In this document: in pieces, positions 1-64,000 of the stretch
How the letters are laid out: each line of letters begins with the position of its first letter
Numbering within the stretch: the stretch's first letter is position 1
From: Nitrososphaerota archaeon
Lineage (GTDB): Archaea; Thermoproteota; Nitrososphaeria; Nitrososphaerales; Nitrosopumilaceae
Assembly (NCBI GenBank): GCA_028867755.1
Contig: JAGWFT010000001.1
Coordinates: forward strand, 804,727-868,726
Reading direction: 5' to 3'
DNA length: 64,000 bases
Position numbers and translations under genes: made by a program
Notes under the pieces: generated by a model
Told to the model about the DNA's origin: nothing
Databases searched by the model: none
The model's input: only the letters and a program-made list of their open reading frames with translations

Positions 1-1466
1 CGATAATCTGGATGCCCCTGAGGAACTGTTCTTAGTTCTATCAAATGAACGGCTTCTCTTAGATTCAACTTCATAAAATAGTGATATTTGTATGCAAAGT
101 TTACAACGTATTGAGCCTGTTCTGGAGTCTTTTTTCCTAACAAATCAAAAACTTCTTTTGACTTGTACATGCAATCTTCAAAGTCTTTTCTTATTCCAAA
201 TGACAAGATTTCTTCTGGAATTGAAAAACCGTGGTTTGTTGTCAATAGTTGTCTTTCTAGTGTTAGGACTCGGTGCCTGTGAAAGTCTCGGAACATGCCA
301 AAATTGGTCAACAGATCAAACGTATAGTCTGTCATCTCAAATCCTCTTGGAGGCCTTTGTCTCCGGTTCGTTCGCAAACTCGAAAAAGTCTTAGTAATTT
401 TTTTTCTTGTTACCGTATTCATCTTTTTTACTTGGGATAAAATTTCTCCATATGACATTCCTGTAGACTGTTCATATAATAGCGCAGAAATTACCTTATC
501 TTCAGCTCTTTTCTCATACTCAGATTCTACAATCTCTACTAGAAAGTCCTTTGACTTTCTGCCCCTGAGGTGGTTCTTACCCAATGCACCGGCAGCATCT
601 TTTAGTTCAACGAGATAACTTTGCAAGAGTTTTCCATGTTTGTCGTCAGACCTCTTAACAAACGACTTGATCGTAGTATCTAACTCCCTGTGTATCTTTT
701 CAGCAAGTTCTCTTTCTTCTTTTAGGTTAGAAGAATATAGTATGGTGAGAAGATACTCAAACGCTCGCCCATTGCCAGTGATTCCAACATTTGTGAGAGT
801 TGAGGCAGGAAGTATGCCTCGCAGAATATCTAATGCTTTAGCCTTTACTGTGGCATTGTAAATACGTGTAGCTGATTTGACATCTTCTTCATTTTTAAGC
901 TGTGAGAATAAAACCTCCTCTCCTGAAGAATTTTTGAATTTCTGATCTCCAATTGGTTCTTTTTCCTGGATGTATGCTATCATTGGCTGTATATTTCTAG
1001 AATATACATCAAAGTCCAAATTACACGATTCTAGGTATTGATCCGCATACTTTGAACTCATTATGTCAGAGTCTTTGAAGAATTTGTATTCCCCATTGAT
1101 TTTTTTATCCCACGCTACATAACGCGAGGATTTTTCAAGATATGACAAGCCTATTCTGCGATCTTCTATTTTTTTTACTGCAATATTGGAAAGACCTTCT
1201 ATTGCAATTTGAGCCTCTCCAAGCTCTGCAACAGAGTCGTCTCCGTATTCTAACAAGACTTTGTTATAAAATTCTTCACCACGGTTTTCATTTTGTAGAA
1301 ATTCATCAAGAAATATTTTTCGCATGCTCTTGTCAGTTCTACTATATCTTGACATCAGGGCACCACGATCTACTTGTCGTGGTGTTACTACTGCAAAAAC
1401 AGAATCATCTACGTTAGAAAAGTGCTTCAGCAAGATCTCTTTTTCAGATTCGGAAAATTCTGACAA
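1..1466 (-). CDS. thyX: FAD-dependent thymidylate synthase ThyX, long tandem-domain thaumarchaeal form; 3' end runs off the window start
   Basis: Hand translation of the minus strand from TTG 1466 ([26 protein letters not shown]...LEKSSRYV...[11 protein letters not shown]...[19 protein letters not shown]) is open to position 1. RHR motif present. Absent from the ORF track because no stop lies in the window. Confidence 0.9.
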
Positions 1467-1506
1467 CACGATTCGAAAGTAATTCAATTATAAATAATCT
1501 ACTATC

Positions 1507-1800
1507 TTATCGCCAGGTCTTTTTTCCAATTTGAATCAAGTCAGTAGATCCAGATTTCATTGCATTGTGCTTTGCTTGCCATCTTAGCAGTACTTCCTTA
1601 AACGACTCTGCTTCCGATGCATCTTCTGTATACATCAAAGTTGTTATCCATTTTCCTTCTCCTGCAGTGCCGCCCATGGAATTCATCCAAAAGTCAGTTG
1701 GCATGTTTTCGAAGGCTTTGTGATTTGATTCCCTGCTCATATCTATCCATCTTTTTGCAACAAAATGTAAGACCTCGTCTAGTTCTTCCTTTGTAATCAT
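1507..1800 (-). CDS. hypothetical protein (~97 aa)
   Basis: ORF fills the gap between thyX and cdvA; ATG at 1800 preferred over 1821; no recognisable motif. Confidence 0.55.
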   Translation of the reverse strand: MITKEELDEVLHFVAKRWIDMSRESNHKAFENMPTDFWMNSMGGTAGEGKWITTLMYTEDASEAESFKEVLLRWQAKHNAMKSGSTDLIQIGKKTWR

Positions 1801-1942
1801 TATTGGACCATTACAATGCAAGTGATTTTAAAATTACTAATTCTCTCATAAAAGCTAAGAAAACTAGCTAAAATGATCTTACAAAAATTTGAAACCTTGT
1901 TAACACTTTGCTGGTTATATAAAAAATATGAACAGGTGTCCA

Positions 1943-2764
1943 ATGAGCAAAGAAGATGTCGAGTTTATCGGCAAGCAAGTTAAGGACATGTATGGCACTT
2001 ACATTGGTAAGGTCATAGGAACTATAACCGATATAGACGGAAGTGTACAAACCGTAGGCGTCGATTGTGGCTCCGAAGGGCTAAAGCAAGTTCCATTTGA
2101 GCAACTGGTCGTTCAGGGACAGTTCGTGATTTTCATTCCTAGATGGAGATTAGATGCCCAGAGATTGTTGCGAGAAAAGGGTCTTACATTGCGCCGAATT
2201 CGCGCGCTGATAGATATCGTATCTGAGAATGACGACATGAAGGAGGATGCTGAATTGATCCATGAGAAATACAAAATGAAGTTACTAACTCTGGATGAGA
2301 CTGAAAAACAAATCAAAGAAAAACTAGAGCATAGATTGCTAGATCTTGACAATCAGTTAAAGTCAATCAGAATGCTGAGATTTGATGCCAAATTGCAAAA
2401 TAAAAGCAATGAGATATCTGATGCCAAGTATGAATCAGTCAAAGCTCATACAGTCGAAATCATAGAACACATTGAACATGAAAAAGCAGAGATAGTTAAC
2501 ATTCAACGTCGCATCAACGATCTTTCAGTTGATAATATGGAGCGAACCGAAAGTCCAAAACAGGACGTTCATTCAGCTGCCGTTTCCTACCTTGGTAAGG
2601 CGGAAACTACTCCCTCTTCTCAACCAAAGACACCAATACCTACTGGCGTGGTAGTTGATAATACGAATCCCCAAACATCAACCCCAAAACCAGTTGCTAT
2701 TGGAGCAGATGGTGAGGAAGAACCTCAAGACTCAGACTGGCTTAAGAGGATATCATCTTCTTAA
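1943..2764 (+). CDS. cdvA: cell division protein CdvA
   Basis: N-terminal PRC-barrel-like segment (FIGKQVKDMYGTYIGKV), long coiled coil, low-complexity linker, C-terminal DWLKRI peptide. Confidence 0.9.
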   Translation: MSKEDVEFIGKQVKDMYGTYIGKVIGTITDIDGSVQTVGVDCGSEGLKQVPFEQLVVQGQFVIFIPRWRLDAQRLLREKGLTLRRIRALIDIVSENDDMKEDAELIHEKYKMKLLTLDETEKQIKEKLEHRLLDLDNQLKSIRMLRFDAKLQNKSNEISDAKYESVKAHTVEIIEHIEHEKAEIVNIQRRINDLSVDNMERTESPKQDVHSAAVSYLGKAETTPSSQPKTPIPTGVVVDNTNPQTSTPKPVAIGADGEEEPQDSDWLKRISSS

Positions 2765-2845
2765 AACTGTCTGATGGGATGGGAAGATTCGCTCCTACCT
2801 CCTTTGAACGAATCTTTTTTTTAAGACAGATGCAAAACATATTCG

Positions 2846-4762
2846 TTGGATGAAACATATCGACTAGGTCTTGGAAATAATGATATTCTAACAAGAAAAA
2901 GAGCCGAACAGGACTATGTAAAATTCTGGGAAGAAGAAGCAGGTAAACTGCATTGGTTTGAAAAATGGCACAAAACACTAGAGTGGACACCACCTTTTGC
3001 AAAATGGTTTGTAAATGGAAAGATCAATGCTTCTTACAACGCACTTGACGTAGTATCTCAAACAACACCTGAAAAATCCGCCATCCTCTGGGAAGGTGAG
3101 AATGGTGAAAAACGATCTCTCACATATGGTGAGTTATTAAATTACGTATGTAAAGTTGCAAATGTCCTCAAATCTCTTGGAGTAAAAAAAGGAGACCGAG
3201 TCACTGTGTATCTGCCAATGATTCCAGAATTGATTGTTTCGTTACTTGCCTGTGCAAGAATAGGTGCTATTCATACTGTCATCTTCTCTGGATTTAGTTC
3301 GCAGTCTATACGAGACAGAGTCTATGATTCAAAATCAAAGGTCATAATTACATCAGATGGCGGTTTTAGAAGAGGCACCATAGTAAAATTAAAGCAGATT
3401 GTAGATGAAGCAATCTCTGGTCTAGATTTTGTAGAAAATGTACTGGTGTATGAGCATGCCAAGATTCCGATAACAATGGGAGAAAAAGATAAGAAATGGA
3501 GTGATCTGATACATAGTGCATCAGAATATTGCGAGCCAGAAAAACTTGATAGCGCTCATCCGCTTTACATCTTGTACACATCAGGAACTACAGGTAAACC
3601 CAAAGGGGTTCTCCATGGAACTGGCGGATATTTGGTACATCTTTACAACACATTCAAATGGGTTTTTGATATTCAAAAATCTGATATCTATTTTTGTACT
3701 GCTGATATTGGATGGGTTACAGGCCATAGCTATATCGTATATGGACCTTTAATGCATGGAGCGACTCAGGTTATGTATGAAGGAGCGCTAGTTTTTCCAA
3801 CTCCTAAGAGAATATGGGAAATAATAGAAAGATACAAAGTCACAATTCTTTACACCACTCCTACCGCACTGCGCATGTTTATGAAATATGGCGATACGCT
3901 ACCAAACTCAAAAGATCTATCTAGCCTAAGATTGCTTGGCACTGTAGGTGAACCAATAAATCCAGAGGTATGGAAATGGTATTTCAAAATAATTGGAAAA
4001 GAAAAGTGCCCAATAATAGATACTTGGTGGCAAACAGAAACTGGAGGAATCATGATCTCTCCAGTACCGGGATTGGAAACAATATCTCTTAAACCAGGCT
4101 CTGCAACACTCCCATTGCCTGGAATCAATGTTGCAATAGTTGATGAAAATGGACATGATCTCCCAACTGAAACAAAAGGCTATCTTGTAGTCAAAGATCC
4201 ATGGCCTGGAATGCTTCTTTCACTGTGGCAAGATGATGAAAAATACAAAGTTGCTTACTGGTCAAAATACAAGACAATGTACTATTCAGGAGACTATGCA
4301 ATCAAAGATAAAGATGGTTACTTTTGGATGCTGGGAAGATCAGACGATGTTCTAAAGGTGGCAGGCCACAGGCTTGGAACTGCAGAGATCGAGAGCGGAT
4401 TTGTATCCCACAAATCAGTGGCAGAAGCTGCTGTGTGCGGAATTCCACACGAAGTAAAAGGAGAATCAATAATAGTATTCATAGTACTAAAAGAAGGAAT
4501 CAGTTCAAGTAAACAATTGGAAAGCGAACTTATTCAACACATAAGAGATGTAGTTGGGCCTATTGCAACTCCTGATCAACTGTATATTGTTTCAAAATTA
4601 CCAAAGACAAGAAGCGGGAAGATAATGAGAAGACTACTAAAAGCTGTAGCAAAAGGTGAAAGTACTGGAGATGTAAGTACACTAGAAGACGAAGCTGCGG
4701 TAGATGAGATTCGTATTGCTTTAAATGAATTGCAAAAAACTATTTCGAAGAAATCAAATTAA
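2846..4762 (+). CDS. acs: acetate--CoA ligase (AMP-forming acetyl-CoA synthetase)
   Basis: YTSGTTGKPKG, DTWWQTETGG, GRSDDV and PKTRSGKIMRR motifs. Confidence 0.95.
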   Translation: MDETYRLGLGNNDILTRKRAEQDYVKFWEEEAGKLHWFEKWHKTLEWTPPFAKWFVNGKINASYNALDVVSQTTPEKSAILWEGENGEKRSLTYGELLNYVCKVANVLKSLGVKKGDRVTVYLPMIPELIVSLLACARIGAIHTVIFSGFSSQSIRDRVYDSKSKVIITSDGGFRRGTIVKLKQIVDEAISGLDFVENVLVYEHAKIPITMGEKDKKWSDLIHSASEYCEPEKLDSAHPLYILYTSGTTGKPKGVLHGTGGYLVHLYNTFKWVFDIQKSDIYFCTADIGWVTGHSYIVYGPLMHGATQVMYEGALVFPTPKRIWEIIERYKVTILYTTPTALRMFMKYGDTLPNSKDLSSLRLLGTVGEPINPEVWKWYFKIIGKEKCPIIDTWWQTETGGIMISPVPGLETISLKPGSATLPLPGINVAIVDENGHDLPTETKGYLVVKDPWPGMLLSLWQDDEKYKVAYWSKYKTMYYSGDYAIKDKDGYFWMLGRSDDVLKVAGHRLGTAEIESGFVSHKSVAEAAVCGIPHEVKGESIIVFIVLKEGISSSKQLESELIQHIRDVVGPIATPDQLYIVSKLPKTRSGKIMRRLLKAVAKGESTGDVSTLEDEAAVDEIRIALNELQKTISKKSN

Positions 4763-5253
4763 ATTGAGATTATCTGTAGTTTGGAATTTGCTGTTATGTT
4801 AAATTTACTAACAAAACCTGCAGCCACCTCTAACACATATTTTGCCGGTTTGCCTCCCCCATTATCAACTGTGCATGTTGCAGTTTCAAGTGCTGATTGG
4901 CATGGTTGTACATATTTTGCAATGTGTACCACATTTCCATCGCTGTCAAACCAAATTACATCTAGAGGAAACTGCATATTTAACATCCATATGGGTATGA
5001 CTTGAGCATTATCCATGACAAAAATCATTCCTTGGTCGTACGGTAATTGATCTTGAAACATCAGTCCTCTAGTTCTCTGTGCATCAGTTTCTGCTATCTG
5101 GACATCTAGTGTTACGTTATCTATCTTCACAGTACCTTTTGGAAACTTGACCTCAGCAAGTTTGGAATCTGCAGGAATTGTTAATACTCCAACGATGCCA
5201 ATTATTACTGCTGTGATGGCTATTGGAATTAATACCTGGCCTCTTGTTGCCAC
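4759..5253 (-). CDS. DUF192 family membrane-anchored protein
   Basis: N-terminal TM; RTRGLMF, GMIFV, WMLNMQFPLDVIW, YVLEVAAG motifs. Confidence 0.9.
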   Translation of the reverse strand: MATRGQVLIPIAITAVIIGIVGVLTIPADSKLAEVKFPKGTVKIDNVTLDVQIAETDAQRTRGLMFQDQLPYDQGMIFVMDNAQVIPIWMLNMQFPLDVIWFDSDGNVVHIAKYVQPCQSALETATCTVDNGGGKPAKYVLEVAAGFVSKFNITANSKLQIISI

Positions 5254-5429
5254 AAGAGCATATTGACTACAACTAATTAAAAACTAATGGAAACCCCTGT
5301 TGTATGGAAAAACATGATAAATCTGCTAATTTGATTTATTTCTCACCTGACTGTGTTTATGATCAACAGCTGCTAAAAGTAGATGCTGCATCATTCTCAC
5401 AATGTGTCAAAAATAGATTGCAAATAATC

Positions 5430-5770
5430 GAAAGATCCATATGGATGTTTCACGGGAGACTAAGGCACCGTGCTTTTTTGTGAAGTTGTAAATATGCTTT
5501 CATTCCCTAAGATTGGGGTATCTTTTTTCTTTGAACCTCTGAATACTTTTTCACGGTCTCTAATTTTACCGTTTAATCTTTCCATCTTGTTTGATCTTCG
5601 GTTCTGTAAAAAAATTTAACAATAGAGGTTTTTTCTGCAAACTTGTTACCACAAGAAGTTCTGTATTGAACTTTTTCTTAGGTATAGGAACTGTGGTAGA
5701 AATTATGTTATCAGAAAATATACCTATTCCCCCCACTAGAATTTTTCATCCCTCGATAACCCGACAGAAC
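5430..5770 (-). mobile_element. degenerate IS relic, IS6-like (archaeal Zn-ribbon plus DDE type) transposase fragments
   Basis: Minus strand reads NKMERLNGKIRDREKVFRGSKKKDTPIL, then frameshifted GMKAY-YNFTKKHGAL (DDE C-terminus). An upstream KVQYRTSCGNKF is a decayed Zn ribbon. IS6-type terminus GGTTCTGT at 5770-5763. Confidence 0.7.
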
Positions 5771-5817
5771 CTTAGATAGAAAAGTTTTAATCATCCTAGA
5801 TAGGTAGTTGCATCGTA

Positions 5818-7095
5818 TTGAATCTGGATAGAACTTTTGCGATCTTAGTATTAACGGTGGCTTTTGTCATGATCACGCCAAGTCTTCTTATACATGCTAA
5901 TGCTTTAACCCAAATCATTCATGTTAATGAACAAACCTCAGTAACCCTTTCAGGTTTGACCTCTGCGGATCCGGATGGAGACGCACTGACTTATGCATGG
6001 CAACAAACCGATGGTCCAGCTGTAAAACTGGATAGTGCAACCAATCCTACCATAACATTTACGACACCAGCTGTTCCAGCCGGTCAAATACAGTCACTGA
6101 CTTTTCAACTCACAGTAGATGACGGTCACGGTGCATATGATCACACCACCTTGGTTGTTCTAGTACAACACGTTAATCATAATCCAATCTTAGTGATGGA
6201 CAAAGATATCACAGTTATGGAAGGATCTCCTGTAACAATATCTGGAAGTGCAACAGATCCAGATAATGACAAATTGACATACTCTTGGGGACAATTCTCT
6301 GGTACTACTATCCCATTATCCGCTACCAATAGTCCTACTTTGTCATTTACAGCACCAATGATAGACCCGAAATCAAGTGATAAACTCTTATTCCTACTCC
6401 AGGCAACAGATCCATACGGCGGGAAAGCTATAGGGCAGATCCAAGTTACAGTCCTAAGTAACCCGACACAGCTTGCAACATTATCATGTGCAGATATTAC
6501 TGCACATGCAGGTGACCAAGTAACATTGTCGCCGATTATTAGCAATCCAAGCAACGGACCATTGCCGTCATACTACTTTTCTCAAATCAGAGGCACCAAT
6601 GTAGTCTTTACATCTGATTCCTCAAATCCATCGTTTACTGTGCCGCAGCCTGTGACGACTAGAGCTACTCCAGAATACCTTGCAGGTCAATTACAGTTTG
6701 TCTTGTTTGTCAATGACGGTGTTACCTATCTTCCAGAATGTTGGTTAAATGTCAACATTGCACAACCACCACAGCAAACCAGTACTCCGCCAGTTGCAAA
6801 TGCCGGTCCAGCCGAGACTGTAGAACACAATGAATCAGTAACATTGGATGGAACAGCTAGTACAGGAGACAACTTACAATACGTGTGGACACAGACTAGC
6901 GGTGATCCAGTACACTTGATAGCGGATAAAACAGCACAACCAAACTTTGTTGCGCCTGATGTTGCTATAGGTCAGACCAAGACTTTGACATTCCAACTTA
7001 CAGTAAGTAATGACGGTGGCAGTAACAGCGATACAGTTACTATAACGGTAGAAAATCCAAACAGTGCACCAACAGCTAAAATCACTGTACAATAG
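5818..7095 (+). CDS. secreted PKD/K319L-like Ig repeat protein, four domains
   Basis: Signal peptide; repeated VTLxG...DPDxDxLTYxWxQxxG...FTAP...FxLTVxD motifs. Confidence 0.9.
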   Translation: MNLDRTFAILVLTVAFVMITPSLLIHANALTQIIHVNEQTSVTLSGLTSADPDGDALTYAWQQTDGPAVKLDSATNPTITFTTPAVPAGQIQSLTFQLTVDDGHGAYDHTTLVVLVQHVNHNPILVMDKDITVMEGSPVTISGSATDPDNDKLTYSWGQFSGTTIPLSATNSPTLSFTAPMIDPKSSDKLLFLLQATDPYGGKAIGQIQVTVLSNPTQLATLSCADITAHAGDQVTLSPIISNPSNGPLPSYYFSQIRGTNVVFTSDSSNPSFTVPQPVTTRATPEYLAGQLQFVLFVNDGVTYLPECWLNVNIAQPPQQTSTPPVANAGPAETVEHNESVTLDGTASTGDNLQYVWTQTSGDPVHLIADKTAQPNFVAPDVAIGQTKTLTFQLTVSNDGGSNSDTVTITVENPNSAPTAKITVQ

Positions 7096-7279
7096 ATTTA
7101 GCTTATTACATAACTTGTTATTCAAGTCCAAGAATATGGTGATCTACTACAATCCTTCAGATTTTTTATCATGATCTTTTTTGAATTTCACTGAGCAACC
7201 ATTACAAAGATTTGGTTTGTAATAATTTTAATTTATATGAAAAGCTTATAACCCCCCAATAACTCACTCATAAACACAC

Positions 7280-8578
7280 ATGTCGGAGAGATCTTGCATT
7301 ATTAATAAACATAGAATTTTTACTGCATGTGTTGTAATGTTCGCCGCAGCAGCATTATTTGTTCCACTTATCTCATCTCATAATATGGCGTTTGCTCAAA
7401 CAGGAGGTATCAGTAGTCCAGCTGTAGTGAACGAACAAACCCAAGTAACACTTTCAGGTGTTAATTCCTTTACCCCTGTTGCAGGAAATACTCTTGTAAA
7501 ATATTATTGGCAACAGATGTTTGGCGACCCTGTCAGTTTTCTAAACGGGGGGCAAACCATAACATTTACAACACCATCAGTTTCAGCTGGCGATACTAAA
7601 TATCTGAGGTTTGCCTTGACGGTTACAGATAACCACGGTGCGACAAGTAGTACCGCATTTAATCTTCAAGTTGTACACACTAATCACCCTCCTACCGTTG
7701 TAACTCAACATGAGCTCATAGTGACTGAATCTTCTCAAGTAAGTTTAACGGGTACTGCAACAGATCCTGACAATGATGCACTGACATACCAATGGAAGCA
7801 AATTTCAGGAAGTGCTGTAACATTATCAGCAGCAGATCAACCTGTTGCTACATTTACTGCACCATCTGTTGGCTCGCAACCGTCTACGACTTTGCAGTTT
7901 ACACTCACAGCATATGACGGCCATGGCGGACAGGGTTCTGATTCAGAAACCGTTATAGTCATGAGTAATAACTATTACAACCAGCCTTCAATTCAATGTG
8001 GACCTGTCATTGGAGGAGCGCAAGGATCTCAAGTCACTTTGCCAGCAACTGTAAGCAATCCATCTAATACTCCACTGACCTATTCGTGGAAACAGATCTC
8101 TGGTTTACCATCTCAAATATCATCAGCAGGTACATTAAACCCATCAGTAACAATTCCTAATGGCCCTGATTCTTCTGAAATTGGATTTCTGTTGACCGTC
8201 TCTGCTGGTAAGACTGTGATTGGATCTTGTGACAGCTTTGTTTATACTCAACTAGGATATTCCTTGCCACCGATTGCTAATGCTGGTCCAGATAGAACTG
8301 TAAATGGAAATGATCAAGTAACATTAGACGGCTCTAAGAGTACTGGATACGGTTATCTGTCATATTCTTGGAGACAAGTTTCAGGAGTCCAGGTAACTCT
8401 ACTTAACACAAATTCGGCCACCCCACAATTTGTTGCACCGGATGTCCCAGTTGGCAGCACGGACACACTTGTCTTTGAACTTGGTGTAAGCAACGGATAT
8501 GGAAGAGGCGCAGACCAAGTTCAAATAACAGTCATTCATCCAAACGTTCCTCCGACTGCAGTAATTACAATGAAATAA
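7280..8578 (+). CDS. secreted PKD/K319L-like Ig repeat protein, four domains; paralog of 5818..7095
   Basis: Signal peptide ending AFA; same four-domain layout; PPIANAGPDRTV motif. Confidence 0.9.
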   Translation: MSERSCIINKHRIFTACVVMFAAAALFVPLISSHNMAFAQTGGISSPAVVNEQTQVTLSGVNSFTPVAGNTLVKYYWQQMFGDPVSFLNGGQTITFTTPSVSAGDTKYLRFALTVTDNHGATSSTAFNLQVVHTNHPPTVVTQHELIVTESSQVSLTGTATDPDNDALTYQWKQISGSAVTLSAADQPVATFTAPSVGSQPSTTLQFTLTAYDGHGGQGSDSETVIVMSNNYYNQPSIQCGPVIGGAQGSQVTLPATVSNPSNTPLTYSWKQISGLPSQISSAGTLNPSVTIPNGPDSSEIGFLLTVSAGKTVIGSCDSFVYTQLGYSLPPIANAGPDRTVNGNDQVTLDGSKSTGYGYLSYSWRQVSGVQVTLLNTNSATPQFVAPDVPVGSTDTLVFELGVSNGYGRGADQVQITVIHPNVPPTAVITMK

Positions 8579-8810
8579 AGGCAACATCACAACCAAAAAT
8601 TAGCCCGAGTTTCATAAAAACAAATACTGTAAAAATTAACCAACAATCGTTTTATGGCAACATGGTGCGAATCATCCTGATGTGTGTCTATGACCTCATG
8701 ATAACGTGATACTGTATCATCTTATCTGCCTGTGGAATCTAATCTACGATTCTGAAAAATTGACGATTTCTACATGGTTAGACAAAATCAAAAAATCGTC
8801 ATATTGCGGT

Positions 8811-9155
8811 CTATCTTATCTTATCTTTAAAGTCTGAAATTCCGCTTGCAAAGTTTTTTGTCTCATGTCCAATGTCTGAAATTGTAGATCCGTTGTATAC
8901 TCTGTCCAAATACTTACCAGCTATGATCATGGGCACACCTATGAAGGTGGTAAAAGGTTCTGGTGAAAACAGCAGGATAAAGCCTATCTTTTGTATCTTC
9001 TTGCCGGGTGCAGGCGCACGTTGAAGCGAACCTAGCGCACGCGCTGTTCCGCAGTCGTCAAGGGTTCCAAGACTGGAGTACACCTCAGCCCGTCTTTTGA
9101 TGGACTCTCTCATTTTTTTAATTTTATGAATATTCTTCCTAATTCCCTCATTCAT
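8811..9155 (-). CDS. hypothetical protein with a hydrophobic hairpin
   Basis: ORF with GFILLFSPEPFTTFIGVPMIIAG segment; fills the intergenic space. Confidence 0.7.
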   Translation of the reverse strand: MNEGIRKNIHKIKKMRESIKRRAEVYSSLGTLDDCGTARALGSLQRAPAPGKKIQKIGFILLFSPEPFTTFIGVPMIIAGKYLDRVYNGSTISDIGHETKNFASGISDFKDKIR

Positions 9156-9266
9156 ACGTGTCTCAAGTTTTGAGATTTCTAGTTAAGATTCCATGCAAAA
9201 GATCAATCACAATAAGGTAAAGATTTCTGATCAAAGGATTAGGTTATATCGCTTTGAGTATAACCA

Positions 9267-9734
9267 TTGGTTTATAACATGAAAGAAAAACGTGGTGAAC
9301 GGCTAGAATCTATCAAAGAGGCCAATAAATCAGCCAAGGGAGATTATTCAAGGATGGAGGACTATCTAGAAGTAATATCAGAACTTGTAGAGCTAAAAGG
9401 ATATGCAAATACTATTGACATTTCAAGATATCTAAACGTTAGTGCCCCTTCTGTTACAAAAATGCTACAAAGACTAGATGAGAACGGCTACTTGGAATAT
9501 GAAAAGTACAAGGGAATAAACCTCACTACAAAAGGCAATGCAGTGGCAGATACGATAAGGCAGAAACATGGTATTTTACTTGAATTTTTCAAGCTGCTTG
9601 GAATAAATCATGAAATAGCAAATCAAGACGCCGAAGGAATTGAACATCATTTAAACCAACAAACTATCAGACAGCTTAGGAAATTCATTACATTTCTAAA
9701 AGAAAATCCGCAAGTTTTAGAAAATTTTCAATAG
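9267..9734 (+). CDS. DtxR/MntR family metal-dependent transcriptional regulator
   Basis: MEDYLEVI, VSAPSVTKML wHTH, AEGIEHH metal site; start could be ATG 9279. Confidence 0.93.
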   Translation: MVYNMKEKRGERLESIKEANKSAKGDYSRMEDYLEVISELVELKGYANTIDISRYLNVSAPSVTKMLQRLDENGYLEYEKYKGINLTTKGNAVADTIRQKHGILLEFFKLLGINHEIANQDAEGIEHHLNQQTIRQLRKFITFLKENPQVLENFQ

Positions 9735-11540
9735 CTAGTCACGCACCATTACTTTAATGTCATCTTTTGACATTACTGCATTAATCATCCTCTTTCCCAA
9801 AGTAGATCTTTTAGCTATGATGATCCTACCTCTTTTTCCTACCCTTGTAGATAACAGGTGTTTGTCTCTGACATAAACATCTGCATTCATGCCAGATTTG
9901 TCTTCATCTACTTCTAATATCAAATTGTTGCCAGATTCTGACATTTCAAACCATTCGTTTCTTCCATCTGATTCTGTTTTTGGTTCTACATCTATGTGTA
10001 TGCCAAGATTTTTTTCAAGCTCATTGATGGTGGAACCTCCTCGACCAATAAGTGATGGTATAGAATCTTTGTCAACTTTAACTCTTATACTATTATTGGA
10101 AAGAATCTCGATTTCTGCATTGGAATCAAATCTCTTAATTACATCTTTTATTTTTGATTCTGCGAGTCTTTCTATTCCTCCACTTTTTGCTTCCTTTGAT
10201 ATTGGTATGACAATGTTTTCCTCTCCATACGTGTAAATCTCATATTCAAGTGTATGGTTTTCAAAATTTCTTACCTCTATAACCGGTCTTGCTAAATCTT
10301 GCTCTGTCATCCCAGTAGGAACTTTAACCTTGAATTCTAACTCATATACTTTTGAGATCTGACCAGCTTTCACATAAACAACTGTATCTAAAATATGGGG
10401 GATCATGCCCAACTCCACTTTTCCTATGAAGCGTTGGATTGCATCAAGAGGCGCATTTGCATGTACAACTCCAACCATGCCAACCCCAGCAAGTCTCAAA
10501 TCAGAAAAGACTCGAAAATCATGATATCTTCTCACCTCATCAAATATTGTGTAGTCTGGTCGCACCAACAGCAATATGTCTGCAGCGTTTTCAAAACTTC
10601 CGTCAAGATGTGTATATTGCGTAATTTTTTCGTCAACCTGAAGATCTCTTGGCGACTCAAATGTCTTTACAATCTTGCCTTTCTTAGAATAAAAATCTGC
10701 AATACTTGACGCTAGTGTGCTCTTGCCAGAACCAGGTGCTCCAGCAACAAGTATTCCTTCTGCACTATCAGTTAATCTCTGCATCAGTTTCTCAGATATG
10801 TTGTATTGTTCAAGTGATAGCTTGACAAGCGGGTGCGTTATTGTAATTTCATAACTGTTAGAAAATGGAAGATGCGTTATTACAACTCTAAAGTCCCGAA
10901 ACTGAACTACCAAAGCACCTGGTTTTGAAATCTCAATAACCCCTGTCCTATTAACTCTGGAAGCTTCTAAGATCTCTGTGGTAATTTCTTCCAAGTATTC
11001 CTTTCCAAGTATTTTATCATCTAGCTCTACTAGGGAGAACACGCCTGGTTTTCCACGTTTGGCAACAGGTTTTGCTCCTTCCTTGAGATGTATACTCATT
11101 GTCTGAGCATCAAAGTATTTTTCAAATTCAAGTCCATCTACCTTGACCTGTGGTTTTGAATAACTGGTCTTCACTCCCTCTGCTTGTGCAACTAAGGCTT
11201 GTACGTAATCTGCTGTATAAAATGTGGCATTGTTCTTTTTTGCAATGTCTTTTATTATGGCATCAATTCTCCCATGTCTTGCTAATTTGATATCATCCAT
11301 GCTTGGGCGTTCCCCCTCAAATCGTAATGCAATATTGTTTTTTTGTACTAACTCACGAATCTTCTTTATTTCTTCCAAGCCAATAAACCCATAATCCTTG
11401 CTTTGTGAAGCTTGCGATTGAAGCTCATCTAAAACTGCAACAGGAATGATTATTTCACAATCTTTAAGGTTTCCAGATTCAATTAGTTTTGTTATTTCTC
11501 CATCTATTATGATACTTGTATCTACAACTATCTTTTCCAT
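9735..11540 (-). CDS. PINc/VapC family ATPase with KH domain (PINA-type Holliday junction branch-migration ATPase)
   Basis: N-terminal PIN (VDTS), Walker A GAPGSGKS, FDEVR, C-terminal KH (LIGRGG). Confidence 0.92.
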   Translation of the reverse strand: MEKIVVDTSIIIDGEITKLIESGNLKDCEIIIPVAVLDELQSQASQSKDYGFIGLEEIKKIRELVQKNNIALRFEGERPSMDDIKLARHGRIDAIIKDIAKKNNATFYTADYVQALVAQAEGVKTSYSKPQVKVDGLEFEKYFDAQTMSIHLKEGAKPVAKRGKPGVFSLVELDDKILGKEYLEEITTEILEASRVNRTGVIEISKPGALVVQFRDFRVVITHLPFSNSYEITITHPLVKLSLEQYNISEKLMQRLTDSAEGILVAGAPGSGKSTLASSIADFYSKKGKIVKTFESPRDLQVDEKITQYTHLDGSFENAADILLLVRPDYTIFDEVRRYHDFRVFSDLRLAGVGMVGVVHANAPLDAIQRFIGKVELGMIPHILDTVVYVKAGQISKVYELEFKVKVPTGMTEQDLARPVIEVRNFENHTLEYEIYTYGEENIVIPISKEAKSGGIERLAESKIKDVIKRFDSNAEIEILSNNSIRVKVDKDSIPSLIGRGGSTINELEKNLGIHIDVEPKTESDGRNEWFEMSESGNNLILEVDEDKSGMNADVYVRDKHLLSTRVGKRGRIIIAKRSTLGKRMINAVMSKDDIKVMVRD

Positions 11541-11587
11541 TATCTAGTCAGGTTATTTCGCACCATTTTAATCATACCTGTATTTTA

Positions 11588-11947
11588 TCACGATACATAT
11601 TCTGATATTTTACGTAATACATCTTCAAAATTGAATGGCTTTAGAATATATGCTACTGCACCAACACTGATACATTCTTTCATTGTGACCTGATTGTCAC
11701 TTGCAGTAATCATAATCACTTTTGCAACAGATTTGTATGCGATTATATCCCTCAATACACTAAGGCCATCCTTTTTTGGCATGGCGACATCTAAAAGTAC
11801 AACATCTGGATTTGTTTTTTTAAATTGCTCAAATGCATCCATGCCATTTGATGCCTCGGCAACTAATTCATGCTTACCTATGACCAAAATGTCCTTTAAC
11901 ACCATTCTTATGGCATCGGAATCATCAGCTATCATTATTCTGGCCAA
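11588..11947 (-). CDS. stand-alone response regulator receiver (CheY-like)
   Basis: IADD, LLDVAMP, ITA, KPF motifs. Confidence 0.95.
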   Translation of the reverse strand: MARIMIADDSDAIRMVLKDILVIGKHELVAEASNGMDAFEQFKKTNPDVVLLDVAMPKKDGLSVLRDIIAYKSVAKVIMITASDNQVTMKECISVGAVAYILKPFNFEDVLRKISEYVS

Positions 11948-11991
11948 TTCTTACATATCACCATGTTTAGTATTTAAGTTCAAAAGGCATT

Positions 11992-12360
11992 CTACGGGTC
12001 TGGTATATGAGGAAATTTGTTGCGAATTTGTTTCTTAAAATCAGATACATCGTAAATATCTGAACCATTAAAAATCTGTTTCATGTCGTTAATTGTTTTA
12101 GTTATGACGGGATGAGATCCAGGTAACAAACCCTTGTTTATCATGTAATTTAATATGGAATCGCTTGTTTTAGCTAATTCGCCAACTTTCTCTTGCCCCA
12201 TCATGGGTGCCAGTCCCTTGATCTTGTGAAGGTGTCGTTCTATGTTTTTAGAATTCTCTAATATGTCTTCATCATTACTGCACTGCAAGACAATTCGTTC
12301 TAATTCATCCAATTCTAACTGTATCTCTTGTCTAGCAGCATCAAGAAACTTGTCGGACAT
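11992..12360 (-). CDS. Hpt (CheA P1-like) phosphotransfer protein
   Basis: HLHKIKGLAPMMG motif. Confidence 0.85.
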   Translation of the reverse strand: MSDKFLDAARQEIQLELDELERIVLQCSNDEDILENSKNIERHLHKIKGLAPMMGQEKVGELAKTSDSILNYMINKGLLPGSHPVITKTINDMKQIFNGSDIYDVSDFKKQIRNKFPHIPDP

Positions 12361-12426
12361 TTTAACTAGTTACCAGATCTTCTTCATACAAGCTTTTATA
12401 GGCTTGCCTATTGTTTTCTTATCAAA

Positions 12427-14301
12427 TTGAAGATTACTCAGAAAACCTATCTGTTACTTGGAGTAATAATTGGAATTTCCGCCGTTAACCTGTTCTTGCT
12501 TCTCTCAATCTCTCAGGAGAACTTGGATGTACTTCATTCAATTAGTGCTGCAAGTAATCTGAAGGTTATAGTTGAAAGGATAGCAGGTACTGCTAATTCT
12601 ATTGCAAGTGGCAACGAGTTTGATAGACAAACATTGGCGGATGAAATTAGTAATTTTGATCAAACTTATGCAATTCTAGGATCTGGAGGACAATCCCAAG
12701 GTGTCACAATAGTTCCTGCACCATCTGAATTGCAACCAGTCTATAGTCAAATCGGAAGTTCTTGGCAAGACTATAAACAATCTGCCGAAAAAATTCGCCA
12801 AGAATCCGTCTTTGATCCAAAAGTTGAAGAGGCATTAACATACGTTCTGGGTAAAAATGGAGATCTGACTTCATTAACAAATGGGGTTGTAAATGATCTA
12901 ACTCCATTAGACAGGAATTACAATAAACACAAGATGATTGCAACAGAAATGGTATCTATTGCACAAGACATAGGACAAAAGACATTATTGGTTTCAATTG
13001 GTGAAGGAGGTAATGCTACCCAAGCTATAGAAAAAGACACAGTAACATTTGACGGAGATCTAAAGAATCTAGAAGGAATTCCTTTGGACAGCCCTGATTA
13101 CGCAAAATACGGCATAACCCAAGAAAACTTACAGCCTATCCCAAGAGAAAATTCTAGTTCCTTGAGAGACCTTGATCCGCTATGGCAAGCAGAACAAGCT
13201 AAACTATTGTTTATTGAAAATAACACGTTAATTTCAAAAGAATTCGGTTCTGCACTCTCGCATCTTGATACTCAACGAGGAGTATTGCTTGATAATACTT
13301 CACAGTTTGTAGACAAATGGAACCAACTTGTTGATTCGGAATTGAACCATAATGTCATAATAGTTCAAGGTTTACTGATTGTAGATATCGCAGCGTTTGT
13401 AACTGTAATGTTCTCAATCAGAAAATCACTTAGTCCTCTACACATACTTACAAATGCCATTGCAAGAGTGAGAGAAGGCTTCTATGATGAAAAAATTGAT
13501 TATACTTCTAATGATGAAATAGGTGAGCTTGCTGGGGCATTCAATTCAATGTCCAGCGCAATTCTAAAGAAAGAAGAAGAAGCTAGGAAGATTGAGGTCG
13601 CAAAAGATGAGTTTCTTGCCATGATAACACACGAATTGAAAACCCCACTAGTTCCAATACAAGGATATTCTGACATATTGTTAGGTGAACATCTAGGGCC
13701 ACTAAGTAAAAATCAGAAAGATAGGTTGGAAGTAATTCGATCAAGTGCCGTATCTCTTTTACAATTAATATCTGATCTACTTGATGCACAAAAGTTAGAG
13801 TTAGGCCAACTTAGGATCAAAAAATCAAATCATAATATAAAAGAAACAATTGAAAATACGATAGTTGTCATGAAACCACAAGCACTTGCAGATAAAATAC
13901 AATTAACACATAATCTGAACAGAGATATGTATGCTAATTATGATGATGAAAGAATAATACAGGTTCTCACAAACCTAATTAAAAACAGCTTAAAGGCAAC
14001 CTCGCCTACAACTGGAAAAGTTGAAGTATTGGTTGAAGAAAATTCGAAAGAAATCACAGTGTCAGTAAAAGATAATGGAAGGGGAATCCCAGCAGATGCA
14101 ATTGATAAAGTTTTCAAGAAATTCTATCAAGTGGATACTTCTTCTACTAGGGAATCTGGTGGAAGTGGGTTGGGTCTTTCAATATGCAAAGGAATTGTGG
14201 AAGCCCACGGTGGGAGAATCTGGGTACAAAGCGAAGTAAACAAGGGCTCTGTATTCTCACTGACAATACCAAGAGAAGAATCCTCAAAAACTCCGGTATA
14301 A
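12427..14301 (+). CDS. membrane sensor histidine kinase (two TM, large extracellular sensor, HAMP, HisKA, HATPase_c)
   Basis: DEIGELAGAFN, THELKTPL, QVLTNLIKNS, DNGRGI, GSGLGLSI. Confidence 0.95.
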   Translation: MKITQKTYLLLGVIIGISAVNLFLLLSISQENLDVLHSISAASNLKVIVERIAGTANSIASGNEFDRQTLADEISNFDQTYAILGSGGQSQGVTIVPAPSELQPVYSQIGSSWQDYKQSAEKIRQESVFDPKVEEALTYVLGKNGDLTSLTNGVVNDLTPLDRNYNKHKMIATEMVSIAQDIGQKTLLVSIGEGGNATQAIEKDTVTFDGDLKNLEGIPLDSPDYAKYGITQENLQPIPRENSSSLRDLDPLWQAEQAKLLFIENNTLISKEFGSALSHLDTQRGVLLDNTSQFVDKWNQLVDSELNHNVIIVQGLLIVDIAAFVTVMFSIRKSLSPLHILTNAIARVREGFYDEKIDYTSNDEIGELAGAFNSMSSAILKKEEEARKIEVAKDEFLAMITHELKTPLVPIQGYSDILLGEHLGPLSKNQKDRLEVIRSSAVSLLQLISDLLDAQKLELGQLRIKKSNHNIKETIENTIVVMKPQALADKIQLTHNLNRDMYANYDDERIIQVLTNLIKNSLKATSPTTGKVEVLVEENSKEITVSVKDNGRGIPADAIDKVFKKFYQVDTSSTRESGGSGLGLSICKGIVEAHGGRIWVQSEVNKGSVFSLTIPREESSKTPV

Positions 14302-14311
14302 GATAAAATAG

Positions 14312-15742
14312 TTGCAATATATTCTTCAATCGTTGTTACAAGATTTTGCAGATAAAGCAGTTCAAATTGCACTCCAAAATGGGGTAAAATATTGTGATGT
14401 TAGGGCAGAGATTGTTAAAAGTAATGGCTTTCTGCTTGAAAACGGCCAGATTGAGCATTTTTCATCTAAATTTGAGAATGGATTAGGAATACGTGTACTT
14501 GCAGACGGTGCATGGGGATTCTACTCCATGTCTAATCCAAGATCAATGGATAAGCTAAAAGAAGGAATATCCGGTGCAATAAAAAATGCATTTTATTATG
14601 CTCAAACAAAGAAACAAAAAGTAAAGTTAGCAGAAACTCGTACTTATGTGGATACCACAGATTGTAGTGTGATTGAAAAGCCTACTATAGAAGAGATGAC
14701 AAAATTAGCAATTGAATGTGATACAACAATCCGAAAAAGAAAAAGAATAATCAAGTCATCTATTCACATGCATCATGATGAATCTTGCAAATATTTTGTA
14801 AACAGTGATGGAGCAAAAATAGTTCAAAATCATGATGATATTATAGCTCATCTATCTGCCACGGCATATGAATCTGGCCTCTCAGAAACTGTAAGTACAA
14901 CTGAGGGCGGTCGTGGTGGAATGGAAATGATTACAAAAAAAAATAATGTTTTGAGCGTAGCAGGTGACATATCTGAAAATGCTGACAAACTAATAGATGC
15001 AAAGCCTGCAAAAGAAGAAAAAACCACTGTTGTGATGGATCCTGATTTTGTTGCATTATTGACCCATGAAATTTTAGGCCATCCTTCTGAAGCTGATAGA
15101 GTACTCGGAAAAGAAATGGCATGGGCTGGAGGCGCATGGTGGTCTGGTAAACTTGGAACAAAAATCGGGTCAGCTGAACTTAATGTAATTGATGATCCTA
15201 TGATTCCATCTAGCTTGGGGTGGTACAAGTATGATGATGAAGGCGTAATTTCATCTAGAAAATCGCTAATAACAGATGGTGTACTTGTTGGGCACATGCA
15301 GAGTAGAGAAACTGCCTGTATCTTTGATACCGAGCCTAATTCTGCAATGAGATCAACCGGATATTCATTTATGCCATTGATCAGGATGGCATGTACTTGC
15401 ATTAGCCCAGGAAATTGGGATCCAGATGAGATGATACATGATGTAAAATCTGGATATGTAATTTGTGGCATGAAGGTGCCATCTATAGATATGATGAGAT
15501 ATAATTGGAGCATCTCGTGCCAGTATGCCCAAAAAATTGAGAATGGTGAACGTACAGAATTACTAAGAGATGTTATTGTTATGGGAAATGCTCCCGAATT
15601 TTTTAATTCAATTGATGCAAGAGGAAACGATTTCACTATAAGACCTATAACAAATTGTGGCAAGGGAGATCCAATGCAGATAATGAGAATGGGAAATGGT
15701 GGTCCTCACATTCGTGGAGTGGCTACTGTAAAGAGTGTATAG
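14312..15742 (+). CDS. tldD: TldD/PmbA family metalloprotease
   Basis: GLGIRVLADGAWGF, HEILGHPSEADR, CGKGDP motifs. Confidence 0.92.
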   Translation: MQYILQSLLQDFADKAVQIALQNGVKYCDVRAEIVKSNGFLLENGQIEHFSSKFENGLGIRVLADGAWGFYSMSNPRSMDKLKEGISGAIKNAFYYAQTKKQKVKLAETRTYVDTTDCSVIEKPTIEEMTKLAIECDTTIRKRKRIIKSSIHMHHDESCKYFVNSDGAKIVQNHDDIIAHLSATAYESGLSETVSTTEGGRGGMEMITKKNNVLSVAGDISENADKLIDAKPAKEEKTTVVMDPDFVALLTHEILGHPSEADRVLGKEMAWAGGAWWSGKLGTKIGSAELNVIDDPMIPSSLGWYKYDDEGVISSRKSLITDGVLVGHMQSRETACIFDTEPNSAMRSTGYSFMPLIRMACTCISPGNWDPDEMIHDVKSGYVICGMKVPSIDMMRYNWSISCQYAQKIENGERTELLRDVIVMGNAPEFFNSIDARGNDFTIRPITNCGKGDPMQIMRMGNGGPHIRGVATVKSV

Positions 15743-15751
15743 GAATCTAAA

Positions 15752-16333
15752 ATGTCAAGTGATCTTGATGCTCTAAGAAAAACTGTCATTTCATGTATTA
15801 AATGTGAACTGTCAAAATCAAGAATAAATGCGGTGCCAGGTCATGGAAGTGCAAAAACTGAGGTAATCTTCATTGGCGAAGCTCCAGGTAGAAATGAAGA
15901 TCTTCAAGGTGTACCATTTGTAGGTACTGCAGGCAAGATACTTTCAGAAGCATTAGCATATGCAGGATTTACGCGTGAGGATGTTTACATTACAAATGTT
16001 GTGAAATGTAGGCCACCCAATAACCGAAGACCAAATACACAAGAGCTAGATTCATGTAGGAACTATTTACAAAAAGAACTTGATATCATTAGACCAAAAA
16101 TTATTTGTATACTGGGAAATACTGCTTTTGGGTCATTATTAAACGGAAATGCAATAACCAAGAACAGGGGGAAAATAATCCAAAGAGATGGCCAACTATA
16201 TTTTGTTACGATACATCCAGCAGCTGTGATATATAATCAAGAATTACGCCAAGTCCTAAAAGACGACTTGAAGATGCTATTTGATGTTCTTGACAAGATA
16301 AAAAAGGGAATTGCAATAGAAATTAACGAATGA
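15752..16333 (+). CDS. udg: uracil-DNA glycosylase, family 4 (Fe-S)
   Basis: CIKCEL, GEAPG, NVVKCRPPNNR, HPAA. Confidence 0.95.
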   Translation: MSSDLDALRKTVISCIKCELSKSRINAVPGHGSAKTEVIFIGEAPGRNEDLQGVPFVGTAGKILSEALAYAGFTREDVYITNVVKCRPPNNRRPNTQELDSCRNYLQKELDIIRPKIICILGNTAFGSLLNGNAITKNRGKIIQRDGQLYFVTIHPAAVIYNQELRQVLKDDLKMLFDVLDKIKKGIAIEINE

Positions 16334-16911
16334 AAATAATCCCGCGCTCATTTTATAATCAAGATACCGTTGATGTGGCCAAGAATCTTCTTGGTAAAGT
16401 ACTAGTTAGAAAGATTAATGGTATGACAATTTCAGGAATCATTTCTGAAACTGAAGCTTATCGATACAAAGATGATCCTGCCAGCCATTCATTTGGAGGC
16501 ATAACGGAAAGAAACAAAGCAATGTTTGGTGAGGTAGGAAGAGCCTATGTGTATTTTACATATGGGATGCATTATTGTGTAAATGCTGTTGCAAAAGATG
16601 AGAAACATGACGCAGGGGCAGTATTGATAAGATCTCTTATTCCAAAGAACGGACTTGAGTTTATGATAAAACAACGCAAAACAAACATTGTGGAAAATCT
16701 TACAAATGGGCCTGCGAAGCTAACCAAGTCTCTTAAAATAACGAAAAAACAATATGGTGAGGATCTAACAAAAACCTCAAGACTGTATGTTGTTGATGGC
16801 GTGAATGTAAAAAGTTACATAATTGTATCAAAACCAAGAATTGGAATTAAAAAAGCAGTAGATTATTTGTGGAATTTTAGTGTACCAAAAAGCTATTTTA
16901 TGAATTATTGA
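16330..16911 (+). CDS. mpg: DNA-3-methyladenine glycosylase (AAG/MPG type)
   Basis: ETEAY, YVYFTYGMHYC, AVLIR, NGPAKL, RIGI. Confidence 0.93.
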   Translation: MKIIPRSFYNQDTVDVAKNLLGKVLVRKINGMTISGIISETEAYRYKDDPASHSFGGITERNKAMFGEVGRAYVYFTYGMHYCVNAVAKDEKHDAGAVLIRSLIPKNGLEFMIKQRKTNIVENLTNGPAKLTKSLKITKKQYGEDLTKTSRLYVVDGVNVKSYIIVSKPRIGIKKAVDYLWNFSVPKSYFMNY

Positions 16912-18140
16912 GATGACGGTGTCGGCCTGACTTCCAAAGTAGCAATAAGGTCAAGCGACTTTCCTAGCCTATTGACTGTTATGGTTACCTTGTCACCTAC
17001 AGATTTTTCATCATCCAAATATGCAATTACATCATCAATCGTCTTTATTGGATGACCATCTATTGCAGTTATGATATCTCCTCCATGAGGAATGCTGTTA
17101 TTATCAAGAGTTGCCGCTATCACTCCAGCTTTTTCAGCTGGGCCTCCTTCGACAACTTTCTCAACTATTACACCTTTGAAGTTTCGTGATAACCCGTTAG
17201 CTAGTGAAACGTCTGGATCCATTGTTCTGCCTGCTATTCCAAGATATGGATGTTGATACACTCCATTTTTAATCAAGGCGGGAACTATTCTTTTGATAGT
17301 ATCAGAAGGAATAGCAAATCCTATCCCGGAAAAATCTCCAGTGTTTGTTTTAATTGCTGTATTCATTCCAACTACTTCATTCTGCAAGTTTAGCAGAGGG
17401 CCTCCCGAATTTCCGGGATTGATAGCTGCATCAACTTGTATTATATCAGGTATTGAGTAACCTGCATTATCGTTAGGTAACAAACGTCCTACTGCACTAA
17501 TTATACCAGTAGTCATGGTGTCACTGAGACCAAACGGATTACCTATTGCAATTACTTGTTGACCTGCCTGAAGTTCTGATGAGTTTCCTATAGTAACAGG
17601 AATCAAGTTTTCATCTGAAAAATTATCTATAATTTGTATTACTGCAATATCATTATCTGGATCAGTTCCCACTACCTTTGCAGTGTATGTATTTCCATCA
17701 ATGAATGTGACATTTACTGTACTTGAGCCCTCTACTACGTGATTGTTTGTTATTATGCGTCCTTCTTTATCATAAACAAAACCCGATCCCAGTCTTGTTG
17801 ATTGGCTCGAGAGTGGCTGTCCGTTTATGATTATAGTGTTGTCAATTGTAGAGACTTTGCTAGTTATCTGAACTACTGAATCCTGTGTTTTCTTAAACAG
17901 GTCTGTCAGAGTTGAATCCTGTGAAAAAATTCCTGTACTGCCAGCTGCTCCTGTAGATCCAGGCGGACCTTGAGGGCCAGGTAAACCTTGAGGGCCAGGT
18001 GGTCCAGGCGGACCTGGTGGTCCTTGTACAGTTGCCTGAGACAAATCTCCTGAAAAATGACCACCATTAGTATATTGTATAATAACCGTAGCCAAAAGAG
18101 CAACAATTATCCCAACTAGTATGATCTCTAACTTTTTCAT
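16905..18140 (-). CDS. htrA: membrane-anchored HtrA/DegP-like serine protease with PDZ domain and a short collagen-like stalk
   Basis: N-terminal TM, ten Gly-X-Y triplets, TNNHVV, DIAVI, GNSGGPL, PDZ (YLGI). Confidence 0.93.
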   Translation of the reverse strand: MKKLEIILVGIIVALLATVIIQYTNGGHFSGDLSQATVQGPPGPPGPPGPQGLPGPQGPPGSTGAAGSTGIFSQDSTLTDLFKKTQDSVVQITSKVSTIDNTIIINGQPLSSQSTRLGSGFVYDKEGRIITNNHVVEGSSTVNVTFIDGNTYTAKVVGTDPDNDIAVIQIIDNFSDENLIPVTIGNSSELQAGQQVIAIGNPFGLSDTMTTGIISAVGRLLPNDNAGYSIPDIIQVDAAINPGNSGGPLLNLQNEVVGMNTAIKTNTGDFSGIGFAIPSDTIKRIVPALIKNGVYQHPYLGIAGRTMDPDVSLANGLSRNFKGVIVEKVVEGGPAEKAGVIAATLDNNSIPHGGDIITAIDGHPIKTIDDVIAYLDDEKSVGDKVTITVNRLGKSLDLIATLEVRPTPSSQ

Positions 18141-18236
18141 AATATGCTGTTTGAAAAATAGGACAAACCAGAATAATATTCTTTACGAAGCTTTGTTAAT
18201 CTTAACATAAATATACGCACTAAACAGTTAACCCCT

Positions 18237-18731
18237 GTGAGAAAGAAACAAAAAAACAAGGCAAAAACTCTATCGATTTCTCGCGGGACTATTATCTTTA
18301 TAGCGATTATAGTAGTAGCTGCAGGTGGAGGAATTTACTATCTCCTTAACACTTCAACACCAGTTAATGAAAAATATCCAGTATTTGCAACTCCAAGTCA
18401 TATCTACATTGTGGGAGTTCACGATCCGACTCAGGGATACGTATATGAACAAGAGTCCACGCGTCAAGCAAGAAAGGCAGTATCTGGTGGAGTTGCAGAT
18501 GCTGCAATTCATATACCTAGGGGCACGTTAGTTGCACTCCATTTCATAAATGAAGATAAGGATACTGGTGCTTCTATGGACCTCAACATCGACAACTTTA
18601 ACGTACATACAAGCAAACTGAATTATTTCCAAGCACAAACCGTAACATTTCTTGCTGATAAAGAAGGAACATACTCATACTATTCGAACTTGCATCCAGA
18701 AATGAAAGGCTCCATAACGGTGGATCCATAA
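18237..18731 (+). CDS. membrane-anchored cupredoxin-fold protein with non-canonical ligands
   Basis: TM followed by TFLADKEGTYSYYSNLHPEMKGSITV, a cupredoxin C-terminus lacking the Cys. Confidence 0.8.
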   Translation: MRKKQKNKAKTLSISRGTIIFIAIIVVAAGGGIYYLLNTSTPVNEKYPVFATPSHIYIVGVHDPTQGYVYEQESTRQARKAVSGGVADAAIHIPRGTLVALHFINEDKDTGASMDLNIDNFNVHTSKLNYFQAQTVTFLADKEGTYSYYSNLHPEMKGSITVDP

Positions 18732-18788
18732 TGATATTGAAGATGTTTTTAAAAAAACATTCATCATGTGAAGAGGGGATGATAGATT

Positions 18789-19175
18789 TTGATGGATGAT
18801 AAAGAACGTCCTTTTTCTCGAACAGATGTTCTTAACTTGATGGATAGTTTCATTGAAAGAATATTTGAAATTAGAAGAGTACTCCTAAGTGTTTCTGTCT
18901 CTGCATTAATACTTGCACCACTTGCAACAGGCCTCTCTATCTTTCTTTTAACACACCCGCGTTTTTACAGCGTTCTTGAAAGAGAACATGAATTTGGTAC
19001 AGTCTTGGGAATCCTGTTAGGTGTTATCATATCTGTTTCAGTCGTATGGATAGCAACAGGAATACGACAATATGTAACTCTGAAATCTTGGGATCAAAGA
19101 TACAAGGAATATCTAAGACAAAAAGACGAGATAGATAAGAGAATTGCATCTGATTACGGACTAGAACAAGATTAG
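18789..19175 (+). CDS. hypothetical membrane protein (2 TM)
   Basis: Two hydrophobic helices and a charged C-terminal helix. Confidence 0.75.
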   Translation: MMDDKERPFSRTDVLNLMDSFIERIFEIRRVLLSVSVSALILAPLATGLSIFLLTHPRFYSVLEREHEFGTVLGILLGVIISVSVVWIATGIRQYVTLKSWDQRYKEYLRQKDEIDKRIASDYGLEQD

Positions 19176-19184
19176 GTATTATTT

Positions 19185-19493
19185 TCAGTACCCTTCTGGT
19201 ACCTTTTTTTTACGAGGGAATATGTTTTCATATGGTTCCAAGATAGTTCTACAAAATTCTATTCCCTTTGAAGCAGGCTTGTAAATTGTGACGATTCTCT
19301 TTCCTAATTGTTTTTCTATTCTTGTTATCAACTCATTTGATTCAAGCTCGTCAAGTATGGGTTTGTGTTTTTTGAGATTTAAACCACAAAAGCTAACCAA
19401 AGCTGTTTGATTTAATTCCCCGTATTGCACAAGCATCAAAATTATGTCTTTTATAATGTAAATTCTATCACGATATGTGCTTGAGCCAGACAT
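19185..19493 (-). CDS. winged-helix DNA-binding protein (archaeal HTH)
   Basis: YRDRIYIIKDII...LNQTALVSFCGLN...LDELESNELI pattern. Confidence 0.8.
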   Translation of the reverse strand: MSGSSTYRDRIYIIKDIILMLVQYGELNQTALVSFCGLNLKKHKPILDELESNELITRIEKQLGKRIVTIYKPASKGIEFCRTILEPYENIFPRKKKVPEGY

Positions 19494-19563
19494 TTGTCAA
19501 GTCTCACTTATGATTGCTAAATATAATCTCTGATTGTTACCGCCACTCGTCTCATTTTGTCTT

Positions 19564-21006
19564 CTAGTATCCTTTTGCAAACATGACATCCACCTTGCTT
19601 GGTTTTCCACAGACTATGCATGGTGCATTCGTTCTCTTTTCATCAAAAGGTATAACTCGGATATCTGCACCAGTGGATTCTTTGACGGTCTCTTCGCATT
19701 TTTGGTCCCCGCACCATGAGGAATAAAGAAACATTCCATCCTCGATCTCTTTTTTGAATTGAGCAAAATCATTCACATTTTTTATGCCATTATCAAGCAT
19801 CTTTTTTGCTTTCTCAAAGAGACCTTTTTGAATTTCATCTAATGTTTTGGCAATGCCGTCTTCTGCACTCTCAAAAGAAAGATCCGATTTCTTCAAGTCG
19901 TCACGTCGTACTATGACCATTTTGTTTTTTAGTAGATCCTTAGGGCCGATTTCAATTCTAAGTGGTACTCCCTTCATCTCCCAATCATGGAATTTGTATC
20001 CCGGAGTGAACTCCTCTCTTGAATCCATGTGAATCCTCAAATCTTTCTTTACAAGAGTTTCTTTGAGTTCGTTTGCTTTCTTCAAGATCTCATCTCTATC
20101 GGATTGAGAAGAATAAATGGGAACTATGACAACTTGGATAGGTGCCACACGCGGTGGTAAAACTAGCCCTTTGTCATCGCCATGTACCATTATCAGTGCA
20201 CCAATGAGCCTCCAGGAAATTCCCCATGAAGTTTGCCAAGCAAAAGTTTCTATGTTCTGCTTGTCCAGAAACTTTACATCAAATGGCTTTGAAAAATTCT
20301 GGCCTAAAAAATGAGAGGTTCCCATCTGTAATGCCTTCCCGTCTGGCATGATTGACTCCATAGTAGTTGTATAAACTGCACCTACAAACTTCTCCTTGTC
20401 AGTTTTTTTTCCAAGTATGACTGGAATTGCCAACTCGTCTTCCACAGTTCTTTTGTATATGTCAAGTATTGTCATAACTTCCTCCTCAGCTTCTTCTCTT
20501 GTAGAATGTACTGTGTGTCCTTCCTGCCAAAGAAATTCCGATGTCCTAAGAAACGGTTTTGTTGCCTTGATCTCAGCTCTTAACGCAGAATTCCAAAAAT
20601 TAATCTTTATAGGCAAATCTCTCCAACTCTTTATCCATTTTGAATACATGGAATATGCAAGAGTTTCAGAAGTAGGTCTAAGTGCTAATCTGTCCCCTAT
20701 CTCAGTATTTCCTGAATGTGTGACCCAAAAGACTTCGGGCGTAAAACCTGCAAAATGTGTTGCTTCCTTGCTTAACAGTGACTCTGGAATAAGTACTGGA
20801 AGAAATCCGTTTTCATGACCAGTTGCCTTTAGCTTTTGATCAACCGATGACCTGAGGTATTCCCATATTGAATAACCATATGGCCTAAGTACGATTAATC
20901 CTTTAACTGGAGCATAGTCTGCAAGCTGTGCCTTTATTACTACTTGTGTATACCATTCGCTAAAATCCTCGTTCTTTTTGACTGTAATTCCAATCTCTTT
21001 GCTCAA
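19564..21006 (-). CDS. proS: proline--tRNA ligase (archaeal/eukaryotic type)
   Basis: RPTSET, FLRTSEFLWQEGH, QMGTSHFLGQNF, C-terminal AKGY. Confidence 0.97.
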   Translation of the reverse strand: MSKEIGITVKKNEDFSEWYTQVVIKAQLADYAPVKGLIVLRPYGYSIWEYLRSSVDQKLKATGHENGFLPVLIPESLLSKEATHFAGFTPEVFWVTHSGNTEIGDRLALRPTSETLAYSMYSKWIKSWRDLPIKINFWNSALRAEIKATKPFLRTSEFLWQEGHTVHSTREEAEEEVMTILDIYKRTVEDELAIPVILGKKTDKEKFVGAVYTTTMESIMPDGKALQMGTSHFLGQNFSKPFDVKFLDKQNIETFAWQTSWGISWRLIGALIMVHGDDKGLVLPPRVAPIQVVIVPIYSSQSDRDEILKKANELKETLVKKDLRIHMDSREEFTPGYKFHDWEMKGVPLRIEIGPKDLLKNKMVIVRRDDLKKSDLSFESAEDGIAKTLDEIQKGLFEKAKKMLDNGIKNVNDFAQFKKEIEDGMFLYSSWCGDQKCEETVKESTGADIRVIPFDEKRTNAPCIVCGKPSKVDVMFAKGY

Positions 21007-21049
21007 TTTACATCATCTTGCAGTTTGTCCTAATGAGCCTTATGTTCCT

Positions 21050-21343
21050 CTACAAAGGGTCGCCTTTGCAAAGGACTTTTCCAGTTATTCTACTCTGAAA
21101 GTTAGGGCAGACAAAACATTGGATAAACGGTACTTCCTTTTTCAAAACAGGACAATCCACAGATTCTTCTTTCATCTTCTTTAGCATCTTGGGACTAACT
21201 CCCTTTAGTTTCAACTTGCCTTTGTCATCCATCATTCCAGATGCCTTTAGTTCTTGTTTTGTTTCATCTGATAACTTGTTGGATGTTGTGGCGGCTTTGA
21301 TTGTAACTTCATATTTGTGTGGAAGCTCGCTCATAATCTTCAT
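21050..21343 (-). CDS. hypothetical protein with a four-Cys C-terminal motif
   Basis: CPVLKKEVPFIQCFVCPNF...VLC, possible metal site. Confidence 0.75.
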   Translation of the reverse strand: MKIMSELPHKYEVTIKAATTSNKLSDETKQELKASGMMDDKGKLKLKGVSPKMLKKMKEESVDCPVLKKEVPFIQCFVCPNFQSRITGKVLCKGDPL

Positions 21344-21435
21344 CTTAGATATCTTGAATATATTGCTAGTGGTAGAGAAATCTCAAGATCGCTTAAGATT
21401 AATATAATCTCCATCATTCCACAAAGCAGAAACTG

Positions 21436-22086
21436 ATGTTAGCAATTTTTGACGTGGAAGGTGTATTGCTTGATGCAGAATTTCTTCCAATATTAGCAGA
21501 AAAAATTAACAAACAAGATGAGATCTGGGAAATCACAAGAAAAGGAATTGAGGGTGCAATAAAGTGGGAGGAAGGACTAAAAAAGAGAATAGAACTTCTC
21601 AAGGGAATAAACTACGAAACTTGTACTCAAGTTGCTGGTTCGCTTAAGATTATGACCGGAGCTAGGGAAGCATGTCACGCACTCAAAGCTGCAGGCTGGA
21701 AAATAATGGCAATATCTGGCGGATTTACAATAATGACTGACAGATTAAAGGAAGAACTGGGGTTGGACTATGTATTTTCAAACGAACTAATTTTTGTAAA
21801 TGGAAAACTTGATGACGTTATAATACATGTCGATTCTAATAAAGCCAAATCGGCTATGATGAAGATAAAGGAATGGAAAGAAAAGAAAGAAGAGATTGTG
21901 GTCGTTGTTGATGGCGCAAATGATGTGAAATTATTTGATATATGTGGATTAGGTGTGGCATTTAGAGCCCAAGACATTGTCAAAGACTTGGCAACTGTTA
22001 CACTAGAAGAGAAGGATCTTTCAAAGTTAATCGGTATCATCAACAAGCATTATGGATTGAAGATACAGGTGCAAACTGTTGCTTAA
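21436..22086 (+). CDS. serB: phosphoserine phosphatase (HAD)
   Basis: FDVEGVL, ISGGF, DGANDV. Confidence 0.9.
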   Translation: MLAIFDVEGVLLDAEFLPILAEKINKQDEIWEITRKGIEGAIKWEEGLKKRIELLKGINYETCTQVAGSLKIMTGAREACHALKAAGWKIMAISGGFTIMTDRLKEELGLDYVFSNELIFVNGKLDDVIIHVDSNKAKSAMMKIKEWKEKKEEIVVVVDGANDVKLFDICGLGVAFRAQDIVKDLATVTLEEKDLSKLIGIINKHYGLKIQVQTVA

Positions 22087-22119
22087 AAAGAATATGATTT
22101 TAAGCAGTTAGGCAATAGG

Positions 22120-22866
22120 TTGCTAATGGTAATGGAAATCATCCCTGTTTACATTGAAAATGAAATCAAACCAGGTGATGATCTAATAGACTTGATGCTT
22201 GGATCAAAATCAAGGCCGCATTTACAAGATGGGGACATTCTAGTTTTTACGCAGAAAATTATTTCAAAACAAGAAGGAAAGATTGTAAACCTCTCAAGCG
22301 TTAAACCTACACTTCTTGCAACTGGCATTGCAAGTGAGTATCGAAAAGATCCTAGAACTGTACAGTTGATACTTGATCAGTCAAGACGTATAGTTCGAAT
22401 GAAAAATGGTATAATAATTTCAGAGACAACCCATGGTTTTGTTTGTGCAAATGCAGGTGTGGATGAAAGTAATTTGGAAGAAGGATATGTAACTCTATTA
22501 CCAAATGACGCTGATCTGTCGGCTGAAAAATTACGTAAACAAATAAAGGAAAAAACAGGAAAAAATACAGCAGTTATCATATCTGATACATTTGGGAGGC
22601 CATTTAGACAAGGACAGATAAATGTCGCTATAGGAGTTTCAGGAATTACCGCTATATTGGATTATGCTGGACTAAAAGATGCTTTTGGAAGAATTCTTCG
22701 TGTAACTGCTATTGCTATTGTAGACGAGATATGTTCTGCTACTGAGCTTGTCATGGGAAAATCACTTCACGTGCCAATATCTATAGTGAGAAACTATGGC
22801 TTCACTAATGCTAAAAATGCGATAAATGATCTTATTAGATCACGCTCAGAAGATCTATTTAGGTAA
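22120..22866 (+). CDS. cofE: coenzyme F420-0:L-glutamate ligase
   Basis: KIISKQEG, CANAGVDESN, SDTFGRPFR. Confidence 0.95.
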   Translation: MLMVMEIIPVYIENEIKPGDDLIDLMLGSKSRPHLQDGDILVFTQKIISKQEGKIVNLSSVKPTLLATGIASEYRKDPRTVQLILDQSRRIVRMKNGIIISETTHGFVCANAGVDESNLEEGYVTLLPNDADLSAEKLRKQIKEKTGKNTAVIISDTFGRPFRQGQINVAIGVSGITAILDYAGLKDAFGRILRVTAIAIVDEICSATELVMGKSLHVPISIVRNYGFTNAKNAINDLIRSRSEDLFR

Positions 22867-22921
22867 GTACAAATTTTTGAAAACAAAGATTATATTCACA
22901 GATTGGGGGAAGCGATAAACA

Positions 22922-23842
22922 TTGGATACTTTACGGGCAGAATTACATTGTCACAACGAATTTTCAAATTTTCATCTAGGACAGAAAGAAACTCCATATG
23001 ATTGCGGAATAACGGTGCAAGAACAATTAGAACAAGTGTACTCCACTGGACTTGATGTTTTCTTTATTACAAATCACAATACACTTGATGGATACGAACA
23101 CTTGCTGCACTATAAGGAAAATCATGAAAAGTTTAGGCATATTCAGATTTATCCTGGAGAAGAAATAACAACCGATCAAGGAATCCACATCTTGGCGTAC
23201 GGACTGACAAGGACAATAAAATCTGGACAAAGCCTCGAAGAGATACTTGATATTATACGATCTCAGGGAGCAATATCATGTGCGCCGCATCCTTTTGCAC
23301 TAAATAATGGTCTTAGAGAAAAATCTATTCTCTGTGATTTGATTGAAGTCTTTAACAGTAATAATGTTGATAGATATTCAAACCTACGAGCTTCTAACTT
23401 TGCAAAAACAAATAATATGATAGAAGTGGCAGGAAGTGACTCACATGTTGTTTCTACGCTGGGCAGATGTGTTAATGTAATTGAGGCAGAAAATACTCTA
23501 GATAGCATACTACAAGCAATGAGGAAAGGAAGAATCACGATTGACAGTGCAGAATACATTACTTGCAGTGAAATGATAGAACACGCAAGATATAAAATCA
23601 AAAATTCAAAAGATGATATTATGATGTATTTCAAAGAAAACCACCCGCACCTTACTGGAATTTGCAGTTTTCTAATAGACGCATTTGAATCAAATCCTAA
23701 CAGCATGGTTTGGAAAGCAGTGTACAAAGTAGCTGTACATCTTACTACAAAACTATCGAACAAAATTAATTTTGAAAATAAAGATTATAACATATTGTAT
23801 GAACGCAACCTAAGAGCTATATTGCCAATGATTCTGACCTGA
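22922..23842 (+). CDS. PHP domain metallophosphoesterase
   Basis: ELHCH, ITNHN, GEE, HILAY, PHPF, GSDSH. Confidence 0.9.
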   Translation: MDTLRAELHCHNEFSNFHLGQKETPYDCGITVQEQLEQVYSTGLDVFFITNHNTLDGYEHLLHYKENHEKFRHIQIYPGEEITTDQGIHILAYGLTRTIKSGQSLEEILDIIRSQGAISCAPHPFALNNGLREKSILCDLIEVFNSNNVDRYSNLRASNFAKTNNMIEVAGSDSHVVSTLGRCVNVIEAENTLDSILQAMRKGRITIDSAEYITCSEMIEHARYKIKNSKDDIMMYFKENHPHLTGICSFLIDAFESNPNSMVWKAVYKVAVHLTTKLSNKINFENKDYNILYERNLRAILPMILT

Positions 23843-23913
23843 GTAATTTTTTTTGCGTACATGAATAGCTTTTAATATCACTTTACTAGCTTTTTGTTTA
23901 AAGGTGAATTGAC

Positions 23914-24153
23914 ATTTCAGAATTAACTCCAACTAAGACAATAGATGTTAGGGGAATGTTTTGTCCAGAACCTGTCTTTAGAACAAAAATAGAGATGGAA
24001 AGAATGACAGTAGGAAATATTCTAAAAATTATTGCAGACGATCCAGCGTCTGAAGAAGATATCTCAAGATGGGTAAACAGGAACGGGCACCAGTTACTTA
24101 GTATAAACAAGCCAGGAAAAGATCTTGAGTTTACTATTAAAAAGGTGAAATAG
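23914..24153 (+). CDS. tusA: TusA/SirA family sulfur carrier
   Basis: IDVRGMFCPEP motif, ADDP; the frame is open upstream of ATG 23956 to a stop at 23905, so the start is uncertain. Confidence 0.85.
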   Translation: MSELTPTKTIDVRGMFCPEPVFRTKIEMERMTVGNILKIIADDPASEEDISRWVNRNGHQLLSINKPGKDLEFTIKKVK

Positions 24154-24157
24154 GTTT

Positions 24158-25159
24158 TTGGCCACAAAGGCGCTCAATGATGACGAGACACTTCTAAAAA
24201 AGATTGGTAATACTCCTATTGTAAAACTCACCTCGCTTTCAACTAGTCAGGCTGATTTTTATGCAAAATTAGAATCTCACAATCCATTTGGTTCTGTAAA
24301 AGACAGAGCTGCATTTTGGATGATAAAAATAGCAGAAGAGAATGGTCTTATAAAAAGAGGGCATAGTGTGATAGTAGAGCCAACTTCAGGAAATACCGGT
24401 ATTGCACTTGCAGGAATCGCAAAACTTCTTGGATACAAAGTGGAAATTGTAATACCTGAAAAAGCAAGTGAGGAAACAAAGAAGATAATTGAATCATTAG
24501 GGGCTGTTCTTTATCAAACAAGTGATGACTTGTGCCCAAAAGTTGGGGCTGGCACAGATCAGAGTATAGCACTAGCAAAATCAATTGCGTCTGCACGACC
24601 TGACAAGTATTATTCTCCTGATCAATATTCAAACGAGGCAAATTTCATGGGTCATTACAAAAGCACTGGACCTGAAATCTGGGAACAGACAAAAGGAAAG
24701 ATAACTCACTTCTTCTCGGGGGTCGGAACTGGTGGCACTATAACCGGAATAGGTGCATATCTGAAAGAGAAGAATCCAACCATAAAAATTATTGCAGTAC
24801 AACCGCAACAAAATCACCTAATTCAAGGCCTAAGAAATTTTGAAGAATCTGCAAAACCTGATCTCTTTCTCAAACGAGAACAGGTAATTGATGATTGGAT
24901 TACAATTACAAATGATGAGGCGTTTGCTGCAGTAAAAGAGATATTTGAAAAAGAAGGAATGCTGGTCAGTCCATCATCTGCTACTGTATACGCTGCAATG
25001 AAAAAATACAATGTTGAAAAAGGTCACGTGGTTGGAATATTTGCAGATGATGGTAGAAAGTTTAAGAGCCTTTACACTCAACAGAAAATATTTACAGATG
25101 CGGAATTCGATAAAGCACTAAAAGAGGCAAAATACCTATCTTTGCCTTCATTTTCTTGA
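24158..25159 (+). CDS. cysM: PLP-dependent cysteine synthase, CysM-like
   Basis: NPFGSVKDR, EPTSGNTG, GVGTGGT, QGLRN loop. Confidence 0.88.
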   Translation: MATKALNDDETLLKKIGNTPIVKLTSLSTSQADFYAKLESHNPFGSVKDRAAFWMIKIAEENGLIKRGHSVIVEPTSGNTGIALAGIAKLLGYKVEIVIPEKASEETKKIIESLGAVLYQTSDDLCPKVGAGTDQSIALAKSIASARPDKYYSPDQYSNEANFMGHYKSTGPEIWEQTKGKITHFFSGVGTGGTITGIGAYLKEKNPTIKIIAVQPQQNHLIQGLRNFEESAKPDLFLKREQVIDDWITITNDEAFAAVKEIFEKEGMLVSPSSATVYAAMKKYNVEKGHVVGIFADDGRKFKSLYTQQKIFTDAEFDKALKEAKYLSLPSFS

Positions 25160-26128
25160 TTATTTTCTTTTATTTTCTGATAGATATCGATCAACATCTA
25201 TTGCAGCCATGCATCCAAATCCAGCTGCAGTAATTGCCTGTCTGTATCTATGGTCATGCACATCACCAGCCGCAAAAATTCCATCCATGCTGGTGTGTGT
25301 ATAGTTTTTGAGAACTATGTAGCCTTGTTCGTCTAGTTCGATTTGATCTTTGAACAGCTTAGTGTTCGGCTCGTGCCCTATTGCGACAAATAAACCACCT
25401 ACGTCCATCGCCTGTTGTTGATTAGTTGCCACATCTCTTATTGTAATTTGGTTTACTTTTTCATTTCCCTTAATTTCTTCAATTATAGAGTTCCAGTGAA
25501 ATTTTATCTTACTATTTTCAAATGCTCTGTCTTGCATTATTTTACTTGCTCTGAGTTTGTCCTTTCTGTGAATCACGTGTACATTTTTTGCAAATTTAGT
25601 GAGAAATATGGCCTCTTCCATGGCAGAGTCTCCTCCTCCTGCTACTACTATCTCCTGATTCTTGAAAAATGGACCATCACAAGTAGCACAATATGATACT
25701 CCTTTAGCACTGAATTCTTGTTCTCCCTTTACCCCTAGTTTTCTAGGACTAGCACCAGTTGCAATTATGATAGCATCTGCTTCATACTCTTCTGAATATG
25801 TCAATACCTTGAATGGTTTTCTTCTAAAATCAACATTTACTACCTCATCGTCGATGATTGTGGTGCCCATTCTCTCCGTTTGTTTTCTCATAGTAGTCAT
25901 CAGCTCAGGACCAAAAATCCCCTCTGCAAAACCTGGATAATTTTCAACCTCTGTGGTAAGCATTAATTGGCCACCGGGTAAATTTCCAGAAATTATTAGA
26001 GTATCACGCTTGGCCCTTGATGTATAAATGGCAGCAGTATAACCTGCAGGACCAGCCCCAATTACTATGACATCAAATTTTTTCTTTACTTCTGGTTTTT
26101 TATTTTCAGCTCTAATCTCTGCCTGCAC
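25160..26128 (-). CDS. trxB: thioredoxin-disulfide reductase
   Basis: GAGPAG, CATCDG, GGGDSA, FAAGDV. Confidence 0.97.
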   Translation of the reverse strand: MQAEIRAENKKPEVKKKFDVIVIGAGPAGYTAAIYTSRAKRDTLIISGNLPGGQLMLTTEVENYPGFAEGIFGPELMTTMRKQTERMGTTIIDDEVVNVDFRRKPFKVLTYSEEYEADAIIIATGASPRKLGVKGEQEFSAKGVSYCATCDGPFFKNQEIVVAGGGDSAMEEAIFLTKFAKNVHVIHRKDKLRASKIMQDRAFENSKIKFHWNSIIEEIKGNEKVNQITIRDVATNQQQAMDVGGLFVAIGHEPNTKLFKDQIELDEQGYIVLKNYTHTSMDGIFAAGDVHDHRYRQAITAAGFGCMAAIDVDRYLSENKRK

Positions 26129-26159
26129 AAATGAAATTCATTTGTGTTTCATATTTAAA

Positions 26160-26945
26160 TTATGCATACTGGTTTTGAAGATTACTCAATACCTCCTGGT
26201 GATGTTCACATAATTTTCCAACTTTCATTTGTGTATACAAGAGGTCTTCTTGCCAGTGTGCATTGTATAACATGCATTTTTTTGATTCGCAAAAAGGAAC
26301 ACTAGTAAGATAATAAAATATAGCTTGTAAGGCATATCCCCTAACAATAAAACGCAGTCTATTATCATGGTATTCTAGAAATCTTCCATCAAATTCACGT
26401 TTAGCTGCTTCTAGGTTCAGGCCTTGTGACATTTTTTCATACAATTGGACATAGTAATCGCGCGGTTTTGCTGGTGCTTCAATCATTCCAGTGGTAGAAA
26501 TGATAGATGGATTAGAGCATATCACAGCCCTTCCATGATATCTGTAATCCTCGTAATCATAACTACAAGTCAGTTTTGTTGTAAATATGAGATGAAATTT
26601 GTCAGATGATAATTCTGAATCCGGTATGGCATGCTTAAAAATATTTTGAAGCTCAAAACCATCATACAAAATTATGTTATTTGTAGCTGATGGCATCTCT
26701 GATCGTTCTTCAAATGTGATATCTTCTATAGTGGGATTATGTTTTTCAAAAGGCACATAAGGATTAAAAACTCTACAAGATGCTATCTGATATAAAATTT
26801 CTTTTTCTAGATTGAAATGTTGAAAGAATTTTTGTCGTATCTCAACACTTGCTCCAATTTGTTTTTCTATGAATTCAGCAAGCTCATTGATTTTGAGCTC
26901 ATTAATACTAGGCTCATTATACAAAAATATCTTACTTATTTTCAA
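26160..26945 (-). CDS. putative metallopeptidase (DUF6775-like)
   Basis: RYHGRAVI, GMIEAPAKP, C..C..YNAHWQEDL and LCEHH pattern. Confidence 0.65.
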   Translation of the reverse strand: MKISKIFLYNEPSINELKINELAEFIEKQIGASVEIRQKFFQHFNLEKEILYQIASCRVFNPYVPFEKHNPTIEDITFEERSEMPSATNNIILYDGFELQNIFKHAIPDSELSSDKFHLIFTTKLTCSYDYEDYRYHGRAVICSNPSIISTTGMIEAPAKPRDYYVQLYEKMSQGLNLEAAKREFDGRFLEYHDNRLRFIVRGYALQAIFYYLTSVPFCESKKCMLYNAHWQEDLLYTQMKVGKLCEHHQEVLSNLQNQYA

Positions 26946-26970
26946 TAATAAAATGCCTACTCAGGTCGAT

Positions 26971-27789
26971 TTATCTTCTTAGTTCTTTTATCTTATATGC
27001 CGTAATCTCAGCTGCCTTCTTACCTGACAATAACATGGAGCCGTATGTTGGGCCCATCCTTGCAATTCCATATGTTTCTGTGACTGACATACCAGCTGCT
27101 ACAAGCCCAGGATATACTTCACCTGTGTTGTACACCACTTTATTTTCGCCATCGTCCACCCACATTGGATCCATGCCTTTCCAATTTACTAGTTTTCTGT
27201 CTACTAGTCTTTTGACAGCCACAGAATCATGACCGGACGCATCTATTACCATCTTAGATTCTAATGCAACTGGGTCTACACAAGTTATGTTTCTTGGAAG
27301 AGCTGAAACTGGCATCCAATTCACTACAACACCTCCCACTCTACCCTTTTTCAATACTAAATCGTCAAACTTTGTCAGATTCAAGAATTTTACTCCGGCA
27401 TCGCAAGCAGCAGCTATTAATTTTGAAACTGCATGTGGTCCGGGTGTAAGATAAAGACCTTCTCTTACCTTCTTGTAGGGAATCCCTAATTCGTCCCAAA
27501 TTTTTTGTGCTGGGGCTCTAACCGTTACAGGGTTCATCATGTATCCTCCTAACCAGTATCCTCCACCGAGGTAATTGTTTTGTTCTATGACTAGAGTTTT
27601 GAATCCCATCAATGCAAGTTCTCTGCTTGCTGTCAAACCTGCTGGACCTGCGCCTATGATTATGACATCAGAATCAGCTCTATCTACAAGTACTGAATGA
27701 AATTCATCTGCAATTGCTCTTGTAATCTCTTTCTCGTCCACATCTGCAAAGATTTTGGGCACTTCTCCTTCCTGAGTAACCTTTTGCAT
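26971..27789 (-). CDS. thi4: thiazole synthase Thi4 (Cys-containing type)
   Basis: GAGPAG, GGGYWLGG, CVDP, RMGPTYGSMLLSG. Confidence 0.95.
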   Translation of the reverse strand: MQKVTQEGEVPKIFADVDEKEITRAIADEFHSVLVDRADSDVIIIGAGPAGLTASRELALMGFKTLVIEQNNYLGGGYWLGGYMMNPVTVRAPAQKIWDELGIPYKKVREGLYLTPGPHAVSKLIAAACDAGVKFLNLTKFDDLVLKKGRVGGVVVNWMPVSALPRNITCVDPVALESKMVIDASGHDSVAVKRLVDRKLVNWKGMDPMWVDDGENKVVYNTGEVYPGLVAAGMSVTETYGIARMGPTYGSMLLSGKKAAEITAYKIKELRR

Positions 27790-27825
27790 GAAAAATATCC
27801 TTGGGACAGCACATTAATAGTTTGC

Positions 27826-28869
27826 TCAGGTTGCAAATACATCTTCAAACAATTTGATACATTCTCTAATGTGCATCTTTTTTGTAGGATTTTTGAACGC
27901 GTAAGCTGAAATGGTGTCTACTTTAGCAAGATCTTTTTTGGCTAACACGTATTTTGCAGCCCTTAGTGAATCAACTATTACGTTACAACCATTTGTGCTA
28001 TCATTAGTTCTAAGTGATAGGTCCATTTCTATCGTCGAACCTAGAAATCCTTTAGCTTCCATCCAGTAATAGCTAACCCTAGAGTCGCCAAGCTGTTCTG
28101 CATATTCTGTAGTGCCTGCAGTGGACTTGAAAGGATAAGTTGTCTCGATTGCAATGGATTCTGTTTTTATATTTCTCTTTTTCTCTCTTGTTTCCTCAGC
28201 CATTGTATTCATAGTGTCTTGATTTCCTCCTACGTCGAGCTGATATGCTTTCTGAACCCTGATACCTCTGCTTGTCATGAAATCTATCATACCACGATGA
28301 AATGCAGTTCCACCAAACTGGCTCATTAAATCGTCTCCTAAAATGATCAATCCTTTATTTTCAAATGCTTTTCGCATCTTATCAGTTACTGTTTTGGCAG
28401 ATGTGGCATTAAAAAAAGAACATCCAGCATCTAATGCTGCTTCAGAATATTTTTCTGATGTCTTGTCAAGACCAGAAGAAATTACGCTGACAAGAAAATC
28501 TGGTTTGATAGATTTGAGTGACTTTACAAATTCTTCATAGTTTGAAGATTTTATCTGACCGTTCTGGCTAATGTGAGCAGGTACAGCATCTAACATCATT
28601 CCGGGTTGAATACTAACATCAGAAAAACTTGTCTTATGGTCTGCAATTAATTGACCAATTTTTTTCCCCACTTTGGAAGAATCTATGTCAAAAACGGTTG
28701 ATATTGCAATGTCATTGAGAGTTAAACCTGCAATCTTTGGATGCCAAAGCCCTTCTACTGAATTCTTGTAAAATTCTAATCCTTTGATTAGAGTCGATGT
28801 TACATTGCCCATTCCAGCAATTGCGATTTTAATTTTATCTGACACGCAATTTTTCTCGCCGGTCTTCAT
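27826..28869 (-). CDS. myo-inositol-1-phosphate synthase family protein
   Basis: IAIAGMGNV, GDDLMSQFGGT, YQLDVGGNQD, DSTNG. Confidence 0.85.
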   Translation of the reverse strand: MKTGEKNCVSDKIKIAIAGMGNVTSTLIKGLEFYKNSVEGLWHPKIAGLTLNDIAISTVFDIDSSKVGKKIGQLIADHKTSFSDVSIQPGMMLDAVPAHISQNGQIKSSNYEEFVKSLKSIKPDFLVSVISSGLDKTSEKYSEAALDAGCSFFNATSAKTVTDKMRKAFENKGLIILGDDLMSQFGGTAFHRGMIDFMTSRGIRVQKAYQLDVGGNQDTMNTMAEETREKKRNIKTESIAIETTYPFKSTAGTTEYAEQLGDSRVSYYWMEAKGFLGSTIEMDLSLRTNDSTNGCNVIVDSLRAAKYVLAKKDLAKVDTISAYAFKNPTKKMHIRECIKLFEDVFAT

Positions 28870-29033
28870 TTAACTCTTTTCTGGTGTTATTGTTTAGATT
28901 AGCTTTTCCTAAGTAAAATCTATCATTTTATCATATGTCATGATATGGAAAATCTTGCCACCATATCTTTGACTAGTGCATATCTGGCGTCTACTTTAAA
29001 ATTTATATGCGCTCCTAGAAGTAGCTACAGTAA

Positions 29034-30839
29034 TTGAGTAAGACAAGCCTCTCTCAGTCTAAACCTGATAATCTTCCAAAACCTAGGATCCAATGGGGTC
29101 GCATAGAGGAGGCTGAAAAGTTTGCAGAAATGGTAAAACTCTTCAGGCAAGGTAAGATTAGCCGAGATGATCTGCGAAGATTCAGACTCCAACATGGTGC
29201 ATATGGAAGCCGAATGACTGATGATTACAGTATGATTCGTGTAAAGATCCCAGCAGGGGAAGTTTATCCAGAGCAAATCGAAAAAATGGCTGAACTAAGT
29301 GAATCGTTCTCAATTGGAAGTGCACATGTTTCCACAAGACAAAATTTCCAACTCCACTGGATTGCCCTGGAAGATGTTTCTGAGGTTATGCGAGGGCTGG
29401 CAGAAATTGGACTAACATCAAGAGAAGCATGTGGTAATTCAGTAAGAAATGTGATGTGTAGCCCTCTTGCCGGTGTGTGTCCTAATGAAGTATTTGATCC
29501 TACTCCGTATGCTTTGTCAACTGCAAAATTTCTACTACGAAACTCGATGAATCAGTCTCTACCAAGAAAATTTAAGATCAATTATACGTGTTGTGAGAAA
29601 CACGGGATGGCAAGAATAGTGGATATTGGTCTTATACCTCAAAGAGTAGAAATTAATGGGAAATTACAGAATGGATTCAAAGTTTTCTTAGGTGGAGGAC
29701 TTGGTGCCCAGTCGTTTGTAGGCCATCAACTTGAAGAATTTACACCTGAAGAAGAGTTGCTCTATACAATAATTGCAGTCATTAGAGTTTATGATAGACT
29801 GGGAAACCGTGAGAATATGGCACGAAATAGAATGAGATATCTTGTTAATGAACTTGGATGGGATAAATTCCAAAATGTTGTATTAAAAGAACGAACGATG
29901 GTTAGGCTAACACAATCTGTTGTGGTAAAACTTGATCTTGATAAAGCTCCTGAAGTGCTGCACAAAGTCTCAATTAGTTCTGAATCTCCGTCGCATCCGG
30001 CAGGATTCTCTAGATGGCTTAAAACCAACACCATGAAGCAAAAACAACAAGGCTATAGTGCAGCATTCATTACTCTAGAATCAGGCGATATTACAGCAAG
30101 CCAGCTACGTGTCATAGCTGACATGGCAAGAGAGTTTTCTGCAGAAGGAAGAATCAGAAATGGATTTGCACAAGACATTGTGTTTAGGTGGGTACGGAAT
30201 GAGGATCTTCTAAACTTTTATGCTAGATTGTTAGAAGTTGGTCTTGCAAATCCAGGTGCATTGACCATGGCTTCAGTGGTGGGATGTTCAGGTACCACCT
30301 CGTGTAACTTGGCATTGACCAATTCTCATAGACTTGCAAAGGAAGTGCAACGAAAATTCCTTGAAATAAAACTTGATGAAGATGATGATCTACGAGACTC
30401 CACAATCAAGATAAGCGGGTGTCCAAATTCATGCGGTCAACACGAAATTGCAACAATTGGATTTTATGGTGGTGGTGCAAGGCTGGGAAAAGACATGTAT
30501 CCGCTCTATACTATGTCATTGGGTGGAAGAGCAGATGAAGCATCAATGTTAGGACTGACAACTACCAAAGTACCAGCAAAGAGAGTTATTCCAACAATTT
30601 TGAAAATAATTGAGATTTTTAAATCTGAAAAAAAATCAGGTGAAACTCTGGATTCATGGATTCATAGGATAATTGAAGGAAACGGCGGCCCAAAAGTCAA
30701 ATCAATTAATGATATCAAAGAATTGCTAAAACCTGTTGTAGCCCCACCAACAGTTGAGCAAGATCAGGACTTTTACGTAGATTATGGAAATGACGGAAAC
30801 TATCACGCCAGAACTGGAAGGGGCGAATGTGCTGCTTGA
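29034..30839 (+). CDS. ferredoxin-dependent nitrite/sulfite reductase (siroheme, 4Fe-4S)
   Basis: STRQNFQLH, LPRKFK, GCSGTTSCNLA, SGCPNSCGQH. Confidence 0.93.
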   Translation: MSKTSLSQSKPDNLPKPRIQWGRIEEAEKFAEMVKLFRQGKISRDDLRRFRLQHGAYGSRMTDDYSMIRVKIPAGEVYPEQIEKMAELSESFSIGSAHVSTRQNFQLHWIALEDVSEVMRGLAEIGLTSREACGNSVRNVMCSPLAGVCPNEVFDPTPYALSTAKFLLRNSMNQSLPRKFKINYTCCEKHGMARIVDIGLIPQRVEINGKLQNGFKVFLGGGLGAQSFVGHQLEEFTPEEELLYTIIAVIRVYDRLGNRENMARNRMRYLVNELGWDKFQNVVLKERTMVRLTQSVVVKLDLDKAPEVLHKVSISSESPSHPAGFSRWLKTNTMKQKQQGYSAAFITLESGDITASQLRVIADMAREFSAEGRIRNGFAQDIVFRWVRNEDLLNFYARLLEVGLANPGALTMASVVGCSGTTSCNLALTNSHRLAKEVQRKFLEIKLDEDDDLRDSTIKISGCPNSCGQHEIATIGFYGGGARLGKDMYPLYTMSLGGRADEASMLGLTTTKVPAKRVIPTILKIIEIFKSEKKSGETLDSWIHRIIEGNGGPKVKSINDIKELLKPVVAPPTVEQDQDFYVDYGNDGNYHARTGRGECAA

Positions 30840-31636
30840 GCAAAGAAAAGACTACTCGAATAACTGTTGACGCTGATACTCTGCGATCTGAGATTAGAGA
30901 TAAGAGCGTCAAGGTCCTTGATATTAGAAAAGAAGAAGATTACAAACAAGGACACTTGCCTGGTGCAATCAATTTTCCACTATCAAGCCTCCTCTCAGAT
31001 GATAGTCCTGAAACTATTTTACAACATACTCAGTCTTTTGGTATAGATGACGAGACACATGTTGTTGTATATGATGATACATTTGGTGCTTTGGCATCAC
31101 GTGTAGCATGGACCCTTCAATATATTGGTCATGAAGAAGTTTCCATACTTGATATAACATATGGATCATGGAAAAAACTTGGCCTTGAAACAAATACAGA
31201 ATCGCCATCTCTTGGCAAAAAAACTCATTCTTTAAAGATACAACCACAGATTCTTGCAACTGCTGATTACCTAATGCCTGCCAAAGAGAAGGGTGCTGTA
31301 TTGATGGACAACAGGGAAAGACTCAATTTTCTTGAAAATCATATTCCAGGAGCAATAAACATTCCATATAGAATGCTTGCCTCTCCTCAAAATATACTAA
31401 GATCAAAAGATGAATTGAGAAGACTTATGCAGAATAGGAACATATCTCCTGACTCTGAAGTGATCACATATTGTGGTAGTGTGGGTACTCTATCTGGATT
31501 GGGATATTATGCATTAAAGTCCATAGGGCTCCAAAATGTTAAACTCTATGTTCGCTCGTTTAAGGAATGGAAATCGCTTGAGAGGCCAATAGAGAAACAA
31601 AAGGATGCAAATTATTGGGATCTCTCTGCAGAATAA
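30836..31636 (+). CDS. tandem-domain rhodanese/thiosulfate sulfurtransferase
   Basis: GHLPGA, HIPGA, active-site YCGSVG; TTG 30836 overlaps the reductase stop. Confidence 0.92.
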   Translation: MSKEKTTRITVDADTLRSEIRDKSVKVLDIRKEEDYKQGHLPGAINFPLSSLLSDDSPETILQHTQSFGIDDETHVVVYDDTFGALASRVAWTLQYIGHEEVSILDITYGSWKKLGLETNTESPSLGKKTHSLKIQPQILATADYLMPAKEKGAVLMDNRERLNFLENHIPGAINIPYRMLASPQNILRSKDELRRLMQNRNISPDSEVITYCGSVGTLSGLGYYALKSIGLQNVKLYVRSFKEWKSLERPIEKQKDANYWDLSAE

Positions 31637-31641
31637 TGTTT

Positions 31642-32787
31642 TTAGGTATTTTGGGTAGCAGTCTCATTTCTTAATTTCTTTGTAGTCTGACTTTCAATAT
31701 GATCAAAGAGTTCCATCATTTTCTTCTTGTTTGCTTGTAAATATTCATAGCCTTTATCGGTTAATCTAACCTTGAACAGTCTGATATCTCTATGTTCTTC
31801 AAAAAAGTGTTCTATCATCTGTGCACCTCTTTTGTTAGGATCAATGAATGCATCCATCCTTGAGATAACCTCATTGACATCCCCTTTCTCTATGGCAGAC
31901 TTGACTGCTTGCGCTGCCTCACTAATATCCCTCAAGTGTTGAATCAATAATGGATTGGTCTTCTTTGTTGTTCCAAACAGTCCTTTCTTTTCAACACCTA
32001 TCTTGGCAGCTAGCTCTGGCGCAATCTCGAACTCTTCCATCTTTGTTAAACCCGCACTCTTCTCAGCTCTTGTCAAAAGGCCTTTTTCCACCAATTTTCT
32101 TGCAGCATCTTCTACCTCGGCCTTGCCTAACATAGTTGTCCAAACTATTTGGCCAACCTTGTGGTAACCCTGTCTTACCGATTCTAATACTACGACTTCT
32201 ACAATTCTTCTATACCCTTCATCTGCTTTGACATTCTCAAAGTCTTTGTCTCTTACTGCCTTTTTTGCATTTTTAACATCTATCTCGATCGAGCGCTTTA
32301 ATGCTTCAATAGCTTCAGGAATGTGATTCAAAAGCGAATTGTAACACGCCTTGTTGTACCAAGACATTCCGTCTGTTGGATTGGTTTCAATTGATTTTTC
32401 TACACTTTCTAGAGCTTTTTCATAATTTTTTTGTCTGTAGTAAATAAGACCTTTCAGATTCCAAGCATCTGAATTTGTAACATCAATTTCATGAACCTTG
32501 TTATAATCATCCATGGAGCCTGCTAAATCGCCCATGTGAAACCGTGCATAGCCTAATTTTAGAAGCGAGTCTACATGACCTGGGTCAACCTGTAATGCGC
32601 CCTCAAAGGCACGAACTGCATCCTCCATCTTCTCATCTGCCATCAAAGAAATTCCCTTTTTGTATAGTTTATTCCTAGTATAGTTAGGATCTGCTAGCTT
32701 TGACTCTTTGGATATCTCTACTGACATTTCGTGTCCCGTATCTTCACTTTTGGGTGGTTCTGAACGGTCCTTGAATAATTTTTTCAC
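31642..32787 (-). CDS. tetratricopeptide repeat protein with a winged-helix-like C-terminal part
   Basis: Several TPR units (AWNLKG, SWYNKAC). Confidence 0.88.
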   Translation of the reverse strand: MKKLFKDRSEPPKSEDTGHEMSVEISKESKLADPNYTRNKLYKKGISLMADEKMEDAVRAFEGALQVDPGHVDSLLKLGYARFHMGDLAGSMDDYNKVHEIDVTNSDAWNLKGLIYYRQKNYEKALESVEKSIETNPTDGMSWYNKACYNSLLNHIPEAIEALKRSIEIDVKNAKKAVRDKDFENVKADEGYRRIVEVVVLESVRQGYHKVGQIVWTTMLGKAEVEDAARKLVEKGLLTRAEKSAGLTKMEEFEIAPELAAKIGVEKKGLFGTTKKTNPLLIQHLRDISEAAQAVKSAIEKGDVNEVISRMDAFIDPNKRGAQMIEHFFEEHRDIRLFKVRLTDKGYEYLQANKKKMMELFDHIESQTTKKLRNETATQNT

Positions 32788-32915
32788 GGCTGATAAAATA
32801 ATGGATTTTCCGTAGATAAATACTATTCCGGGTGTCTAAAAAGTAAATTTTCTTGGTAAAGTGGCTTTATAACGCCTGGATAAATACAAAAATACTCAGG
32901 TATTACACCTAGGAT

Positions 32916-34331
<1,416 letters not shown>

Positions 34332-34531
34332 TGAATGTTCTAAATCTATTGGGGCGTAAATATTTTGAAATGTCATAAAGATGCACTCGTTTTTGAATTA
34401 TTTGATTATAAATGAAAGAAAATTCTTTTTGTAGCCTAAAGCTGCAACTTGGTGCTACAATGCTATGTTGACTAATTTTCAGCTAAAATATTAAAATTAT
34501 CGCCTGCTGTCAAGCGATAATTTTTTTGATT

Positions 34532-34669
34532 TTATCTTCTGCGTTTCTTTGCAGATTTTCTTTTAGCTGTTCTCTTAGTTTTTTTACCCGCTGTTCTTTT
34601 GGCTGCTGATCTTCTCTTTGGAGCTGATCTTCTTTTAGCAGCTTTTTTAGTGCGTTTTTTCGTTGCCAT
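34532..34669 (-). CDS. small Lys/Arg/Ala-rich basic protein (histone H1/protamine-like), 45 aa
   Basis: MATKKRTKKAAKRRSAPKRRSAAKRTAGKKTKRTAKRKSAKKRRR; below the ORF-track cutoff; T-run after the stop on the coding strand. Confidence 0.75.
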   Translation of the reverse strand: MATKKRTKKAAKRRSAPKRRSAAKRTAGKKTKRTAKRKSAKKRRR

Positions 34670-34782
34670 TGATGAACTTTACATTTCACTTGTTTTTCTA
34701 TCGTTACACTTAAGAAAATTACACCAAATGCTGATATTGTATCAACAAATTTTTCATAAAATTTGAAAATTTTGATCGCATT

Positions 34783-34959
34783 TTAGTAAACAGATTCTGC
34801 TGATGGGCGTCTTCCTTGCAACCATGATGTATTACCGCATTGTACACATTTGTATTGCCGTCTTCTTTTGTAAGTTGGAATTTCTGGCATGAAAACTATT
34901 TCTTGTTTTGTTTTTGAAAGACATCTCTTACACCATCTATTCTCTGATTCTTTTTCCAT
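34783..34959 (-). CDS. small C2C2 zinc-ribbon protein, 58 aa
   Basis: MEKESENRWCKRCLSKT...YKCVQCGNTSWLQGRRPSAESVY; below the ORF-track cutoff. Confidence 0.75.
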   Translation of the reverse strand: MEKESENRWCKRCLSKTKQEIVFMPEIPTYKRRRQYKCVQCGNTSWLQGRRPSAESVY

Positions 34960-34993
34960 GTTATGAGGAGTTTAGGCGTGGAAATAGTTGTTA

Positions 34994-36094
34994 CTATTTA
35001 TTTTTCACTATTGTGAGCACGTCTTCATCTTCTAATGTGTGAGCTATGCCGACTCTTTGTCCGCCGAACTTGACACTTTTGCCCCACACTAGAGCATATC
35101 TAAAGTCCTTTTTCAAATCTCTATGCAACTTGTTGCAAACCTCTAAAACTCTAGAATTGCGCCTAATGATGAGCGGTTCTTTGTAGTCTGTTTCTCCACC
35201 TTTTGGTCTCATGTAAATTCTGATAAAATCTAACTTTTCATAAATTGCATCCTTGAGTGCATTGACATTGACATCTGCATCAGCTGATATGGGGATAATT
35301 TTTGATTTTATTTTTTCCTGCAGTTCATTTAAGAATCCTTGATTGACCAAATCTATTTTATTCATCACGGTCAAAGATTCTACATAAAACTTGTTACCTG
35401 ATACATAATCAATTAATTGTTCAGAATCAATATCTTCTCTTATCAAGACGCGTGCATTGTTTATTCCGTACACTCTCAAAATATCTTTGAGCAGGCTTTC
35501 TGATATTTTTGTTATTGATACCTGCTGGCTTACTGCTAGTCCGCCATCACCTGATTTTTCTATGACTATGTTGGGAGGTTTTTGGTCAAGCCTAATTCCT
35601 ATATTGCCAAGCTCAGTTCTAATAACCTCCTCGTGATATGGCTGAAATACATCTAATATGATTAAAACCAAATCTGCACTCTTTGCTACGGCAAGAACTC
35701 TTTTGCCAAGTCCTTTTCCTGTTGATGCGCCCTTGATTATTCCTGGCAGATCAAGAACCTGAATCTTGGCGCCACGATATTCCATCATGCCTGGCACAAC
35801 CGTTGTAGTTGTAAATTGAAATGCACCAACAGCTGACTTTGCACCAGTAAGCTTGTTAAGCAAAGTAGATTTTCCTACACTTGGAAGTCCAATAAGTACA
35901 ACAGTAGCATCACCTGTTCGTTTTACATCAAAACCAATCGAGCTTCCCGAACCTCTTGATTTTATCTCATCTTGTTCTCTACGAAGCTTGGCAAGTTTTG
36001 CCTTGAGCAAACCAACATGGTGCTCAGTAGCTTTGTTGATCTGGGTTTTTGCCATCTCATCTTTTATTGATTGGATCTTCTCTGGTATTCCCAT
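34994..36094 (-). CDS. DRG/OBG family GTPase with TGS domain
   Basis: GLPSVGKST, FTT, DLPG, NKID, KFGGQRVG. Confidence 0.95.
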   Translation of the reverse strand: MGIPEKIQSIKDEMAKTQINKATEHHVGLLKAKLAKLRREQDEIKSRGSGSSIGFDVKRTGDATVVLIGLPSVGKSTLLNKLTGAKSAVGAFQFTTTTVVPGMMEYRGAKIQVLDLPGIIKGASTGKGLGKRVLAVAKSADLVLIILDVFQPYHEEVIRTELGNIGIRLDQKPPNIVIEKSGDGGLAVSQQVSITKISESLLKDILRVYGINNARVLIREDIDSEQLIDYVSGNKFYVESLTVMNKIDLVNQGFLNELQEKIKSKIIPISADADVNVNALKDAIYEKLDFIRIYMRPKGGETDYKEPLIIRRNSRVLEVCNKLHRDLKKDFRYALVWGKSVKFGGQRVGIAHTLEDEDVLTIVKNK

Positions 36095-36162
36095 CTATCT
36101 TGTCTGCCTTGACTATGGAATAAAATCTTACTAATTTCTTATCTGTAACAATTGTAGACTGA

Positions 36163-36660
36163 TTACAATTTGAAATTATTAAAATAGTGAACAAATATGT
36201 TGCCAAAATAAACTGAGGCAAATGCGCTAGTTGTTCTTGCTATACTCATGGAAATGACGAATTTTTTAAAATTGTATTTTTTAACTCCTGCTATTATTGT
36301 AACAATTTCTGTCAATATGGGTACCAAACTTAGAGCGAAGATTATGCTCCAACCGTGCTTGTTTAGTCGCTCAAAACTCTTGTCATACTGGTTGTCGTTG
36401 TGCGTTTTTCTTAGCAGCTTGTACATCTTTTTTCCGTCGTATCCTATGTAATATGTTAGGATTCCTCCTCCGATCGATCCTACTGCCATTGTAACAAACA
36501 CCATGAGGGGGTTCTGGCCGTCCAGAAGCAGCGCAGTTGATGTTATTACAATTGGAAACGGTACAACTGAAGCAAAAATGCAGTTTAGAAAAAGACCTAA
36601 TAGCCCATACTTTACAAAGAACGGGTTTTCAAGTATGGGTTTTAAAAAATCAATTAACAT
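36163..36660 (-). CDS. DedA/YqaA (VTT domain) membrane protein
   Basis: Multi-TM; GSIGGGILTYYIG; AGVKKYNFKKF...R. Confidence 0.85.
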   Translation of the reverse strand: MLIDFLKPILENPFFVKYGLLGLFLNCIFASVVPFPIVITSTALLLDGQNPLMVFVTMAVGSIGGGILTYYIGYDGKKMYKLLRKTHNDNQYDKSFERLNKHGWSIIFALSLVPILTEIVTIIAGVKKYNFKKFVISMSIARTTSAFASVYFGNIFVHYFNNFKL

Positions 36661-36708
36661 GTGTCTTGATGCTCTTCTTACATATTATAACTCAATGTTT
36701 AAAATCAC

Positions 36709-36948
36709 TTAGACTATACTGGGATCTTTTTTATTAATTGACTTGGAGTACAATGTCTTATCTTCCTTCTTTATGTGGAAAATTCTTGTAGCAGGTATTA
36801 CTTCAAAGTTCTCAGAAATCTTGAGAAATTCTGTCAACGTGACTTCTTTGATCACATTAATGTCAAGATATCCAATAAAATAGAGACTTGGATTGTCATG
36901 ATGTAATGCCTTGCTAAGAATTTCAGATACTATTCCTTTTCTAGTCAT
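36709..36948 (-). CDS. small conserved protein, DUF504/MJ1316-like
   Basis: IGYLD...IPATRIFHIKK pattern. Confidence 0.65.
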   Translation of the reverse strand: MTRKGIVSEILSKALHHDNPSLYFIGYLDINVIKEVTLTEFLKISENFEVIPATRIFHIKKEDKTLYSKSINKKDPSIV

Positions 36949-37048
36949 GAGTCAATCGCCAAACTTGGATATATCAATAGCCACATTCAAAACTTGTCCT
37001 CATATGTGGGCAGATGTTTTAAATTCTAACAGCTTGCTGATTCAAACC

Positions 37049-37354
37049 ATGACCAATAAAATAATGCTGAACATAGACAAAGCGATCTATAACGAGGGCG
37101 AATACATGAAGTTAAAAGTTGACTATGAGACGTTTAATCCAAAACAAACAATTCATGTGACAATTTTAGATCCGTCAGAGAAGGAAGTATTTAGCACTGA
37201 TCAATACATCAATTCCCAGAAAGGGTCTTACTCCACTGTGATGAAGTTTGATACAAAACAGTGGAGAGTTTCTGGCAGGTACAAAGTTACCGCGTGGGAT
37301 CAGGAAGGAACAAGAAAAGAAATATTTTTCCAATTCAAAGGAAAACCATTGTAA
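37049..37354 (+). CDS. hypothetical single Ig-like (MG2-like) domain protein
   Basis: DKAIYNEGE...VTILDPS...GRYKVTA beta-sandwich pattern; ATG 37049 avoids overlap with the upstream gene. Confidence 0.65.
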   Translation: MTNKIMLNIDKAIYNEGEYMKLKVDYETFNPKQTIHVTILDPSEKEVFSTDQYINSQKGSYSTVMKFDTKQWRVSGRYKVTAWDQEGTRKEIFFQFKGKPL

Positions 37355-37430
37355 CAATTCACAGATGACAAAATAGGATGGGAATTCTATCTATTACAGT
37401 TATTATGCCCGATATCGCTACGTGACTTGA

Positions 37431-38126
37431 ATGAAGCCAAAGATATTTGCAGTAGACATTGACGGTACTATCACCGACAACAAGGGAGGAAGAGTTGACC
37501 TTGATGCACTGGCAGCTCTGCGTTATCTAGTAAAACTTGGCCACAAAGTAGTCTATGTGACTGGAAGGTCATCAATTGAGGCCTATGTTCTATCAGTATT
37601 TGGAGGGACTACAAGAATAGCAGTAGGGGAGAACGGTGGAATTATTACATCTGGACCAGATGAACACAAACTAATTGGAAACAAACAAGAATGCTTGAAA
37701 GCGCTCCAATTCATTAAAGCCAGGATTCCTGAAGCTGTGGAAAAGCCAGTTTTTCCACGAATCACAGAGGTTGTTCTTGAAAGAAATTTTGATATTAATT
37801 TAGGAAAAAAGGTTTTGGATGAAAATAACCTAGATGTGCAATTGTCTGACAGTATGTATGCTTATCACATTAACTCAAAAGGAGTTAACAAGGCAAATGG
37901 GTTCCTTGAAGTAATGAAGATGTTCTCAGCCACAAAACAAGACGTCATTGCAATAGGTGATAGCGAAACAGACGTGCCTCTTTTCAAACTAGCTGGTGTA
38001 AGTGTAGCGTTAGGTAATGCAACAGATGATGTAAAATCTCATGCAACTATTACAGTTCCAGGCCATGCAGGCGACGGAGTGGTAGAAGCTCTTGAAAAGA
38101 TTGAATTAAAACTTTTAGTGAAATAG
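37431..38126 (+). CDS. phosphoglycolate phosphatase (HAD, TA0175/SPP-like)
   Basis: DIDGT, TGR, GENG, GVNKA, GDSETD. Confidence 0.9.
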   Translation: MKPKIFAVDIDGTITDNKGGRVDLDALAALRYLVKLGHKVVYVTGRSSIEAYVLSVFGGTTRIAVGENGGIITSGPDEHKLIGNKQECLKALQFIKARIPEAVEKPVFPRITEVVLERNFDINLGKKVLDENNLDVQLSDSMYAYHINSKGVNKANGFLEVMKMFSATKQDVIAIGDSETDVPLFKLAGVSVALGNATDDVKSHATITVPGHAGDGVVEALEKIELKLLVK

Positions 38127-38130
38127 TATC

Positions 38131-40017
38131 ATGACACTACGACTTCTTTTTGAAGAAATTCGATCAAACATACAAAAAATCTCAAATGATCTGGGCTATC
38201 CTACTGTTGAGTTTGATATATCAGAGGCATCAAAACCAGAGTTTGGAGATGTAAGCTGTAACATTGGGTTTTTGCTAGCAAAGCCTCTTAAAAAAAGACC
38301 ATCTGAAATATCTGAATCTGTTGCAAATGAATATCAAAAGCACAAAGGGGAATTTGTGTCCAAAATAACTGTTCATCCGTCTGGCTATCTCAACTTTGTA
38401 GCAAACTATGAAACTCTAGCCAGATCCGTCATGCAATCCTCTACAGAACAAAATTACGGACAGTTTAACGTGGGAAACAACACAAAGATTGTAGTAGAGC
38501 ATACAAGTGTTAACCCAAACAAGGCACTACACATAGGCCATGTGAGAAATATCATAATTGGAGATACGGTGGCAAGGATTCTCCACAAGGCTTGCTACGA
38601 TGTTCAAGTTTTAAACTATGTAGACGATTCCGGGCTTCAGGTGGCAGATATCATAGTTGGCTTCAAGTATGGTGGATTTGCCAAAGAACCTTTGCAAAAT
38701 CAAAAATTTGATCACTATTGCGGAGATGTTGTTTATGTGAGCATTACGGAAAGATATGAGAAGGAACCATCTCTTGCAGAGAAAAGAGCAATTGTTCTAA
38801 AAGAACTCGAAGAGGGAAGCTCTGAGATGGCAAAATTTGGAGATGAAATAACCAGAAGAGTTCTAGAAGAACAACTCAAGACTTGTTGGAGGCTTGGAGT
38901 AACATATGACTGTCTAAACTTTGAGTCACAAATAGTTCGCTCCAGACTATGGACAACAGTTCTTGAAAAAATGAAATCGATGGGAATCATATATCTTGAA
39001 AATGAGGGAAAAAACGTAGGCTGTTGGGTAATAAAATCTGATTCAGAAGTAGAAGAGGATAAGATTTTGATAAGAAGCAATGGTATTGCCACATACATTG
39101 CAAAAGATATTCCATATGCTACGTGGAAACTGGGGATCTTGGAAGATCCGTTCTACTATAAACACTATGCCATGCAGAAAAATGATAGGATACTTTGGGA
39201 GACTACTCTTGAAAATACTGGAACAAAACTAAATTTCACTGGGGACACTGTAATCACGGTTATAGATTCAAGACAATCTAGATTGCAAAAAATTATTACA
39301 AAAATTATATCTGATTTTAAATCAAAGGGCAAGCAATACACGCATCTTGGGTATGAATCAGTTACTCTAAGCTCGGACACTGCTAAAACCCTCAATCTTG
39401 AAACTGGAGGAAAATCTGTCCAAATGTCTGGCAGGAAGGGACTCTATGTTAATGCTGACTATGTCTTGGATATACTTGGTGTAAAAACATATGAAGAAGC
39501 AAAAAAACGAAATCCGGAACTTGATGAAGTAACACTTGTCAAAATTGCAGAGCAAGTTGCAGTTGGGGCTCTGCGATATTCCATGATAAAGCAGGATCTT
39601 GATAAGATAATTACCTTTGACATGGCAGAATCTCTGAGTTTAGAGGGAGATACGGGGCCATACATACAGTATGCCCATGCACGATCTATGAGAATTCTAG
39701 AAAAAGCAGGCAAGACGCCAGACTTTAACGTCTCATTTGATAACTTGAATACCGAGCATGAAAGAAACCTGGTAAAGACAATTGGTAAATTTGACATGCA
39801 TGTGGAAGATTCTGCAAAGAACCTATCCCCAAAAATGATTGCTAGGTATTGCTATGATCTTGCAGTATCTTTCAATTCTTTTTATGAACACATCAAAGTA
39901 TTGACTGCAGAATCTCCTGAGATGATAAATGCTAGGCTTTGTCTTGTGTGGTCATTTAAAGAAACTCTAGTTAAGGCCCTTTCCTTATTGGGAATTGATG
40001 CGCCAGCTAGGATGTAA
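38131..40017 (+). CDS. argS: arginine--tRNA ligase
   Basis: EHTSVNPNKALHIGH, MSGRKG, GPYIQYAHAR, DAPARM. Confidence 0.97.
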   Translation: MTLRLLFEEIRSNIQKISNDLGYPTVEFDISEASKPEFGDVSCNIGFLLAKPLKKRPSEISESVANEYQKHKGEFVSKITVHPSGYLNFVANYETLARSVMQSSTEQNYGQFNVGNNTKIVVEHTSVNPNKALHIGHVRNIIIGDTVARILHKACYDVQVLNYVDDSGLQVADIIVGFKYGGFAKEPLQNQKFDHYCGDVVYVSITERYEKEPSLAEKRAIVLKELEEGSSEMAKFGDEITRRVLEEQLKTCWRLGVTYDCLNFESQIVRSRLWTTVLEKMKSMGIIYLENEGKNVGCWVIKSDSEVEEDKILIRSNGIATYIAKDIPYATWKLGILEDPFYYKHYAMQKNDRILWETTLENTGTKLNFTGDTVITVIDSRQSRLQKIITKIISDFKSKGKQYTHLGYESVTLSSDTAKTLNLETGGKSVQMSGRKGLYVNADYVLDILGVKTYEEAKKRNPELDEVTLVKIAEQVAVGALRYSMIKQDLDKIITFDMAESLSLEGDTGPYIQYAHARSMRILEKAGKTPDFNVSFDNLNTEHERNLVKTIGKFDMHVEDSAKNLSPKMIARYCYDLAVSFNSFYEHIKVLTAESPEMINARLCLVWSFKETLVKALSLLGIDAPARM

Positions 40018-40052
40018 CTCCGACCTTTCATTTTGGAAATACTATTATCTAT

Positions 40053-40943
40053 ATGGAGTCAGGTCTAGTTGTGAAGAAAATAAAACAAAACAGCAATGTG
40101 TTGTTCTTCTTTAATGATTCAAAAAAGTGGTTGATGAAAGTATCAAAGAAACAAAAGTTTCATACACATGTGGGAATTATTGACCATAAAAAAGTAATAG
40201 GAAAAGAATACGGGAGTGCAATTAAGACCAACAAAGGTAAGATAATCTATCTTTTGGAACCTACCGTATATGACTATGTCATGAAAAGTCAGCGTAGTAC
40301 TCAGATAGTTTACCCAAAAGATCTTGGTTACATAGCTGCAAGGACTGGATTACAAAGCGGGCAGACAATTGTTGAAATCGGAACCGGGAGCGGTTCGCTT
40401 ACTACATTTCTTGCAAGTTTAGTAAAAACAAGAGGTCATGTGTACACCTATGATGTAGATGAAAATTTCATGGCAATAGCGAGGAAAAATATCGAAAAGG
40501 CAGGAGTCTCAAAATATGTTACAATGGAAAAATTAGATATCAAAAATGCCAAGAAAATGCCACAAAAAGACGTAGACATGGTGGTAGTAGATTTGGGAGA
40601 CCCGTGGACAGTTGTGCCGCAGGCAAGAAAAATGCTCAAAGGCAGTGGATATTTTGTGGCAATATGCCCAACAATGAATCAACTTGAGAAACTTGCATCA
40701 GCATTATGGGAAAATGACTTTTTTGATATGGAATTTACTGAACAAATTGTAAGAACAATTGAAGCTCGAGAAGGTAAAACACGACATTCTTTCCGCGGTA
40801 TTGGACATACAACATATGTTGCATTTGCTAGAAAAGTTACCACGCCAAAAGATCTTAGAAAAGTAATACATGATCCAGTAATTGAGGATGTATCAAACGA
40901 AGAATCTGTAGAAGACGAAGGTTTATCCACCGTGAAAAAATAA
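40053..40943 (+). CDS. trmI: tRNA (adenine-N1)-methyltransferase
   Basis: TQIVYPKD, EIGTGSG, DLGDPW. Confidence 0.93.
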   Translation: MESGLVVKKIKQNSNVLFFFNDSKKWLMKVSKKQKFHTHVGIIDHKKVIGKEYGSAIKTNKGKIIYLLEPTVYDYVMKSQRSTQIVYPKDLGYIAARTGLQSGQTIVEIGTGSGSLTTFLASLVKTRGHVYTYDVDENFMAIARKNIEKAGVSKYVTMEKLDIKNAKKMPQKDVDMVVVDLGDPWTVVPQARKMLKGSGYFVAICPTMNQLEKLASALWENDFFDMEFTEQIVRTIEAREGKTRHSFRGIGHTTYVAFARKVTTPKDLRKVIHDPVIEDVSNEESVEDEGLSTVKK

Positions 40944-40948
40944 GAAAC

Positions 40949-41812
40949 TTGTTGGCCAAAATTCTCCAGGCAACAGTTGTTAAAAATTTTATTCCTCCAA
41001 GAAAATCTTCATCAAGAAAAGGAGAAAATGGCAAAGTCTTGGTTGTTGGAGGCAGTTATCTGTATCACGGTGCTCCAATTCTTTCGTCGCTGGCAGCACT
41101 TAGAACTGGGGCTGATCTAGTTTACACATGTGTTCCAAAAATCAATGTGACTCCAACAAGGGCATATTCACCAAATCTTATCGTCATACCACTGGTTGAT
41201 GCCAAGATTACAAGAGGTGCAGTTAGAAAATTAGTTGGAATCATTCCAAAAGAACTTGATTCTGCAACTATCGGTATGGGGCTTGGAATTCAAGATAAAG
41301 AGGCATTGAAGATACTAGTAAAAGATCTACTTGACAGAGCAGTGATGCTATCTCTTGATGCAAGCGCTCTTGTACCGGAAATCCTTTCTGAAATTAAAGA
41401 TAAAAAAGTAACAGTTACTCCACATGCAGGAGAGTTCAAAAGATTATTTGGAGAATTGCCACCAGATAATATAAAACAAAGAACTATGATGGTACAAAAA
41501 CATGCAAAAAATAATGGAGTGACTGTATTGCTCAAGGGCCCAACTGATATTGTATCTGATGGGAGTCAAACGTTCCTAAACCCAAAGAACTTGGCGTCAA
41601 TGACTGTAGGCGGTACAGGTGACGTTCTTTCCGGGGTAGTATCTGCAATGTTATCAAAGAACAGAAAACCTGTGGAGGCTGCATCATGTGCTGTATTCAT
41701 AAATGGCAATGCAGGTGCACTGGCACAAAAGAAAAATGGCTTACATATTATGGCAACAGACATCTTGGATTTTATTCCTGTAGCCATGAAACCATTTGAT
41801 AGGATAAAGTGA
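40949..41812 (+). CDS. nnrD: ADP-dependent NAD(P)H-hydrate dehydratase
   Basis: RKGENG, VGGS, TPHAGEF, LKG, GGTGDVLSG. Confidence 0.92.
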   Translation: MLAKILQATVVKNFIPPRKSSSRKGENGKVLVVGGSYLYHGAPILSSLAALRTGADLVYTCVPKINVTPTRAYSPNLIVIPLVDAKITRGAVRKLVGIIPKELDSATIGMGLGIQDKEALKILVKDLLDRAVMLSLDASALVPEILSEIKDKKVTVTPHAGEFKRLFGELPPDNIKQRTMMVQKHAKNNGVTVLLKGPTDIVSDGSQTFLNPKNLASMTVGGTGDVLSGVVSAMLSKNRKPVEAASCAVFINGNAGALAQKKNGLHIMATDILDFIPVAMKPFDRIK

Positions 41813-41818
41813 TTTTCT

Positions 41819-43165
41819 ATGCAAGAGCGATATATCGATAAAAACATGTCAGCATTAATTTCTGATTTGCAAAAGTTAATCAGACAGCCAAGCGTTTCTG
41901 CAAAGAATCTTGGGCTGGAAGAATGTGCAAGGCTGGTGGCTCAGATAATGAAAAAGTCTGGAATTAGGGCAGAAATATTAAGGCTAGGAAGAGGTGTTCC
42001 GCCAGCAGTGTATGGTGAAGTCAGGTCAAAGAAAAATCCAAGAAAAACAATTTTGTTTTACAATCATTATGACGTTCAACCAGAAGAGCCTCTTGAATTG
42101 TGGGATGATGCGCCATTTAGTGGTAAGATAAAAGGGAATAAAATCTATGGAAGGGGATCTGCTGATGATAAGGGAGAACTAATCACTAGAATCAAAGCAG
42201 TTGAAGCGTTCCTCAAAACTACAGGAGATGTACCGTGTAACATAAAGTTCCTAGTTGAGGGAGAAGAAGAAATTGGTAGCATGCATATTGAAAATTATCT
42301 GAAAAAATATCAAAAGAGACTGTCATGCGATGGTGTAATCTGGGAGTTTGGATATGTTGATGAAAAGGACAGGCCGATAATCAGTCTTGGCATGAAAGGC
42401 CTGCTGTATGTAGAGCTTTCAGTGCAAGAATCTATCCGCGATGCTCATTCCAGTCTTGCAGTGCTAATTGAAAATCCCGCTTGGAGGTTAATTGGAGCAT
42501 TGAAAACATTACGTGACAAAAATGGCACTATTCTCATTAAAGATTGGTATGAGGAGGTTGATAATTTTACAAAAGAAGAACTTGATGTGATTGCCCTTGA
42601 GCCATTTGATGAAAAGTCATTTAAAAAAGAATATGGTGTGAAGAGATTTGTGGGCAACAAAAAGGGGATAAATATACGAAAAGCAGTGGTAGGTGATCCC
42701 ACCTGTAACATTGCTGGATTTTCATCTGGATGGGAAGGGCTTGGTGCAAAAACAGTTTTGCCATCAAAGGCACTTGTGAAAATTGATTTTAGACTTGTTC
42801 CAAAAATGGATCCTCTAAGACAATTATCTAGACTCAAGCGGCATCTCAAAGAAAAGGGATTTGGTGATATTCAGGTGAGGATGATTCATGGTGAGGCAGC
42901 TTCAAGAACCAAAATATCTGATCCATTTGTTAAGGTGGTAGAGAAGGCAGCAGACGAATCTTTTGGAACCTCAATAACAAGCGTTTCTTCTGCTGGAACA
43001 GGACCGATGTATTCATTCTCTAAGGTGCTCAAGGCGCCGTGTATCTCGATTGGAAGCACATACGTCTATGCAAGAATTCATTCGCCCAATGAATTTGCAA
43101 GAATTGACCTGCTAAAAAAGACAACAAAATGTATGTGTAAGATAATGAAAAAATTTAGCATCTAA
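41819..43165 (+). CDS. M20/M25/M40 family metallopeptidase
   Basis: HYDVQP, RGSADDKG, EGEEEIGS, IHSPNE. Confidence 0.93.
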   Translation: MQERYIDKNMSALISDLQKLIRQPSVSAKNLGLEECARLVAQIMKKSGIRAEILRLGRGVPPAVYGEVRSKKNPRKTILFYNHYDVQPEEPLELWDDAPFSGKIKGNKIYGRGSADDKGELITRIKAVEAFLKTTGDVPCNIKFLVEGEEEIGSMHIENYLKKYQKRLSCDGVIWEFGYVDEKDRPIISLGMKGLLYVELSVQESIRDAHSSLAVLIENPAWRLIGALKTLRDKNGTILIKDWYEEVDNFTKEELDVIALEPFDEKSFKKEYGVKRFVGNKKGINIRKAVVGDPTCNIAGFSSGWEGLGAKTVLPSKALVKIDFRLVPKMDPLRQLSRLKRHLKEKGFGDIQVRMIHGEAASRTKISDPFVKVVEKAADESFGTSITSVSSAGTGPMYSFSKVLKAPCISIGSTYVYARIHSPNEFARIDLLKKTTKCMCKIMKKFSI

Positions 43166-43292
43166 CAGAAAAATCTCAAGATATGTTTCTCTTTGCATGC
43201 CGATTAGATCGCATAATCTCAATAGTATACGGAATTTAGTTTACAAGTGATTCAGAGAAAGGCCTTTATTGTGCTCGGTTGGCAGTTCAATT

Positions 43293-43886
43293 ATGGCTTA
43301 TATGTATATGCCAGGTGCCACTGCAGTTGGAATTGCTTATGATAGCGGCATTATACTGGCAAGCGAGAGAAGGATATCTTATGGAAATTTCGTAGTAAGT
43401 AAAAGTACGAAGAAGACCTTTAAGATAACCGACTTTGTCGGGGCATGTTGTGCAGGAATGGTGGCAGACATGCAAGTTTTGGCCATGCAAATGCGTGCGT
43501 TGACAAAGATTAGAAAGTTGGAACTAAAAAGAGAGATTCCGCCAAACTCTGTAGCTAAAATGATGTCATCTCTGATGTATGAGCGAAGATTCTATCCTCT
43601 TCTTACTCAAGTAATTGTTGGCGGTGTAGATGGAGAGGCTGCTATTTACACGCTTGATCCTCTAGGTTCTGTTCTTCCAGATGATTATGCAGCTGTGGGA
43701 ACTGGTGCAGAAATGGCACTAGGTGTACTAGATCAGGAATTCAAGAAAGGAATGAAAGAAAAGGATGCAGTAACACTTGCAGTAAAGTCAATAAGATCTG
43801 CGATAATGCGAGATGCAGCAAGCGGAGATGGAATTGATGTGCTAGTTATCGACAAAAGCGGAACAAGAGAATTTACAGAGAACTAG
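43293..43886 (+). CDS. psmB: proteasome subunit beta
   Basis: GATAVG, ASERR, DPLGS, GTG, RDAASG. Confidence 0.93.
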   Translation: MAYMYMPGATAVGIAYDSGIILASERRISYGNFVVSKSTKKTFKITDFVGACCAGMVADMQVLAMQMRALTKIRKLELKREIPPNSVAKMMSSLMYERRFYPLLTQVIVGGVDGEAAIYTLDPLGSVLPDDYAAVGTGAEMALGVLDQEFKKGMKEKDAVTLAVKSIRSAIMRDAASGDGIDVLVIDKSGTREFTEN

Positions 43887-44363
43887 TCACTTTTTTATTG
43901 TTTTTGCAGACTCCCAATATTTGTCTGATATGTAATGTAGGTTCTTGATTACCTCGCCCTTTGTGATGTTGGACATTTCATCACTTGATACAAGTGATTT
44001 TCCTATTGCAAGAAACTTGTTATGAGTCTCTTCGACGACACAAACAAGCTGGTCTTTTTGAAAGTCAGTATGATTTTTGATTCCTGGACGCATGACATTT
44101 GCACCATTGCAGACAAACTTTATGGCGCCAGCATCCACCATTACTTTTGGAAATCTCTCAAGAAGGCCAGTCTCTGAAAGAAATGGCAAATATGTTTCAC
44201 CAATTTTAATTGCCATGAAACCATCACCAGTTATGATTGATGCTTCCTCGTCAATCTCATGTTTTATCAATGTCTTTAGTTTTGGTAAATCTATTTTCCA
44301 CTGGGAAGTGATTGCTTCTAGAATGTCGGTGGTATCGCTTTTAGATAGAGGATGAGACTTCAA
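43887..44363 (-). CDS. PUA domain RNA-binding protein (MCT-1/Tma20-like)
   Basis: VDAGAIKFVCNGANVMRPGI. Confidence 0.9.
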   Translation of the reverse strand: MKSHPLSKSDTTDILEAITSQWKIDLPKLKTLIKHEIDEEASIITGDGFMAIKIGETYLPFLSETGLLERFPKVMVDAGAIKFVCNGANVMRPGIKNHTDFQKDQLVCVVEETHNKFLAIGKSLVSSDEMSNITKGEVIKNLHYISDKYWESAKTIKK

Positions 44364-45373
44364 TCCCTTGCCATTTCCTGCTTGATGTCTAGCAAGTCGC
44401 GTAATATGGAACTTGCAGTTTCTATTCCACCTGCACCACGCCCTATTATTGTCTGTTGACCTGAGTGCTCTGAGCTAAAGGTAATTGCATTTAATGTCCC
44501 GTTGACACAAAGCGGATCATCTGTAGATATTTCTCTTGGAGATACCTCTAGATCCCTATTACACGATGCAATTAGTTTAACTGCAGCATGGTTTGTTGAT
44601 GCTCGTTTAATGTCAGCAGTTGACACATTTCTAATTCCAGTTCGTTTGATATCCTTGATTGTTACCTTCATATCCATTATCCAGTTTGCAAGTATCACAA
44701 GCTTGGCAGCTGCATCAAATCCGTCAATATCCAAGGATTCATCAGCTTCTACGTATCCTTTTTTCTTTGCGTCAGCAAGGGCTGTCTTAAAAGTCATGCC
44801 GCCAGCCATGTTTGTAAGAATATAATTTGTTGTACCGTTTAGTATGCCTTGAAAAGAAACTATCCTCTCTCCTCTGAGACTATTCTTTGCATAATCTAAT
44901 ATCGGCGTTCCGCCACCGACAGTTCCACTGAATCTTAATTGTACTTGATTGTATGTCGCTAGTTCTATTAAAGATGGAAACGCAAGTGCCAGTGGACCTT
45001 TATTTACTGTAATGACATGCAGGCCTTTTTTCATTGCAGTGACTATGTGTGACATGCCTGGCTCTGCATCCTTGTAGTTACTTGGGGTGGCCTCGATTAG
45101 AACCTCAGCCTCCATACCATTTATCATGTCAAGACCGTTTGCTTCCTTTTCCTTATTGTGATATTTTCGTATGTCTCCATATTTCTTCTTGACTTCAAGC
45201 AATCTGTTTAGATCAATTCCTGCAGACGAAGCAGCAGAACCTTTACTGTCAAATACGCCTACAATTCTAGGCTTGAGACCATGTTTTGCATAAAGATCTT
45301 CGGATCTAGAAAGGAGGAGTTTTGCAAAACTTTGGCCTACTATACCAAACCCCGACAGTATTATGCGCAACAT
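44360..45373 (-). CDS. hom: homoserine dehydrogenase
   Basis: GFGIVG, NKGPLA, GTVGGGTP, LNGTTNYIL, GRGAGG. Confidence 0.96.
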   Translation of the reverse strand: MLRIILSGFGIVGQSFAKLLLSRSEDLYAKHGLKPRIVGVFDSKGSAASSAGIDLNRLLEVKKKYGDIRKYHNKEKEANGLDMINGMEAEVLIEATPSNYKDAEPGMSHIVTAMKKGLHVITVNKGPLALAFPSLIELATYNQVQLRFSGTVGGGTPILDYAKNSLRGERIVSFQGILNGTTNYILTNMAGGMTFKTALADAKKKGYVEADESLDIDGFDAAAKLVILANWIMDMKVTIKDIKRTGIRNVSTADIKRASTNHAAVKLIASCNRDLEVSPREISTDDPLCVNGTLNAITFSSEHSGQQTIIGRGAGGIETASSILRDLLDIKQEMARD

Positions 45374-45453
45374 TCACCAGACGCATGTTGGTATTAATTA
45401 AGATTGACGATTTTTGAGATTCCTTTATTAAAGCTTGAAAAACTTCGGATACC

Positions 45454-46107
45454 GTGAAATCTAAAAAATATGTTTACGTTGGAATTGCAGCAGCCTGTAT
45501 TGCAGCAGCAATTGTGATTCTCACCCAGTCCAATGTGGGGCAGACCGCCAGTACTCCCACAGGAATTTCTGCATATACTTTGGATTTTACTTATGAAACT
45601 GCGAACGCAGATTTGAAAAGCACCCTAATAAGTCAAAGCATAAACATGTCAAAACCTCTAGAGTTTAGTACTGCAACTGACATTAACCAGTATTGCAATT
45701 TTCTTACTAATCAGACAAAACAGGCAATGATACAATACTGTACTTCAACAGAAATCAAAGATGAAAACAATAGTTTTCTTGGGAATGTTAACATGGTAGG
45801 ATCCGCTCTTGCACCAGTGTTGGTGATTACGGCAGCACAGTCGGATCCAACATTTAGCAACTATCACGACGTAAAGACTCTCTTTGTAGATGTCATAAAT
45901 GAAACAGTGTGTCAATGTTGGGATAAAGAAAAACCAGGAGGATATTCTACACCATCAGATATGATTGATGCTCTTCGCGCTTTTCACTTGAAGGGAACAG
46001 AACCAGATAGCACCACTCACAGTATACCATTAAACGGAAAACACTTTGAAATTGAGATGACTACAAACACTCAAGGCTATCTCTGGAAATTACTTGTGGC
46101 CAGGTAA
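45454..46107 (+). CDS. membrane-anchored secreted hypothetical protein with several Cys
   Basis: N-terminal TM; YC..YC..CQCW. Confidence 0.75.
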   Translation: MKSKKYVYVGIAAACIAAAIVILTQSNVGQTASTPTGISAYTLDFTYETANADLKSTLISQSINMSKPLEFSTATDINQYCNFLTNQTKQAMIQYCTSTEIKDENNSFLGNVNMVGSALAPVLVITAAQSDPTFSNYHDVKTLFVDVINETVCQCWDKEKPGGYSTPSDMIDALRAFHLKGTEPDSTTHSIPLNGKHFEIEMTTNTQGYLWKLLVAR

Positions 46108-46167
46108 TTACTCTATATCTGGGTCCATTAAGCTTGACGCACTCACTTAACCTATGGGAGTTTCATT

Positions 46168-46947
46168 TTGGTGTTAGTATTGCTTGAATATCTCTGGCTG
46201 GTACCGCTTGGTTTTGCAGCTGGTATCATAGGTTCTATGATTGGCCTAGGAGGGGGATTTGTTATTGTTCCTGCATTAACCTTTGCTGGGTTTCCCCCCA
46301 CACTTGCAGCTAGCAACAGCCTCTTTGCAGCATTTTGTAACGCAGTAGCGTCTACGATATCATATGCCAAACAAAAGCGAATTGTATACTCACTAGGACT
46401 AAAACTGGGACTACTTTCTATACCTGGAACCGTACTTGGGGCATACATCTCAGATGAAATATCTGCATCTTTATTCAAGCTACTATTTGGTATGGTGCTG
46501 GTTGCTTCTAGTGTGTATATTTATTCTAGAAGAAAGATGGAACCAAAAGAATACAATCTCTCAAAACAGATGATGATACTTGCAGTTGGTTCTAGCTTCT
46601 TTGCTGGTATAATTTCAAGCCTATTTGGAATTGGGGGAGGCACGGTATTTGTTCCTCTCATGGTTGTGGCAATAGGTCTGTCTATGAAATTAGCTGCACC
46701 CACATCACAATTCATACTGATGTTTGCAGCTGCATCCGGAATGATTGTACACTCTATGTTAGGGCATCCTGATTACGCTCAAGCTGGCTTGTTATCGATA
46801 GGTGCATTTGCTGGAGGAATAGTAGGCAGTAAAATATCGCTGAGAGTTGATGAAAAGAAACTCAAGATATTTGTTACAATAGTGCTTGCCATAACATCAG
46901 TTAAACTCTTTATGGATGCTTTTAATGCACCAGTTAAAGTACCATGA
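46168..46947 (+). CDS. sulfite exporter TauE/SafE family protein
   Basis: Duplicated GLGGGFVIVP / GIGGGTVFVP motifs. Confidence 0.92.
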   Translation: MVLVLLEYLWLVPLGFAAGIIGSMIGLGGGFVIVPALTFAGFPPTLAASNSLFAAFCNAVASTISYAKQKRIVYSLGLKLGLLSIPGTVLGAYISDEISASLFKLLFGMVLVASSVYIYSRRKMEPKEYNLSKQMMILAVGSSFFAGIISSLFGIGGGTVFVPLMVVAIGLSMKLAAPTSQFILMFAAASGMIVHSMLGHPDYAQAGLLSIGAFAGGIVGSKISLRVDEKKLKIFVTIVLAITSVKLFMDAFNAPVKVP

Positions 46948-47003
46948 TAATAATTTGAAAAAATAAATAGCAAAAAATAATTTAACTGTTTTTTACTGGA
47001 TGG

Positions 47004-47450
47004 TTACTTTTTCATTTGATAAAGATTTCTTTTAGATACGAGTGCAGTCTCTCCATTTTCTTTTGTTCCTTCAAAATCGATTGACAGTAGACCAAATTCA
47101 TCATTAAGGTCACGTTTATCAACTATCTTGAATTTGATATTTAGCTTTTCATCTGTTTTGAGCGGCTTGAGAAATCTTGTCTGTCTATTGTTCCATGACG
47201 GATCCCCATCTATTCCATAGAAAATCAATAGATTCCCATACATCTCTTCAAGCCTAGTAAACTCTCCTTCAATTTTTGCTAGAATTGCTCTGCCTGAAAC
47301 CATTCTATCTTTCTGGTTTGAAATCTCATTTTTCTCATAAATTATGTTTTTTATTCCTGAAAAAGAAAGATATCTATCTAGATCATCTGAAGAAATCTTA
47401 CACTCTGAGAAAAACTCGTCGCCCACATTTAGCTCAGAGAATTTCTTCAA
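47004..47450 (-). CDS. MaoC-like hotdog-fold dehydratase
   Basis: FSELNVGD, RFLKPL, hotdog pattern; overlaps the SDR stop. Confidence 0.75.
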   Translation of the reverse strand: MKKFSELNVGDEFFSECKISSDDLDRYLSFSGIKNIIYEKNEISNQKDRMVSGRAILAKIEGEFTRLEEMYGNLLIFYGIDGDPSWNNRQTRFLKPLKTDEKLNIKFKIVDKRDLNDEFGLLSIDFEGTKENGETALVSKRNLYQMKK

Positions 47451-49234
47451 GACCTTGTTTCGTCTGGATAGTAAATTATTTCAGAATTTCCAATTGCCTT
47501 TCCAGAGCTGAAGAAATTTACTGCGTTTAGGATTTTTGAGCTGTCAGATTCTGTTCCATCGACGCTACCAGGAAGAATAAGGTATATTCTGATTTTTGAC
47601 TTGAGAACATCACTTAGCTCCTGATTGACTGTTGTAGTAAAGGGCCTTAATGCGCCACGAAATACTTCTACTTTTGCTCTGTCTTTTCCTGTTACCTTGC
47701 TACCAGAAGGCATGTCAGGTCCAATCAGTATGATTGTGCCTTCCTTTTCTTTGAAAAGCGGTGGATTTTTTGCCCCTCCGGGAACAAACCTGTTGAGAGT
47801 TTCTTGAAGGACTGATGCAGGTGTGTTTATGAATTTGTCCACAAGTCCATCCCATTGCTGTCTTGACAATTCTGTAATATTTGGTACTTGGGGTAATCTT
47901 CCAGTTGCATAAATCACTGTATTGATTGGACCTATCTTTTCTGTTGCTGTATTTAGCATTCTTTTCATATTTTCTTGACTTGTGATGTCCATTACATGCG
48001 AATGAAATTTGGATAATCGCTCTTCTGCCTGTTTGATACTGGTCTTTGAAATCAGAATTACTGTTTTCCCTCCATTGGTCTCAATATTTTGTGCTAAATG
48101 TTCTACTCTTGATACATCTGACTCTTCTGTGGCATCAACTACAAACAAAACCACCTTTGAGTTATAGTCTGGTCTGGTCTGGGGCGTTGAGCAAGATATG
48201 TGGGGTTTAACAGGGTAAAAGACTCTGTCACCTGGAATTACTTTTCCATTTAGGATCTTTGATATGTTTTCATCACATAACATCATAACAGTATCGGCAA
48301 CCTGCTGTTGTGACAAAAATTGCTCGTCTGCAATCATCTTACTGGTATTATTTTGAATTTTTTCTGCAATCTGTTGTATCTTGGTCAAAAGTGAAGAAAT
48401 AGTGTTACCGAGCTTCTCAATTTCTGATTCTGATATTATTGATTTTGTTTTTGCTAGTTTTGATGCGGCTTGTTTTATTCCATTTTTTACAGTGTTTTCA
48501 TCTTCGCCTAATAATGGGAGGATATCATTATTGACAATTTCTACTTCTTCTGGTGTGAGATTTTCAAAACCACTGACTCGCATAAATTCTGCGGCTGCTT
48601 TTGGATACACTGTTTTGTATATCCTATCAGAATGAACTGGACCGGGATTGGTAGCAATTGATGTTATCTTTTTATCTGTAAGCTCCCATGACATTACTTC
48701 TGCAAGTCTATTCTTTGCTCCCTGTGAAGCTGTATATGGGCTTCTAAATCTGTACGGCCTCTGCTCAAATGGGCGCTCTTCTGTAAAAAAAGTTGATATT
48801 GTTACAATCTTGCATCCTGGTTTCATGGTCTTAATTGCCTGAGCTGATGTCCAGAAAGTACCTGTGAGATGAATACCTACAGTACTCTTGAAATCACTCA
48901 TCGGGGAATTGGCAAAACATGTTACAGGGCCTGAGACTCCTGCATTGTTTACAACAATATCTACAGCTCCATGAGATTTCTTCAAATCTTCAAACATTCG
49001 TGAAACTCCCTCTTCATCACTAACATCAACACCTGGAAAAATTTTTACAAATGCTCCGCTTTTCTCTTTGTCAATTATCTGTTGTAACTCTTTGGCAGTT
49101 TCCTCAAGCGGCTCCTTTCTTCTCCCTAAAATGACTATGTTTGCACCATTTTCGGCAAATTTGATCGCTATTGCCTTTCCAATTCCAGTACCACTTCCGG
49201 TGATAACTACGAGTTTATTCTGGAACTCTGACAT
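47447..49234 (-). CDS. two-domain SDR oxidoreductase with malonyl-CoA-reductase-like architecture
   Basis: TGSGTGIG, VNNAG, NPGPVHSDRI; degenerate second SDR domain. Confidence 0.85.
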   Translation of the reverse strand: MSEFQNKLVVITGSGTGIGKAIAIKFAENGANIVILGRRKEPLEETAKELQQIIDKEKSGAFVKIFPGVDVSDEEGVSRMFEDLKKSHGAVDIVVNNAGVSGPVTCFANSPMSDFKSTVGIHLTGTFWTSAQAIKTMKPGCKIVTISTFFTEERPFEQRPYRFRSPYTASQGAKNRLAEVMSWELTDKKITSIATNPGPVHSDRIYKTVYPKAAAEFMRVSGFENLTPEEVEIVNNDILPLLGEDENTVKNGIKQAASKLAKTKSIISESEIEKLGNTISSLLTKIQQIAEKIQNNTSKMIADEQFLSQQQVADTVMMLCDENISKILNGKVIPGDRVFYPVKPHISCSTPQTRPDYNSKVVLFVVDATEESDVSRVEHLAQNIETNGGKTVILISKTSIKQAEERLSKFHSHVMDITSQENMKRMLNTATEKIGPINTVIYATGRLPQVPNITELSRQQWDGLVDKFINTPASVLQETLNRFVPGGAKNPPLFKEKEGTIILIGPDMPSGSKVTGKDRAKVEVFRGALRPFTTTVNQELSDVLKSKIRIYLILPGSVDGTESDSSKILNAVNFFSSGKAIGNSEIIYYPDETRS

Positions 49235-49335
49235 TGACAGGATCTAACATATTTTTCGACTATTTATTCGATTGTGCTTTGCTCTTAGAGGGTGGCACAC
49301 TAATATTTATTTGAGGGTCAGATTCACCCTGACGC

Positions 49336-49572
49336 ATGCACGATTCTGAACCAGATACCTTTGCACAAAAAAACAAACAAAAAGAATACTGTGAACTGTT
49401 GGAAAAAATTGGGGTAAGTGCAGAACCAAAACAATTTGAGACAGACGAAGTTGAAAAAAGTGATTATTATTCAAAGTATTTCTCGCATTCTCCAGCTATG
49501 GTTACAAATCATGGCTGTATCGATATTAAAGGCAGTAACATCGATGTTATACAAATAATCCAGAAAGGTTGA
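49336..49572 (+). CDS. hypothetical protein
   Basis: ORF in a divergent pair with the SDR; coupled to the next ORF. Confidence 0.6.
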   Translation: MHDSEPDTFAQKNKQKEYCELLEKIGVSAEPKQFETDEVEKSDYYSKYFSHSPAMVTNHGCIDIKGSNIDVIQIIQKG

Positions 49573-49573
49573 G

Positions 49574-49954
49574 ATGACACAAGATCTAAATCCAATGCCT
49601 TGGGGCGCACAGGATAGATTTCAGGCTCACTTTATTGTAAAAGTTAAAAATCATGCAAATGCTGATAATCTTCTTGCAAAAACTACACTAAAGACAAGCG
49701 GGCACTTTGCAACAAAAAAAGTATCTGGGGTGAAATGGGTTGGAGGAAATATTGCCAAATCTCTATCTTCTGACGAAGAACTAAGAGGCATGATTTTGAA
49801 GCTTCCATATAATGACGCATTAATTTGGGTTGAGCCAACCAAGACTGGAGTGAGGATTCACGGTAAATGGAAAAGTAGCAGGGAACTGGGTATTACAAAA
49901 GAGCTATTCGATGTTTATGATAAAATAGCATCTCATGTAAAAGAATCTCTCTAG
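49574..49954 (+). CDS. hypothetical protein
   Basis: ORF starts 1 nt after the previous stop. Confidence 0.7.
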   Translation: MTQDLNPMPWGAQDRFQAHFIVKVKNHANADNLLAKTTLKTSGHFATKKVSGVKWVGGNIAKSLSSDEELRGMILKLPYNDALIWVEPTKTGVRIHGKWKSSRELGITKELFDVYDKIASHVKESL

Positions 49955-50496
49955 GCTCTCCACCAATCAAGTGCCAAACAATCAATCTTGTTACCTCTTG
50001 GAATTGCAAGAATGAATTGTTTTCTTACAGTTGTAGCTAATCTACCTGCTAAAACAACTCCAGTTGCAGACATTGTATCTGTAGAATTGTATACTTGTAA
50101 CAGATATGGTGCATGATCAATACCAGGACCTTTCTGGTAAACTGCAAAATCGCAACCAAACTTAATTCCTGGATTTACAATGTATCCTTTATCTCTGAAT
50201 TCTTTGTAAACAAGATATTTTCTGTCAAAGTTGTGGTGCTCACGTCTGCATATTTCCAACATTTCATTTAGTGCGATTATTTTTTTAGATCGATAGATCT
50301 TCAATTTTGATTTTTCCAAAAGATAGTGCCCTTCTATGAGGTCTAGAATCAATGGTACGTCTATCTCATCAGGTTTGGGTTTTGTAATTCCTATTGGTTT
50401 TCCGTAATATCCATCAGCAAATAATGTTCGTGATTCCTCTAGATCCCATACTATTATTCTGTTCTCGATTAGTTCTCCTTTTATCATTCTATTCAC
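49951..50496 (-). CDS. endA: tRNA-intron endonuclease
   Basis: YLVY..FRDKGY, GIKFGCDFAVY, DHAPY, R..TTVRK. Confidence 0.95.
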   Translation of the reverse strand: MNRMIKGELIENRIIVWDLEESRTLFADGYYGKPIGITKPKPDEIDVPLILDLIEGHYLLEKSKLKIYRSKKIIALNEMLEICRREHHNFDRKYLVYKEFRDKGYIVNPGIKFGCDFAVYQKGPGIDHAPYLLQVYNSTDTMSATGVVLAGRLATTVRKQFILAIPRGNKIDCLALDWWRA

Positions 50497-50554
50497 AAAT
50501 CACGCAATTGATTTTAGTGTTTAGAAAATGCTATTGAGAAATATACCTTTTATC

Positions 50555-51208
50555 TTATAGGCTAAGGGCAAGCAAAATGAATGAATCTGATACCTGAAGG
50601 CATTTGTCAGACATTTCCTCTATTCCTTCTACGACATCTATTAGAAGCATTAGTTCCTTTGTAGCTGTAACCTCGTCCAAGACCTTTATGGTTAAAGCGC
50701 GATACTTTTCATCAACTGCTCTTTCCATCTTCTGAGCTTCATGAGCAAGATCAATTGCAACTGTAGCGTTACCACCTAACGCACGAACGATTTCATTTAT
50801 TTTATAAATCTGGTCTACTGCCTGCTCAATCAGACCTGCTAGATCTTTTTCAATTTTTTCCTTCTTAAGTGTGGCTCCCTTTATGTTTGACAACTTGAAA
50901 GCAATGCCTGTAATGTAACCTGCAATTTCATCCATCGTATATGCTGTATTCAGCAGGTTTTCTCTGTTCATCATTAGTCCACCAACATCTGCAATTTCGC
51001 GAGTTATTTTCCTGCGCAAAGCCTCTACTTCGTCTTCAGTATTTTTTATTCTCTCAAGAACCTGCTTTATCTCGGATTTGTCAGCCTTGATTATCAACTC
51101 TGGAAGTGATGACAGGTCTCTAACTGCATTAAGAATCCTGTTTATTTCATCTTGCAAAACGGCAAGTGCCTTTCTTTTTGCCTGAACTTCAAGTTCCCCG
51201 CTGTACAT
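50555..51208 (-). CDS. DUF47 / PhoU-like phosphate transport regulator
   Basis: Two helical repeats with EDEVE / ERAVDE and EMSDKC. Confidence 0.85.
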   Translation of the reverse strand: MYSGELEVQAKRKALAVLQDEINRILNAVRDLSSLPELIIKADKSEIKQVLERIKNTEDEVEALRRKITREIADVGGLMMNRENLLNTAYTMDEIAGYITGIAFKLSNIKGATLKKEKIEKDLAGLIEQAVDQIYKINEIVRALGGNATVAIDLAHEAQKMERAVDEKYRALTIKVLDEVTATKELMLLIDVVEGIEEMSDKCLQVSDSFILLALSL

Positions 51209-51284
51209 CTAGACGTTTAACTTGATGCCAGCAGCTAATAATCCTTACGTAAAGAGATTTCCCCTTGATCAAGTCAATCTTTGC

Positions 51285-53051
51285 TCAAAATTGTTTTTCG
51301 TCTTGTACCACTTTCTTTTGACTGTTATACATGGTGATAATCTCATCTACAGAAGTAGCATTTTCCGGAGTTTTTTCAAATCTAATCTTCCCAGTAAATT
51401 TAGGGAAACGTAAGGCAAGACCACTGCCCTTTCTTATCTTGTCTAAAGCTGTTTTGTGAATGGGACTCAATGTAATCTCAGAAGCTACTATCTCAATTAC
51501 GACCTCTGGCTCAAACCATACATCTGCTTCAAGGCCACTATCAATCCTAGGATCTTTCTTGACGATGATCTTGTCAGACAGTATTTGATAGAATTGATCT
51601 AAACTCTCATCTGTAAACCCCGTTCCAACTTTGCAAACACTGGGATATCCATCTGTATTTTCATCATACGCAGATAAGAGTAACGCCCCATATCGTCCAG
51701 TCCTTCTGCCTCGACCATAAAATGCCCCTATGACAACCAAATCTAGAGAATCTCCCAACTCATTTTTGTATTCACGTTTTAGCTTGAGCCAATTACTTGC
51801 TCTGGCACCAGCTCTGTACGGTGAGTCAAGTTGTTTTAGCATCAATCCCTCACAACCCGAGTTAATGGCATTTTCTAGAAAGTCTTCTACCTCGTCATCT
51901 GTTTTGATTAACATCATTGGCATAACTCTGGCAAAAGAATCCTCATTTATTGAACTTTCAAGGATGCGTCGCCGCTCTTTATACGACATATCTAAACAGC
52001 TTTTACCATCAACAAACATGATATCAAAGAAATTAACTGTGATGGGATACTCGTTTACTGCTTTTGCTATGTTGTATTTCCGCCTTCTGTGCATAAGCTC
52101 TTGAAATGGTAGAAACTCTCCAGTGTTTTCGTTTATTGCCACTGCCTCTGCCTCTAATATTATTTCGTTAGCCTTTATGGATTTTCCAATCTTCTCCACA
52201 ATATCTGGATAATAATTAGTGATGTTCTCAAGGCTCCTAGAATAAAGAATGATCTTATCTTTTTGCATGTGTACCTGAACTCGCTCTCCATCAAGTTTGT
52301 ATTCTGCTGCAAAATCTGCTTGTATTTTTTCACGAGCTTCTTGTGCATCCTTTACTCTCTCTGCAAGCATCGGACGGATAGGACTAAAGACAGATACCTG
52401 AAAATGCTTCAATGCCTCTATTCCATTTTTTGCTACATCTTCTGCCACTCTTCCTAAATCACTACAAACGTTGTACGCATGTTCTAACATAGGTCTATTT
52501 TCTTTTGAACCAGTAAAAGCAATTGATAATGCGTCAAGAATGGTATAATCTGCTACCCCTAACCGCAGATTAGATGTAATTATTTTTGCAATGAATCTCC
52601 CTTCTATGGGGCTAGCATCATTCAAGAGGCTGGAAATGTATTTCATTTTCATATTTTGAGACCTATTTCCCTTGAGTTCTGCTATCTTGAATAAAGTATC
52701 ATAGACTCTCTCTATTGTTATGTCTTCTTTGAGAAAAGTTGTTTGTGTTTTTTGTTCCAAGATGTTAGCAGTAGCATGACCAAAATCCCCTACTTTTTTG
52801 TACTCGTGTTCAATTTTCAATGCTGGAACTCCCGTTGATTTTGATAGTGCTCTAATTGCAATCTTCTCGGCAACTCCTATTTCTATTCCCTCATGTTCTG
52901 GTCTTAATTTTCCCTGCAGTAAATATGCCACTTTTGAAATTATTTCAGGAGGCGTGATCTTAAACAAATCAACTAGATGCTGAGTCAGTTCTAGTCGTTT
53001 AGTGGTGCCTTCCATGTATCCTAAAGTATCAGCAACTAACGAGAATTTCAT
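51285..53051 (-). CDS. lig: ATP-dependent DNA ligase
   Basis: EYKLDGERVQ, EGLMLK, WLKLK, ALRFP. Confidence 0.97.
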   Translation of the reverse strand: MKFSLVADTLGYMEGTTKRLELTQHLVDLFKITPPEIISKVAYLLQGKLRPEHEGIEIGVAEKIAIRALSKSTGVPALKIEHEYKKVGDFGHATANILEQKTQTTFLKEDITIERVYDTLFKIAELKGNRSQNMKMKYISSLLNDASPIEGRFIAKIITSNLRLGVADYTILDALSIAFTGSKENRPMLEHAYNVCSDLGRVAEDVAKNGIEALKHFQVSVFSPIRPMLAERVKDAQEAREKIQADFAAEYKLDGERVQVHMQKDKIILYSRSLENITNYYPDIVEKIGKSIKANEIILEAEAVAINENTGEFLPFQELMHRRRKYNIAKAVNEYPITVNFFDIMFVDGKSCLDMSYKERRRILESSINEDSFARVMPMMLIKTDDEVEDFLENAINSGCEGLMLKQLDSPYRAGARASNWLKLKREYKNELGDSLDLVVIGAFYGRGRRTGRYGALLLSAYDENTDGYPSVCKVGTGFTDESLDQFYQILSDKIIVKKDPRIDSGLEADVWFEPEVVIEIVASEITLSPIHKTALDKIRKGSGLALRFPKFTGKIRFEKTPENATSVDEIITMYNSQKKVVQDEKQF

Positions 53052-53088
53052 CTGACGATTTTTACAAACTGTAGAATAAAAGGTTGAG

Positions 53089-53379
53089 TTATTTGAGGTG
53101 TAGATGTGTTTTGATTTTTAATCGTATTTCAGGAGTTCTCTTCAAAACAGTATTATGAAAGTCTGAGGATTCTTCTAAATCCAGATATCTCTTGTTTCTC
53201 TGCAAAAATCCATCAAAGAAAACGCCGCAGATATATCCGATGTATATTCCATATGAGAAATCTTCAAGGTTGGATATTATTGACAGGGATCTGGCCTCTG
53301 ATAAGATCATCTTAGGATAATCCAGAGCGTATGTTATTACATCATTAAGATTTTTTTCCTCAATTACATCCAGGCCCAT
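53089..53379 (-). CDS. conserved hypothetical protein
   Basis: ORF co-oriented with lig; ATG 53379. Confidence 0.65.
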   Translation of the reverse strand: MGLDVIEEKNLNDVITYALDYPKMILSEARSLSIISNLEDFSYGIYIGYICGVFFDGFLQRNKRYLDLEESSDFHNTVLKRTPEIRLKIKTHLHLK

Positions 53380-53423
53380 GTGACAGCCCACCTTTAACTT
53401 GTATTTAGAATTTCTGAAATTCT

Positions 53424-53484
53424 GGTGCTGGGTAATTGGTGAGACCTTGTAGACAAAATTCTTTGCGTTTACCGTCGAGACCTA
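53424..53484 (+). repeat. left terminal inverted repeat
   Basis: GGTGCTGGGTAATTGGTGAGACCTTGTAGACAAAATTCT plus a 22-bp extension; 56/61 identical to the reverse complement of 55586-55646. Confidence 0.95.
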
Positions 53485-53589
53485 AAAAAATTAGATTTTT
53501 TAAAAGGTCAGATTTAGGAAATAAGAATCTACGTTGTGGTTCAGAATCCATAGATCACAACTTACAAAGATGGGTTTGAGGCGATTTTA

Positions 53590-53670
53590 ATGGATAATTT
53601 AGAAGACATTCTAATTATGACTGGAATAATTTTATCAGCACTTGGAATGTTGCCAGAACCTTTAACTTGA
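53590..53670 (+). CDS. possible 26-aa hydrophobic peptide inside the element
   Basis: MDNLEDILIMTGIILSALGMLPEPLT; may be a gene remnant or non-coding. Confidence 0.25.
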   Translation: MDNLEDILIMTGIILSALGMLPEPLT

Positions 53671-53692
53671 AGATGTTAGAGATCGATCAAGT

Positions 53693-55585
53693 TTGCTATC
53701 TTGTGAAAAAATTGCCGTTTTTGTGTGTTTTTCATTGTTATTAATGCCGTTAATCGTTTATGCAGACAATTACAGCAGTAAGGTTGGAAATCAACAGATC
53801 ACTATTGTAATCAGACCTAACAATACTATTGTCTCGAACATAACAAATAACACTGAAGAGGATAACCGACTGGAAAAGATAGCAGCAGAACTTTCTGAAA
53901 ACGAACGATTTTCATGGACTGAGGGGGATGTAATTATTGCATCTTCAACAATTTTTGCGTTTTTTACATTCAGTTCATTTCTAGTTATCAGATTCAAAAG
54001 CAAAAGGGTAGATGATTTACTAGATCTTATTGATACCATAATCACATCGATTCTATGTATACAAATCATACAGATAGGCATAATTATCATGATTTTGGCG
54101 GGTTGGTTCAAGGAAGGTGCATATGCATACTTGTTAGCTGCTACTGGGTTTTGCTTGATTTTAATTGCAGTTTCAATTCGACAAATAATTCATCTTGAAA
54201 ATAGAAGGGGCGAAAAAATCATCGAGGCAGATGCTACATACAAACAAGTTATGGATAAGATACTAGGATCTGAAAATGTAAAGCGTACCATAGAGAATAT
54301 CATAAATAAACCAATAACTGGGGTTAACAAACCATTTGTAGAACCTGAATTCCAAACATCATTGGATGACGATGATGACGATGAAGATGATGCGTTAGGA
54401 ATTGAAAAATTTTCTAAATTTGGTCAGGCTTCCAAAGCAGGATTAGGTGGAGAAATCATAGGACAGAAAGGACTTGGGAAGCTGTCTCTTCTACGCTTTG
54501 GCGAAAAAGTGAATTTTAGAACCAACAACGGTGAAATTGGCATGGATATAATAATGACTCCACAAGATTTTGAATACGATATAAAATCTGCAACTAAATT
54601 TTTAGATCATCAAGGAACACGCATAATAATACCTAGTCCAAAAGGTGTTCCCCCCGTTGACGATTTGGCAAATTATCTAAAGAAAGTTTTTGGTTTACGC
54701 ATTGCAAAAGGAACAGAGATCATTCTCAATGGGGTAAAACTAGAATCTAATTCTAAAATAGATCCTCAAGAAAAATTCTTGTTCAGGCTTTCTGGTGGTA
54801 AAGTAGATGTAACTGGAAACATGAAAGAAGATAAAAAAGGTCACGGAAATGCTGATCTTTACATAAGACATGTTCTTGTCACATCTCTTTTAGTAGACCC
54901 CGAAAGAAAGTTTTCTGGGTGGGTAAATTGTAATGAATTAATCCCTACAACTTCAAGAAACGATGTCGTTAGAGACAGTCATGGCGGGATATTTGATGAT
55001 TTTCTTGTCCATCTTAAAGATTATGTCCGTCGATTTCCAAAGGTTGAAGAGGAAATCACAAAAGATGAAGAATTGTTAGGTAATGAACTTAACAAAATGC
55101 TACGCAATTATCTAAGCGAGTTAAGGATTCTTCCTCAAGGAACTATTTTGATTGGACGAGGGAACGAAAATACCTTAGATAGACAAGATAAAACCAATAA
55201 GAAGGAAAAAATAATCAAGGACACACCTGAAGAAACGCCCGAATATGTCAAAATGCATACCTCACGAAAAACCAACAAACCTATCAAACGGACTGTTAAA
55301 ACCGATTATGGTGTTATGTGGGTAGATCAAAATATTGGAAATGAAAAAGAACCTATCTTTTTTGTAGAACCCAACATGGTTATTAGAAATAGAACAAATG
55401 ATATTTACAAATTCCTAGTGAAAAACAAAGCATCACTTGGTTCAAAACCAATAAGGGCATTTCCTTATCTTGCGAGAGTAGCTGTAAGTATGAACAAAGA
55501 ATCTCCGAAATGGAATCGTGAGCAGTTATTTCTTGAGATGGATAGGGCTATACGATATTTTCTAAAAAATAAAGGCGAACTTTAG
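53693..55585 (+). CDS. chimeric cargo ORF: signal peptide and 3-TM protein fused to an N-terminally truncated MORC/Hsp90-like GHKL ATPase
   Basis: Hydrophobic N-terminal ~170 aa; poly-Asp junction; EDDALGI...FGQASK...IGQKGLGKLSLL...GTRIII ATP-lid motifs. Confidence 0.75.
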   Translation: MLSCEKIAVFVCFSLLLMPLIVYADNYSSKVGNQQITIVIRPNNTIVSNITNNTEEDNRLEKIAAELSENERFSWTEGDVIIASSTIFAFFTFSSFLVIRFKSKRVDDLLDLIDTIITSILCIQIIQIGIIIMILAGWFKEGAYAYLLAATGFCLILIAVSIRQIIHLENRRGEKIIEADATYKQVMDKILGSENVKRTIENIINKPITGVNKPFVEPEFQTSLDDDDDDEDDALGIEKFSKFGQASKAGLGGEIIGQKGLGKLSLLRFGEKVNFRTNNGEIGMDIIMTPQDFEYDIKSATKFLDHQGTRIIIPSPKGVPPVDDLANYLKKVFGLRIAKGTEIILNGVKLESNSKIDPQEKFLFRLSGGKVDVTGNMKEDKKGHGNADLYIRHVLVTSLLVDPERKFSGWVNCNELIPTTSRNDVVRDSHGGIFDDFLVHLKDYVRRFPKVEEEITKDEELLGNELNKMLRNYLSELRILPQGTILIGRGNENTLDRQDKTNKKEKIIKDTPEETPEYVKMHTSRKTNKPIKRTVKTDYGVMWVDQNIGNEKEPIFFVEPNMVIRNRTNDIYKFLVKNKASLGSKPIRAFPYLARVAVSMNKESPKWNREQLFLEMDRAIRYFLKNKGEL

Positions 55586-55646
55586 TAGGTCTCGACAGTA
55601 AACAAGTAGAATTTTGTCTACAAGGTCTCACCAATTACCCAGCACC
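55586..55646 (-). repeat. right terminal inverted repeat
   Basis: Reverse complement of the left TIR; its inner edge abuts the cargo stop codon at 55585. Confidence 0.95.
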
Positions 55647-55660
55647 GAAATTCTTGTTCG

Positions 55661-55670
55661 TTTATAAATA
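55661..55670 (+). promoter_or_regulatory. TATA box of rps25e
   Basis: TTTATAAATA 22-31 nt upstream of ATG 55692, consistent with a leaderless or short-leader transcript. Confidence 0.6.
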
Positions 55671-55691
55671 GGAGGTAGAAAGATTCAGTCT

Positions 55692-56003
55692 ATGGGCGGA
55701 GCAAAGAAAAAATCCCCTGCACAAGCAGAAAAATCTCAGACTGCAGAGGCTGCAAAGAAAGATGGACCTTCAAAGAAAGACAAGAAAGAGCAGAAACAAA
55801 GAACAAACATTTCTGTAATTGTAGACGAAGGACAAGCTATGAGTTTTATAAAAAACTCCAAAGTTTTCACCGTTCAAGAACTGTCTAGGCAAACAAATGT
55901 CAAGGTGTCGGCTGCAAATGCATTTCTGTTAAACTTGTTAAAACAAGGAACAGTAAAGAGAATAGGTGGGTATAGCGGACATCACATCTATGTGCCGTCT
56001 TGA
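55692..56003 (+). CDS. rps25e: 30S ribosomal protein S25e
   Basis: MGGAKKK N-terminus; winged helix FTVQELSRQTNVKVSAA; GHHIY. Confidence 0.88.
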   Translation: MGGAKKKSPAQAEKSQTAEAAKKDGPSKKDKKEQKQRTNISVIVDEGQAMSFIKNSKVFTVQELSRQTNVKVSAANAFLLNLLKQGTVKRIGGYSGHHIYVPS

Positions 56004-56374
56004 AATATAGAAAAAACATCTCCAGGTTTAACCTCTTTTAGCATTTCAATGTTAGATGTTATTTTACCAACCAATGTCATGGGCTTTGCTGATGCAACAT
56101 CTTCTAAAAAAAAGCAAATTGAGCCATTTGATGCCATGAACCCAACTTCTCCTTTTTTGAACTGAGTTCTGAGTTTTTCGCCTCCTGCAGTAAGAGTTGT
56201 ATCCATAAAAGCAATAGAACTTCCCATCATGTGCGAGTTGCCCTCAAGTGGTAGACCTCTTAATATGGCGCCAACAGTTTTTGGTGCAAGATGACGTTTT
56301 AATTCAATTTTCATCTGCACCTTTCCTTTCAAATCTAATACCAGATCAATTTTGGATACAGATCCAGCACTCAT
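55988..56374 (-). CDS. cyclophilin-like fold protein
   Basis: HLAPKTVGAILRGLP, GEVGF...SICFF. Confidence 0.8.
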   Translation of the reverse strand: MSAGSVSKIDLVLDLKGKVQMKIELKRHLAPKTVGAILRGLPLEGNSHMMGSSIAFMDTTLTAGGEKLRTQFKKGEVGFMASNGSICFFLEDVASAKPMTLVGKITSNIEMLKEVKPGDVFSIFQDGT

Positions 56375-56426
56375 TTTTGAACGAGAGTATTATGAAATAT
56401 ATAACGTTTCTTTCTGTTCGATCGTA

Positions 56427-56930
56427 ATGTCTGATGAACCTGAGGAAGTTAGTGTAGAAACTGAAGAGGTTCAAGCAGAGGAAGAGCCAGTGGTAGTTTT
56501 ACCGCCAGAGCCAGAAACTGTAGAAGTTGTATCTGAGGAAGGAGAAGAAAAACCAGTAACTAAACGAGGAAAGAAAGAACTCTCCCCAGAAGAACTTGCA
56601 GAACAGGAAAGAATACAAAAAATCATTGCAGCAAGAGAAATTATTGAAGTAGATCCTACACACGAACCAATAGAATACGAAACTACTGGAAAGGGAAAGA
56701 TCATGATAGGTCCTCCGACTCTTACACGTTTTGAAAAAGCCAGGATTCTTGGAGCACGTGCATTACAACTCTCACTTGGAGCACCACCATTTATCTCCGT
56801 ACCTAAAGAAGTTGCAACTTCACTTGATTTAGCTTATACAGAACTTGAAAAACGTGTTATTCCAATTACAATAAGACGTGTGTTACCAAATGGGGACTTT
56901 CAGAATATCCCAATTGATCTCTTTGATTAA
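56427..56930 (+). CDS. rpoK: DNA-directed RNA polymerase subunit K (Rpo6) with acidic N-terminal extension
   Basis: LTRFEKARILGARALQL, ELEKRVIPITIRR; ATG 56427. Confidence 0.95.
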   Translation: MSDEPEEVSVETEEVQAEEEPVVVLPPEPETVEVVSEEGEEKPVTKRGKKELSPEELAEQERIQKIIAAREIIEVDPTHEPIEYETTGKGKIMIGPPTLTRFEKARILGARALQLSLGAPPFISVPKEVATSLDLAYTELEKRVIPITIRRVLPNGDFQNIPIDLFD

Positions 56931-56985
56931 ATGGATGATTCGTCGATAAGATTTTAATAGAATACCAAAGTCTGTGTGATAGAGT

Positions 56986-57306
56986 TTGTTGAGTGGAATT
57001 GAGGAAAATGTGCAACTAAACGGTGTGTCATCCCACTCAAAAGATAGAAAATTGATCACAATTAATCAACAGCCAGTAATGGAATGGGCGCTTCACATTT
57101 TGACAGAATTGGTACAACATGGGACTGTAACTCTAGAGGCTAGAGGTGACTTGATACCTACGGCAGTTGCTGTAGCAAATATAGTAACTGAAAATATGAT
57201 GAAAGGTAACTCTAGGATAGTTGATATCGTGGTAGATAGTGAAAGCCAAGGAAACTTTGGCCCGCTTGTCTCAATAATTGCAATTACTATAACTAAAACA
57301 AACTAG
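56986..57306 (+). CDS. Alba family nucleic-acid-binding protein
   Basis: VTLEARGDLIPTAVAVANIV pattern. Confidence 0.75.
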   Translation: MLSGIEENVQLNGVSSHSKDRKLITINQQPVMEWALHILTELVQHGTVTLEARGDLIPTAVAVANIVTENMMKGNSRIVDIVVDSESQGNFGPLVSIIAITITKTN

Positions 57307-57767
57307 AACGCAGTTCCAGGACCTTTGAGAAGCATGCTCTCGCACTCTTTGCATATTGCTTCGTCTATGTTTGATTCCAGCTTGTGATGTATGTCGCAGA
57401 TCAATAGACTTGATTTTATATAATTGCAAAGACCTATGAATTTTGAAAGGCTAGATGGTGTATACGCCATATTGGATGCTAGATTGGCGCAAATGTCACC
57501 TATCATCTCTGATACTTCTTTGACTGCAAGAAGTTTGTTGATAAGTTCAGGATCGCCCCTGGTTCCTCTCACATAGTTGCTAATTGCAGCCTGTGTTACT
57601 CCAAGCATTTTTGAAACTTCCTCTTCCCGTATTTTGTGGTCTTCTATCAGCTTTTTAGCCAAAATAGCTCTTAATGCAGGGATGAGCGTCTTTGTTTCGA
57701 TTTCAGCAGGCAAAAGCATACAATTTTTTTCTTTTGTAAAATATTTAAAGCTAATCTTTACTGTCAT
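57303..57767 (-). CDS. HTH transcriptional regulator with a Cys/His-rich C-terminus
   Basis: LPAEIE...LGVTQAAISNYVRGTRG; CDIHH...C..C. Confidence 0.85.
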   Translation of the reverse strand: MTVKISFKYFTKEKNCMLLPAEIETKTLIPALRAILAKKLIEDHKIREEEVSKMLGVTQAAISNYVRGTRGDPELINKLLAVKEVSEMIGDICANLASNMAYTPSSLSKFIGLCNYIKSSLLICDIHHKLESNIDEAICKECESMLLKGPGTAF

Positions 57768-57805
57768 GATAACTTATTTGAGAGATGAGTTGAAAGATCA
57801 ATTAA

Positions 57806-58756
57806 TTGCAAGAGATTTGTTTACAACTCCAGTCACTTGTATCTGATGCTGCTATGAGATGTAAATCTGAAAGCATATCTTTGTCAGGTGGTCTTGACTC
57901 GTCTATTCTGGCATCTTTTCTTGATGCTAAAACAACACATGCATATGCAATGGTAACAAAAGATTTTCCTTCAACAGATCTTGTCAATGCACAAATGATT
58001 GCCAAGATAAATGATCTAAAACTTACTGTGATTTCTGCATCAGTTGACAACCTATTGCAATCAATTGAAGAAACAATTCAAATTCTGAAGGTGTTCAACC
58101 CTATAGAAATTCGAAATAATATTGTAGTTTACCTGACAATGAAAAATGCAAAAAAAGATGGGCTCAGATCTATTATGACAGGTGATGGGGCTGACGAACT
58201 TTTTGCAGGCTATAACTTTTTCCAAAGAATGCAACCATTAGAGCTGCAAAAAGATCTTGAACGAATATGGAAAGTAATGCATTTTCCATCATTGTCTATA
58301 TCGAAGGCTCTTGGAATAGAACTACAGATGCCTTTTCTGGACAAAAAAGTTGTAGAATATGCAAAATCCATACCTTCAGAACTCAAGGTACATGACGAAA
58401 ATGGCAAAAAATATGGCAAATGGATTCTAAGAAAAACATTTGAAAAAACTTTGCCACAGTCAATTACCTGGAGAGATAAGATTGCTATGCAAGATGGCTC
58501 TGGTACGAATGGTCTAACACACTTTTTTGATAGTGCCATATCGGACTCTGTATTTTCTGAAAAGGCAAAAAAATATCTAGAAAAAGAACAAGTTGTGCTA
58601 TCATCAAAAGAAGCACTTCACTATTATGAGATCTATAGGAGATACTATGACTATCCATCTAAACTTGGTTTGTCCAAAAGCAAATGCCCTAACTGTAACT
58701 ATTCTGTTGAAGAAGGATCACATTTTTGCCGAATGTGTGGAAGTTTTCCTATCTAA
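57806..58756 (+). CDS. asparagine synthase-related protein (C-terminal domain, Zn-ribbon tail)
   Basis: LSGGLDSS, TGDGADELFAGY, PFLD, KWILR. Confidence 0.88.
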   Translation: MQEICLQLQSLVSDAAMRCKSESISLSGGLDSSILASFLDAKTTHAYAMVTKDFPSTDLVNAQMIAKINDLKLTVISASVDNLLQSIEETIQILKVFNPIEIRNNIVVYLTMKNAKKDGLRSIMTGDGADELFAGYNFFQRMQPLELQKDLERIWKVMHFPSLSISKALGIELQMPFLDKKVVEYAKSIPSELKVHDENGKKYGKWILRKTFEKTLPQSITWRDKIAMQDGSGTNGLTHFFDSAISDSVFSEKAKKYLEKEQVVLSSKEALHYYEIYRRYYDYPSKLGLSKSKCPNCNYSVEEGSHFCRMCGSFPI

Positions 58757-58896
58757 TCTTTCTTCCACTTATTGGGTTTTCTTACAAAAATTCTCTTGCA
58801 CCCGTGGCAGCAAAAGTAGTATTTTTTTCCTTTGTATTCGTGTTCTAGAGCAAGCTTCTCATCTAATTCTATACCGCATACTGGATCCACAGGCAT
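58753..58896 (-). CDS. YHS/TRASH domain metal-binding protein, 47 aa
   Basis: MPVDPVCGIELDEKLALEHEYKGKKYYFCCHGCKRIFVRKP; below the ORF-track cutoff. Confidence 0.88.
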   Translation of the reverse strand: MPVDPVCGIELDEKLALEHEYKGKKYYFCCHGCKRIFVRKPNKWKKD

Positions 58897-58934
58897 GTTT
58901 TGGTTCGTCTGTTATTCGTATTTAAAACTTACAA

Positions 58935-60044
58935 TTATGATGGTGATAGTTTACTAACAAGTTCAGAAAATTCTGCTGTACTCAAAACAGAAGTTTTTGC
59001 TAATTCCAAATTTTCATCCACATGGGAAGGAGATTTTTGTCCAACCAATGGTGCTATCACTCCTGGTGTTGATCTGACAAACTGAATTGCTCTATGTGAT
59101 GGGTGTGTCAACTCTCCAAATTCAGGCAAGACACCTTGACCAAGAAGTTTTGCCTGCATGAGTGGAACACTTGTGAAAACACCTATCCCAAGTTTTATTG
59201 CTGCTTCAAAAATATTGAATGCGACACCATCTTGCATCTGATTCTTCATGGTAAGAGCTTGATCAAGATACATGTTGTATGGAAGTTGAATGAATTTGAA
59301 TCCGTTTTCAGAACCTCCTATATCTCTAGCCATGTTGGCTATGTCAAAAATTGAAAGATACTGTGGATGTTCTTGCGGTACTCTAAAGCAGTCCCATGTG
59401 GCCATTCCATAGTATCTTATTGTTCCAGACTTTCTCTGCTTCTCATAAAATTCAAACACTTCTCCAAGTCTTTTCATAAACTCATCTTTTGTCATATCCT
59501 GTAATTGACCTTCTGCAGCATTGTGTAGATACATCAAGTCAATGCATTCAAGTCCCAAGTTTTTGAGGCTTCTGTTTAATTGATCCTGAAGATACGGTAT
59601 TGTCATACAGTGATATCCTGAAGATATATCGCCAGATTTGATTACACCTGACTTTACAAGAGTATTTTGGATATTTTCCCAAAAGTCCTCTTTTACGTTC
59701 CCATCATTTGTTATGTATCCATTCTTTGTACTTATGAATAATTGATCCCTTTGCGCCTTGTTTTTTTCAATTAGTTGGGCAATTGCTTTACCTACTGATC
59801 TCTCTGCCTTCTGCGATCTGTAGTTGATGGCTGTATCTATGACATTTGTACCCAAAGTAACTGATTTTACCACTGCATCCTTGACTAGCGTGTCTGTTGC
59901 ATCATCTGGATTTCCAAGATACGTGCCTATTCCAATAGATGATAATGCCAGTCCATTGAATTGTTTGAAATGATTCTTTGCCACATTAGTATGGTTTTTT
60001 GCAAACTCTAAAGTTCCCTCTGGAGTGGAATATCCTGATATCAC
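58935..60044 (-). CDS. aldo/keto reductase
   Basis: IGIGTY, IDTAINY, STK, DLMYLHN, IQLPYN. Confidence 0.92.
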   Translation of the reverse strand: MISGYSTPEGTLEFAKNHTNVAKNHFKQFNGLALSSIGIGTYLGNPDDATDTLVKDAVVKSVTLGTNVIDTAINYRSQKAERSVGKAIAQLIEKNKAQRDQLFISTKNGYITNDGNVKEDFWENIQNTLVKSGVIKSGDISSGYHCMTIPYLQDQLNRSLKNLGLECIDLMYLHNAAEGQLQDMTKDEFMKRLGEVFEFYEKQRKSGTIRYYGMATWDCFRVPQEHPQYLSIFDIANMARDIGGSENGFKFIQLPYNMYLDQALTMKNQMQDGVAFNIFEAAIKLGIGVFTSVPLMQAKLLGQGVLPEFGELTHPSHRAIQFVRSTPGVIAPLVGQKSPSHVDENLELAKTSVLSTAEFSELVSKLSPS

Positions 60045-60074
60045 AAAATGGCTTTAGACGTGGTTGATTTAACT

Positions 60075-60977
60075 CTACTGAGCAATTCTTACAAGATAAT
60101 CTACAATAAAACTGACAACAAGTAAAATTCCGGTGATTCTACTGTATGACACAAAATCTTTCATTATGGGCACAATCTCCTCTATCTGATCAAACCTTTG
60201 TTTCAATGATATGCCAGATTTTATTGCTATAGGTAAGGTTGCAAGTGTGATAAGGGACACAATTGGAAAAAAATGTAATGCGACAGATATTATGATGATT
60301 CCGTATGATACAGCTGGAAAGATCCATATGCTTGATGCCGCCCTTGCTTTTCCAAGCAATATGACAAGTGTTTTTCTTCCATGAGCCTTATCTGCATCAT
60401 GATCTGGAAATGAATTTACAAAAAGAATGGTTGATGATAAAATTCCAGACACTGCTCCAGCAAGAATGGGCTCAGTAGTTATGTGTGAAGCTTGTACAAA
60501 ATACGTTCCAAGCACTATCATGGCACCCTTTATGGCAACAAACACTTCTCCTAGACCAGAATCAACTATCCTAGTGGAGTAAAAATAAATCGAAATAACT
60601 GCAAATCCCAAGATTATTGCGATTATTACCCCTCTTTCAAATACAAAATATGCTCCAATTAAAGAGCCAATGATTAGCAAAATAATTCCTGCACGATAGA
60701 CTTCGGATGGCCTGAGTAGTCCTTCAGGCAAAACTCCTGTACCGCCACTGAATTTAGTTCTCTTAGTTTCGGTATCTATCTTTCTTTTGTAATCCCAATA
60801 ATCATTTAGTAAATCCACGCTAGCATGCAGTGCTATGACTCCCACTAGCGTTAATACGAAGAATTCTAGGTTGATTGTAGTATTTTGCCACCAATTTATG
60901 ACAGCTCCGAGAAAAACTGAGATGACTGATGCAAGTAGAAATCTGATTCTAACTGCACGTAGCCAGTATGACAACAT
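60075..60977 (-). CDS. menA: UbiA family prenyltransferase (MenA-like)
   Basis: NDYWDYKRKID, NSFPDHDADKAHGRKTL. Confidence 0.85.
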   Translation of the reverse strand: MLSYWLRAVRIRFLLASVISVFLGAVINWWQNTTINLEFFVLTLVGVIALHASVDLLNDYWDYKRKIDTETKRTKFSGGTGVLPEGLLRPSEVYRAGIILLIIGSLIGAYFVFERGVIIAIILGFAVISIYFYSTRIVDSGLGEVFVAIKGAMIVLGTYFVQASHITTEPILAGAVSGILSSTILFVNSFPDHDADKAHGRKTLVILLGKARAASSIWIFPAVSYGIIIISVALHFFPIVSLITLATLPIAIKSGISLKQRFDQIEEIVPIMKDFVSYSRITGILLVVSFIVDYLVRIAQ

Positions 60978-61036
60978 TATGTAATATCCGTGTGTTGGTC
61001 TATTTCGGTATATGGTTTGTAAATCAGGGCAACTAT

Positions 61037-61441
61037 CTATCGTAGTTTTTCCAAATCGACAGTTTCTATTGGTTTTCTACCATTGAAGCCTTCATCTTTT
61101 CCATGCCAAAACTTGATCTCAGTCTCTCCTTCTTTCCAGCAAAGCCATATCTCTTCATTAAATCGAAGTGATGGAAAATCCAATAATCCTTCGTCTAGAC
61201 TTTTTATGACTATGCCAGTACTTTCAGTGTCTTCTATTGCTTTGTAAAAGTTAGAGATGGCTGTATTGAGCTCTTGTTTCTTAAGTACATAGTCTTTGAA
61301 GCTAGACATGTACTTTGGATTTGTCTCTATCTCAGTTTGAATTCTTACTACTTCATTTTTTAAATTCACCATCTCTTTGAATTTCTTAATTATGGAAGGA
61401 AGCATTGCATTTGCCTCTTTTAGCGTAAAGTGGGAAAACAT
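61037..61441 (-). CDS. DUF2203 family protein
   Basis: FTLKEANAMLP, GLLDFPS, LCWKEGE...WH...GFNGRKPI. Confidence 0.9.
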   Translation of the reverse strand: MFSHFTLKEANAMLPSIIKKFKEMVNLKNEVVRIQTEIETNPKYMSSFKDYVLKKQELNTAISNFYKAIEDTESTGIVIKSLDEGLLDFPSLRFNEEIWLCWKEGETEIKFWHGKDEGFNGRKPIETVDLEKLR

Positions 61442-61480
61442 TACAACACTAGCACGATGGCCCAGTTAAAAGTATTAAGT

Positions 61481-62332
61481 CTAGATCATTGATGATATCA
61501 CTTCAGCAATCATTCTTGATGCTAGATGCGATGTTCTATCTTTTATGTCGTAGCTTGGACAGACTTCCATAATGTCAAGCCCAACGATCCCTCTTTTTGC
61601 TATTGATTTGAGAAGATACACCACCTCTAGATTTCTCAGCCCTAGTGGGACAGGAACAGATACTCCAGGTGCGTATGCAGGGTCAACTGCGTCCATGTCT
61701 ACTGAAACGTAGACGTTTTGTCCAATCTTATCAAGTATAGATTCTTCGATTTTTGTAATGCCATTTTTGAGAATGTCAAGAGGGGTTACCACTGATAAGC
61801 CATATTTTTTGATGTTGTCTATCTCCTCTTGTTCTGGAGTCCTTATTCCTATCTGAACACTTGATTTTGTATCAATGTCAGACAAGACATCATACAAGAC
61901 AGAGCCGTAATAGCCCCTCGAAGAGCCAATGAAATCAGGATGTGCATCAAAATAGACTAGTGATACCTTGCCATATTTTTTTGATATTGACTTGACAATC
62001 TCAGTTGTGATGGCATGATCGCCTCCTATGGATATTGGAATTTTTGAGCTTGAAATTATCTTGTGTATTGTGTCATTGACTTCGGTCCTCAATATGTTAC
62101 CATAATCATACACTTTCTTGTTTATGCCACCAAATGGCAAGCCTGTTGAGATCTCATCTTCTCTTTTGTATGTGTCTCTTATGTTAGAAATCTCTCTTAT
62201 TTTGTGCGGTGCCTCAGAAGTTCCTTTACGTAATGAATGAGATTTTGATTCATCAGGTATTCCCAAAATAACTACATTAGAGTCATCAAAGTTTTTGGTA
62301 TTTGCCCAGCATATGTTCACACTCATACTCAC
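61481..62332 (-). CDS. speB: arginase family protein, probable agmatinase
   Basis: GGDHAIT, DAHPD, DMDAVDPAYAPG, EVCP. Confidence 0.85.
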   Translation of the reverse strand: MSMSVNICWANTKNFDDSNVVILGIPDESKSHSLRKGTSEAPHKIREISNIRDTYKREDEISTGLPFGGINKKVYDYGNILRTEVNDTIHKIISSSKIPISIGGDHAITTEIVKSISKKYGKVSLVYFDAHPDFIGSSRGYYGSVLYDVLSDIDTKSSVQIGIRTPEQEEIDNIKKYGLSVVTPLDILKNGITKIEESILDKIGQNVYVSVDMDAVDPAYAPGVSVPVPLGLRNLEVVYLLKSIAKRGIVGLDIMEVCPSYDIKDRTSHLASRMIAEVISSMI

Positions 62333-62375
62333 AATTTTTAATTATAAAAAATGACTGGTAATACTCATAGTTTGG

Positions 62376-63392
62376 TTAGATCTGGTAAGATACGTCACCA
62401 ACCAGTAATCTTTGGGTCTTTCCCTTGCTGAAAACCAATAACGCCCCGTCATCATCTATTCCTATTGCCTTGCCTTTTGTTTTTCCGCTTGGAGACAAGA
62501 TAGTGACATTCTTTCCAACTGTGGAAGATCTTTTCTCCCACTCGTTTTTAATTCCACTGAGGTTGCCAACAACTACTTTGTTGTACAGTTGTTCAAGTTC
62601 GTACAGAAATGCCTGAAGTAGCAATATGGGGTCTGCTTTTTCTTTTTTCTTTACTAGTGTTGTTGCACCATAAAAATTCCCAGAATTTTTAAGTACTTTG
62701 GATATTGCTGTAGAATCAATCCTGAAATTTATCCCAACTCCTATGACTAGGTAATCTATCTGATTGGATTCAATTGATGCATCAACTAGTATGCCAGCCA
62801 CCTTCTTATCGCCAAGAGTCAGGTCATTTGGCCATTTCAACTTGGGTTTGATCTTTAGTGTTTTTTCTATGGCAATCGCAAGTGCAAGTGATGTTAACAT
62901 GGGAAATAGCGAGGCGTGAGAGACTTCAAAATTTGGTTTGAGAAGGATTGATATCCATATGCCGCCGCTTGGAGATGACCATTTCCTATTGTGTCTTCCT
63001 CTGCCATGCGTCTGGCGCTCAGCTATTACGACTGAGCCGCTCTCATGAGGTTTTGAAGCTAGCTTCAACGCAAAAGTTTGTGTTGAGTTAATTGTATCAA
63101 AATAATATATTTTTCTTCCGATGATTTCTGTTTGCAATCCATCTGAAACCTCCCACGGTAGCATGAGGTTTGTTTTTGTAATTAACTTGTACCCCGATTT
63201 TTGTTTTGATTTTATTTTGTAGCCCAACAATTGAAGTTTTTTTATGTTCTTCCATACTGCAGCTCTGCTAAGCCCAAGTGATCTGCTAAGTTCTTCTCCG
63301 GAAAGAAACCCCGACTGATTAGATTTTAGTAATCTGACTATTTTATCCAGTGTATCATCAAATGAGGTGTACATGCGATGTTTAGTTGACAA
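62376..63392 (-). CDS. birA: bifunctional biotin--[acetyl-CoA-carboxylase] ligase / repressor
   Basis: N-terminal HTH (SGEELS...AVWK), GRGR, KWPND, KVAGIL. Confidence 0.95.
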   Translation of the reverse strand: MSTKHRMYTSFDDTLDKIVRLLKSNQSGFLSGEELSRSLGLSRAAVWKNIKKLQLLGYKIKSKQKSGYKLITKTNLMLPWEVSDGLQTEIIGRKIYYFDTINSTQTFALKLASKPHESGSVVIAERQTHGRGRHNRKWSSPSGGIWISILLKPNFEVSHASLFPMLTSLALAIAIEKTLKIKPKLKWPNDLTLGDKKVAGILVDASIESNQIDYLVIGVGINFRIDSTAISKVLKNSGNFYGATTLVKKKEKADPILLLQAFLYELEQLYNKVVVGNLSGIKNEWEKRSSTVGKNVTILSPSGKTKGKAIGIDDDGALLVFSKGKTQRLLVGDVSYQI

Positions 63393-63413
63393 GTTAACAT
63401 CACTTGATGGGTA

Positions 63414-64000
63414 TTACTCGCTTAGTAACTTTTTGATGTTTTCTTCAAGAAAATTGTTTTGGCCAAATGCAACATCTCTGAGTACTCCCTTTTTGTCAAT
63501 AAGGATGGAAGAAGGTGTACCTCGCAGAGAATACTGCTCAAATGTCTGCGCAGCGTATTCCTTGCTTTTCAAATATTGCTTGACACGTTCTATGATGTCT
63601 GTTTTTTGTTGCTCGTTATAGGAGTCAAACCCTGGCACATTTGTTTCAATGACCTCGTTTATCTTCTCTTGACTAATTGGGGCATCGTCTTTTTTTAAGA
63701 GATCCATACCTACAGGAAATGGAATTTTGTATGGAAGTTTTTTTCCATCTGCAAGTTGGCCATATTGTCCTAGTGCCTTAAGCGTTTCACCTATTGTCTC
63801 ACCCTTTGTTAGAAGAAGTTCTAGATTTTCAACGGTATTTTTATCAAAATCCTCAAATGCAGTTGCAATTCCAAGGACTGTAACGCCATCTTTACGATAC
63901 TTGTTGTAAATGTCGATTGCTTGTGGTATTCCATATAGAAAACATCCAGGGCAATTTACCTGAAACACTTCGACAAAAACAACATTATCTTTTTCTTTGT
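63414..64000 (-). CDS. TlpA/thioredoxin-like protein; 5' end beyond the window
   Basis: FQVNCPGC, GTPSSILID; the frame stays open to 64000. Confidence 0.85.
   Translation of the reverse strand, partial: KEKDNVVFVEVFQVNCPGCFLYGIPQAIDIYNKYRKDGVTVLGIATAFEDFDKNTVENLELLLTKGETIGETLKALGQYGQLADGKKLPYKIPFPVGMDLLKKDDAPISQEKINEVIETNVPGFDSYNEQQKTDIIERVKQYLKSKEYAAQTFEQYSLRGTPSSILIDKKGVLRDVAFGQNNFLEENIKKLLSE

Follow-up and report, generated by a model that had tools for sequence, protein, structure and literature searches.

Two exported paralogs encoded side by side in the genome of a Nitrosotalea archaeon (AOA), P0001 and P0002 (41% identical), each combine a first PKD domain without strand A with a spare A strand at the C-terminus, and the best reading of this arrangement, to which we give about an even chance, is chaperone-free head-to-tail strand donation between subunits. 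Both genes lie in a stretch of 64,000 nucleotides (the window), and the two open reading frames as well as the positions of both tails are those given in the first-pass annotation (Table 1).

Table 1. Features of the two tandem PKD genes (coordinates of the window)
Feature	Position	Strand	Description	Basis
Gene P0001	5818..7095	+	425 aa, TTG start; signal peptide, four PKD domains, C-terminal orphan strand	ORF list
P0001 signal peptide	5818..5904	+	Sec-type, residues 1-29; predicted cleavage ANA/LTQ	n/h/c regions and A-x-A motif read from sequence
P0001 domain 1 (D1)	5905..6171	+	PKD from strand A', vacant A-strand slot	domain alignment, HMM, AF2
P0001 domains 2-4	6172..7053	+	complete PKD domains; D3 divergent, with invariant Cys pair	Pfam, alignment, AF2
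P0001 tail	7054..7092 plus stop	+	NPNSAPTAKITVQ; orphan A strand, candidate donor strand	conservation, low pLDDT, complex model
Gene P0002	7280..8578	+	432 aa, paralog with same architecture as P0001	ORF list, Pfam, paralog comparison
P0002 signal peptide	7280..7396	+	residues 1-39; predicted cleavage AFA/QTG	read from sequence
P0002 domain 1	7397..7678	+	short variable polar stretch QTGGISSP at the N-terminus, followed by strand A'; canonical A strand absent	alignment, HMM
P0002 domains 2-4	7679..8536	+		Pfam, domain alignment
P0002 tail	8537..8575 plus stop	+	HPNVPPTAVITMK; orphan A strand	sequence, domain alignment, homolog conservation

The Pfam analysis identified four stretches of the K319L-like PKD family (PF22352) in each protein, with scores of 159.3 bits for P0001 and 136.9 bits for P0002 (gathering cut-off: 27 bits), and all eight PF22352 domain matches of the whole genome fall within these two genes. 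Orthologs of P0001 exhibit 65-91% identity, those of P0002 include P0123 (tandem) and P0126 (unlinked), and the Cys pair of D3 (C195/C279) is invariant in an alignment of 58 four-PKD sequences. The cleavage sites of both signal peptides are inferred from the sequences, and the A-x-A/x site of P0001 is also found in homologs. From the sequences of P0001 and P0002 we rejected a type IV pilin (class III) signal, a Tat signal and a lipobox; neither signal peptide possesses a lipobox Cys. The ends of both proteins bear out the earlier claim that they have neither a C-terminal TM segment nor a PEFG-type signal. Anchoring of the PEFG-CTERM/archaeosortase type (C-terminal PEFG motif, TM helix, basic tail) was thus discarded for P0001 and P0002; genuine PEFG-CTERM ends occur in other proteins of the same genome.

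The internal domains of both proteins begin with the A-strand motif (VNHNPILV, TPPVANAG, TNHPPTVV and LPPIANAG in the domain alignment) and the first domains do not; the alignment, the HMM start positions and the AF2 models agree on this point, which the first-pass annotation had raised, although P0002 is the less clean case. D1 of P0001 begins 8-10 alignment columns later than the internal domains, its match starts at position 6 of 84 in the Pfam profile, and with an HMM built from domain 4 the D1 of both proteins starts at position 15 of 93; generic PKD arrays that follow a signal peptide start at HMM positions 3-8 with P-x-A-N-A-G. In the AF2 model of P0001 the A strand is present in D2 and absent from D1, which shows only the strands E3-8 and E12-16 (pLDDT 85-96), and D1 of the solo-gene homolog P0124 is modelled without an A strand as well. 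Hence the alignment, the HMM and the two AF2 models describe D1 as a β-sandwich domain short of one strand. The D1 of P0002 carries 8 additional polar residues (QTGGISSP), which vary among orthologs and show no P-x-A-x-A pattern, so that here, too, the head is judged to be missing, yet less cleanly than in P0001. The absent strand is the edge strand (A) and not a central one, and its loss should therefore be less destabilising than that of the missing G strand of pilins; since AF2 folds D1 confidently without strand A, the domain may be stable on its own.

Both proteins end 13 residues past domain 4 with an A-strand-like tail (...PTAKITVQ in P0001, ...PTAVITMK in P0002), which according to the domain alignment is homologous to an inter-domain linker plus A strand; in P0001 it covers residues 413-425. 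In the alignment of 58 four-PKD sequences (mean column identity 54%, overall identity 45-91%) P389, A391 and I393 of the tail never vary, the T is conserved in at least 90% of the sequences, and the PTAxI segment ranks within the best conserved 4% of all 5-residue windows (entropy in the lowest 4%). The spacing of the invariant residues (i, i+2, i+4) is that of the invariant P296, A298 and A300 in the A strand of D4 itself. The tail is disordered (pLDDT below 50) in the AF2 monomers of both P0001 and P0124, which led us to reject its docking within its own molecule; the alignment and AF2 together depict an extension at the terminus in which conserved positions alternate and which lacks structure in the monomer. 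It had been claimed that joining tail to head rebuilds a canonical PKD start: the identity of the tail as an A strand and the start of D1 at A' were upheld, but the joined segment exceeds the canonical A-A' segment by 4 (P0001) to 8 (P0002) residues and thus the fit is not seamless.

The survey of AOA homologs (124 sequences with four or seven PKD domains, some of them extended by additional modules at the N-terminus) revealed the A-less D1 together with the tail in all 124, as the first-pass annotation had anticipated for relatives. Beyond the last PKD domain each of them has only another 12-20 aa, with a tail of the form P-x-A-x-(I/A), and neither a fifth domain nor an anchor follows the array in any of them. 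A comparable tail was found in only 1 of 150 generic background PKD proteins, and that one is an AOA-type 7-PKD protein; the background was drawn from an exhaustive representative search with D4 plus tail, which returned 18,883 matches, many of them giant PKD arrays. PKD arrays duplicate and shuffle readily. From the presence of the head/tail pattern in all 124 homologs and the rank of the PTAxI window we conclude, at the level of sequence, that the pattern is a family trait and more than chance. The query matched 25 of the 61 sampled Nitrosopumilaceae genomes, representing 13 of 27 genera (E ≤ 1e-10), and in at least one genus it found a single family member, the D1 of which would consequently be the only A-less PKD domain available there. 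N-terminal add-ons found in relatives are a helical Cys hairpin and TSP3-like repeats; filling of the D1 slot in cis by the N-terminal module of the relatives of 443-492 aa was rejected, as AF2 predicts a helical hairpin that sits on a low-confidence linker, and no A strand.

The analysis of genomic neighborhood revealed an acetyl-CoA synthetase, a DUF192 protein, a DtxR-type repressor and a PIN-ATPase-KH protein. No linked assembly, anchor or cap genes were found in the window or at the loci of relatives, where only housekeeping genes occur, and no chaperone or usher gene was found near P0001/P0002 or in relatives. A search of the genome revealed no other tail-bearing proteins, no other K319L PKD proteins and no A-less anchor (regular-expression matches turned out to be spurious frames). 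The tandem pair is present also in a Nitrosotalea MAG, while the order is not conserved in N. devaniterrae, which encodes the homolog CUR52704.1 and where the paralogs are unlinked. An Rfam search of positions 5200-9300 gave no match, and a promoter/terminator scan gave nothing informative.

The modelling of D1 in complex with D4 plus tail placed the tail in the empty A slot of D1 with an ipSAE of 0.76 (best control: 0.01); of the solved complexes 58 of 80 attained the same mark, and of the mismatched pairs 2 of 110, counts that apply only roughly here, where an own alignment was used. Between runs, at least 98% of the contacts recur, and the partner pLDDT is at least 90. In line with the tail insertion put forward in the first-pass annotation, the model inserts the last 11 residues in domain 1 and turns the invariant P, A and I towards its core; tail residues 386-396 pack against B-strand residues 13-20 and the core-facing residues 69, 71, 79, 81 and 83, and the full set of predicted acceptor residues in the D1 of P0001 comprises 3, 5, 13-24, 69-73 and 75-83. 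The complex model may, however, partly reflect completion of a remembered fold rather than binding: a network acquainted with the PKD fold may put whatever peptide resembles an A strand into a PKD domain that has none, and the model and the sequence observation are therefore not independent evidence. A sequence search of the PDB found no similar solved complex (only human KIAA0319L matched), so that any memory would be of the intramolecular fold; a Foldseek search of the PDB with the monomer model retrieved generic titin, cadherin and contactin arrays, none of them informative. The model shows structural compatibility, and the tail may actually bind to D1. The tail-contact positions vary in step with the tail: T81 and L18 accompany the tail I393 in the D1s of 4-PKD proteins, while in 7-PKD D1s and in D4 position 81 is D and position 18 is T or E, together with the respective tail or strand A. 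This co-variation, a single contrast, weakly supports the pairing.

In the proposed mechanism, P0001 and P0002 would be Sec-exported rods of four PKD domains, i.e. a tandem-PKD array 'nicked' between strands A and A'. Cleavage of the signal peptide would leave D1 with an empty A-strand slot and with core residues of strands B, F and G exposed, and the spare A strand (P-T-A-x-I) at the C-terminus would stay flexible as long as the protein is monomeric. In a chain, the tail of each subunit would pair in antiparallel orientation with the B strand in domain 1 of the following subunit and direct P, A and I into the core of this acceptor, and each subunit junction would mimic a normal PKD-PKD junction. 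Such head-to-tail chains could be homo- or heterotypic and would need no chaperone, usher or sortase. The product would be a polymer rather than a small oligomer, with a possible role in adhesion, in the matrix or at the cell surface. Against this mechanism count the absence of linked anchor, cap and assembly genes, the tandem order that is not conserved, the surplus of 4 to 8 residues at the joined segment, and a D1 that may be stable alone and lacks no more than an edge strand. The donor-strand filament put forward in the first-pass annotation is thus partly supported: it gains from the family pattern and from the in silico insertion, and loses from the less cleanly truncated head of P0002. 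For the family as a whole we would suggest, at somewhat less than even chance, that Nitrosopumilaceae AOA make an unseen class of extracellular fibre, in which rods of 4 or 7 PKD domains self-assemble via the C-terminal donor A strand into a continuous 'nicked' PKD chain without machinery, and in which the N-terminal add-ons (the helical Cys hairpin and the repeats, taken as calcium-binding) project sideways at the junctions as functional decorations.

Or perhaps P0001 and P0002 could be monomeric secreted or surface proteins (adhesin or binding stalks), the tail of which plugs into another partner, e.g. an S-layer or membrane protein with an open β-sheet edge, and anchors the rod non-covalently, the A-less D1 being a stable variant domain? 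This would suit proteins that are exported yet have no membrane anchor, a D1 that AF2 folds confidently alone, and relatives whose add-on modules point to the N-terminus as the working end. We nevertheless consider it rather unlikely, as the genome encodes no PKD domain of this type and no such tail outside these two genes, the A-less head is conserved along with the tail in every architecture, the conserved residues of the tail follow the PKD A-strand pattern and are placed in D1 by the model, and no candidate acceptor has been identified. Less probable again is genuine strand donation that ends in closed assemblies of finite size (reciprocal dimers, A-B heterodimers or small rings) instead of open filaments: the junctions would copy a linear PKD-PKD junction and AF2 models the monomers as extended (pTM 0.47-0.49), so that ring closure would require strong bending, and genomes in which the query found a single family member cannot form heterodimers, even though closed assemblies draw on the same evidence as strand donation in general and on the tandem occurrence of two paralogs here and in the Nitrosotalea MAG. 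That the proteins are an evolutionary leftover, four domains excised out of register from a longer PKD array, with a linker stub that serves no function and was simply inherited, would agree with the homology of the tail to linker plus A strand and with the ready duplication of such arrays (many giant ones among the 18,883 matches), but it is quite improbable, as a disordered C-terminus free of function would be expected to change in both sequence and length, whereas P, A and I do not vary in the 4-PKD alignment and all 124 homologs keep the position of the stop.

Head-to-tail strand donation by P0001 and P0002 would have parallels in several known systems, to none of which they can be assigned. 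Of the comparison with chaperone-usher and type V pili made in the first-pass annotation, the principle holds and the membership does not (no chaperone, usher, lipobox or related fold). Chaperone-usher pili (type 1 and P pili) share an incomplete Ig-like fold that is completed by a strand of the neighbour, but they use an N-terminal donor extension, lack the central G strand and rely on a periplasmic chaperone and an outer-membrane usher; here the candidate donor is C-terminal and the neighbours are housekeeping genes, also in relatives. Type V pili of Bacteroidia (FimA/Mfa1; PMC13655056, PMC8512630) likewise use a C-terminal donor strand, their groove is freed once a protease removes the N-terminal part of the precursor, and they assemble head-to-tail without an ATPase. 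Their pilins are, however, lipoprotein precursors with a FimA-type two-domain fold, processed by a gingipain-type protease, whereas our proteins exhibit a Sec signal peptide without a lipobox and four PKD domains, have no linked anchor or tip genes, and show no sequence or Pfam relation to the FimA family, so that only the C-terminal donor is shared. The Saci_0406 thread of Sulfolobus acidocaldarius (PMC9715654) resembles the proposed system in processing by signal peptidase I, a β-sandwich short of one strand, head-to-tail donor-strand complementation and the lack of known dedicated machinery; it differs in its N-terminal donor strand, single head domain and Asp-Asn isopeptide bonds, it shows no sequence similarity to P0001/P0002, and threads are known from Crenarchaeota, not from AOA. 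Archaeal bundling pili/TasA, cannulae (CanA) and Tat-fimbriae (PMC9245690, 10.1101/2024.12.30.630787, PMC11821415, PMC12337348) are chaperone-free extracellular strand-donation polymers of archaea, as proposed here, but exhibit jelly-roll or TasA-type folds and other donor strands, and none is from AOA or built from PKD domains. Tandem K319L-like PKD arrays (PF22352; human KIAA0319L/AAVR, PDB 7kpn; stalks of bacterial M36 peptidases) belong to the same domain family and are rod-like; generic PKD arrays, in contrast, have a complete first A strand, end in other domains or in sorting signals such as MYXO-CTERM, and carry no orphan tail. A literature search for PKD or donor-strand systems in AOA returned generic mentions only and no published description.

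In soils and in oceans few archaea are as abundant as AOA, and to our knowledge little has been reported on their surface structures beyond the S-layer. If the prediction is true, donor-strand polymers would acquire a new building plan, with PKD domains, a C-terminal donor and an exchanged edge A strand, and with polymer junctions that copy the ordinary junction of tandem domains. It would also represent an undescribed kind of archaeal surface fibre, predicted here from sequence and models, and in nitrifying communities a fibre of such PKD proteins would be a candidate player in adhesion, aggregation or the formation of a matrix.

The coordinates of the first-pass annotation are exact, and P0001 and P0002, two neighbouring exported paralogs from a near-complete genome of 1.64 Mb, share 41% identity along their whole length. 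The K319L-like PKD profile (PF22352) matches each in four stretches, D1–D4, with 159 bits for P0001 and 137 bits for P0002 (cut-off 27 bits). Both start with a typical Sec signal peptide with an A-x-A end, with predicted cleavage between ANA and LTQ in P0001 and between AFA and QTG in P0002, and, as had been reported, a TM segment at the C-terminus is absent from both, as is a PEFG-CTERM signal. D3, the most divergent PKD domain, contains a Cys pair (C224/C308 in P0001, C240/C317 in P0002) that is invariant across 58 homologs, probably links the A-strand region to the F/G region by a disulfide, and fits an extracellular protein.

Features of the P0001/P0002 locus (window positions)
Feature	Position	Strand	Description
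CdvA cell-division protein	1928-2764	(+)	flanks locus
Stretch upstream of P0001	5254-5817		564 nt without convincing ORF
Terminator-like hairpin	5505-5518		
P0001	5818-7095	same as P0002	ORF, 425 aa, TTG start
P0001 signal-peptide c-region	5881-5904		...LIHANA
P0001 C224	6484-6489		D3
P0001 C308	6736-6741		D3
P0002	7280-8578	same as P0001	ORF, 432 aa
PIN-ATPase(T2SSE-like)-KH protein	9735-11540	(-)	flanks locus

An alignment of the eight domains bears out the internal A-strand openings described earlier, in which D2 and D4 start with a linker and an A strand (VNHNPILV, TPPVANAG, TNHPPTVV, LPPIANAG). The mature D1 of P0001 begins directly at strand A', 8–10 alignment columns later; both D1s enter the Pfam profile at positions 6–7 (D2 and D4 at 1–5) and a domain-4 HMM at position 15 of 93. 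AF2 agrees: it models mature P0001 as four β-sandwiches (mean pLDDT 88.7), D1 containing strands A' and B and lacking A, D2 containing an A strand. The claim that D1 lacks its A strand thus stands for P0001 and, less cleanly, for P0002, which shows the same HMM start but has eight additional polar residues without the P-x-A-x-A pattern, and this N-terminus varies between orthologs (QTGGISSP, QTASSNNV, MSGMSTTRTSE). The signal-peptide c-region of P0001 resembles a PKD A strand (PPVANA), and that of P0005–P0007 (THAQAD) is aligned by the domain-4 HMM to A-strand positions 8–12. Before cleavage, the precursor might occupy its A slot with the end of its own signal peptide, type V pilins being a loose analogy, or the likeness may be a coincidence arising from the A-x-A rule.

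At the other end, exactly 13 residues follow D4 in each protein, NPNSAPTAKITVQ in P0001 and HPNVPPTAVITMK in P0002, and read, as proposed, as a linker plus one orphan A strand. This tail is disordered in the AF2 monomer model (pLDDT <50). Across 58 aligned sequences, whose columns average 54% identity, P389, A391 and I393 do not vary (mature numbering), T390 is conserved in at least 90%, and PTAxI falls within the 4% most conserved 5-residue windows. The i, i+2, i+4 spacing of P/A/I is that of the invariant P296, A298 and A300 in the A strand of D4.

The head and tail pattern held in a survey of at least 120 relatives plus proteins from related genomes. These comprise P0001 orthologs (407–435 aa), P0002-type proteins, proteins of 443–492 aa with an additional N-terminal module of ~55 aa with two Cys, and, in Nitrosopumilus and genera related to it, proteins of ~700 aa with seven PKD domains. 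In all 124 proteins from ammonia-oxidizing archaea (AOA) the chain ends 12–20 residues past the last PKD domain with a tail of the form P-(T/E/Q/K)-A-x-(I/A), and in almost all the first PKD domain begins at A'; no further domain or anchor follows the tail in any of the 124, nor does any AOA homolog continue into a fifth domain, the pattern that had been named as the mark of simple truncation. The two bacterial matches depart from this pattern: one bears MYXO-CTERM, the second is fragmentary. An exhaustive search supplied 150 generic PKD-array proteins as background: in those with a signal peptide ahead of the first PKD domain, this domain opens with a complete P-x-A-N-A-G strand (HMM positions 3–8), and such a tail occurs in one of the 150, an AOA-type protein of 944 aa. 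This protein, P0268, a metagenomic representative, has ~260 aa of TSP3-like D-x-D-x-D-G calcium-binding repeats ahead of its seven PKD domains and ends in the orphan tail …DPVNADPTAKAGVLRK; open frames of 954–959 aa with PKD matches are present in two genomes (G026 and G050). Within the taxonomic family, the P0001 query matches 25 of the 61 genomes sampled (E ≤ 1e-10), spread over 13 of 27 genera.

A complex of D1 (mature 1–90) with D4 and tail (290–396), each with its own alignment, was modelled with ipSAE values of 0.76, 0.77 and 0.76, against 0.01 for the best of three controls. Of 80 solved complexes, 58 attain the tool's mark, as do 2 of 110 mismatched pairs; these counts serve only as a rough guide here because a custom alignment was supplied. 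Contacts are the same between runs to 98% or more (partner pLDDT at least 90). The tail (386–396, with 355–356) is placed antiparallel on the D1 B strand (13–20), and P389, A391 and I393 contact the core-facing F/G residues 69, 71, 79, 81 and 83, the contacts that a true A strand makes in a PKD domain. The tail resembles an A strand by descent, so a network familiar with the PKD fold may fill in the missing strand whatever the biology; the predicted insertion of the tail into D1 is therefore reproduced as compatibility, not as binding. No solved complex similar by sequence was found, the sole match being human KIAA0319L. D1s of four-PKD proteins have T81 and an inserted hydrophobic L18, paired with tail I393; D1s of seven-PKD proteins, and D4, have D at 81 and T/E at 18, paired with A at the matching strand position. 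This covariation with tail type is a weak but independent hint of fit, from a single contrast.

The half of a PKD domain that lies closest to the domain before it is covered by strand A, so a donor subunit would sit on D1 the way tandem domains normally do, and N-terminal additions would exit sideways, mid-domain. The ~55-aa module, seen at residues 28–85 of the solo-gene homolog P0124 (L020:5993-6166) and likewise ahead of D1 in other 443–492-aa relatives, has two conserved Cys and no Pfam match, and AF2 folds it as a helical hairpin (pLDDT 58–71). In one genus the P0001 query finds a single member per genome, a 467-aa protein modelled with a small helical hairpin (moderate confidence), a low-confidence linker, no A strand in D1 and disorder in the tail; the A slot is thus open even with an N-terminal module.

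Housekeeping genes surround the pair in the window (acetyl-CoA synthetase, DUF192, a DtxR-type repressor, and the PIN-ATPase-KH and CdvA genes, which appear to be ordinary archaeal housekeeping). The ORF-less stretch upstream of P0001 is long for a 1.6-Mb genome and has no Rfam match. The tandem pair is retained in a Nitrosotalea MAG, in N. devaniterrae, which belongs to the genus of the window's genome, the paralogs are not linked to each other, and in another relative the gene stands alone among housekeeping genes. No linked chaperone, usher, sortase, anchor or cap gene was found in the window or at the relatives' loci, and the window's genome contains no further genes with this PKD type or tail. 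Outside the window, locus L011 (G000:C24:558917-562102) encodes adjacent exported proteins of 440 and 283 aa, one with a PKD_4 domain, both ending in an identical PEFG-CTERM signal, PEFGPIAALVLAIAIISIIAVSAKTGLRFMPKY; the genome does therefore use archaeosortase-type anchoring for other surface proteins.

The parallel drawn earlier with chaperone-usher pili, type V pili and archaeal threads holds for the donor-strand principle, but on defining features P0001 and P0002 belong to none of the three. Closest in logic are type V pili, with a C-terminal donor and a groove freed by proteolysis (PMC13655056, PMC8512630), and the threads, with signal peptidase I processing, no machinery and an N-terminal donor (PMC9715654). 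The literature search turned up no published account of such a system, either in AOA or built from PKD domains.

Binding of the tail to a different partner is an unlikely alternative. Finite swapped oligomers are somewhat less probable, and the evidence here fits closed oligomers and open filaments alike. That the tail is a functionless out-of-phase remnant is improbable in view of its conservation. The conserved A-less head, the conserved, fixed-length, A-like tail that is disordered in the monomer, the missing anchor and the complex model together suggest, with roughly even odds, head-to-tail donation as the simplest reading to explain all observations: the C-terminal A strand would be donated into domain 1 of another subunit, and the resulting chains would resemble one continuous PKD rod with a nick after every four (or seven) domains.

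What the first reader, a model, noticed from the sequence alone, without database searches (positions are those of the whole stretch)
53416..55654. Transposase-less cargo transposon with perfect 39-bp TIRs and an 8-bp target duplication
Seen directly: GAAATTCT | GGTGCTGGGTAATTGGTGAGACCTTGTAGACAAAATTCT ... AGAATTTTGTCTACAAGGTCTCACCAATTACCCAGCACC | GAAATTCT. The repeats extend inward to 61 bp (56 identical), and each end carries GAGACCT twice, 36 bp apart, like paired transposase-binding subsites. GGnnnTG termini with an 8-bp TSD fit the IS1/IS6/IS1595 groups. The 2,223-bp interior has no intact transposase, only cargo, and the cargo stop codon (55583-55585) abuts the right repeat exactly. Perfect TIRs and an intact TSD imply a recent move in trans. 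This looks like a mobile insertion cassette or gene-shuttling system, which I do not know to be described in AOA.
Basis: partly seen in the sequence, partly recalled or inferred. Interest (0 to 1): 0.82.

Follow-up and report, generated by a model that had tools for sequence, protein, structure and literature searches.

The report
Transposase-less IS6-like cargo transposon in Nitrosotalea
This is a real 2.2-kb jumping-gene remnant without its own transposase, from an archaeal branch of the IS6 transposon group that I found no paper describing, and it sits at one exact spot in front of a ribosomal-protein promoter that relatives of this element have hit again and again in the genus.

Summary
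There are perfect 39-bp terminal inverted repeats (56/61 over 61 bp), each with two GAGACCT boxes 36 bp apart, and an 8-bp target duplication GAAATTCT. No transposase lies inside.

Relatives show the empty site. The same bipartite ends bound other elements in ammonia-oxidising archaea, each with an 8-bp duplication:
- Some encode a 368-377-aa transposase (SWIM zinc finger plus IS6/IS240-type DDE domain).
- Some carry only cargo: restriction-modification genes, or purD with ParB.
- One is an 81-bp miniature.

So the element is a non-autonomous, cassette-like member of an archaeal IS6-like family.

Its "cargo" is a mosaic. A nearly whole small membrane-protein gene is fused in frame to a MORC-like GHKL ATPase gene that lacks its first 62 codons, including the ATP-binding N box.

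The genome holds one copy of the ends and only transposase fragments, so the element is now stranded.

The insertion point is 6 bp upstream of the S25e TATA box, between two divergent promoters. It is occupied in 14 of 57 resolved Nitrosotalea genomes, by elements with different end subtypes. That points to a preferred target.

Earlier notes of this scan describe the same superfamily in Bathyarchaeia and Asgard archaea.

The parts
53416..53423 (.). Left copy of the 8-bp target-site duplication GAAATTCT.
   Evidence: Relatives carry this 8-mer once at the junction.
53424..53484 (+). Left terminal inverted repeat, 61 bp. The outer 39 bp are perfect. The outer box ends in GAGACCT (53441-53447) and the inner box in GAGACCT (53477-53483).
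   Evidence: The family consensus GG...TG.GTAA....TGAGACCT...(11)...TTCT...TGTTTAC...CGAGACCT comes from 22 ends.
53485..53692 (+). Subterminal leader. Positions 53533-53620 hold a short hairpin-like repeat (GTTGTG...CACAAC). The start of a 26-codon ORF lies at 53590-53670.
   Evidence: This stretch is 78% identical to the region just inside the left repeat of an autonomous, transposase-encoding element in a relative (G017:C9, an unpublished genome).
53693..54403 (+). 5' part of the chimeric ORF. It is a nearly whole gene of a rare family of roughly 220-280-aa proteins with a signal-peptide-like N-terminus and predicted membrane-spanning segments; its own stop codon is lost.
   Evidence: Homologues P0071-P0074 align to residues 1 to about 225. 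One homologue lies beside a 385-aa IS240-type transposase gene (L049).
54404..55585 (+). 3' part of the chimeric ORF: codons 63-456 plus the stop of a MORC-like GHKL (HATPase_c_3) ATPase gene. The N box and the first 62 codons are missing.
   Evidence: 93% nucleotide and 96% amino-acid identity to the full-length 456-aa gene P0002/L027, starting exactly at 54404. Atlas neighbours carry HATPase_c_3 and Morc6_S5. This is the only copy in the genome.
55586..55646 (-). Right terminal inverted repeat, 61 bp. The outer 39 bp (55608-55646) are perfect. GAGACCT boxes lie on the minus strand at 55623-55629 and 55587-55593.
55647..55654 (.). Right copy of the 8-bp target-site duplication GAAATTCT.
55661..55670 (+). 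TATA box (TTTATAAATA) of the S25e gene (55692-56003). It starts 6 bp beyond the duplication and is left intact.
   Evidence: The box is conserved in all relatives. S25e was identified by Pfam and NCBIfam.
53402..53409 (-). TATA-like box (TCTAAATA on the minus strand) of the divergent 100-aa gene (53089-53391). It lies 6 bp from the left copy of the duplication and is left intact.
   Evidence: Read directly. Its promoter function is inferred from position and conservation.

Best explanation
The stretch 53424-55646 is a non-autonomous, cassette-like derivative of an IS6-like transposon family of ammonia-oxidising archaea (Nitrosopumilales).

Autonomous members carry a transposase of about 370 aa: SWIM zinc finger, zinc ribbon and an IS6/IS240-type DDE core. 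They have 60-bp bipartite ends that start GGnnnTG and carry two (T/C)GAGACCT boxes 36 bp apart. These boxes are presumably two transposase-binding subsites per end. Insertion duplicates 8 bp of target.

The window's copy kept both ends and the subterminal leader. It has no transposase gene; whether its lineage ever carried one is inferred, not shown. Its interior is a mosaic of two passenger genes seen elsewhere beside related transposases. A small membrane-protein gene is fused in frame to a MORC-like GHKL ATPase gene that lacks its ATP-binding N-terminus.

The element was inserted by a transposase supplied in trans, or before a co-resident autonomous copy was lost. It landed in the 8-mer that lies between the divergent core promoters of a 100-aa gene and S25e. 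That position leaves both TATA boxes intact, and the family uses it repeatedly in this genus. Today the element is stranded, because the genome has only transposase fragments.

Shown: the anatomy, the empty site, family membership of the ends, the cognate transposase type, the chimeric cargo and the hot spot.
Inferred: mobilisation in trans, binding of the transposase to the boxes, origin by deletion and recombination, and target choice by the transposase.

Empty site:
- 16 relatives and 43 of 57 resolved genomes in the genus lack the element.

End family:
- A pattern taken from the ends hits 14 stretches among 185,579 species genomes, and 13 of them are ammonia-oxidising archaea.
- Complete elements have 8-bp duplications: L033 (restriction-modification), L034 (purD + ParB_N), L039 and the Nitrosotalea TC-S bin.228 element (transposase), L078 (about 960 bp with a transposase relic) and L035 (81 bp).

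Transposase:
- PF13610 plus SWIM.
- NCBIfam IS6 model at 121.8 bits over its full length.
- Only IS6-family hits in plasmids, at 25-29% identity.
- 5,700 relatives, some named 'IS6 family transposase' in cultured ammonia-oxidising archaea.
- GG at positions 1-2 and G at position 7 of the ends, as in IS6/IS26 (PMC6807381).

Cargo:
- The chimera is shown.
- The leader is homologous to an autonomous element.

Own genome:
- It has no intact transposase and no other copy of the ends.
Against: - No transposase that could have moved the element is present in this 99.95%-complete genome, so transposition within this lineage is not demonstrated.
- No other copy with the same end subtype was found anywhere. 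The nearest ends are 80% identical, and a metagenome scan gave only a chance hit. The cognate autonomous partner of this subtype is therefore unknown.
- The transposase scores just below NCBI's IS6 cutoff. Harmer and Hall (PMC6807381) argue that archaeal 'IS6' elements may not belong to IS6/IS26 proper.
- IS26-type elements move only through cointegrates. How a transposase-less unit with inverted ends would resolve is not known.
Confidence: 0.85

Rival explanations
1. The element did not transpose in this lineage. An allele of the left-gene/S25e spacer that was already occupied was imported from a related Nitrosotalea by homologous recombination of the flanks. The duplication and ends then date from an event in another genome.
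For: The genome has no intact transposase and only one copy of the ends. The same site is occupied in many congeners, so occupied alleles circulate in the genus.
Against: The flanks place the window with G005 and G017, as expected, and those genomes have empty sites. No genome with this end subtype and this cargo was found as a possible donor. The duplicated 8-mer matches the local variant of the site.
Confidence: 0.15
2. There was one ancient insertion in the ancestor of the genus. It was inherited vertically and lost precisely in most species. The shared site would then reflect common descent, not target preference.
For: One group of five species (G008, G427, G170, G011, G423) shares an orthologous decayed relic of about 310-345 bp. 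Most empty sites carry a tandem pair of similar 8-mers that looks like an excision footprint.
Against: Ends at this site in different genomes are only 60-75% alike. Each is closest to ends at other sites in other genomes: G016 to N. bavarica 90%, G004 to REEA83 86%, TC-S to TC-B4 88%, window to SAR51 80%. G016 is occupied while its sister G002, roughly 2% divergent in the flanks, is empty. The window and TC-S copies have near-perfect ends while their flanks are 15-25% diverged from relatives.
Confidence: 0.05
3. The unit is kept because it is useful. The in-frame membrane-anchored GHKL fusion has a new function, or the repeats act as a regulatory or insulating element between the two promoters, and mobility is irrelevant.
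For: The 630-codon fusion is open. Both core promoters are preserved. The site is occupied in a quarter of the genus.
Against: The ATPase lacks the N box that all full-length homologues conserve. An in-frame junction has a one-in-three chance. The contents at the site differ completely among species, so no common function is carried. Most occupants are decaying.
Confidence: 0.08
4. The structure is an invertible DNA switch or an assembly artefact produced by the inverted repeats.
For: Long inverted repeats can support inversion and can confuse assemblers.
Against: There is no recombinase in or near the unit. The flanking 8-bp direct repeat and the empty sites are signatures of transposition. 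The same architecture, with other contents, occurs in independent assemblies.
Confidence: 0.02

Closest known systems
IS6/IS26 family insertion sequences (IS26, IS257/IS431, IS6100, ISS1, IS1216)
   Same: The cognate transposases have an IS240-type DDE core. It aligns over the whole IS6 model and finds only IS6 transposases in plasmids. The target duplication is 8 bp. The ends start GG with G at position 7 (PMC6807381).
   Different: Classical members are 0.8-0.9 kb and have 14-20-bp repeats, a 220-250-aa transposase and no passenger genes (PMC7986276). Here the ends are about 60 bp and bipartite. The transposase has a 127-aa SWIM/zinc-ribbon extension. Elements are 2-4 kb with cargo. The window's copy has no transposase. 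Identity to bacterial IS6 transposases is only 25-29%.
Long clostridial IS6 clades with N-terminal zinc finger (clades h/i of Varani et al. 2021; clades VII/VIII of Harmer and Hall 2019) and ISDsp3, the only IS6 member listed with a passenger gene
   Same: The transposase has an N-terminal zinc-finger extension (340-450 aa). ISDsp3 carries one passenger gene inside a single pair of ends (PMC7986276).
   Different: Those are bacterial. No transposase-less cargo derivatives, no 60-bp two-box ends and no site preference are reported for them. I did not compare sequences with them directly.
Mobile insertion cassettes (MIC231 of Bacillus cereus, bounded by IS231 ends). This comparison rests on my own knowledge; the term was found in the library only for bacteria.
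   Same: IS-type inverted repeats flank passenger coding sequence with no transposase. There is a target duplication, and movement is presumed to depend on a cognate transposase in trans.
   Different: The IS family differs (IS4 versus IS6-like), as do the domain of life and the copy number (single copy here). No co-resident transposase is present. The passenger is a broken chimera rather than an intact adaptive gene.
MITEs
   Same: They are non-autonomous deletion derivatives that keep only the ends. The family has true miniatures, such as the 81-bp element with duplication AGTTACCT in L035.
   Different: At 2.2 kb with a 630-codon ORF, the window's element is too large and too coding to be called a MITE.
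Promoter-proximal targeting by eukaryotic retrotransposons (Ty1/Ty3 upstream of Pol III genes). This is a functional analogy from my own knowledge.
   Same: Repeated insertion at a fixed short distance upstream of a transcription start, which spares the gene.
   Different: The enzymes, the replication mode and the host domain are unrelated. Targeting here is inferred from site occupancy only.

Membership tests
IS6 / IS26 family (ISfinder sense) | The element encodes a DDE transposase of the IS6/IS240 type. | tested here: not met
   There is no transposase domain in any ORF of 53424-55646. The element can only be a non-autonomous derivative.
IS6 / IS26 family (ISfinder sense) | The cognate transposase of elements with the same ends belongs to IS6. 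| tested here: inconclusive
   PF13610 scores 57 bits against a cutoff of 27. NCBIfam NF033587 scores 121.8 bits against a cutoff of 125, over profile positions 1-201 of 202. Plasmid hits are all IS6 family, at 25-29% identity. Harmer and Hall (PMC6807381) question whether archaeal members belong.
IS6 / IS26 family (ISfinder sense) | 8-bp target-site duplication. | tested here: met
   The window has GAACTTCT's counterpart GAAATTCT. Seven other family insertions have 8-bp duplications: six are perfect, counting L033 where only 5 bases of the right copy are visible, and G367's matches 7 of 8.
IS6 / IS26 family (ISfinder sense) | Terminal repeats begin GG and have G at position 7. | tested here: met
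   The window's end starts GGTGCTG. The 80% consensus of 22 ends is GG...TG. The criterion comes from PMC6807381.
IS6 / IS26 family (ISfinder sense) | Compact IS (0.7-0.9 kb) with short 14-20-bp repeats and no passenger genes. | tested here: not met
   The element is 2,223 bp with 61-bp two-box ends and has a passenger ORF. Relatives are 2.5-4 kb with cargo.
IS6 / IS26 family (ISfinder sense) | Movement only through cointegrates (copy-in or targeted conservative). | not testable with these tools
   This needs mating-out or in vitro assays. A rearranged copy with an extra internal end and a truncated transposase gene in G367 is compatible with intramolecular events but proves nothing.
Mobile insertion cassette (MIC) | IS-type inverted repeats enclose coding sequence and no transposase. 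| tested here: met
Mobile insertion cassette (MIC) | Evidence of insertion: a target duplication plus an empty site in relatives. | tested here: met
Mobile insertion cassette (MIC) | A cognate transposase is available in trans in the same cell. | tested here: not met
   Only C-terminal fragments of the transposase are present in the genome, the longest 85 aa.
MITE | Small (a few hundred bp at most) and non-coding. | tested here: not met
   The element is 2,223 bp with a 630-codon ORF.
Composite or pseudo-compound transposon (IS26 type) | Cargo flanked by two complete IS copies. | tested here: not met
   Only 61-bp ends flank the interior. There are no IS bodies.

The most novel reading that the evidence does not exclude
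The family chooses its target. Its transposase, alone or by reading DNA bound or bent by the archaeal initiation factors, inserts at a fixed short distance upstream of TATA boxes.

In Nitrosotalea this makes the 8-mer between the divergent promoters of the 100-aa gene and S25e a recurrent safe harbour. It is occupied in 14 of 57 resolved genomes. Elements of at least five to eight different origins sit there, and several are nested or replaced.

That would be a promoter-targeting DNA transposon in archaea, and a natural gene-delivery site.
Probability: 0.4. Interest if true: 0.75.

Novelty: new variant of a known kind. Interest (0 to 1): 0.55.

Why it matters
Ammonia-oxidising archaea have small, tightly packed genomes and few known routes of gene exchange. 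This element shows that an IS6-like transposon group operates in them as a gene shuttle, in three forms:
- autonomous copies with passengers;
- transposase-less cassettes carrying restriction-modification, purine-synthesis or ATPase genes;
- miniatures.

I found no paper describing this group in archaea.

The repeated use of one exact spot in front of a ribosomal-protein promoter has two implications. It offers a testable case of target choice by an archaeal transposase. It also marks a candidate neutral landing site for genetic work in organisms that have no genetic tools.

The element itself is probably inert and its cargo is broken.

Tried and rejected
- Rfam scan of 52900-56100: no RNA family.
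- PADLOC and PDB sequence searches of the cargo: nothing.
- Viral contigs: no element with these ends.
- Metagenome scan with the window's end subtype: one hit, in a GC-rich bacterial contig, judged to be chance.
- A looser scan of the own genome for degenerate ends: only chance-level hits besides the two real ends.
- The idea that the region upstream of 54404 is a diverged GHKL N box: rejected, because it aligns with the tail of the membrane-protein family, and DNA identity falls from 93% to nothing at 54404.
- The idea that the GHKL gene is a core helper gene of the transposon: rejected, because close homologues occur without a transposase nearby (L028-L030). In L027 it is the last gene before a different type of end.
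- Hits of the end pattern in another family of the order (G246, G264, G295, G381): these are a conserved GC-rich coding stretch, not elements.
- N. bavarica's end (L038) was checked for the S25e site. It lies at a contig end next to a tandem repeat and is not at that site.
- TATA proximity test: 5 of 19 flanks have a 7/8 or better match to TTTAWAWA starting 13-16 nt from the end, against 1.7% of random positions. The offset window was chosen after seeing the S25e site, and survival of insertions in intergenic DNA confounds the test, so I treat it as suggestive only.
Full report
**1. Observation**

- GAAATTCT lies at 53416-53423 and again at 55647-55654.
- Between them, 53424-53462 and 55608-55646 are perfect 39-bp inverted repeats.
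- Similarity continues inward to 61 bp with five mismatches. One search reports an 82-nt arm at 84%. One search gives 91-92% over 60 bp.
- Each end carries GAGACCT twice, 36 bp apart.
- The 23-nt terminus occurs only at these two places in the window, with none expected in shuffles. It occurs only there in the whole 1.64-Mb, 99.95%-complete genome.
- The single long ORF (53693-55585) has no transposase domain. Its stop codon touches the inner edge of the right repeat.
- No RNA family matches the region.

**2. It is an insertion**

In 16 same-genus relatives the left flank (a 100-aa gene on the minus strand, next to DNA ligase) and the right flank (ribosomal protein S25e) are directly adjacent. 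The 8-mer is present once at the junction.

The insertion point lies between two divergent core promoters. The S25e TATA box TTTATAAATA starts 6 bp beyond the right copy of the duplication. A TATA-like TCTAAATA for the left gene lies 6 bp beyond the left copy. Both are intact.

Two of these 16 genomes (G010, G017) are unpublished. The other 14 give the same answer.

**3. The family**

A pattern built from the conserved inner box and the second GGTCT found 14 stretches among 185,579 species genomes. Thirteen of them are in ammonia-oxidising archaea: Nitrosotalea, Nitrosopumilus, Nitrosotenuis and unnamed Nitrosopumilales. This also shows that the window comes from a Nitrosotalea genome.

A fuzzy scan for both boxes defined complete elements, each with an 8-bp duplication:

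| Element | Size | Contents | Duplication |
|---|---|---|---|
| L033 | 4.0 kb | N6 methylase plus specificity subunit | CAGAAAGA |
| L034 | 2.5 kb | purD plus a ParB_N protein | TAAAATAA |
| L039 (Nitrosotenuis) | 3.1 kb | 375-aa transposase | TGTGAACG |
| Nitrosotalea TC-S bin.228 (L036/L041) | 3.9 kb | 368-aa transposase and four unknown ORFs | GAACTTCT |
| L078 | about 960 bp | relic of the transposase C-terminus | TTAAAAAA |
| L035 | 81 bp | nothing | AGTTACCT |

An 81-bp element cannot encode anything, so trans-mobilisation occurs in this family.

The 80% consensus of 22 ends is GG...TG.GTAA....TGAGACCT, then 11 variable bases, then TTCT...TGTTTAC...CGAGACCT.

**4. The transposase**

- The proteins combine a SWIM zinc finger, a zinc ribbon and PF13610 DDE_Tnp_IS240.
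- They align over the whole NCBIfam IS6 model at 121.8 bits, just under the cutoff of 125.
- In plasmids they find only IS6-family transposases such as ISS1 and IS1216, at 25-29% identity.
- There are about 5,700 relatives. They include proteins of cultured ammonia-oxidising archaea that NCBI names 'IS6 family transposase' or 'DDE-type integrase/transposase/recombinase'.
- GG at positions 1-2, G at position 7 and an 8-bp duplication are the IS6/IS26 hallmarks (PMC6807381, PMC7986276).

The differences from classical IS6 are the 60-bp two-box ends, the zinc-finger extension, the size and the passenger genes. ISfinder lists only one IS6 member with a passenger, ISDsp3 (PMC7986276). Harmer and Hall doubt that archaeal 'IS6' elements belong to the family proper, and they note that no experiments exist for them (PMC6807381).

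I found no paper describing SWIM-bearing IS6-like elements or mobile insertion cassettes in archaea. In the survey of thaumarchaeal mobile elements (PMC6563490), every text match to 'IS6' that was displayed was to IS605, IS607 or IS630. I did not read its figure or tables.

**5. The cargo is a mosaic**

- DNA identity to a full-length 456-aa GHKL (HATPase_c_3) gene is 93% and starts abruptly at 54404. It ends at the stop codon.
- At protein level, residues 237-630 equal residues 63-456 of that protein at 96% identity.
- All full-length homologues conserve an N box (REAISNALDE-like) and an EDWGEGI motif in the first 62 residues. These are missing here.
- Neighbours in the protein atlas are HATPase_c_3 proteins, some with a MORC S5 domain, many of them viral.
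- Residues 1 to about 225 are a nearly whole member of a rare family with a signal-peptide-like N-terminus and predicted membrane-spanning segments.

Both halves occur elsewhere beside related transposases. The membrane-protein gene lies about 500 bp from a 385-aa IS240-type gene in L049. The ATPase gene is the last gene before a different, roughly 62-bp end (…AATTACCAGAGCC) of a transposon with a SWIM-DDE transposase in L027.

The leader 53533-53620 is 78% identical to the stretch just inside the repeat of an autonomous element in G017:C9. That genome is unpublished, and this point rests on it alone.

I infer that the element arose by deletion and recombination among cargo-carrying relatives. 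The in-frame fusion may be accidental.

**6. State in this genome**

Only fragments of the transposase remain: 85 residues at C24:1124672, and shorter pieces at three other places, one of them in the window at 5493-5612. No second copy of the ends exists. The element is therefore stranded. Whether it jumped in this lineage or arrived by recombination of an occupied allele cannot be decided here.

**7. The site is a hot spot**

A scan of the 61 genomes of the genus with an empty-site query found the site in 59 of them:
- 43 have a continuous match, so the site is empty.
- 14 have the two flanks split by 105 bp to 3.9 kb.
- 2 are unresolved.

The occupants are as follows:
- The window.
- TC-S bin.228, an autonomous copy with perfect 60-bp ends.
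- G016: about 390 bp, a 95-aa ORF and a good right end.
- G425: about 380 bp, with a right end of the window's subtype.
- G004: about 1 kb, with two right ends nested about 100 bp apart.
- G422.
- A group of five species sharing one orthologous decayed relic (G008, G427, G170, G011, G423).
- G432, G449 and G424, whose inserts are too decayed or too short to assign with confidence.

On a tree of the flanks, occupied and empty genomes are interleaved. For example, G016 is occupied and its sister G002, about 2% divergent, is empty.

Ends at this site are only 60-75% alike between genomes. Each is closest to ends at other sites in other genomes. So several independent insertions hit the same 8-mer.

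Of the six Nitrosotalea insertion sites found without reference to the site (five stretches at four sites, plus the window), four are at this spot.

A TATA-like box starts 13-16 nt from the end at 5 of 19 flanks, against 1.7% of random positions. That test is post hoc and is confounded by survival of insertions in intergenic DNA.

Most empty sites already carry two similar tandem 8-mers (GAATTTCT GAAATTCT), while G010 (unpublished) has one. This could be an old footprint or a regulatory repeat. I cannot tell which.

Claims that rest partly on unpublished genomes:
- G011 as one of the 14 occupants.
- G440, which has the same coordinates as the public TC-S bin.228 record that I used.
- G441, which is unresolved.

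**8. Verdict**

The stretch is a transposase-less, cassette-like member of an archaeal IS6-like transposon family, with broken cargo, in a recurrent promoter-proximal site.

Earlier notes of this scan describe the same superfamily in Bathyarchaeia and Asgard genomes, including pile-ups upstream of promoters. I used them as a lead only.

Noticed in passing
window 4797-5621: A second, decayed IS6-like relic. It has 22-nt inverted repeats, one arm reading GGTTCTGTAAAAAAATTTAACA. These enclose a 164-aa ORF and a 40-residue fragment of the family transposase at 5493-5612 (55% identity).
   Followed up: partly
window 53406-53423 and the same place in relatives (alignment): The unoccupied target already holds two similar tandem 8-mers, GAATTTCT GAAATTCT. 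One relative (G010, unpublished) has a single copy. This looks like an old insertion-excision footprint, but it could be a regulatory repeat between the divergent promoters.
   Followed up: no
L035 3589-3669 (Nitrososphaerota MAG SAR51): An 81-bp miniature of the family. It consists of 15 bp of left terminus fused to a full 60-bp right end, flanked by a perfect 8-bp duplication AGTTACCT.
   Followed up: yes
L076 5835-8146 (G367:C27): An element with an extra internal left end at 7345, abutting a transposase gene truncated at residue 247. The outer ends have a 7/8 duplication (T/C)GATTTGG. It looks like the product of an intramolecular transposition or of a nested insertion.
   Followed up: partly
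L034 1043-3537 and L027 2021-3535: Purine-synthesis genes ride on these transposons. purD lies with a ParB_N gene between family ends in a Nitrosopumilus MAG. A purB copy lies between a SWIM-DDE transposase and the GHKL gene in L027, and it has no close DNA match in the window's genome.
   Followed up: no
L027 5376-5437 and L028/L029 6374-6431: A conserved stretch of about 60 bp ends in AATTACCAGAGCC and has two GTGGTAAGTT-like boxes. It seems to be the end of another subtype of IS6-like transposon. In L028/L029 it lies next to the ribosomal-protein operon (L6, S8, S14, L5, S4e).
   Followed up: partly
L032 and L034 (two Nitrosopumilus MAGs): Closely related ends sit at the same chromosomal site in two Nitrosopumilus species; the flanks are homologous. 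This is either vertical inheritance or a second recurrent site.
   Followed up: no
L031 (contig assigned to an Anoxychlamydiales MAG): A typical family end with AT-rich flanks lies on a contig binned with a chlamydial genome. This is probably a mis-binned archaeal contig rather than transfer to bacteria.
   Followed up: no
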